DNA of 32,000 nucleotides from Acinetobacter bohemicus ANC 3994 (GTDB lineage: Bacteria; Pseudomonadota; Gammaproteobacteria; Pseudomonadales; Moraxellaceae): positions 711,383 through 743,382 of the forward strand of contig NZ_KB849164.1 in the NCBI RefSeq assembly GCF_000367925.1. Reading direction: 5' to 3'. Under the pieces are notes generated by a model. It was given only the letters and a program-made list of their open reading frames with translations, searched no databases and was not told the origin of the DNA. Numbering within the stretch: the first letter of the stretch is position 1; each line of letters opens with the position of its first letter. This document shows positions 1-32,000 of the stretch, in pieces. The translations under genes and the position numbers were made by a program.

Positions 1-2
1 GG

Positions 3-71
3 CGTTTTGGTTTTGAAACCAGTGAAATTGTTGAACAAATGCAGAAAAAAAATAGTTTGATGATTGTGTAG
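3..71 (+). CDS. 3' end of a gene that starts upstream of the window (possibly a GNAT/RimI-like acetyltransferase C-terminus)
   Basis: Frame 3 is open from the window edge to TAG at 69-71 (..RFGFETSEIVEQMQKKNSLMIV*). The 'RFGFE' ending is typical of GNAT C-termini. The fragment is very short. Confidence 0.25.
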   Translation, partial: RFGFETSEIVEQMQKKNSLMIV

Positions 72-186
72 CAAGGGTGAGATAAAATTATAGATGAGTG
101 ATGATTAAACTAATCGTCAATAAAAGCACAGCAAAATATAGATATTATCGTTAGAATACCAAGCATTAAATTGGTGATGAAAAAAG

Positions 187-858
187 ATGATAGGGCATCA
201 GCGTGACATACTGGCGACATTAGGGATCGATATTTGGATTCCTAAGGATGTTGCATGTCAGAATATGCCATCGTCATCGATCTGGCGAGATCAGGCTGCA
301 CCTGAATATTTGACTGAAATTGTCATTGCGAAATCTCAGCCTGAAATACCAATAGTGCCTCAGATTGAGCAGCCTAAAGTACTTGAGCGGATAGAAGCTT
401 TAATCACACCATCTGTGATCAAAGAAGTGCCAACTGAAGTTGCACCTTTGGCTATTGAAGAACGTACAGCTCTACAGATCGCACCTTTTCAATTACAAGC
501 TTTTGGCTTGCCCGATTGTGTCATTGTTGTTGATGCCACGGAAATGACGGCTGAACAACAGCAGCTTTGGAATAATATTCAGCAGGCAGTTCAGGCTGAA
601 TATTATGAGCTACAGTGGCCATTTCCTTTGCTTAATTTCCAAGATAGTCGTGGTGTAGACAGTTATGTACACGGTTTCTTGGATGCTATTAGTGCAGATA
701 AAAACATTATTTTAATCGGGCAGCTGCCTTATTTAGCTGACCCCAAAAGTATAAATTTGGCTGGCTTGCAAGAAATGCTTGATCAGCCATTATTGAAAAA
801 ACGCCTATGGCAATTTATGCAAAAAAAAGTAATCAGAGCGCGGATGGGATATGAATAA
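187..858 (+). CDS. Hypothetical protein, possibly a divergent DNA polymerase III psi subunit (HolD-like)
   Basis: 223-aa ORF with an ATG start. N-terminal 'QRDILATLGIDIWIP' and C-terminal 'LLKKRLWQFM' resemble my recollection of E. coli HolD ('RRDWQLQQLGITQW', '..ALWQQI'). It overlaps the next gene by 8 nt. Confidence 0.45.
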   Translation: MIGHQRDILATLGIDIWIPKDVACQNMPSSSIWRDQAAPEYLTEIVIAKSQPEIPIVPQIEQPKVLERIEALITPSVIKEVPTEVAPLAIEERTALQIAPFQLQAFGLPDCVIVVDATEMTAEQQQLWNNIQQAVQAEYYELQWPFPLLNFQDSRGVDSYVHGFLDAISADKNIILIGQLPYLADPKSINLAGLQEMLDQPLLKKRLWQFMQKKVIRARMGYE

Positions 859-1819
859 GAAAGTTGTGGTTTTTAGTCAGCTAGATCAAGATGTACTTCA
901 GCGCTTACAAGCTCAATATCATGTGGTGGTGATTAACCCAAAACAGGGTGATGTGAATGAGCAAATACGCGAACAGGTCAAAGATGCGGATGCCATGATT
1001 GGTGCGGGGCGTTTACTGAATGAAAGTAATTTGGCGACCGCACAGCAGCTTAAAATTATTTCCAGTGTGAGTGTTGGTTATGATAATTATGATCTTGCTT
1101 ATTTGAATCAGAAAAAAATTTGGTTAACCAATACACCGCATGTGTTGACCGAAACCACGGCTGATTTAGCCTTTACTTTGTTGATGAGTGCTGCGCGAAA
1201 AGTGCCTTATTTAGATCAATGGACCAAGCAAGGTCATTGGCAACGTACTGTGGGTGAAGCACAATTTGGGCATGATATTTTTGGTAAAACACTCGGTATT
1301 ATTGGTCTAGGTAATATTGGTGTTGCTGTGGCACGTCGTGGTTTTTATGGTTTTAATATGAATATTCTTTACCATAACCGCCGTGAAAGACTGGAATTGG
1401 CACAGCCTTTAAATGCAAAATATTGCGCTTTGAATGAGTTGTTGCAACAGTCTGATTTTATTGTTGTTGCCGTTGATTTAAATGCCGAATCTAAAGCATT
1501 AATTGGGCAATCTGAATTTGATAACATGCAACCCCATGCGGTTTTTGTAAATATTGCTCGTGGTTCTGTAGTGGATCAGCAGGCACTTATTGCTACCTTG
1601 AAGGCCGGTAAGATTTTTGCTGCGGGACTGGATGTGTATGCAAAAGAGCCGTTACAAGAATCGGAGCTTTTTCATTTGGACAATGTGGTGACTTTGCCAC
1701 ATGTCGGTTCTGCTACCGCAGAGACGCGTAAAAAAATGGCTGAACTCGCCTATCGTAATGTGGTGGATGCACTTGAAGGGCAGACCCCACCTTATATCGT
1801 CAATCCTGTATTTTCTTAA
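851..1819 (+). CDS. D-isomer-specific 2-hydroxyacid dehydrogenase (glyoxylate/hydroxypyruvate reductase B-like)
   Basis: 322 aa. NAD-binding 'GIIGLGNIGVAVARR', 'NIARG..VD' and 'LPHVGSAT' motifs are typical of the family. Confidence 0.85.
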   Translation: MNKKVVVFSQLDQDVLQRLQAQYHVVVINPKQGDVNEQIREQVKDADAMIGAGRLLNESNLATAQQLKIISSVSVGYDNYDLAYLNQKKIWLTNTPHVLTETTADLAFTLLMSAARKVPYLDQWTKQGHWQRTVGEAQFGHDIFGKTLGIIGLGNIGVAVARRGFYGFNMNILYHNRRERLELAQPLNAKYCALNELLQQSDFIVVAVDLNAESKALIGQSEFDNMQPHAVFVNIARGSVVDQQALIATLKAGKIFAAGLDVYAKEPLQESELFHLDNVVTLPHVGSATAETRKKMAELAYRNVVDALEGQTPPYIVNPVFS

Positions 1820-1905
1820 AATTTAATAACACTTCATTGCAAATGCCTTCAATTTTCAATGCTATAGTCTGATAAATTGAAAAAAAGCAGTTTGAGTATA
1901 TAGCA

Positions 1906-3345
1906 TTGAAACGGTTTTTATTGGCTTGTAGTACAGCTTTGATTTCAGTCATGGGGACAACGCACAGTGCTAATCTGAATGCTGTGCCCCAGTTTAGTGT
2001 TCCTGAAATTGGCAGTGGGATTGGTTTAATTGACCAGCAAAAAGAAAAAATGATAGGGGAAAAAGTCTTTCGCGAAGTGCAAAGACACATGCCAGTCATG
2101 CAAAACCCATGGTTAGAAGATCAGTTATTCAATGTATTTGCACATATTTTAAGTCAAACCCAGCTTGGTCAGCCTATAGGCTTGGTGATCATTAACGATG
2201 CTCAAATTAATGCTTTTGCTGTTCCCGGTGGATTATTTGCCCTGAATGCAGGCTTAATTACCTCTGCTCGAAATATGGATGAGGTGGCAGGTGTAATGGC
2301 GCATGAGGTGGCACATGTATCACAACGTCATTACAGTCGTTCACAAGAAGCATTTAAGGGGCAAGGTTTACTGACCTTAGCAGGGCTTTTGGTGGGAGCT
2401 TTGGTTGCTTCGCAAGCAGATGGTGATATTGGTACAGCCGTGATGTTGGGGACACAAGCCGCATTAATGGATAAGCAGTTGAATTATAGCCGTAACCAAG
2501 AGCGCGAAGCCGATCGTATTGGTATGCAATATATGTATTCAGCGGGTTATAACCCACAGAGTATGGCTGACTTTTTTGAGGTGATGCATCGCGCGACGAG
2601 CCAAGTGTCTTTTTTACCTGATTTTTGGTTAACACATCCATTGAGCACGGAGCGGATGAGTGAAGCACGCTTACGGGCAAATCAATTGCCTCAAGTGAAA
2701 TCGAATTTGCATGATGAAGATTTTGAAATACTGAAATGGTACAGTATGGTGATCTCTAATCAGGCAACAGAACAACAATTACAGATTTTGGCAAATCGTA
2801 AAAATTTTGCGGGACAGGTGGCTTTATCTGCATTTTATTTAAAACAAGGCGACTATGTTCTCGCTCAGCAAGTTTTAGATCAGGCAAAGATGCATCAGCG
2901 TTTAAATAATTTGATGATTCTTATTCAAACGGATATTTATTTAGGGCAAAATAAAGTCGATGAAGCATATACAGCGATTCAATCCACTGCGCGAATTATG
3001 CCTGAAAATAGAGCTTTAGCTTTTAAATTGGCTGAAGTGTTGATTCGTCAAAAGGAAGCAGGGCAAGCCCTGAGCTTAATCCAGCGTTTTAGCAATAAGA
3101 ATCCGCGAGATATTGCTGCATGGCGTTTGATGCAACAAGCTGCAAATATTGATCAACAATCCCCTTTGAGAACGGTGAATGTATTACGTTATCGTGCAGA
3201 GGTTGAATATTGGTCGGGTTGGGAAGAAAATGCAATTAAGTCATTATTGCACGCAGAGCGTTTAGTTAAAAATAATGAAGGATTGTCTGCAAAACTTAAA
3301 ATACGACTGAGTGAAATGCAAAAAGAGCGACAGCTAAAAATCTAA
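1906..3345 (+). CDS. bepA: Periplasmic M48 metalloprotease with C-terminal TPR region (BepA/YfgC-like)
   Basis: 479 aa with a TTG start that gives a signal peptide (MKRFLLACSTALISV..). 'HEVAHV' HExxH motif, 'NQEREADRIG' and 'THPL' as in BepA. The C-terminal half is TPR-like. Confidence 0.8.
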   Translation: MKRFLLACSTALISVMGTTHSANLNAVPQFSVPEIGSGIGLIDQQKEKMIGEKVFREVQRHMPVMQNPWLEDQLFNVFAHILSQTQLGQPIGLVIINDAQINAFAVPGGLFALNAGLITSARNMDEVAGVMAHEVAHVSQRHYSRSQEAFKGQGLLTLAGLLVGALVASQADGDIGTAVMLGTQAALMDKQLNYSRNQEREADRIGMQYMYSAGYNPQSMADFFEVMHRATSQVSFLPDFWLTHPLSTERMSEARLRANQLPQVKSNLHDEDFEILKWYSMVISNQATEQQLQILANRKNFAGQVALSAFYLKQGDYVLAQQVLDQAKMHQRLNNLMILIQTDIYLGQNKVDEAYTAIQSTARIMPENRALAFKLAEVLIRQKEAGQALSLIQRFSNKNPRDIAAWRLMQQAANIDQQSPLRTVNVLRYRAEVEYWSGWEENAIKSLLHAERLVKNNEGLSAKLKIRLSEMQKERQLKI

Positions 3346-3394
3346 CTCAGGATAATTTTTTACAGCAAAGAGAATAAAAATAAGGAGGTTGGAA

Positions 3395-3763
3395 ATGATT
3401 GAAGGGCAATGCTTATGTGGGTTGGTAACATACCGTTATCATGCCGAGATTGAAAAAACAATCATCTGTTATTGTAAGCACTGCCAACGTGCTCAAGGTT
3501 CTCTATTTGGTTGGAATAGCCCGTTAGATAAATCTAAATTTGAGATTAGTAGTGGTATTAAATTTTTAAAAGAATATTTTCATAGTCCTTATAAAGCACG
3601 TGTTTTTTGCCAAGAGTGTGGTAGTCCTATTTATTCTTATCGGGTGGATCTACCTGATGTTATACGTTTACGCTTGGGCACGGTAACCAGTGGTCAATTG
3701 CCAGCACCAACGGAACAGGCTTACCTAGAATACAAACCCTCTTTTTTGCATATAGATGAATGA
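3395..3763 (+). CDS. GFA-family (glutathione-dependent formaldehyde-activating-like) zinc protein
   Basis: Cys motifs 'CLCG', 'CYCKHC', 'CQECGSP'. ATG at 3395 sits 6 nt after AAGGAGG; the ORF track starts 6 nt earlier at a TTG. Confidence 0.75.
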   Translation: MIEGQCLCGLVTYRYHAEIEKTIICYCKHCQRAQGSLFGWNSPLDKSKFEISSGIKFLKEYFHSPYKARVFCQECGSPIYSYRVDLPDVIRLRLGTVTSGQLPAPTEQAYLEYKPSFLHIDE

Positions 3764-3844
3764 AATCTACCGCTAAAGTTGCTAAGTATATGATAATCTT
3801 GGTTTGAATTTATATTTTTAACGATGACCTGTATTGATTGATTT

Positions 3845-4207
3845 ATGAAAAAAATATTATTTTGCTTATTGGTGTTGGGGTGTTCTGCATCAGGTCGTGT
3901 CTTTGCAAGCGTAGAGCAATATGTAGCAGCAGTAGAAAAAATTTCTAACCAGTATAAGCAGGAAACAAGGAATTTTTTTAGTGGTTTAGATGCGCGACAG
4001 AGCAATTTTACACCACAGCAACAGGTACAATTCTGTGGAATTGTTGGGGATTATGTTGAGCGGCTATATCAAGCGGCAGATCAAAATAGAGGGGCTTTGG
4101 ATCGTCAATTTAGACAAATGACTAAGCAAGATGTGATTGATCAAGTAATGTCGTCAAAAGAGATGTTAATTTTGAAAAAATATAATATTCAATGTGATCT
4201 GAAATAG
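3845..4207 (+). CDS. Hypothetical lipoprotein
   Basis: 120 aa. Signal peptide with a lipobox-like 'LLVLGCSAS'. I recognise no family. Confidence 0.55.
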   Translation: MKKILFCLLVLGCSASGRVFASVEQYVAAVEKISNQYKQETRNFFSGLDARQSNFTPQQQVQFCGIVGDYVERLYQAADQNRGALDRQFRQMTKQDVIDQVMSSKEMLILKKYNIQCDLK

Positions 4208-4281
4208 AAAATAACAACTTTTGAACTGTCTTTAAAGAGAAGGCAGTTCAACGTTAAAGAATAAATTTGATAAGCGTGGGA

Positions 4282-4728
4282 TTACGCAAGTTTTGCTTTA
4301 ATTTTTGCAGAAACTTGTGCAGGATCGGCACGTCCGGCTATGATCGGACGTAGAGAATTCATCACCTTACCCATATCTTTCATGCTAGTAGCTTCTTGCG
4401 CAGTAATTGTCTGTGCAATGATTGAATCAAGTTCTTCCTCAGTCATAGCTGCTGGTAGAAATTGAGAGATAATCTCAACTTCGGCTTGTTCCTTACTAGC
4501 TAAGTCTTGTCGATTAGCACCTTCAAAGGCTTTAATCGATTCTTTACGTTGTTTGATTTGCTTTTCAATGACCGCAAGAACTCGACTATCATCAAGCTCT
4601 ACGCGCTCATCGATTTCAATTTGTTTGATTGCTGCCTGTAGACCACGAATTACCGTTAACTTAGACATTTCTTTAGCGCGCATAGCTGCTTTCAAAACTT
4701 CAGTTATTTGGTTTTTTAAAGTCGTCAT
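4282..4728 (-). CDS. GatB/YqeY domain-containing protein
   Basis: 148 aa. 'LKAAMRAKE...RKESI..F....R.DLA..E..E..II..FLP' is typical of YqeY-like proteins. It lies downstream of rpsU. Confidence 0.8.
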   Translation of the reverse strand: MTTLKNQITEVLKAAMRAKEMSKLTVIRGLQAAIKQIEIDERVELDDSRVLAVIEKQIKQRKESIKAFEGANRQDLASKEQAEVEIISQFLPAAMTEEELDSIIAQTITAQEATSMKDMGKVMNSLRPIIAGRADPAQVSAKIKAKLA

Positions 4729-4767
4729 CTATTTTTTCCAGTTCAGTCAATCAGTCACAAATTAATT

Positions 4768-4983
4768 TTAGTAAAGGCGAGTAGTACGTACAGATTCACG
4801 CGCCAATTTCTTTTGGTAGCGTTTAACTGCAGCAGCTTTTTTGCGTTTACGTTCTTGAGTTGGTTTTTCATAGAATTCGCGTTTACGAACGTCAGCTAAA
4901 ACGCCCGCTTTTTCGCATGAACGTTTGAAACGACGGATAGCTACGTCTACTGGTTCGCCTTCTTTCAATTTAACTTGTGGCAT
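4768..4983 (-). CDS. rpsU: 30S ribosomal protein S21
   Basis: 71 aa: '[42 protein letters not shown]..'. Confidence 0.95.
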
Positions 4984-5127
4984 GAAGAATCCTCATTAAG
5001 TTATGGATAAGATCTAGACTGGATTGCCTAGATCACAAGTGAAGGACAGTATTTTACTCATTTACATCTCATATCACAAGTCTATAATAGCATTAGTAAT
5101 ATTTAGATACGGGTAAAAGGCAGTTTA

Positions 5128-6144
5128 ATGATCGTTCTTGGCTTAGAAACTTCATGTGATGAAACAGGTTTAGCACTTTATGACAGTGAAGTTGGTTTAA
5201 GAGCACAGGTGCTATATAGCCAGATTAAATTGCATGCTGAATATGGTGGCGTTGTGCCAGAGTTGGCTTCACGTGACCATGTGCGCAAGCTAATTCCTTT
5301 AATGAATCAATTGCTTGAAGAAAGTAAAATTCAAAAATCAGAAATTGATGCGATTGCTTATACCCGCGGCCCTGGCTTAATGGGCGCGTTAATGACCGGT
5401 GCATTATTTGGTCGTACCCTAGCATTTGCATTAAATAAACCGGCCATTGGTGTGCATCATATGGAAGGTCATATGTTGGCGCCTTTATTGTCTGAAACTC
5501 CGCCAGAATTTCCATTTGTCGCTTTATTGGTCTCTGGTGGGCATACCCAGCTTATGGCAGCACATGGCATTGGTCAATATGAACTCCTTGGTGAGTCGAT
5601 TGATGATGCTGCGGGTGAAGCTTTTGATAAAGTTGCAAAAATGATGGGGCTTGCTTATCCGGGTGGACCCAATGTATCTAAATTAGCCTTACAAGGCAGT
5701 GCAACCGCTTTTGATTTTCCACGTCCGATGTTACATCAAGGGTTGGACTTTTCATTTAGTGGTTTAAAAACTGCGGTTTCCATTCAATTGAAAAAAGTTG
5801 CCGGTCAAAACCGCGAAGCAGATATTGCTGCGTCTTTTCAAGAAGCCTTGGTCGATACCTTGGTTAAAAAATCGGTTAAAGCTTTGAAGCAAACGGGTTT
5901 AAAACGGTTGGTGATCGCGGGTGGTGTGAGTGCCAATTCGCGTTTACGTGAACGGTTAGAAGCCGATTTAGCGAAAATTAAAGCGACCGTTTACTATGCA
6001 GAACCTGCATTATGTACCGATAACGGGGCAATGATTGCCTTTGCAGGTTATCAGCGTTTAAAAGCGGGGCAACACGATGGTTTGTCGGTAACCACGACAC
6101 CACGCTGGCCGATGACGGAATTGAGCAATCCTGAGCAGGAATAA
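5128..6144 (+). CDS. tsaD: tRNA N6-adenosine threonylcarbamoyltransferase TsaD
   Basis: 338 aa. '[10 protein letters not shown]', 'HHMEGH' and 'VSGGHT' motifs. Divergent from rpsU, as in many Proteobacteria. Confidence 0.95.
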
Positions 6145-6157
6145 GTATTGAATTTTG

Positions 6158-6182
6158 AAAAGAGGCGAAAGCCTCTTTTTTT
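6158..6182 (+). terminator. Rho-independent terminator of tsaD
   Basis: Stem AAAGAGGC (6158-6166) / GCCTCTTT (6171-6178), GAAA loop, then a T-run. Confidence 0.8.
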
Positions 6183-6244
6183 ATCTTCATTTATCGCAGT
6201 ATGAATGGTTTTAAGTCGAGTATTGCTAAAAAGAGACTCGAAAC

Positions 6245-6285
6245 AATAAAAAAAGAGTAATTTCTCATTAAGAAATTACTCTTTT
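6245..6285 (-). terminator. Rho-independent terminator downstream of the DUF4385-like gene
   Basis: 15-bp perfect stem AAAAGAGTAATTTCT / AGAAATTACTCTTTT (6251-6265 / 6271-6285). A T-run follows on the minus strand. Confidence 0.8.
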
Positions 6286-6311
6286 AATGATGCTCTTCAT
6301 GAATGCTTCAA

Positions 6312-6878
6312 TTAATCTTGACGAATCAATAGATTGAATTGCTCTTTAAGTTCAATATATTTTGGATTTAATTTTGCTTGATCGCTTTTATCTTTAAAAA
6401 TTTTCGCCACAGTCGCTTTGACTTCATCTGTATGGCTGTGTGGATGTTTTTCAGTTGCAACAGCATCATTAAGTAATACTTTAACTTTGGGTGTCGCCCC
6501 TTTATTTTTTCGGCCAGTTTTATGTGTGCCTTTTTTATGATTTGCATAACGACGCGCACGCGTATAACCCATGAGCAAAAATTTTCTTGCCATGTCTGCG
6601 CCAACAAAATCATTCTTCTCTAAATAATCTAGGAATAATGCAAAGATTTTTGCACTACTTTCAGTGGCTTGTGCTTCATCTTCAAATTGCCAAAAGGGTA
6701 AAATTTCCGATTTATACGGTTCAACCAATAAAACACCTTCTTCACCACGACCAATGCGATATAACTTTGGACGCTTTCTAAAATTAATCTTTTCAAAGTC
6801 GAGTGAAAAGTCAAAACTGCGTGAAAATGTTTTGGCATCAGACTTAGGCGTTAATGAAACCTGTTCATTATCGGTCAT
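6312..6878 (-). CDS. DUF4385-like protein
   Basis: 188 aa. 'YRIGRGEEGVL..EPYKSEILPFW.F' and 'DFVGADMARKFLLMGYTRARRYANHK' match my memory of the DUF4385 family. Confidence 0.6.
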   Translation of the reverse strand: MTDNEQVSLTPKSDAKTFSRSFDFSLDFEKINFRKRPKLYRIGRGEEGVLLVEPYKSEILPFWQFEDEAQATESSAKIFALFLDYLEKNDFVGADMARKFLLMGYTRARRYANHKKGTHKTGRKNKGATPKVKVLLNDAVATEKHPHSHTDEVKATVAKIFKDKSDQAKLNPKYIELKEQFNLLIRQD

Positions 6879-7160
6879 GGGGGATTCCTTAAAATGTGTG
6901 ATTTCTTTGAATAATAAACACTATTCATAACGAGCTTAGATAGAGTTTAAGGCATTGTGATATGTCAAAACTGCAATGTATATAATAATGTATATCACCA
7001 CAGCTGTTTATCTCGCCTAAATAAAAGGATTCAGTGTTTTGAGAGAGAAGATATTAAACAATCAATAATCTAGAATTTTTGCAAATACGAACGACTGAAA
7101 CAACAATCTAAAATGATGGTGCATTTGATTTTAGATCATTATTTCAGAAATCATGAAAAA

Positions 7161-8033
7161 TTAAAAGGATGCCAATCGTTGCGAGCCAATCCAATGTTTG
7201 GAAAACTGATAAGCGGCACGTCCAGAACGTTGACCACGTAGTTGACACCATCTTAAAGATTCAGCACGAACTTCATCAGTAAATTCCGTATCTGCTTTAG
7301 CTAAATAATGTTCGACTATTTCTAAATAGAGCTTCTGATCCATTGGGTAAAAAGACAGCCATAAACCAAAACGATCAGACAATGAAATTTTTTCTTCAAT
7401 CGCTTCTTGAGGATGTAATTCTGTGTATTGCGGCACATCGACACGCGTAACAGGCGTATTTTCATGCATAAATTCAGGCAATAAGTGACGACGGTTACTG
7501 GTTGCATAAATAATAAAATTGCTTGAGCCTGACTGTAGCGAACCATCTAGCACACTTTTTAAACTGCGGTAGTTTTCATCTTCTGCGTTAAAAGCCAAAT
7601 CATCACAATACACAATAAATTTTTCAGGACGATCTTGAATAAGCTTCTGAATTTCAGGTAAGTCTGACAAATCATCACGTTCTATTTCAATTAAACGTAA
7701 ACCCTTAGATTCATATTGAGTCAGTAAAGCACGCACAATAGAGGACTTTCCTGTGCCTCGTGAGCCGGTAAGTAGTACGTCATTCGCTGGCAGACCTTGG
7801 AGAAATTGTAAGGTGTTTTGGATTACTTTTTGTTTTTGCTTTTCAATCCCTTTTAAATCATCTAAATAAATTTTCTTCGGTTGTTGAATGGCTTTCAATT
7901 GTTTGTCTTGCCATTTATAAGCAGATGCTGAAAAGTCAGTTTCTTGTTTCAGTTCGGGTAAATTCTGCTGTAATTGTTGCAGTACAGTAGAAAGAGCTTC
8001 TAAGATATGGTCAGGTAAATTAATTGTTGCCAT
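7161..8033 (-). CDS. AAA-type ATP-binding protein (DUF815 family)
   Basis: 290 aa. Walker A 'GSRGTGKSS' and Walker B-like 'FIVYCDDLAF', with DUF815-like overall length. Confidence 0.75.
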   Translation of the reverse strand: MATINLPDHILEALSTVLQQLQQNLPELKQETDFSASAYKWQDKQLKAIQQPKKIYLDDLKGIEKQKQKVIQNTLQFLQGLPANDVLLTGSRGTGKSSIVRALLTQYESKGLRLIEIERDDLSDLPEIQKLIQDRPEKFIVYCDDLAFNAEDENYRSLKSVLDGSLQSGSSNFIIYATSNRRHLLPEFMHENTPVTRVDVPQYTELHPQEAIEEKISLSDRFGLWLSFYPMDQKLYLEIVEHYLAKADTEFTDEVRAESLRWCQLRGQRSGRAAYQFSKHWIGSQRLASF

Positions 8034-8224
8034 GATTGTTCAGCTTGTACGTTTGAAAGATAAAAAAAAGATAGTTTTGCTTAAGAACTGTATATCAATT
8101 AGTCGTGATTTGCCAATGGAATAGGCATTTTTTGTCATGATAATCCGCTGAGTTTTCTGTCAATGTAATGCTTGATGACCTATTATGAATAGTGAATGAC
8201 AATGAAAGTGTTTGAGGGATAGGT

Positions 8225-9736
8225 ATGTTATTTAAAGATTTCACACAAGATATTAATCCACATCAAGCGTATCGAATAAAAAAATTAAAAAGCCAACTCG
8301 GAACAGCCGAATCATATGAAGAATGGAAAAGTATCGCGCTGAAAATAGATGAAGAATCTGGCGCTCAAGAATGGAAGTTTGATAACTGCTCACCTTATTT
8401 TGATGCTGAAATTATTGCCCATCGATTAGTTTTATTAAAACGCTATCGGCTGCAAAAACGTACCCGTGATCTGATGTATATATTACGTGAAGGTTTAACC
8501 TACGATATTGCGAATATTGCTCATCCCATGTTGTTCACTGCGACATATATGGGAACTAAAAAAATTATTGAAGATTATGTGGAAGAAGTCAGTGAAAGTC
8601 TGGCTTTTATTGCTTCAACGGCTTGTCAGTGTTTGTCATTGTCAGAAAAAATTGATTTTTTTCAGCATTGTAAAAAAGCATATGGGCAACCTGCCTTAAT
8701 GTTCTCTGGAGGAGCAACCTTAGGTTTGTTTCATACGGGAGTATGTAAGGCTTTACTTGAGCAAGATTTAATGCCCAAGGTGTTATCTGGCTCTAGTGCA
8801 GGGGCCATTATGACGGCAATGCTAGGGACTTCAAAACCTTCAGAAATTTCAGCGCGTTTAAATGGTGAAAACTTTTTTAGTGAAGCTTTTCATTTTCGTA
8901 AATTCAGTGAGCTTTTAAAAGGTAATGGTGGGCTTGCCGATGTGAAATACCTAAAGAAATTCCTTGTGGAAAATTTAGGTGATATTACCTTTGAGGAAGC
9001 ATTTAAAATTTCTGGCTTGCACATCAATGTGGCTGTAGCCCCTTATGATGCTTCACAAGAAGCGCGGATTATGAATGCCTACACATCACCAGATTTGTTG
9101 GTTTGGAGTGCCGTTTTGGCGTCCTGTGCAGTCCCGATATTATTTCCGCCCGTTAGACTCACCAGTAAACGCTACGATGGCGAATTAACGCCATATATGG
9201 CCTCCACGCGTTGGGTAGATGGCAGTGTACGCAGTGATTTTCCTCAAGAGAAAATGGCACGCTTGTATAATTTAAATTACACCATTGCCAGTCAGGTCAA
9301 TCCACATATTGTGCCGTTTATGCAAAGTGATGCAGAGCGCTATCGCAAAGATATGTTAAGTTGGCCGGAACGGATTATTCGTCGTCAGGGGAAGGTCATT
9401 ACCAAAGGAATTATGGACTTTGCACGCGGCCGAGTTGGAAAAATCCCACCAATACGACGTTTGCTTGATCATGGTTATGGCGTGGTGGATCAAGGCTATT
9501 ATGGTGATTTGAATATTGTGGGCAATTATAGTTCGCGACACTATACCTATATGTTGCAGAACCCACGTCCATATTTGTTTAAATTATTACAGCGTGAAGG
9601 TGAGCAGGCGACATGGCCTAAAATGTCATCTATTGAAACGCATGCCCGCGTCGGTAAAACCATTCAACATTGTTTGGAGCTTTTAAATTATCAACAAGAT
9701 CCAGAGCAAAAAGCCGCAGAATTTATTGCAGTTTAA
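8225..9736 (+). CDS. Patatin-like phospholipase/lipase with N-terminal DUF3336-like region
   Basis: 503 aa. Oxyanion 'FSGGATLGLFHTG', nucleophile 'GSSAGA' (GxSxG) and catalytic Asp in 'VDGSV'. Confidence 0.85.
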   Translation: MLFKDFTQDINPHQAYRIKKLKSQLGTAESYEEWKSIALKIDEESGAQEWKFDNCSPYFDAEIIAHRLVLLKRYRLQKRTRDLMYILREGLTYDIANIAHPMLFTATYMGTKKIIEDYVEEVSESLAFIASTACQCLSLSEKIDFFQHCKKAYGQPALMFSGGATLGLFHTGVCKALLEQDLMPKVLSGSSAGAIMTAMLGTSKPSEISARLNGENFFSEAFHFRKFSELLKGNGGLADVKYLKKFLVENLGDITFEEAFKISGLHINVAVAPYDASQEARIMNAYTSPDLLVWSAVLASCAVPILFPPVRLTSKRYDGELTPYMASTRWVDGSVRSDFPQEKMARLYNLNYTIASQVNPHIVPFMQSDAERYRKDMLSWPERIIRRQGKVITKGIMDFARGRVGKIPPIRRLLDHGYGVVDQGYYGDLNIVGNYSSRHYTYMLQNPRPYLFKLLQREGEQATWPKMSSIETHARVGKTIQHCLELLNYQQDPEQKAAEFIAV

Positions 9737-10541
9737 TGCTGAAGATATTCATGGTTTAAATTTAACGTTAAAGACCAAGCCTACAAGTTTGGCTTTTGGG
9801 CGTGCTTTATATGCATTTGAATATGAGCAGCAACATTATTGGTTGAAAACCCAAGCATCGAATGTTAATCCATATTATGAAGCCGGATTTTTAAATGAAT
9901 TGGCTTTTTATCAACAATGTATAGCACAACAAAGCTGTGCAGATTTTTTGTTACCCTTTCAAATTATGCCTGACGTCGATATTTTCGCTAAGCAACAAGT
10001 ATCGGGGAAGGCTGTTTTAATTGTGGGACATGCAGAGGCATTGCTCCATGATTGTTCTGCGCTGCCGATTCAAGAGATTGAAAAAATACTATTACAGTTA
10101 CTCGATGCCGTTGATCAATTACATCAATTCGGTTGGATTCATGCTGATTTAAAAAGAGAGCATTTGGTTCAGTATCAACAAAAAGTGTGCTTGATTGATT
10201 TTGAACATGTACAAGAAATTAATTCACAGGTCGTATTGCAAAGTTTAACCGCAACGCCACGTTATATGGCACCTGAATTGTTTCATGCTGCGGCAAAAAC
10301 CGTTCAAACCGATATTTATGCGCTAGGCATCATTATTTATGAATGGCTTACAGGGCAGCGTCTGACTGCAAAAAATTATCAAGAGTGGGCCTATTTACAC
10401 TGTCAAAGGTTAACAATTGAACTTCCAGAACATTTTTTACGGTTTAAAAGGCTTTTAGATGGAATGCTGGCGAAGCAAAAAGAATATAGATTTACCAATA
10501 TTTACACTCTAAAACAGTGCTTAATGACTGAAATTGTTTAA
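9726..10541 (+). CDS. Minimal Ser/Thr protein-kinase-like protein
   Basis: 271 aa. 'HADLKREH' (HxDLK catalytic loop), 'IDFE' (DFG-like), 'TPRYMAPE' (APE) and 'DIYALGIIIYEWLTG'. The start is uncertain: there is no early in-frame ATG, and the TTG at 9726 overlaps the patatin stop by 11 nt. Confidence 0.7.
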   Translation: MQFNAEDIHGLNLTLKTKPTSLAFGRALYAFEYEQQHYWLKTQASNVNPYYEAGFLNELAFYQQCIAQQSCADFLLPFQIMPDVDIFAKQQVSGKAVLIVGHAEALLHDCSALPIQEIEKILLQLLDAVDQLHQFGWIHADLKREHLVQYQQKVCLIDFEHVQEINSQVVLQSLTATPRYMAPELFHAAAKTVQTDIYALGIIIYEWLTGQRLTAKNYQEWAYLHCQRLTIELPEHFLRFKRLLDGMLAKQKEYRFTNIYTLKQCLMTEIV

Positions 10542-10606
10542 GAAAAATACAGAAAAACCGTTTTTGTTTTTTATTTAAACAAACAAAACGATTTTTCATA
10601 AAAAGG

Positions 10607-10635
10607 TCTTGTCATCATGAATCGATCTCTATAAT
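10607..10635 (+). promoter_or_regulatory. Likely sigma70 promoter of the tRNA cluster
   Basis: TATAAT at 10630-10635. TTGTCA-like -35 at 10609-10614 (15-nt spacer; the TCTTGT/CTTGTC alternatives give 16-17 nt). The first tRNA starts 13 nt downstream. Confidence 0.5.
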
Positions 10636-10648
10636 ATACACAGCCATT

Positions 10649-10733
10649 GGGGACGTGGCGAAATTGGTAGACGCACTGGATTTAGGTTCCAGCGCCGCAA
10701 GGTGTGAGAGTTCGAGTCTCTCCGTCCCCACCA
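10649..10733 (+). tRNA. tRNA-Leu (anticodon TAG)
   Basis: Acceptor stem GGGGACG/CGTCCCC plus ACCA. Anticodon arm CTGGA-TTTAGGT-TCCAG, long variable arm and GTTCGAGTC T-loop. Confidence 0.92.
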
Positions 10734-10766
10734 ATTATTATCAAACTTGTTTGATAATAAGGTTAT

Positions 10767-10840
10767 AGAGGATTGGTGTAATGGTAGCATGACGGTCTCC
10801 AAAACCGTTCGTCAAGGTTCGAGTCCTTGATCCTCTGCCA
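10767..10840 (+). tRNA. tRNA-Trp (anticodon CCA)
   Basis: Acceptor stem AGAGGAT/ATCCTCT plus GCCA. Anticodon arm ACGGT-CTCCAAA-ACCGT. Close to E. coli tRNA-Trp in layout. Confidence 0.92.
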
Positions 10841-10878
10841 AGTTTTTAAAAAATCCAACAACATGTTGGTACCCTGAT

Positions 10879-10963
10879 GGGGACGTGGCGAAATTGGTAG
10901 ACGCACTGGATTTAGGTTCCAGCGCCGCAAGGTGTGAGAGTTCGAGTCTCTCCGTCCCCACCA
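10879..10963 (+). tRNA. tRNA-Leu (anticodon TAG), second identical copy
   Basis: 85/85 nt identical to 10649-10733. Confidence 0.92.
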
Positions 10964-10970
10964 TCATATG

Positions 10971-10999
10971 AAAGCAAGGTTATTAACCTTGCTTTTTTA
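10971..10999 (+). terminator. Rho-independent terminator of the tRNA cluster
   Basis: Stem AGCAAGGT (10973-10980) / ACCTTGCT (10986-10993), followed by TTTTTT. Confidence 0.8.
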
Positions 11000-11021
11000 T
11001 TGCCTGTATATAATGAAAAGT

Positions 11022-11050
11022 TAAATAAAAAGCCCTAAACAGGGCTTTCA
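11022..11050 (-). terminator. Rho-independent terminator of the small minus-strand ORF
   Basis: Stem AAAGCCCT/AGGGCTTT (11029-11036 / 11041-11048). The minus strand reads GGGCTTTTTATTT. Confidence 0.7.
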
Positions 11051-11101
11051 ATATATTGCATACGTTATTCTTTTTATCTCGATCTAAAAGTGAACTTGTC
11101 T

Positions 11102-11305
11102 TTAAGCTTTTAAATGATCTTCAAATTCTTCACCCAGTTGCATTGCAAGTGAATTCCCCGCTAAATCACACGTCACAAGACCATATTCTTTTTTAAAGCT
11201 AAACGTAAATCCGCGATTGTCGGTTAATGATTTTACTGAATAGCCTAATTTTTCTAACCAAATACGAAATGCAATTAAATTTTTTGCTTTAACAACTTTT
11301 TTCAC
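11102..11305 (-). CDS. Small hypothetical protein (67 aa)
   Basis: GTG at 11305 lies 7 nt after AAGGAG on the minus strand, and the gene has its own terminator. The longer 80-aa version in the ORF track lacks an RBS. No family recognised. Confidence 0.5.
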   Translation of the reverse strand: MKKVVKAKNLIAFRIWLEKLGYSVKSLTDNRGFTFSFKKEYGLVTCDLAGNSLAMQLGEEFEDHLKA

Positions 11306-11930
11306 GAGAGAACTCCTTGTATATATTAAATACCTTGTGGGCACTTCATAATTAATAGGGGTGAAATGGTTTTTTTTAAAGGGGAGATTTGTGCTGTTTT
11401 TTATAAAAAAATTATTTGGTTGGTTTTTTATACAAAAACAGGGTAAATAAGCATTAAAATTGGCACAGAAAATTAAATATAAAATGAATTTTTAGCTGGT
11501 AGTTTGGGCTGTATTAAACTGATTTATATTATTTTTATTGGTAGTGGCCAGTGTCATGAAATAATGGAAATATTTATACACAATTTTAAAAGCGTTGCTC
11601 AATCATTTTTTATCGGACTTTGGCTGACTATTGTTCTAAATTGCAGTAAAAGTACTAGAACTTAGCTGATTGAGGTGTTTTGTCGGCAGCTTAGATCAGA
11701 TAGAAACCACCTTAAATGAGTTTTGAACAGGATGTCTCTGCTGAATGCTGATACTTTTGTAAGATGATGGAATGATCACAGAAACGATTAAACAGAATGT
11801 ATGAAATCAAATTCAAAAGATGCAGCAACAAGATTTAATTCCTATTGCTGTCATGCTCGGGCATACAGATTGCTGATTCAAATTGAGCTATAGGCTCATG
11901 CTTAGATGTATCAAATTTTATCAGTCAAAC

Positions 11931-12662
11931 TTAAAAGTTATCTTTTAACTGTCTTAGTCGTTGGAATTCTGCCACATTTTCGACTCTTAAAAATGGGTTG
12001 GTTTCTAGTTCTAATTCAATTGTACTGGGCAGTGTGCATTGACTGAGCATGCGCTTGGCTTCAACCTCGTCAAAGCGCTGTTGAATCGCTAAATTGTCTG
12101 GTTCTACATGTAATGCGAATTTTGCATTTGCAAGGGTATATTCATGCGTGCAGTAAACTTTTGTGCGCGCAGGTAGGGCAGCCAAGCGATTGAGCGAATG
12201 ATACATCTGTTCGTATGTCCCTTCAAAGACCCGGCCACATCCCATAGCAAAAAGTGTATCCCCGCAAAAAACAAGCTCTAAAGCTTCAATAAAATAGACA
12301 ATATGACCCAGTGTATGACCGGGTACGGCAATAATTTCAATGTCTAAATCATGGAATGTGATTTGCGCTTGGTCTTGTAGCGGATGAGTAATAAAGGGAA
12401 CTTTAGTTAATTCTTCACGTGGGCCATAAACTGGAATATTACGATTGAGTAAAAGCTCAGGTACGCCGCCAGTATGGTCTTTATGCCAATGTGTGAGCCA
12501 AATTTGCGTTAAATTTAAGTTGTTTTCCGCACAGTAAGCTTCCACTAAATGTGCTTCAGTTGGGTCAATCGCAACAACATCCTTACTTGGTCGATGCTCT
12601 AATAACCAAATATAGTTTTGTAATTGATTTTTGACATCAATCATATGAATTTGAAAAGTCAT
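11931..12662 (-). CDS. gloB: Hydroxyacylglutathione hydrolase (glyoxalase II)
   Basis: 243 aa. Metallo-beta-lactamase 'THWHKDHTGG', 'PGHTLGH' and 'CTHEYT'. Confidence 0.9.
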   Translation of the reverse strand: MTFQIHMIDVKNQLQNYIWLLEHRPSKDVVAIDPTEAHLVEAYCAENNLNLTQIWLTHWHKDHTGGVPELLLNRNIPVYGPREELTKVPFITHPLQDQAQITFHDLDIEIIAVPGHTLGHIVYFIEALELVFCGDTLFAMGCGRVFEGTYEQMYHSLNRLAALPARTKVYCTHEYTLANAKFALHVEPDNLAIQQRFDEVEAKRMLSQCTLPSTIELELETNPFLRVENVAEFQRLRQLKDNF

Positions 12663-13049
12663 GAGATACGAGACCCGTGAAATAGATATGAATAAGCTAG
12701 CGTTAAAGTCGATTTTTTTCTAGTCGTAGAGTGCAAAAACATAATATTCAAGCACATTATCCAGTCTGAGTAGCACCGCTAAAACTGGATAGGAGTTGTG
12801 AAGTTTCGGCTTGGCTATTTAAAAATACCCATTCATGATTGGATGCAAACTTGATAAAGCCATATGGACTTTATCGTTATCGACTATTGAGCATCACGGG
12901 TTTGATGCGCTGCATAAGCAATCGTTGTTATCATCAAAGCTGAATTTTTGATTCATTGAGAAGAATAAATGTACGAAGAACATTAAGGCTTTAAAAGCAG
13001 CATTAAGTTTTGCTTTATAATAGAGACAGATTATCCTAAGGGAAGAAAT

Positions 13050-14438
13050 ATGAATATACCCTTGATATTGAATGTTATCGCATTTTTTGTCTTATTACTT
13101 TTATTAACCCAAACACGAAAAACAGATTGGAGCTTAGCGAAAAAAGTTTTAGTCGGTTTATGTTTAGGTGTCGCTTTTGGTTTGGTTTTGCACCTGATTT
13201 ATGGTGAAAACGCTGCTGTATTGAAAGACACCACTCAATGGTTTAATTTGATTGGTAATGGTTATGTAAAACTTTTACAAATGGTTGTTATGCCTTTGGT
13301 TTTTGTCTCTATCTTGGGCGCAGTCATTCGATTACATGATGCAGGATCATTGGGGAAAATTAGTTTCCTCAGCATTGGAACGCTATTGTTTACCACGGCA
13401 ATAGCGGCTTCGGTGGGTATTTTAGTGACACACTTATTTGGATTGAGTGCGCTTGGCTTAGTTCAAGGCACGGCTGAAACAGAACGACTTAATACGATTC
13501 AAACGGACTATGCTGATAAAGTATCTGATCTCAATATACCGGATTTATTTTTATCGTTTATTCCGAGTAATCCATTTGCAGAACTGACAGGTGCTCATCC
13601 GACCTCAATTATTAGTGTGGTTATTTTTGCAGTGCTTTTAGGCATGGCGGGTTTAAACCTAATTAAAACCGATCCTGAAAAAGGTCAAAAAGTGCTGGCT
13701 GCGATACAGGTTCTACAAGCTTGGGTCATGAAGTTGGTGCGTTTAATTATGACTTTGACACCTTATGGTGTTTTTGCATTGATGGCAAAAGTCGTTGTTA
13801 GTTCTAAAATGGCAGATATTCTCAATTTAGGTGGTTTCTTAGTAGCATCCTATGTTGGTTTAGCCATTATGTTTGCTGTACATGCGGTCATTCTATTGAT
13901 CACAGGTGTGAATCCGATTCAGTTCTTTAAAAAGGTTTGGCCAGTACTGAGCTTTGCATTTACCAGTCGTTCAAGTGCTGCGAGTATTCCTTTAAATATT
14001 GAAGCCCAAACTAGACGTTTAGGTGTGCCAGAGTCGATTGCGAGTTTTTCAGCATCTTTTGGAACAACGATTGGGCAAAATGGTTGTGCAGGCTTATATC
14101 CAGCCATGTTGGCGGTGATGGTTGCCCCAACGGTCGGCATTAATCCTTTTGATCCTATCTGGATGATTACCTTAGTTTGTGTGGTGACTTTAAGTTCGGT
14201 TGGCGTGGCAGGTGTTGGTGGTGGTGCAACATTTGCGGCACTGATTGTATTGCCTATGCTTGGTTTGCCAGTCACATTGGTGGCATTGCTGATTTCAATT
14301 GAACCGTTAATTGATATGGGCCGTACGGCATTGAATGTGGATGGATCAATGACTGCGGGTATGGTCACGAGTCAGTTGTTAGGTCAAACCAATAAATCGA
14401 TATTTGAACAAGATGCAGCCGATTTAAAAGAAATTTAA
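13050..14438 (+). CDS. Dicarboxylate/amino acid:cation symporter family transporter (L-cystine transporter TcyP/YdjN-like)
   Basis: 462 aa, polytopic. '[11 protein letters not shown]', 'GQNGCAG' and 'NVDGS' are characteristic of the DAACS family. Confidence 0.8.
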
Positions 14439-14480
14439 ACCATCAGTTTTGATGAGCGTGTCCATATGATGCGTTTATGT

Positions 14481-14511
14481 AAAGCCAATAGATTACTATT
14501 GGCTTTTTTTT
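14481..14511 (+). terminator. Rho-independent terminator of the transporter gene
   Basis: Stem AAAGCCAATAG / CTATTGGCTTT with a 4-nt loop, then a T-run. Confidence 0.85.
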
Positions 14512-14604
14512 ATTCAAAATAATCTGTATCAATTATTTTTTAAAATCTGTCGCTATTTTGAGGTGATGAGTTGCGTAAAATGATGAAAAAATACAGTAAG
14601 GTCA

Positions 14605-15432
14605 ATGAATATGAAAATGTATCAGGTCGATGCTTTTACCAATGCGTTATTTAAAGGCAATCCAGCCGCAGTGATTGTGACCGAACAATGGTTGGATGAA
14701 GCATTGATGCAAAATTTGGCTTTGGAAAATAATTTGTCTGAAACGGCATTTGTAAAAGTCATTGACGCAGAAAATTATGAAATTCGTTGGTTTACCCCAA
14801 CAACAGAAGTCGATTTTTGTGGACATGCGACTTTGGCCAGTAGCTTTGTGCTGTTTAAAGATTTTACCTCGGCTAAAGTAATTCAATTTCATGTGAAAAA
14901 TTTGGGTGTTTTTGTGGTCAGCCAAGAGGCAGATGGCAAAATCAAAATGAATTTTCCAATTCGCCGTGCAGAGAAAATTACAGACTACCCTGAAATACTA
15001 AGCCAAGCTTTAAGCAAGCCATTTAAAAATGTGTATTTGAATAGCCAAGCCTATATTGTGGAATATGAGAATTCACAAGATGTCATAGATGAAACGCCAA
15101 ATTTAGAACTGTTAAAACAACTGGGGAAAATTCGAACGGCAATTACAGCACAAGGAACATGGGTTGATTTGGCTTTAACGGCGCAAGCTGAGCAATATGA
15201 TTGTATTTCGCGTTATTTTGCCCCAGCCAACGGTATTAATGAAGATCCAGTCACCGGTTCAATTCATACCGCGATTGCGCCGCTTTGGGCTGAAAAACTA
15301 GGTAAGAATGAAGTCTTAGCGTATCAAGCCTCACAGCGTGGAGGTGAGTTGTATTGTGCTGTGCTTGAAAATGAACGGATTGAAATTTCAGGTTATGCAA
15401 AATTGTATATGCAGGCAGAATTATATTTGTAA
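14605..15432 (+). CDS. PhzF-family isomerase-like protein
   Basis: 275 aa. 'YQVDAFT...FKGNPAAV', 'NLSETAF' and 'FCGHATLAS' are typical of the PhzF family. Confidence 0.85.
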   Translation: MNMKMYQVDAFTNALFKGNPAAVIVTEQWLDEALMQNLALENNLSETAFVKVIDAENYEIRWFTPTTEVDFCGHATLASSFVLFKDFTSAKVIQFHVKNLGVFVVSQEADGKIKMNFPIRRAEKITDYPEILSQALSKPFKNVYLNSQAYIVEYENSQDVIDETPNLELLKQLGKIRTAITAQGTWVDLALTAQAEQYDCISRYFAPANGINEDPVTGSIHTAIAPLWAEKLGKNEVLAYQASQRGGELYCAVLENERIEISGYAKLYMQAELYL

Positions 15433-15754
15433 AATACTAACTGATTTTACGCACGGCACTCATTAAAGGGCTGGTTGCACTGCCTTATATGTATTGCAAA
15501 GTTTAAATGACCTTTGTATAGGCATTATTTCTACTTGTATATTAACTTACATAGTGATTAGCTCTCACTATATGCAAATAGTAGAGTTTGGTTCTCTACT
15601 AAAACTTAAAGTTTGGTCAAAAGATAAAACCTACTATTTGCCCTAACCACTTGCACAACTCTGGACGGTAACTAAGCACTTTGATGCTGTATTCACAAGA
15701 AAAGACGGTGGTTATGCTGAAAGAATAAGTGAATAAATAAAGCAGGTGAAAATT

Positions 15755-16744
15755 ATGTTTTATCTTGGTATTGATGTTGCTAAAGCTAAAATTGATTGCT
15801 GTTTAATTTTAGAAAACTCTGAAAGTAAAAAGAAAACCAAAACTTTTTCGAATATGCCCAAAGGTTTTGAACAGCTTCAAACTTGGCTAAATCATCATGC
15901 TGCAAATTCTACGCAGACCATTATTTTAATGGAAGCCACTTCTATTTATCATGAACGCTTAGCTAAATATTTATTTGATGCAGGCTATCAAGTCTGTGTA
16001 ACCAATCCCGCTAGAGCTCGATATTTTGCTCAGAGCATGTCTAAGCTGAATAAAACAGACAAGGCTGACAGTGAAGTTCTAGCTCGATTTGCGATGACTG
16101 CGGATCTGCATTTTTGGCAGCCTTTACCCGAACATATTCAATTACTGAATGCTTTGCTGGATAGAAGAGCTGTACTTTGTGAAGATTTACAACGTGAAAA
16201 AAATCGTTTGGAAAAAGCAGAGTCTACCTTCACGATAGAACCTGTACTTCAGTCTATCCATAAGAGTATTAAACAGTTAAACAAACACATTCAGGATATT
16301 GATCAGCAAATTGATGATCACATTGATCAAAATCCTGATTTAAAAAATGATAAAGAATTGCTCAGCAGTATTCCAGCCATTGCGGATCGCACCAGTTTAT
16401 TAATGCTCAGTTTCTTGCGCAGCCATAATTTTGAAAGGGCTAGTCAAGCGGCTGCCTTTGTCGGCTTGGTCTCCATTCAAAGGCAATCGGGTAGCTCCAT
16501 TCATGGCAGAAGCCGTTTATCCAAAGCTGGCTCTTCCAAAATACGTGCTGGTTTATATATGGCAGCCATTGTCGCAACTCGGCATAATCCCCACATTAAA
16601 GAGATGAATGAAAGGTTATTGGCCAATGGTAAAACCAAGATGATGGCGATTGGAGCTGCGATGAGGAAGTTAGTTCATCTTTGTTATGGTGTACTCAAAC
16701 ACCAACAGCCTTATCAAGAAAATTATTGCATCAATTCTCAATAA
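15755..16744 (+). CDS. IS110-family transposase (DEDD RuvC-like N-terminal domain plus Transposase_20-type C-terminal domain)
   Basis: 'MFYLGIDVAKAKID', 'LMEATSIYHE', 'VTNPARARYFAQS..KTDKADSEVLARF' and 'LSSIPAIADRT'. ATG at 15755 sits 6 nt after AGGTGA; the ORF track starts at GTG 15746. Confidence 0.9.
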   Translation: MFYLGIDVAKAKIDCCLILENSESKKKTKTFSNMPKGFEQLQTWLNHHAANSTQTIILMEATSIYHERLAKYLFDAGYQVCVTNPARARYFAQSMSKLNKTDKADSEVLARFAMTADLHFWQPLPEHIQLLNALLDRRAVLCEDLQREKNRLEKAESTFTIEPVLQSIHKSIKQLNKHIQDIDQQIDDHIDQNPDLKNDKELLSSIPAIADRTSLLMLSFLRSHNFERASQAAAFVGLVSIQRQSGSSIHGRSRLSKAGSSKIRAGLYMAAIVATRHNPHIKEMNERLLANGKTKMMAIGAAMRKLVHLCYGVLKHQQPYQENYCINSQ

Positions 16745-16900
16745 TCCTCTTGATATCTGAGACGGTATCTTTTGAAAGGTCAGAAGTAGACAAAACCTTT
16801 TGTTGGTCTGAGCGAACATCCTTGTACGCCAGCCCAACGGGTAGCATCCATGCCACCTGTCCGCGGAATTAATTTTTTCTATAATTTAGTCTGGCAGATT
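16745..16900 (+). ncRNA. Candidate IS-encoded guide (bridge/seek) RNA in the right end of the IS
   Basis: Visibly GC-richer than the surrounding intergenic DNA. Hairpin AAAGGT (16775-16780) / ACCTTT (16795-16800) is flanked by TCTGAGACGGTATC (16756-16769) and TCTGAGCGAACATCC (16807-16821), which match 15660-15671 and 16908-16919 respectively. The extent and even the transcribed strand are not established. Confidence 0.35.
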
Positions 16901-16944
16901 TAAGCGGCTGCGTAACATCAGACACTAATCAAGATGAGCGACAA

Positions 16945-16971
16945 AGCCGTTGAAATAAACGGCTATTTTTT
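16945..16971 (+). terminator. Rho-independent terminator
   Basis: Stem AGCCGTT (16945-16951) / AACGGCT (16958-16964), then ATTTTTT. It lies just beyond the proposed right IS junction. Confidence 0.65.
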
Positions 16972-17056
16972 CAAAAAACTACTATTAAAAATAAGAATCA
17001 TTTCCTAAGATGGCAGGGTTATAAAAATTCATATGACTGAATAAATTGGAATAATT

Positions 17057-19822
17057 ATGTTAATGCGGTTTAAACAACTTACCATCTCCTTATTTTTAGT
17101 AGGCTTGAGTGCCACAGCTTGGTCCCAACCGATTTTGGTTAAATCTCAACAGAAGATTGAGGAATATAAATTAGAGAATGGTTTTCGTGTGATCCTTGCG
17201 CAAAATGATAAAGAAAATAAAGTATTTATGAATACGGTTTATTTAACTGGTTCATTGAATGATCCGCAGGGTAAAGGTGGTTTAGCACATTTATTGGAAC
17301 ATTTAGCGTTTAAAGGGACACAGAATATTAAAGGCGAAGAATTTCAACGCCGTCTTGATCAATACACCTTAATGACGAATGCCAGTACGGACTATTATTC
17401 GACCAAATATACCAATGTCATTCGTCCAGAACAGAATGTGATTAATGAAGTGATTCATCTTGAAGCTGAACGGATGGATAAATTGGTTCTACAAGAAAAA
17501 TTTGTCCCTTCAGAAATTTCGATTGTGAAACGTGAACGTGAAGTTCGTATGGATCAACCTTTTTCTGTAATGATGGATCAAATGTGGAAGTCGGCTTATG
17601 GCAATCAATATTTAGGGCGCTTACCGATTGGTGATTTAAACGAATTACAATCCATTAAAATGGATGAGCTGAATAAGTTTTATCGCACATGGTATGCACC
17701 TAACAACGCCGTCATGGTGATTTCAGGTAAATTTGATAAGGCTGAAGTTTTAAAGCAGATTGATCAAAGGTTTAGTCCAATTGCAGCACGTCATGTTCCA
17801 GCACAGACGAAAGTTCCGGTGCTTGATTCGTCTAAAATGAAACAGCGCAATTTTCTGGTGCAAAAGGGTAGCGATCTAGCGAAATTCAATGTTTATTTGA
17901 ATGGTAAAAATGAAAAGATCAAACCTGAACTTGTTTTAGTGCCTTATTTATATAGCATGCAGCCGAGTGGACATCTTTACCAAAGTATGGTGGAAACGGG
18001 TTTAAGTACAGCAGTTCAATCAACGACATGGTTGGATCAAGACTTTAATTTAGTTTTTATAGGTGCAATTTATGCACCTAATCATGATGCCAAGAAAGTT
18101 GAATCTGCGCTCATTTCTGGGGTAGAAAAGAATCAACCCTTCAACGAAACTGAACTTAATCGGGTAAAAAATCTAATTCAAAATCAGTCAGAGAGTGTAT
18201 TAAGCAATGCCGCAGCATTGGGTGGACGTTTGAGTGATTATTATGTGTCTTATCAGGGTGATTGGTCGCAGTATTTTACCGATTTGGACAATATAAAAAA
18301 ACTTAAACTGACCGATGTGAATCAAACCTTAACCCAGTTTTTAGTCCCACAACATCGTATTTCTGGTGATATTCAACCGACACCTGAAGAGCAGAAAAAA
18401 GCATTAAAGCAAAAGCAAGCATCTGAACCGGCTAAAACTTTAACGCAAACCGATATTCAAGCAGAACCTTTGAAAGATAGTCGTGTCTATCAGCAGGAGG
18501 TTGCAGAATACGTTAAGGCTTCTAAGCAGTCCTTAGTCAATACTGAAAAGAAAATTCAACGTGGCACATTGAAGAATGGTATTCAATATGCTTTATATCC
18601 GACATCGACACGTGATGATAAAACCTACGCCACAATTTCGATTGATTTTGGCACTGAAAAATCATTGTTTAATCAAGGTGAAGTTTTAGATTTGATGGCG
18701 TATTTATTATTACGTGGTTCAGATCAATATAGCTTGCAAGATATTGCCGATAAATCAATTGAAGCGGGTGGTGGTGCAACTGCAAATGCAGCAGGCAATA
18801 GTATTACCATTCAAATTGTTGCGAAAAAAGAAAAGTTTGCAGATTATTTCAAATTTATGTTAGAGGTTTTGAAAAAGCCGAAGTTTGAACAATCCCAATT
18901 TGATTTGATTAAATCGCAAAGTTTATCTGCGCTAGACCGACCTTATACCGAACCAGAAACCGTGGCTGCGCTGACCATGACACGTTTGTTAGAGACTTAT
19001 CAACCGGGGGATTTGCGTTACCATTTTGAACCTGAGGTCTCTAAGCAACAGATTAAGGCTGCGACAGTTGAGCAAGTGAAGACCTTGTATCAAAATTTCT
19101 TTGTCAGTAATCATGCGCAAATTGCAATTACTGGTGATTACCAAGCCAAAGCGATGCTTAAAATATTGCAAAAGGAGTTTGGGGGTTGGAAAGCAAAATT
19201 GCCATATCAACGACTCAGTTCCGATTATCAAGCTTATCCTGCACAGAAAGTTCATACGTTATCTGAACAACGTGAATTTGGTAATTATCAATCTATTTTG
19301 ACCTTTCCTGTCGGTGCGGATCATCCTGATACGCCTGCCTTAATGGTATTTAGTTATATTTTGGGCGACTCACAACTTTCTTCGCGCCTCGCACAAGAGC
19401 TGCGTGAAAAAAATGCCTTGGTTTATGGTTTTGGCAGTGGTTTAAACTTGGATGAGTGGTTAGATTCAGGTGCTTTAACCATTGAAGCCAATTACACCGC
19501 AGGTAAGTCGGCACAAGTTTCACAGGGTGTGCATAAAGTTTTAAATGATTTGCTCAGCAAAGGTGTAACCGAGCAAGAGTTGGAAGCTGCCAAAGCCAAT
19601 ATCTTGAAAAAACGGGTTACCGCTTTAGAAGATGAACGCAATATTCATCGCATGCTAACACCACAACTTGAACATCATCGAGATCTATTGTTCCGTGAAA
19701 AACGTGATCAAGCGTTGGCAAAATTGACTAAAGCCGATGTCGATACTGTTATTAAGAAATATATTAAGCTGGATCAATTCGTTGAAGTCATGGCTGACCA
19801 ATATGGCAAAGCAGAAAAGTAA
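17057..19822 (+). CDS. Secreted M16-family (insulinase/pitrilysin-like, PqqL-like) zinc peptidase, two-module
   Basis: 921 aa with a signal peptide. Inverted zinc motif 'HLLEHLAFKG' and 'ERE..R' downstream. The second half is a non-catalytic M16 repeat. Confidence 0.85.
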   Translation: MLMRFKQLTISLFLVGLSATAWSQPILVKSQQKIEEYKLENGFRVILAQNDKENKVFMNTVYLTGSLNDPQGKGGLAHLLEHLAFKGTQNIKGEEFQRRLDQYTLMTNASTDYYSTKYTNVIRPEQNVINEVIHLEAERMDKLVLQEKFVPSEISIVKREREVRMDQPFSVMMDQMWKSAYGNQYLGRLPIGDLNELQSIKMDELNKFYRTWYAPNNAVMVISGKFDKAEVLKQIDQRFSPIAARHVPAQTKVPVLDSSKMKQRNFLVQKGSDLAKFNVYLNGKNEKIKPELVLVPYLYSMQPSGHLYQSMVETGLSTAVQSTTWLDQDFNLVFIGAIYAPNHDAKKVESALISGVEKNQPFNETELNRVKNLIQNQSESVLSNAAALGGRLSDYYVSYQGDWSQYFTDLDNIKKLKLTDVNQTLTQFLVPQHRISGDIQPTPEEQKKALKQKQASEPAKTLTQTDIQAEPLKDSRVYQQEVAEYVKASKQSLVNTEKKIQRGTLKNGIQYALYPTSTRDDKTYATISIDFGTEKSLFNQGEVLDLMAYLLLRGSDQYSLQDIADKSIEAGGGATANAAGNSITIQIVAKKEKFADYFKFMLEVLKKPKFEQSQFDLIKSQSLSALDRPYTEPETVAALTMTRLLETYQPGDLRYHFEPEVSKQQIKAATVEQVKTLYQNFFVSNHAQIAITGDYQAKAMLKILQKEFGGWKAKLPYQRLSSDYQAYPAQKVHTLSEQREFGNYQSILTFPVGADHPDTPALMVFSYILGDSQLSSRLAQELREKNALVYGFGSGLNLDEWLDSGALTIEANYTAGKSAQVSQGVHKVLNDLLSKGVTEQELEAAKANILKKRVTALEDERNIHRMLTPQLEHHRDLLFREKRDQALAKLTKADVDTVIKKYIKLDQFVEVMADQYGKAEK

Positions 19823-19884
19823 TTTTATCTTTCCTTTGTGTTAAGACCAGCAAACTTAAAAAAGTGCGTGGTCTTCATCCTTCT

Positions 19885-19916
19885 AAACCTCGCTTGATTA
19901 AAGGGAGGTTTTTTTA
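19885..19916 (+). terminator. Probable terminator of the M16 peptidase gene
   Basis: Stem AAACCTC (19885-19891) / GAGGTTT (19905-19911), 13-nt loop, T-run. It overlaps the stop codon of the convergent gene. Confidence 0.5.
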
Positions 19917-20978
19917 TAAATGATAGAACTGTTTGGCATTGTGATGAAAGACTTGTTGCAATGCATTGGGATCATAGGCGATGACGGCATCACTAAAAGC
20001 ATCAATAATATTGACCAATGATGTACTCACCCGATCCATCGGAAAATTAGAAGCAAACATAACGCGATAAGTACCAAAGCTTTTTAGCATATGGGTAATG
20101 AGTGGCATGGCTAAATCATAAACTTCTTGTTTGCTGGCTACGCGACCTTGCTTATGAAATTGATGACCTAATACAGGCATAAATAAACCTGACATTTTGG
20201 TATAGACATTTGGACATAAGGCTAGCTCAGCCATGTCTTCCTGCCAACGAAATAAAATATTTTCACGGGCAATTTTGGTCAGTCCCGTAAGTGTACCGAC
20301 TTGACCAAAAAGCCCTGCAGGTGTGCCAAAGTGATCCAGCACAATGGATGTTTCAGGAAATTGTTTGGCTAACGCAATTACATCATTTAATTGGGTGGAA
20401 TAGACCCAAGCATCAAATGTTAAGTTGAGGTGTGCTAAGGCTTCGAAACCTTTTAGAAATTTTTTATTACGATATAAGTGCGGTTCATCTGCCCAAGCAT
20501 GAATGTTTTTATCTTCATGCACTGCGGCCATTTTACGAATGCCTTTAAAGCGTGGCGAAGCTTTACGGTGTAACTGCAAGATCTTTTTAAAATTACTGTC
20601 TCGTGGGTCTGCTGTTGCGACAATGCCACCTAGTTTGACTGTTTCTTGGTTAAAGGGTAAAGACTCAATAAAATGGGTTTCATCGACAACGCCTTTGCCT
20701 TTGTTTTTATGCCAACGGGCTTCAACATGCACGACTTGTTCGACCAAGTAATGTCCAATATCTTGCATATAATTTTCAGGTAAATAAGGCGCAGTAATAT
20801 GATTGGTTAACCCAAGCGTTTCGATCAGCTCATCGGATTTAACCAGACGTACAAGCTTATCTAGTAAGTAGGGATGCTTAGCCAATAATTTAACTGCCAA
20901 AGCAGCTGAATAGGGCATGTGAGAAGCATCCCATTGGTGAATATGCGCGTCAATAATTGCAAAATCTAGTTGTTGCAT
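19914..20978 (-). CDS. Amidohydrolase-family (TIM-barrel metal-dependent hydrolase) protein
   Basis: 354 aa. N-terminal 'IIDAHIHQW', 'VLDHFG' and 'FASNFPMD' are typical of amidohydrolase_2 proteins. Confidence 0.75.
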   Translation of the reverse strand: MQQLDFAIIDAHIHQWDASHMPYSAALAVKLLAKHPYLLDKLVRLVKSDELIETLGLTNHITAPYLPENYMQDIGHYLVEQVVHVEARWHKNKGKGVVDETHFIESLPFNQETVKLGGIVATADPRDSNFKKILQLHRKASPRFKGIRKMAAVHEDKNIHAWADEPHLYRNKKFLKGFEALAHLNLTFDAWVYSTQLNDVIALAKQFPETSIVLDHFGTPAGLFGQVGTLTGLTKIARENILFRWQEDMAELALCPNVYTKMSGLFMPVLGHQFHKQGRVASKQEVYDLAMPLITHMLKSFGTYRVMFASNFPMDRVSTSLVNIIDAFSDAVIAYDPNALQQVFHHNAKQFYHL

Positions 20979-21067
20979 ATTTATGCCTAATTCAGCGTAT
21001 CCTTACTCTTTACCATACTGCAAAGTATGATTGCTTTGAATGACCTTTTATCCAAAAAATAGCGAGC

Positions 21068-21091
21068 TAAAAAAAGCCCTGACGGGCTTTT
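21068..21091 (-). terminator. Rho-independent terminator of the DUF3144-like gene
   Basis: Stem AAAGCCC/GGGCTTT (21073-21079 / 21084-21090). The minus strand is followed by TTTTTTT. Confidence 0.75.
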
Positions 21092-21101
21092 AATCATATG
21101 A

Positions 21102-21497
21102 TCAATGTTTGTGATCATGGTCATGCTTATTGGCATGAAATTCTTCGTTATGACGGAAGCGAAGATAGTTTTCAAACTGTTCGCAATATTCATCATAGTT
21201 ATCTTCAAGCATCATTTGAAACTGTTGCATGATGTAAGACATGACTTGATCTTTAGCATCACGCATTTCATTGCCATCTTTAAAGTTGTTGGCTGCGACC
21301 CACGTATTAAAACGAGCCGTACCAAATAACATTGCAGCACTGACTTGCCCACGTATTTCAGGTGGCTTTACTTGCGAACCTTTTTCAATGCGGCAAAAGT
21401 CATTGGCATGTTTAATAAATTCATCAGCACGTTCAAAAAAAGCAGCATTTAACGCTTCTTCTTCGGTTACATCTGTTGCTTCAATCTTTTGAACCAT
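21102..21497 (-). CDS. DUF3144-like protein with a His-rich C-terminal tail
   Basis: 131 aa from ATG 21497 (AGGA upstream). 'FFERADEFIKHAN' and 'VSAAMLFGTARFNTWV' resemble DUF3144. The tail is 'HANKHDHDHKH'. Confidence 0.6.
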   Translation of the reverse strand: MVQKIEATDVTEEEALNAAFFERADEFIKHANDFCRIEKGSQVKPPEIRGQVSAAMLFGTARFNTWVAANNFKDGNEMRDAKDQVMSYIMQQFQMMLEDNYDEYCEQFENYLRFRHNEEFHANKHDHDHKH

Positions 21498-21594
21498 GAA
21501 CTTTTCCTGCAAAAACGATCTAATGCCATATTATAGGCAAAGGCTTGCAGAAACTAAACCTTTGGCTTAATCTAAAAATAGCCTAAGTATAAAA

Positions 21595-22239
21595 ATGGAT
21601 AATGTAATGCAAGATGCTATTGCGGTACAAAGTTTAAAAAGTGACATCGCCTTATTGCGTCAAAATATTTGGCCGCCTGTAAATTTAGCCAATGTTGAAG
21701 GCTTGCCTATTTATTATGGTTCCAAGGTTGAAGTTGAAGAATATTATCGACAATGGACAGGACTCATTGAAAGGGCACAGGATTTATTCCAACCGTTTAT
21801 GCAGGATGAGGTGGTAGATGCAATTCATTTACCCAGTCATTTGAACTTGCCTTTATTTTATTTTCATGTGGATCGGATTCGGATTAATAAAACCCGTGCC
21901 AAAGAGTCGAAGACTTTTCGTGGGATTGCCAGTTTGATGGATAAATGCGGACAATATGAAGTTGAACAGGTTCAGGCGATGCAAGCTTGGTTAGAAAGTG
22001 ATGATACTGCTGCCTTAGTTGCACACCGTGAATTTATTGACCTGCGTACCTATGTATTTCAGCATGGGCAAAGTGACTATACACGGACTCGGTTTTATGT
22101 GAATGGTATTGTACTCAGTACAGAACCACACTTTGAATTGGTTGATGCACGTGATAAGCCGCGTAAACAGCGTAACGATAGTTATAGCGATCCATTGGCT
22201 GATAATCATACGTGGAAAATTTTCGGCAAATATCGCTAA
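21595..22239 (+). CDS. Hypothetical protein
   Basis: 214-aa ORF, divergent from the DUF3144-like gene. No family recognised. Confidence 0.5.
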   Translation: MDNVMQDAIAVQSLKSDIALLRQNIWPPVNLANVEGLPIYYGSKVEVEEYYRQWTGLIERAQDLFQPFMQDEVVDAIHLPSHLNLPLFYFHVDRIRINKTRAKESKTFRGIASLMDKCGQYEVEQVQAMQAWLESDDTAALVAHREFIDLRTYVFQHGQSDYTRTRFYVNGIVLSTEPHFELVDARDKPRKQRNDSYSDPLADNHTWKIFGKYR

Positions 22240-22263
22240 TTTATGGTGATATTTGATTTTCGT

Positions 22264-23727
22264 TTATGACCAAAAAGTATCTGTTTTGGAAAATGTGACT
22301 AAATGCTGCTCGATTTCTTGCAGTATGTATTTTTTTTCATTGGCAATCCAACCGAGTACAAACCACACTTTTTGTTTGCGCTGAACAATGTCTAGAAACA
22401 TCGTTTCAGCCACAATTAAATCGTTATATTGTCCCAAACTTTCTTGTAGCGGTTTTAAGTCCTTGAGATACTTTTTAACGGCTTTATTTTGATAGAGCGA
22501 AGCAATAAATTCGACACAATAACGTAAACGTTTGACTCGTTTACGGGTGCGATGTCGTGACGGAATATCCAGCTCTAGAAATTGGTCGGCGTCCTTGCCA
22601 ATTTGCTGATGCAATTTCTGGAGTTTTTTGGCGATATCTTTTTTTAAGACCGTCTTTTTTTGCTTTTTGGTGGGTTGATGCACGAATCGCAGTAACGCTA
22701 ACATTAACTGAACCGTATCTAAAGCACGTAAAGCTGCATCAATCGGAACATTATTTTCCTCTGTAGCGGGAGGAAGCTGAGTGAAAGGCGCGCCTGCTTG
22801 TTGTAGCTGTGGGATGAGGCCTTCATTTAAGGCATCACGGTCTCGCGTTGAACCCAGTTGACGAAACAGTGTCGCAAGTTGTTGTTGCCAGTTTGGGTCA
22901 ACATCATTGGACCAATCGCCAAAAATGCGTAAAGCACTTCTTAGGCGGCGAATCGCGACACGCGTTTGGTGCACATGTTCATGCGTATAGTGTTCAGAGG
23001 CAATGGCTGTGGCATTTGGCAATAGGTGTTGTAAGCTATTATTTACAATTTGTTTTAATGCTGCATCGGTAGAGCCTTGTCGATTAAGTTGCAGTGGAGC
23101 TGCAAATTGTACAGTTGTAGTCTTTAGGTTTTGGCTTAGACAATCACCACGCTGTGCTTTACTTCTTACATCTAACCATAAATCATATTGTTTAACCCAC
23201 GGTTGGATAAATTGAATAAAGTTGGTTATAGCCCCTTTTTTAAGTTCAAATTCAAGCTCATAAATGGCTAATTTTTGCTTGTCGTGACGAATTTCACCCC
23301 GATCCAAACTGACTTCAATTTCTGCATGATTATAATGCACCACATAAACGAGGCGATTTACATCGGTCTCAAATTGCATGCTTAAATTTTTAGCCTGTTT
23401 GCCTAAAGCATGCTCTAGCACTTTTTTTGCTTGTGGATGTGATTGATAAATTTCGAGATTTAAAGCGGGATGTTCTAGTGGTCCTAAATCAATTTCTAAT
23501 TCAAAGCGTTCTAAATGATGCTCACTCGACGCCTTTAAGGTTTGTATCCAGTGTGTGTCTTCAAGGCGTTGTCGCAATGAAATATGCTGTTGGGCTAAAT
23601 GCCGTTCGGGCGTATCGTAGTATTGTACAAATAGTGAGCGGGGCTGCGCATTTTTAGCCAAAAACAGTTGGTAGAGTTTTTTTTGATGTTGCGCGGGAAT
23701 CTGAAATTTTAATTCAACTTCTAGCAT
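22264..23727 (-). CDS. CYTH plus CHAD domain protein (triphosphate tunnel metalloenzyme fused to a polyphosphate-associated CHAD domain), canonical copy
   Basis: 487 aa. 'LEVELKF' (ExExK), 'YELEFELK', and CHAD motifs 'VHQTRVAIRRLRSALRIF', 'GSTRDRDAL', 'RHRTRKRVKRLRYCVEF' and 'LGQYNDL'. Confidence 0.85.
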   Translation of the reverse strand: MLEVELKFQIPAQHQKKLYQLFLAKNAQPRSLFVQYYDTPERHLAQQHISLRQRLEDTHWIQTLKASSEHHLERFELEIDLGPLEHPALNLEIYQSHPQAKKVLEHALGKQAKNLSMQFETDVNRLVYVVHYNHAEIEVSLDRGEIRHDKQKLAIYELEFELKKGAITNFIQFIQPWVKQYDLWLDVRSKAQRGDCLSQNLKTTTVQFAAPLQLNRQGSTDAALKQIVNNSLQHLLPNATAIASEHYTHEHVHQTRVAIRRLRSALRIFGDWSNDVDPNWQQQLATLFRQLGSTRDRDALNEGLIPQLQQAGAPFTQLPPATEENNVPIDAALRALDTVQLMLALLRFVHQPTKKQKKTVLKKDIAKKLQKLHQQIGKDADQFLELDIPSRHRTRKRVKRLRYCVEFIASLYQNKAVKKYLKDLKPLQESLGQYNDLIVAETMFLDIVQRKQKVWFVLGWIANEKKYILQEIEQHLVTFSKTDTFWS

Positions 23728-23896
23728 ATCAAAACTCCTGACATTTTATTATTCATGTCGTTCTATTTTAATTGTAAGTCAGGCCGAAAAAAATAGTAGT
23801 AGTGTTATGCTGAAAAGTAGATCAAGCATATCGTCCAAAATATCGAGATTTATTCGAATAGAGAACCATATGCTTTAATTTTAGGCTTTGGATCGT

Positions 23897-25357
23897 TTAT
23901 TTAATAAATTTCCGGCTGACGAGGAACTGTTCGGTCGCTTCAAGTAAATGCTGCGCATAAACCTCTTGTTTCGCGGTGAGCCAACCCAAAACAAACCAGT
24001 CACTGGCTTCAAGTTCCGTTTGTTGAATATAAGCTGCGGAAGAAGCCAGAATTTGATATTCACTGGCTGCAAGCTGAGCGTCATTTAAAGCTTTGCTATA
24101 TTTTTGCAAATTTTTAACATCATAAATCGAGGTTAAAATAGGGAAGCTAAATTTTAACTCATGAATTTTAGTGGATAATTTATCGAGGCTTTCAAAGTCA
24201 GCAATATCGGCACTGGCCAAACTGTCTTGTAATTGCTTGTATTGATTTTGCAATGTGTTTTGAGCAAACCATTTTAAATCGTGGGCTTGGGGTTTTTCCT
24301 CATGCTCTAAACTAAACATCAAGAGTTCCAAATAGTGATGTACGTTTTGCGTTGAGCGAACTAAATTGGACAACTTTTCTTTGGCATACAAAATATCTTT
24401 GGTCAGATTGGATGCGGTATTGGGATTTTGTAAGAAAGCTCCCAAAGTAGTTTGCATGTGTTCCAAATGCTGTAAATGATCAAACTGCTGTTTAAATGCA
24501 CCCAGTTGCATGGCCCATTTATCCGAAACGACTTCATTCCAATCTTTAAATAAAGATAGCGTTAAATTCAAATGATCTAAGGCAATTTGGGCTTGTTGAA
24601 CATGTTCTTTTTCCGCCACGACAGCTGCAATGGCCGCAATATTTGGCAGTAAATGTTGTAATTGTTGAGCAATCAGTAGTCGTAAGTTTTTGTTGGCAGC
24701 GTCTTTTTTACTTAACGTAAATTCTTTTGCTGATTTTGCCGGACTGACTTTTTGATGTTTAGCTAAAAGATGGCCTACTTCAGCTTTACTACGAACATCT
24801 AACCAAAGTTGGTATTTTTTTACCCATTCAAAACTAAAGGCTAAAAGGGCTTGGATGGAGCCTGCTTTAAGCTCAAATTCAACTTCATGAACTTCCCGTT
24901 GTGCTGTTTCAGTACGGACTTCACCGACATCTAAACTGACCTCAATATCAGTTTCTTCAAATTGAAGAACGCGAAAAGTGCGCTGAATATCTGTCTCAAA
25001 TTGTAATTTAAGTTGCGCTTGTGAGTTGCCCAAAGCATTGCTAAGGATTTGCTGTGCTTCAGCATCATTATTATAAATAGTTAAATCAAGCTCTGGTGCT
25101 TGCTCTTGTTCACCAAGGTCGTAATTGTGCTCAAAGCGGTGTAAATGGCTTTTTCCCGCAGCCTTTAAGGTCTGAATCCAACGTGTACCTTCTAATCGTT
25201 GTCTTAAGGCAACACCATGTTGTGAAAGCAAGCATTCTTCAGTGTCATAATATTTTGCTTTAAGTTGAATAATTTCTGATTTTTTAGGATCTAATGCTTT
25301 GAGTAAAGCATTACGTCGTGCTTCAGGAATTTGAAATTTTAATTCAACTTCGACCAT
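23897..25357 (-). CDS. CYTH plus CHAD-like protein, divergent paralog with degenerate CHAD motifs
   Basis: 486 aa. The CYTH signature is intact ('VEVELKF', 'HEVEFELK'). The CHAD-equivalent segments read 'VQQAQIALDHLNLTLSLF' and 'LSTKIHELKFSFPI', so the basic residues are lost. Confidence 0.8.
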   Translation of the reverse strand: MVEVELKFQIPEARRNALLKALDPKKSEIIQLKAKYYDTEECLLSQHGVALRQRLEGTRWIQTLKAAGKSHLHRFEHNYDLGEQEQAPELDLTIYNNDAEAQQILSNALGNSQAQLKLQFETDIQRTFRVLQFEETDIEVSLDVGEVRTETAQREVHEVEFELKAGSIQALLAFSFEWVKKYQLWLDVRSKAEVGHLLAKHQKVSPAKSAKEFTLSKKDAANKNLRLLIAQQLQHLLPNIAAIAAVVAEKEHVQQAQIALDHLNLTLSLFKDWNEVVSDKWAMQLGAFKQQFDHLQHLEHMQTTLGAFLQNPNTASNLTKDILYAKEKLSNLVRSTQNVHHYLELLMFSLEHEEKPQAHDLKWFAQNTLQNQYKQLQDSLASADIADFESLDKLSTKIHELKFSFPILTSIYDVKNLQKYSKALNDAQLAASEYQILASSAAYIQQTELEASDWFVLGWLTAKQEVYAQHLLEATEQFLVSRKFIK

Positions 25358-25621
25358 GATCTTTCATCCTAATTTTTTGACGCTATGTTAGACATAAAAA
25401 GCGTCATCTTTACGGTAGAAATGCGTTATGAAAAAATGATTCTTAATAGCGCTTGAATTGTATTCTTTCTTTTAAGCCTTCAATTGTAGCGAAAATGATT
25501 TTTCATGTAAGACTTGACGACGCAATTCTTCTGTCATTGCATTTGAAATGAACAAAAAGTTATCGCGAGGAACACTTTTGTTTGTATGTGAAATACGCTA
25601 ACGTAAAGAAAAATAAACAGG

Positions 25622-26014
25622 ATGATAAAAATGAATGCACCCGTAGAGCTTAAATTGGAACTTAATTCGCAACCAGAATTTCAACTGCCGATTCAAAATT
25701 ATCATGAATTTTATCGCTTTTATTTAACCGAGCATCGAAATATCATCAGTCGCCGTTTACACGTATTTGGCAGTAGTGTCGGTATATATTTCTTTGGCAA
25801 AGCGATTCGTCAAAGAAAGCCAAAATATTTTATCTATGGGCTGTTATCCTGCTATGCTTGTGCATGGGTCGGACATTTCGTTTTTGAGAAAAACAAACCG
25901 GCTAGTTTTAAACAACCGATCTACAGTTTTATTTCGGATTGGCGTATGTTTTCCGATGTATTACGAGGAAATTTAAGTTTAAAAGACCGCTCATTGGATA
26001 AAATTTCAAGCTAA
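25622..26014 (+). CDS. DUF962 (Mpo1-like) membrane protein
   Basis: 130 aa. 'FYLTEHRN..SRRLHVFG' and 'WVGHFVFEKNKPASF' match my memory of DUF962. An alternative start is ATG 25631. Confidence 0.6.
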   Translation: MIKMNAPVELKLELNSQPEFQLPIQNYHEFYRFYLTEHRNIISRRLHVFGSSVGIYFFGKAIRQRKPKYFIYGLLSCYACAWVGHFVFEKNKPASFKQPIYSFISDWRMFSDVLRGNLSLKDRSLDKISS

Positions 26015-26104
26015 TGAGAGAACTAAAGCATGATTTAGCCATCATAATAATGCTGGTATGAAAAACAGGTCGCACTTTGATCAAAAATTTAAACTGCTTA
26101 GGGC

Positions 26105-26133
26105 TTGCAAAAATAGAATGAATATTCTATTAA
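26105..26133 (+). promoter_or_regulatory. Orphan sigma70-like promoter with an embedded 8-bp inverted repeat
   Basis: TTGCAA (26105-26110), 17-nt spacer, TATTAA (26128-26133). AATAGAAT (26112-26119) / ATTCTATT (26124-26131) inverted repeat lies inside the spacer and the -10. Confidence 0.45.
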
Positions 26134-26139
26134 TAGTTA

Positions 26140-26227
26140 TATGTTGAATTGTTGATCTTTTAGATTAAACAAAAATACAAATTTAAAGCTTTCCAAGCCT
26201 AGAGCGACCTTTCTCTGGGCTTTTTTT
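26140..26227 (+). ncRNA. Candidate small RNA (about 90 nt) ending at a strong intrinsic terminator
   Basis: Runs from the promoter above to the terminator stem AAGCCTAGAG (26195-26204) / CTCTGGGCTT (26213-26222) plus T7. There is no ORF of 60 aa or more, and it lies about 190 nt beyond the upstream gene's stop. Confidence 0.35.
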
Positions 26228-26647
26228 ATGCATGAATTTATAGCGAAAATTTACAGTATTTTATCATTGGAAAAATACATTTTTATTGGATTAATGGATT
26301 GAATTGAAATAGGTTCTAGCTAAAATAGTTGACTCTCTAATTCTTTATCCGCTTCCCCAAGCGCGTTTTATGACAAAGCATTAGAAAGTCAATTCGTTGT
26401 TTTGTTCCAAGTTACTATTTTTTTGTTTATGGTTATTCTGTAGTTGTATTAAATCGTTTAATTTGCATTCGATCTATCCCTGAAAATAGGTATTTCCCGC
26501 TCAATAATGGGAAATGTGAGATTAATTACAATTTGCTAAGTTTTTCATCCGTCTATGGTTAGCAATCAATTACTATTTGCCTGAAATGCACTGAATCTGG
26601 TTAATCTTGTGCATATAATAGGGCAGTTTTAATTTTGGCAGTTTTTT

Positions 26648-27268
26648 ATGCGCGGTTTATATCTTATTACCAATGATGATCCTTTAGAAGTTTTACTTGC
26701 AAAGTTGGAAGGTGCTTTTGCAAATGGTGGCATAGCCGTATTGCAATATCGCCGTAAGAAAGTCACACAAGAAGATCAAATTTACGAAGTGGAATATATG
26801 AAAGCCTTGTGTGCTGAATATGCTGTTCCTTTTGTGATTAATGATGATCTAGAAATGGCAGTTAAATATGGTGTAGGTGTACATTTGGGGCAAGATGATG
26901 GCTCAATTGCCGATGCTGCCGCACAATTACCTCAAGGTGTACTTATTGGTTGTAGTTGTAATAATTCACTCGAACTGGCTGAACAAGCCATTGCAGAAGG
27001 TGCAAATTATGTGGCATTTGGTGCAATTTATGCCACTGATACTAAACCTGAAGCAGGCAATATTGGTCTGGAAACATTAAAGCAAGCAAAAGCCAAGTTG
27101 AATGTACCGATTTGTGCCATTGGTGGTTTAACGGTTGAAAATTCCGATGTTGTGATTACAGCAGGCGCAGACTTATGCGCGGTGATCAGTGATATTTTAG
27201 GTCGTCCAATGAATCATATTCCTGAACGTTTAGATGAGTGGTCTGAACTTTTTAGTGCGACGGTTTAA
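26648..27268 (+). CDS. thiE: Thiamine-phosphate synthase
   Basis: 206 aa. 'LYLIT', 'LQYRRK', 'INDD...A...GVHLGQDD' and 'GAIY.T.TKP' motifs. Confidence 0.9.
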   Translation: MRGLYLITNDDPLEVLLAKLEGAFANGGIAVLQYRRKKVTQEDQIYEVEYMKALCAEYAVPFVINDDLEMAVKYGVGVHLGQDDGSIADAAAQLPQGVLIGCSCNNSLELAEQAIAEGANYVAFGAIYATDTKPEAGNIGLETLKQAKAKLNVPICAIGGLTVENSDVVITAGADLCAVISDILGRPMNHIPERLDEWSELFSATV

Positions 27269-27313
27269 GCAGTTTTTTTATTTTTGTAGTTAAATTTTTA
27301 GTTGAGTAAATTG

Positions 27314-28618
27314 ATGAGCTTATCTCCAAAGCAAGAACAATTGTTTAAACAAGCCAGCAAACATATTCCAGGTGGGGTGAATTCACCGGTACGTGCTTTT
27401 AATGGGGTGGGTGGCACGCCTGTATTTATCGAAAAAGCCAAAGGTGCGTATTTATACGATGTCGACGGTAAGCGTTATGTCGATTATGTGGGTTCATGGG
27501 GACCAATGATTTTAGGGCATGCGCATCCAGCCATCATTAAAGCAGTTCAAGATGCTGCTGTGGACGGTTTGAGTTTTGGTGCGCCCACTGTTCATGAAAC
27601 CACTTTGGCAGATATTATTTGTGAAATTATGCCGTCGATTGAATTGGTTCGTATGACCAATTCGGGGACTGAAGCAACCATGACCGCCATTCGTCTAGCA
27701 CGTGGTTATACCGGTCGTGACAAGATTGTAAAATTTGAAGGTTGTTACCACGGTCATTCAGACTCGCTGTTGGTTAAAGCAGGTTCGGGTATGTTGACCA
27801 ATGGTGAAGGTGAAGCGACGTCTGCGGGTGTGCCTGCTGATTTTGCTAAACATACGCTCACACTTCCATACAATGATATTGCGACACTGAAAGAATGCTT
27901 TGCTAAATTTGGTCATGAAATTGCTGGGGTCATTGTTGAACCTGTAGCGGGTAACATGAACTTGGTTATCCCAATTGATGGTTTCTTACAAGCAATTCGT
28001 GATGTATGTGATGAACATGGTTCAGTGTTTATTATTGATGAAGTAATGACGGGTTTCCGTGTCGGTCTAGGTGGTGCTCAGGCACATTATGGCGTAACAC
28101 CTGACTTGACGACTTTAGGTAAAATTATTGGTGCAGGCTTACCCGTCGGTGCATTCGGTGGTAAACGTGAAGTGATGGAATGCATTGCACCACTGGGTAA
28201 AGTTTATCAAGCGGGGACATTGTCGGGTAATCCATTGGCGATGCGTGCCGGTATTGAAATGTTTAAACATTTACGTGCCGAAGGTTTCTATGAAAACTTA
28301 ACTGCACAATTAGCAAAATTACTGGCGGGTTTACAAGTTGCTGCGGATCAAGCAGGGATTCCATTCAAGACTCAACAAGTGGGTGGGATGTTTGGTTTGT
28401 ACTTTACCAATCAGACAGACATTACCAGCTTTGATTCAATGCTGAAATGTGATGTTGATGCCTTCCGTAAATTCTTCCACGGTATGTTAAAACGTGGGGT
28501 AAACCTTGCACCATCCGCATTTGAAGCTGGATTTATTTCGATTGCACATTCTGATGAAGATATTGAATTTACTCTACAGGCAGCACGTGAAACTTTTGCT
28601 GAAATGAAATCGGTTTAA
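27314..28618 (+). CDS. hemL: Glutamate-1-semialdehyde 2,1-aminomutase
   Basis: '[12 protein letters not shown]', 'YVGSWGP', 'DEVMTGFR' and '[16 protein letters not shown]'. I prefer ATG 27314 over the upstream TTG in the ORF track. Confidence 0.93.
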
Positions 28619-28650
28619 GTAAATAGTTTTCAGCTCAATTGATTGATCAT

Positions 28651-28690
28651 AAAGCTCGTGGTTGAAGGACTACGGGCTTTTTATTTTTAT
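28651..28690 (+). terminator. Rho-independent terminator of hemL
   Basis: 11-bp stem AAAGCTCGTGG / CTACGGGCTTT with 2 G-U pairs, then TTTTATTTTT. Confidence 0.7.
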
Positions 28691-28710
28691 AGGACTTATT
28701 AGGAGTAAAC

Positions 28711-29130
28711 GTGAAAACCAAACATTATTTAATGCTAGAAGATGCTGAGTTGCTATTAAATTACGCCCATCAATATGCAATACAACATGCATTTAATGTC
28801 AGCATTGCGATTGTGGATGAAACAGGTACTTTATTGGCAATGAAGCGTATGGATGGTGCTTCACCCATGACAGCAAACTTATGTTTAGAAAAAGCCAAAT
28901 GCTCAGCCATTAGCCGTCGTCCATCAAAATTATTTGAAGATCTTATTAAAAATGGTCAGATGGGTTTTCTAACGATGGATAGTTTTTCTGGCATGTTGGA
29001 GGGTGGAGAGCCGATTTTATATGCAGGGCAATTGGTCGGTGCTGTTGGTGTGTCAGGAGTTAAATCCTTTCAGGATGCAGAAATTGCGCAACATGCAATT
29101 CAGGCTTTTTTGGCAAATATGCCTGAATAA
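28711..29130 (+). CDS. GlcG/HbpS-like (DUF336) heme-binding-type protein
   Basis: 139 aa. GTG start 6 nt after AGGAG. 'IAIVDE.G.LLAM.RMDGA' and 'GAVGVSG' are typical of DUF336. Confidence 0.75.
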   Translation: MKTKHYLMLEDAELLLNYAHQYAIQHAFNVSIAIVDETGTLLAMKRMDGASPMTANLCLEKAKCSAISRRPSKLFEDLIKNGQMGFLTMDSFSGMLEGGEPILYAGQLVGAVGVSGVKSFQDAEIAQHAIQAFLANMPE

Positions 29131-29379
29131 GGGATATATTGAGAATCGACACAATCAGGGTGTAGAGATTAACTGTAAAGATTTCTTGGCACTTCTTCTT
29201 ATGCGGGGGCAGATTTTGACTAGGGTATTTAGACCCCCAATTCTATTTTTCAACCAATTGAAATAATTTTGAGTCAAAATCGGAAAAACCGTCGTCAATT
29301 CTAGTATTGAGCATTGTAATTCTGTGGCAAGCTTTCTATTATTGCTGGCTTGTTTTCGCGATCAGCTTGGAATTGAACA

Positions 29380-30024
29380 TTGAGTAATTTTCTAACCGAA
29401 CACCTGATACATCGTGATGAAGATTTTATGGTGATCCATAAACCTGCGGGTGTACTCACCGTTCCCGGCAAAACTGAAGATTTACAAGATTGCGTGATCA
29501 ATAGATTATTAAAAATAGAACCTAAAACCTTATTGATTCACCGTTTAGATCGTGATACTTCGGGTATCTTGGTTTTTGGTTTGACCAAATGGGGACAAAA
29601 AACCATTTCCCGTCAGTTCCAAGAACGTCAAACAGCAAAAACATATCAAGCCGTTGTGGCTGGACATTTGGTCGGTGAAGGTACTGTTGACGTGCCTGTG
29701 GTTTACGACCCTGAACATCCGCCATTACATATTGCCGATATTCATCATAACAAGCCTGCATTAACGCATTGGCAAGTCATTGAACATTTTGAAATTCAAG
29801 GGCAGGCGGTCACGCGTGTCAAACTTACCCCGATTACAGGTCGTTCACATCAGCTTCGCGTACATATGCAGTATCTGGGTCATCCGATTGTGGGGGACAC
29901 TTTATATGCGACACGGGAACAGCAACAGTTGATTCCACGTCTATGCTTACATGCTGAACACTTGGGTTTTTACCATCCTCAAACAGAGGAACTTGTGGAG
30001 TTTTATTATCCTGTTCCTTTTTAA
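29380..30024 (+). CDS. rluA: RluA-family pseudouridine synthase
   Basis: 214 aa with a TTG start. Catalytic 'HRLDRDTSG', 'KTYQAVV' and 'GRSHQLRVH'. Adjacency to rapA echoes the E. coli rapA-rluA linkage. Confidence 0.7.
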   Translation: MSNFLTEHLIHRDEDFMVIHKPAGVLTVPGKTEDLQDCVINRLLKIEPKTLLIHRLDRDTSGILVFGLTKWGQKTISRQFQERQTAKTYQAVVAGHLVGEGTVDVPVVYDPEHPPLHIADIHHNKPALTHWQVIEHFEIQGQAVTRVKLTPITGRSHQLRVHMQYLGHPIVGDTLYATREQQQLIPRLCLHAEHLGFYHPQTEELVEFYYPVPF

Positions 30025-30176
30025 GATAAAAACTTTTTAATCGTCATCGAATTTGCTCACTTTTTAGTGGGCTTTATGTCAAAATATATTGCTTAAAGAC
30101 CTATTTTCTTGCTCAAATACTAATCAGGTTTTGAGTTTAAAATTAGTGTCCTCATTTTTAGATAAAGGTGGAAAAA

Positions 30177-32000
30177 TTGCATCAGTTTGCTATTGGTCAG
30201 CGTTGGTTATCAGATACAGAAACAGAGCTTGGTTTAGGGGTTCTTATTGATGTAGATGAACGATCGGTTAGCATTTTATTCCCGAAAAGTGATGAAACAC
30301 GTGTGTACGCACGTAATAATGCACCTTTATCGCGTATTGTTTTTAACATTAAAGATGAATTACAAGATCAAGAAGGCACCAAGTGGCTGGTTGAATCTTT
30401 TGAAGATCGTCATGGTGTGGTTCGTTATAACGTGGTGCGTACTTTAGAAGATGGGACTGAAGAGCGTAAATCATTAAACGAAACACGTATTGGTGCGCAT
30501 ATTCAGCTGTCTAAGCCACTTGATCGTTTGCTTGCCAGTCAAATTGATTATAAAGAATGGTATGACCTTCGTATTGAAGCTTTGCTTATGCAAGCCAATA
30601 TGAAAGCCAGCCCATTACGTGGCATGGTCGGTGCGCGTGTCGGTCTAATTCCACATCAGTTGTATATTGCTCATGAAGTCGGGCAGCGTTTTGCACCTCG
30701 TGTTTTACTTGCCGACGAAGTAGGTTTGGGTAAAACCATTGAAGCAGGCTTGATTATTCATCAGCAACTTAAAACAGGTCGTTCAGAACGTATCCTGATT
30801 TTAGTGCCAGATTCACTGCAATATCAGTGGATGATTGAAATGCGCCGTCGTTTTAATCTACAGTTCTCTTTATTTGATTTAACCCGTACAGCATCGATTA
30901 AAGAACATGATCCAGATTTAAATCCATTCTTGACTGAGCAATGTATCATTGCCAGTGTGGACTTGATGGTCGATCATGATGATTTACGTGAACAAGCACT
31001 AGAAGCTGGTTTCGACTTGCTTGTGGTCGATGAAGCACATCATTTGATGTGGAGTGAAGAAGAAGGTGGTAATGACCGTTATGACCTTGTTGAAGAACTG
31101 GCTGAGAAAACACCGGGTGTTTTACTGCTGACAGCGACACCTGAACAATTGGGTGTAGAAAGCCATTTCGCGCGTTTACGTTTACTTGATCCACAGCGTT
31201 TTAGTTCACTTGATCGTTTCTTAGATGAAGAAGTGCAATATCACCACACTGCAAAAATTGCAGAAGTGTTGATGTCAGATATGCTTTTAGAACAAGGCCA
31301 TTTATCTGCGATTGAAGGCTTGCTTGGGCATAGCATTCAGGATGAGCCAGAACAACGTTTCCGTGCCATTCACGAATTATTAGACCGTCATGGTACAGGT
31401 CGTATTTTATTCCGTAATACCCGTGAAGCGATTCAAGGTTTCCCAGGTCGTGACTGTCAACCAGCTGCATTACCTGCACCAGCACACTGGTCTAAAGATG
31501 GTAAATTACGTGAACAAATGTGGCCTGAAGAAGCACAGCTTGATGGTGCTTGGATGGAACACGATCCACGTGTTATGTGGTTGATGGAAATGCTCCGCAC
31601 AGGGCTGAAACACAAAAAAGTATTGCTGATTGCACGTACTGGACCTGTGGTTGAAGCTTTGGAAAATGTACTGCGTTTACATGCCGGTATTCGTACGGCT
31701 ATGTTCCATGAAGGTATGAGCTTACTTGAGCGTGACCAAGCAGCTGCATATTTTGCGGAAGATTCTTACGGTGCACAAATTTTACTCTGTTCGGAAATTG
31801 GTTCTGAAGGACGTAACTTCCAGTTTGCTTCTGACCTGATTTTATTTGATTTACCGGCGAACCCAGACGTTTTAGAACAACGTATTGGCCGTTTAGACCG
31901 TATTGGTCAAGAAAACCGTATTCAAATTCATGTGCCATATTTAGTAGGTACAGCGCAAGAGCGTATGTTCCGTTGGTACAACGAAGGTTTAAATATTTTT
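30177..32000 (+). CDS. rapA: RNA polymerase-associated SNF2-family ATPase RapA (HepA), N-terminal 608 codons; continues past the window
   Basis: Absent from the ORF track because it has no stop in the window. My translation from TTG 30177 (AAGGTGG upstream) has no stops: 'FAIGQRWLSDTETELGLG', 'LLADEVGLGKTIEAG', 'LLVVDEAHHL', 'LLLTATPEQLG', 'SEIGSEGRNFQF'. Confidence 0.9.
   Translation, partial: MHQFAIGQRWLSDTETELGLGVLIDVDERSVSILFPKSDETRVYARNNAPLSRIVFNIKDELQDQEGTKWLVESFEDRHGVVRYNVVRTLEDGTEERKSLNETRIGAHIQLSKPLDRLLASQIDYKEWYDLRIEALLMQANMKASPLRGMVGARVGLIPHQLYIAHEVGQRFAPRVLLADEVGLGKTIEAGLIIHQQLKTGRSERILILVPDSLQYQWMIEMRRRFNLQFSLFDLTRTASIKEHDPDLNPFLTEQCIIASVDLMVDHDDLREQALEAGFDLLVVDEAHHLMWSEEEGGNDRYDLVEELAEKTPGVLLLTATPEQLGVESHFARLRLLDPQRFSSLDRFLDEEVQYHHTAKIAEVLMSDMLLEQGHLSAIEGLLGHSIQDEPEQRFRAIHELLDRHGTGRILFRNTREAIQGFPGRDCQPAALPAPAHWSKDGKLREQMWPEEAQLDGAWMEHDPRVMWLMEMLRTGLKHKKVLLIARTGPVVEALENVLRLHAGIRTAMFHEGMSLLERDQAAAYFAEDSYGAQILLCSEIGSEGRNFQFASDLILFDLPANPDVLEQRIGRLDRIGQENRIQIHVPYLVGTAQERMFRWYNEGLNIF

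What the first reader, a model, noticed from the sequence alone, without database searches (positions are those of the whole stretch)
15660..16920. IS110/IS1111-family insertion whose structured 3' non-coding end looks like a guide (bridge/seek) RNA gene
Seen in the sequence:
- A DEDD IS110-type transposase gene (15755-16744) sits between the PhzF-family gene and the M16 peptidase gene.
- It has only about 90 nt of non-coding DNA on its 5' side but 150 nt or more of visibly GC-richer DNA on its 3' side.
- That 3' region contains a hairpin (AAAGGT 16775-16780 / ACCTTT 16795-16800, 14-nt loop).
- The hairpin is flanked by two segments that both begin with TCTGAG.
- TCTGAGACGGTATC (16756-16769) matches TCTGGACGGTAA at 15660-15671, with a 1-nt indel. 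That site lies upstream of the transposase.
- TCTGAGCGAACATCC (16807-16821) matches CTGCGTAACATC at 16908-16919, also with small indels. That site lies beyond the structured region.

Established knowledge: IS110-family recombinases use an IS-encoded non-coding RNA. Its internal loops carry short guides that match the IS ends (donor) and the target flanks around a shared core. In the IS1111 subgroup this RNA lies 3' of the transposase gene (bridge RNA / seekRNA work published in 2024).

Inference: the two TCTGAG-prefixed segments are donor- and target-matching guide strands, the core is CT(G), and the element spans roughly 15664-16910. I could not convincingly find the two antisense guide halves by eye, so the model is incomplete.
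Basis: partly seen in the sequence, partly recalled or inferred. Interest (0 to 1): 0.8.

Follow-up and report, generated by a model that had tools for sequence, protein, structure and literature searches.

The report
IS621-like insertion sequence; guide RNA upstream
This is an ordinary IS110-group (IS621-like) insertion sequence whose bridge (guide) RNA lies upstream of the transposase gene, not downstream as proposed; the structured GC-rich DNA on its 3' side is the remainder of a repeated hairpin-rich intergenic element into which it inserted.

Summary
The DEDD/IS110 transposase gene (15755-16744) is real.

- **Limits.** Seventeen other copies and relatives fix the ends at CTTGTAT... (15534) and ...GACGGTATCT (16770). 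That gives 1237 bp including both CT cores. The upstream non-coding region is 221 nt and the downstream one only 26 nt.
- **Guide RNA.** It lies at about 15551-15716. It has a 5' hairpin, a target-binding loop and a donor-binding loop, built like the validated IS621 RNA.
- **Guides.** They match the flanks and the IS ends. They change with the flanks in four variant groups across 12 insertion sites.
- **Covariance models.** Models built here hit this 5' position in distant relatives. An iterated model hits IS621's own RNA. Nothing hits the 3' region.
The first (15660-71 against 16756-69) is real, but it is guide against IS right end. The second is chance.
- **The 3' "structured" DNA.** 16771-16938, together with 15437-15533, belongs to a roughly 265-bp multi-hairpin repeat. 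That repeat is absent from this site in sister species. Uninterrupted copies elsewhere carry the exact target TTTCTA-CT-TTTGAAAGG.

Verdict: a known kind of element and a new member of it. Interest is low.

The parts
15437..15533 (.). Left part of the host element, a multi-hairpin intergenic repeat. It is not part of the IS.
   Evidence: Absent from the PhzF-M16 spacer of sister species L007 and L008. Homologous to uninterrupted family members L098, L100, L101, L111 and L112.
15441..15453 (.). Left arm of a terminal inverted repeat of the host element (CTGATTTTACGCA). It pairs with 16909-16921.
   Evidence: the repeat finder pair I9: 13 nt, 92% complementary. It lies at the edges of the DNA that relatives lack.
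15534..16770 (+). IS110-group (IS621-like) insertion sequence. 1237 bp including the CT core at each end (15534-35 and 16769-70).
   Evidence: Ends CTTGTAT... and ...GACGGTATCT are shared by 17 copies in different contexts and by IS621 itself (CTTGTAT / ACAGTATCT).
15538..15543 (+). -10 hexamer (TATATT) of the promoter formed only when the IS ends are joined in a circle.
   Evidence: The joined ends read TTGATA-17 nt-TATATT. The geometry is the same in all variants and in IS621. The principle is from PMC11208160.
15551..15716 (+). Bridge RNA gene: 5' stem-loop 15551-71, target-binding loop 15574-15641, donor-binding loop 15644-15714.
   Evidence: Covariance-model hits at the same place in distant relatives and in IS621. 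95% of cells paired and 28 of 40 pairs compensatory.
15592..15600 (+). Left target guide (LTG), TTCTCTACT.
   Evidence: Equals the left flank plus core, ATTTCTACT, at 7 of 9 positions. It covaries with the left flank in four variant groups.
15617..15626 (+). Right target guide (RTG) TCAAAAG at 15617-23, followed by the handshake guide AT(A).
   Evidence: 100% complementary over 10 nt to TATCTTTTGA at 16766-75 (pair I22). The RTG covaries with the right flank. The handshake rule is from PMC11208158.
15664..15673 (+). Left donor guide (LDG), GACGGTAACT.
   Evidence: 9 of 10 identical to the IS right end GACGGTATCT (family D16). Nearly invariant among relatives: the only change in the six sequences of alignment A3 is G to A at 15664 in L086/L088.
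15691..15699 (+). Right donor guide (RDG), ATTCACAAG.
   Evidence: Pairs discontiguously (9 RNA nt to 7 DNA nt) with the left end CTTGTAT, as described for IS621. It aligns to IS621's GUAUUUGCAAG.
15755..16744 (+). DEDD/serine transposase (bridge recombinase), 329 aa.
   Evidence: Pfam. PDB IS621 transposase 8wt6, E 5e-59. D7, E60, D102, D105 and S245 align with the IS621 catalytic residues. Identical to WP_004648673.1 of A. bohemicus ANC 3994.
16750..16755 (+). -35 hexamer (TTGATA) of the junction promoter.
16761..16770 (+). IS right end: left donor GACGGTAT plus core CT.
16771..16938 (.). Right part of the host element. It contains the rest of the target palindrome (16771-16790), long hairpin 16802-16838, hairpin 16840-16857 and the right arm of the inverted repeat 16909-16921.
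   Evidence: Absent from sister species at this site. Homologous to family members, with compensatory changes in the hairpins. No covariance-model or Rfam hit.
16945..16964 (+). Native terminator hairpin downstream of the PhzF-family gene, conserved in relatives.

Best explanation
An intact IS110-group insertion sequence (15534-16770) closely resembling IS621 has inserted into the 5' arm of a palindromic hairpin. The intact palindrome reads TCTACTTTTGA-aagg-TCAAAAGTAGA. It belongs to a roughly 265-bp multi-hairpin intergenic repeat, and that repeat sits just after the PhzF-family gene.

The IS encodes its bridge RNA upstream of the transposase gene, at about 15551-15716.
- The target-binding loop carries an LTG (TTCTCTACT) that reads like the left flank plus core.
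- It also carries an RTG (TCAAAAG) complementary to core plus right flank.
- The donor-binding loop carries an LDG (GACGGTAACT) that reads like the IS right end.
- It also carries an RDG (ATTCACAAG) complementary to the left end CTTGTAT.
- All four guides include the CT core.

By analogy with IS621 (inferred, not shown here), the element excises as a circle. Joining the ends then creates the promoter TTGATA-17-TATATT, which drives the bridge RNA. The recombinase-RNA complex pairs donor and target and exchanges strands at CT.

The structured GC-rich DNA 3' of the transposase gene is target DNA, not an RNA gene of the IS.
For: **Ends to the base**
- 17 copies or relatives in unrelated contexts share the ends.
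- Eight metagenome contigs (five distinct repeat members: L098=L107~L115, L100, L101, L111=L118, L112) carry the uninterrupted target TTTCTACTTTTGAAAGGTCA inside the same repeat family.
- 99.3-99.7% identical IS copies (L003-5) sit at the same position of a different family member, the L112 type.

**Protein**
- Pfam families of IS110 transposases.
- IS621 transposase structure 8wt6, E 5e-59.
- Catalytic D, E, D, D and S residues conserved.

**RNA**
- Guide-flank matching at 12 sites in four variant groups: 9-12 of 12 programmable positions cognate (8 of 8 readable for L003, whose left flank is cut), against 3-7 non-cognate.
- 10-nt perfect complementarity of 15617-26 to the right junction.
- Structure: 95% of cells paired against 37-47% in slid controls. 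28 of 40 pairs show compensatory changes, spread over all six helices.
- Model R1 hits Arsenophonus and Klebsiella relatives just 5' of their transposase genes (87, 69 and 47 bits).
- Iterated model R2 hits the IS621 bridge-RNA region at 26 bits, against window noise of 11 bits or less.

**Published rules matched**
- The non-coding region is upstream in the IS110 type (PMC11187229; PMC11208160).
- Strand rules for LTG, RTG, LDG and RDG.
- The 9-to-7 discontiguous RDG pairing.
- The handshake guide AU next to the RTG.
Against: - No expression or activity data exist. The transcript ends (about 15551 and about 15716) are inferred.
- The LTG matches the actual left flank at only 7 of 9 positions.
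- The donor-loop handshake positions (AA, 15700-01) do not clearly pair with the target.
- Alignment A4, used for the pair counts, was fitted to the model structure. The Acinetobacter sequences alone give only 5 compensatory pairs, all in the target-binding loop.
- Rfam has no family for comparison.
- What kind of element the host repeat is, and whether it moves, remains unresolved.
Confidence: 0.9

Rival explanations
1. This is an IS1111-type element spanning about 15664-16910, and its seekRNA/bridge RNA is encoded 3' of the transposase gene at 16745-16920. The two TCTGAG-prefixed segments would be guides.
For: The 3' DNA is GC-richer and folds into hairpins. One segment, 16756-69, does match an upstream sequence above chance.
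Against: - Similarity among all copies stops at 16770, or continues only because the targets are related.
- 16771-16938 occurs without any IS in other contexts.
- There are no subterminal inverted repeats.
- No covariance-model hit falls in 16745-16938, while the 5' region scores 182-200 bits.
- The fold z-score of 16745-16920 is only -1.34.
- The second match is chance.
Confidence: 0.02
2. A composite like ISPpu9 with ssr9. The right-hand structured module (16771 to about 16924) would be a selfish small-RNA cassette that travels with the IS, or uses its transposase.
For: A precedent exists in Pseudomonas putida (PMC12288879). The IS copies L003-5 are also followed by a related structured module.
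Against: - The modules next to the 99%-identical IS copies are different, strongly diverged family members. This implies independent insertions.
- Family members without an IS always contain both the left and the right halves around an intact target.
- No IS-end-like sequence (GACGGTATCT or similar) closes the right module.
Confidence: 0.04
3. The extra DNA around the IS (15437-15533 and 16771-16938) is native regulatory sequence of this locus, such as a terminator region or a 5' leader of the M16 peptidase gene. It would not be a repeat or mobile element.
For: It is intergenic, hairpin-rich and lies between two genes.
Against: - It is absent from the same spacer in the closest species, where only 4 nt separate the flanks.
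- Homologous copies lie in at least six unrelated gene contexts.
Confidence: 0.04

Closest known systems
IS621 of Escherichia coli with its 177-nt bridge RNA (Durrant et al. 2024, PMC11208160; Hiraizumi et al. 2024, PMC11208158)
   Same: - Same transposase fold family (PDB 8wt6, E 5e-59) with the catalytic residues conserved.
- Same layout: long upstream and short downstream non-coding regions.
- Same CT core.
- Identical left end (CTTGTAT). The right end differs by one base: ACGGTATCT against ACAGTATCT.
- Same junction-promoter geometry.
- Same RNA architecture and the same order of guides. An iterated covariance model aligns it to the IS621 RNA position by position.
   Different: - Only 38.8% protein identity.
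- The 5' hairpin and the inner stem-loops are shorter.
- The natural target is different: a palindrome in an Acinetobacter multi-hairpin repeat, rather than E. coli REP sequences.
- The LDG mismatch falls at position 7 instead of at the last core base.
IS1111 group and seekRNA elements such as ISEc11, ISKpn4 and ISPa11 (Siddiquee et al. 2024, PMC11187229)
   Same: DEDD transposase, RNA-guided site-specific insertion, and targets in foldable repeats.
   Different: In IS1111 elements the non-coding region and the RNA lie downstream of the transposase gene, and subterminal inverted repeats of 7-17 bp are present. Neither is true here.
ISPpu10 and ISPpu9 of Pseudomonas putida, IS110 elements that insert in REP or stem-loop-bearing intergenic repeats (bioRxiv 10.64898/2026.03.19.712850; PMC12288879)
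   Same: Insertion into a conserved intergenic repeat that forms stem-loops next to the base-paired target.
   Different: Whether the hairpins here contribute to recognition was not tested. In this case the target lies inside the palindrome's arm.

Membership tests
IS110 family (DEDD transposase) | Transposase with an N-terminal DEDD (RuvC-like) domain and a C-terminal Tnp domain carrying the catalytic Ser. | tested here: met
   PF01548 E 1e-30 and PF02371 E 2e-18. D7, E60, D102, D105 and S245 align with IS621 D11, E60, D102, D105 and S241.
IS110 family (DEDD transposase) | Sequence-specific insertion, no long terminal inverted repeats, and a short core repeated at both junctions. | tested here: met
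   CT is present at both junctions in 17 copies. The target is conserved within each variant.
IS110 subgroup (IS621-like) | Long non-coding left end upstream of the transposase gene, short right end. | tested here: met
   221 nt against 26 nt. The rule is from PMC11208160 and PMC11187229.
IS110 subgroup (IS621-like) | Sigma-70 promoter reconstituted across the joined right and left ends. | tested here: met
   TTGATA-17 nt-TATATT across the joined ends, with the same geometry in the relatives and in IS621. This is sequence only; activity was not tested. No promoter-like site lies upstream of the RNA in the integrated copy.
Bridge RNA | [quoted passage not shown] | tested here: met
   Six helices, 95% of cells paired, 28 of 40 pairs compensatory. 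With Acinetobacter sequences only: 89.8% paired and 5 compensatory pairs.
Bridge RNA | The first loop's 5' side reads like left flank plus core. Its 3' side is complementary to core plus right flank, and both covary with the target. | tested here: met
   12 sites in four variant groups. Cognate matches exceed non-cognate ones at every site.
Bridge RNA | The second loop's 5' side reads like right end plus core. Its 3' side is complementary to core plus left end, with the 9-to-7 discontiguous pairing. | tested here: met
   GACGGTAACT against GACGGTATCT. ATTCACAAG against CTTGTAT.
Bridge RNA | Handshake guides that pair with the non-cognate DNA after strand exchange. | tested here: inconclusive
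   In the target loop, AU(A) pairs with (T)AT of the donor (pair I22). In the donor loop, AA does not clearly pair with target positions 6-7.
Bridge RNA | Homology to an experimentally validated bridge RNA. | tested here: met
Iterated model R2 scores the IS621 left end (L119 515-698) at 26.0 bits, E about 4e-5, with guides aligned. Noise is 11.2 bits or less.
Bridge RNA | The RNA is transcribed, binds the recombinase and is required for recombination. | not testable with these tools
   No expression or biochemical data are available.
IS1111 subgroup / 3' seekRNA | Long non-coding region and guide RNA downstream of the transposase gene. | tested here: not met
   The right end is 26 nt. There is no model hit in 16745-16938.
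IS1111 subgroup / 3' seekRNA | Subterminal inverted repeats of 7-17 bp. | tested here: not met
   The longest inverted match between the first and last 60 nt is 6 nt, and it is internal.

The most novel reading that the evidence does not exclude
The host DNA may be a previously undescribed family of structured intergenic repeats in Acinetobacter. It has four hairpins, nested insertions in its loops, a CTAC/GTAG-bearing palindrome, and presence/absence differences between species. It may serve as a dedicated landing pad for this bridge recombinase. Its hairpins would then add a structural recognition layer, as reported for ISPpu10. The palindrome would also allow insertion in either orientation: the bottom-strand arm matches the guides even better, RTG 9/9 and LTG 8/9.
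Probability: 0.2. Interest if true: 0.45.

Novelty: new member of a known kind. Interest (0 to 1): 0.2.

Why it matters
The case shows how an IS110-family element can be annotated to the base from sequence comparison alone: ends, core, four guides and junction promoter. It also corrects a plausible but wrong placement of the guide RNA. It adds a natural IS621-like recombinase and bridge-RNA pair from Acinetobacter, with a defined palindromic target. Its relatives sit on resistance plasmids; the copy in locus L001, for example, lies next to aph(6)-Id. It does not change what is known about the mechanism.

Tried and rejected
- **Rfam.** Scans of the region, and of intact host-element copies, gave nothing relevant.
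- **Exact-protein look-ups.** Two look-ups of the PhzF-family protein, meant to find IS-free alleles, found nothing. A genome scan with the protein was used instead.
- **RNAalifold on Acinetobacter sequences alone.** It recovered the target-binding loop but mis-paired the donor-binding loop with the 5' hairpin. A manual IS621-like structure was tested instead.
- **First covariance model.** It scored IS621 no better than a chance hit inside an ORF at 2822-2990(-). It was not used as evidence until the model had been iterated.
- **Host hairpin 16802-38 as an integron attC site.** Rejected. The GTT...AAC ends are in the reverse order to attC (sequence inspection).
- **TCTGAG as a shared guide prefix.** Rejected. 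It is not conserved in the relatives.
- **Search for other target palindromes or IS copies in the window.** None found.
- **Literature search for a named Acinetobacter IS110 bridge RNA.** Nothing specific found. ISfinder was not available, so the element's ISfinder name is unknown.
Full report
**What is in the sequence**

The ORF at 15755-16744(+) encodes a 329-aa protein. It matches Pfam DEDD_Tnp_IS110 (E 1e-30) and Transposase_20 (E 2e-18). It lies between a PhzF-family gene (14605-15432) and an M16 peptidase gene (17057-19822). Its best solved relative is the IS621 transposase (PDB 8wt6, E 5e-59). Global identity to IS621 is 38.8%. D7, E60, D102, D105 and S245 align with the IS621 catalytic residues D11, E60, D102, D105 and S241. 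The exact protein is WP_004648673.1 of Acinetobacter bohemicus ANC 3994, so the window probably comes from that species (inference).

**Where the IS begins and ends**

- Plasmid copies align to the window over 15552-16775 (L001, 91.7% identity) and 15534-16770 (L002, 86%).
- Metagenome contigs encoding the identical transposase (L003-5, 99.3-99.7% identity) align over 15531-16785.
- In 17 copies from unrelated contexts the shared element starts with CTTGTAT and ends with GACGGTATCT.
- IS621 on an E. coli plasmid (L119) starts with CTTGTAT and ends with ACAGTATCT.

The IS is therefore 15534-16770, which is 1237 bp counting the CT core at both junctions. The non-coding stretch upstream of the transposase gene is 221 nt and the one downstream is 26 nt. 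No subterminal inverted repeat longer than 6 nt exists. This is the IS110-subgroup layout, not the IS1111 layout. Both 2024 papers state that the non-coding region and the RNA are upstream in the IS110 type and downstream in IS1111 (PMC11208160; PMC11187229).

**The guide RNA is upstream**

The left end folds as follows.

- A 5' hairpin at 15551-15571.
- A long stem (15574-89 with 15626-41) enclosing an internal loop and a small inner hairpin (15602-14).
- A second stem (15644-50 with 15708-14, plus 15660-62 with 15703-05), also with an internal loop and an inner hairpin (15675-88).

Durrant et al. give the strand rules. [quoted passage not shown] The 3' side is complementary to core plus right flank. 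The four guides here follow those rules.

| Guide | Coordinates | Sequence | Partner |
|---|---|---|---|
| LTG | 15592-15600 | TTCTCTACT | left flank plus core ATTTCTACT, 7 of 9 identical |
| RTG | 15617-15623 | TCAAAAG | exact complement of CTTTTGA, core plus right flank at 16769-75 |
| LDG | 15664-15673 | GACGGTAACT | right end GACGGTATCT, 9 of 10 identical |
| RDG | 15691-15699 | ATTCACAAG | CTTGTAT, pairing ACAAG with CTTGT, a 2-nt bulge, then AU with AT |

- The RDG pairing is the "nine RNA nucleotides to seven donor bases" pattern reported for IS621.
- The two bases after the RTG core (AU, with a further A) pair with (T)AT of the IS right end. That produces the 10-nt perfect complement 15617-26 / 16766-75. 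It corresponds to the handshake guide A81/U82 of IS621.
- The donor-loop handshake positions (AA) do not clearly pair with the target.

**Guides change with the flanks**

Four variant groups of this IS have different loop sequences and different insertion sites.

| Variant | LTG | Left flank plus core | RTG | Right flank |
|---|---|---|---|---|
| P0003 type (10 loci read, L120-L129; 5 scored) | AATAGACCT | (A/T)AT(A/T)AGAC-CT | GCAAGAG | CT-CTTGC |
| L002 | GTGTACTAGC | GTGTACTAG-CT | GGTTTGAG | CT-CAAACC |
| L086/88/89 | AGTGCTGCT | AGTGCT(A/T)-CT | A(C/T)CTGAG | CT-CAGGT or CT-CATGT |

Over the 12 programmable positions, cognate pairs match at 9-12. For L003 only 8 positions can be read, because its left flank is cut, and all 8 match. 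Non-cognate pairs match at 3-7.

**Structure and homology tests**

- On six Acinetobacter sequences plus a degenerate remnant, the manual structure is 89.8% paired, against about 40% when partners are slid. It has five compensatory pairs, all in the target-binding loop.
- Model R1, built from the six Acinetobacter sequences, hits full length immediately upstream of the transposase ATG in relatives of 42-48% protein identity. Scores were Arsenophonus 86.6 bits, Klebsiella 69.3 bits and K. quasipneumoniae 46.6 bits.
- R1's score on IS621 (16.7 bits) equals a chance hit inside an ORF at 2822-2990 (17.3 bits). It was not counted as evidence.
- With those three relatives added, the structure is 95% paired against 37-47% slid. 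28 of 40 pairs have compensatory changes, in all six helices. This alignment is fitted to the model, which favours the structure.
- The iterated model R2 scores the IS621 left end (L119 515-698) at 26.0 bits and another E. coli relative at 26.9 bits. That stretch runs from 3 nt inside the published RNA sequence (AGTGCAG..., about L119 512, read) to 10 nt past the transposase start codon (L119 689). Window noise is 11.2 bits or less.
- In that alignment IS621's LTG, RTG-AU, LDG and RDG fall opposite the segments named above.
- Neither model reports anything in 16745-16938 on either strand. Rfam 15 has no matching family.

**Promoter**

Joining the right end to the left end gives TTGATA (16750-55), 17 nt, then TATATT (15538-43). 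The relatives and IS621 have the same geometry: TTGACG/TTGACT/TTGCAG, 17 nt, then TATCTT/TATTAT. No sigma-70-like site precedes the RNA in the integrated copy. This fits the published circle-dependent promoter. Activity here is inferred.

**What the 3' "structured region" is**

In the closest IS-free relatives (L007 and L008, whose PhzF-family proteins are 95% identical), window 15436 and 16939 are separated by only 4 nt. About 1.5 kb is therefore extra in the window. It consists of the 1237-bp IS plus 97 nt to its left (15437-15533) and 168 nt to its right (16771-16938).

Removing the IS reconstructs a roughly 265-bp element.

- Eight metagenome contigs carry uninterrupted copies containing the exact 20-mer TTTCTACTTTTGAAAGGTCA. 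They are L098, L100, L101, L107, L111, L112, L115 and L118, and they represent five distinct members: L107 is identical to L098 over the element, L115 is 98% identical to it, and L118 is identical to L111 over the 160 nt it holds.
- More diverged copies, at 74-80% identity, occur at 2 to 4 places per record in four large Acinetobacter baumannii records of the plasmid collection. Three of these are 3.7-4.1 Mb long, which is chromosome size.
- These copies lie in unrelated intergenic contexts, often between convergent genes.

The intact element folds into four parts.

- A small hairpin.
- The perfect palindrome TCTACTTTTGA-aagg-TCAAAAGTAGA, which contains the target.
- A long hairpin. The window has GTTGGTCTGAGCGAAC...GTACGCCAGCCCAAC. 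Elsewhere it reads GTTTCCCATACACGAC...GTCGTGATGGGAAAC or GTTGAGCAAACCGTAC...GTACGGTTGCTCAAC, so the changes are compensatory.
- A short GC hairpin around GGCATCCATGCC.

Some members carry nested insertions in the loops.

The nearly identical IS copies L003-5 sit at the same position of a different member, the L112 type. Their flank is 97% identical to L112 over 96 nt (L004; 93-97% across L003-5). This argues for independent, sequence-directed insertions rather than co-transport of the flank.

It lies wholly in this target DNA. In the intact element the palindrome is the more stable alternative.

IS110-family insertion into REP-like repeats is well known (references cited in PMC11208160; ISPpu9 in PMC12288879; ISPpu10 in bioRxiv 10.64898/2026.03.19.712850). 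What kind of repeat this one is was not resolved. Candidates are a REP-like repeat, a miniature inverted-repeat element with the 13-nt inverted repeats 15441-53 / 16909-21, or a small RNA gene.

- The match of 16756-69 with 15660-71 is above chance: 1.3% of shuffles were as good.
- The match of 16807-21 with 16908-19 is chance: 64% of shuffles were as good.
- The TCTGAG prefix is not conserved in the right ends of the relatives.

**Verdict**

This is a canonical IS621-like IS110-group element with an upstream bridge RNA, inserted in a hairpin-rich repeat. The mechanism is inferred by close analogy to IS621. Everything testable by sequence agrees with that analogy. Transcription, RNA binding and activity were not testable here. 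It is a new member of a known kind, and its interest is low.

Noticed in passing
window 15437-15533 + 16771-16938; also L098:1501-1840, L100, L101, L111, L112, L090:1441-1640: A roughly 265-340-bp multi-hairpin intergenic repeat family in Acinetobacter. It is missing from this locus in sister species. Its hairpins show compensatory changes, some loops carry nested insertions, and it contains a CTAC/GTAG-bearing palindrome. It has no Rfam match. Its nature (REP-like repeat, miniature inverted-repeat element or small RNA gene) is unresolved.
   Followed up: partly
window 15615-15623 against 16780-16796 (bottom strand): The target is a palindrome. On family members with an intact 3' arm, that arm read on the bottom strand (TTGTCTA-CT-TTTGACC) matches the guides better than the arm actually used: RTG 9/9 and LTG 8/9. 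Insertion in either orientation therefore looks possible. In the window itself that arm carries an A-to-G change.
   Followed up: partly
L086, L088, L089 (Acinetobacter plasmids), positions 2004-3245: A related IS has a transposase only 54% identical in protein (67% in nucleotides). Its bridge-RNA region is nevertheless 82% identical in nucleotides to the window's. The non-coding left end is better conserved than the gene.
   Followed up: partly
L087:2001-2170 (Acinetobacter sp. ACNIH2 plasmid pACI-3569): A degenerate bridge-RNA-like sequence (68 bits with model R1). It lacks the CTTGTAT end, no transposase homologue lies within 2 kb, and it sits near an IS1595-family transposase gene. It looks like an orphan remnant.
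   Followed up: partly
L006:3868-4167 (A. kyonggiensis ANC 5109): At the same PhzF-M16 spacer, this species has a different insertion of about 300 bp. It splits the terminator hairpin and is flanked by AATAAAC direct repeats. It is unrelated to the window's host element.
   Followed up: no
L001:1483-2721 (A. pittii plasmid pAB17H194-1): A relative of this IS whose transposase is 93% identical in protein sits about 1.1 kb downstream of the resistance gene aph(6)-Id on a mobilizable plasmid.
   Followed up: no
window 2822-2990 (-): A full-length but weak hit of the first covariance model (17.3 bits; CYK 8.1). It lies inside a 479-aa ORF on the opposite strand and fell to 10.1 bits with the iterated model. 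Judged to be chance.
   Followed up: yes
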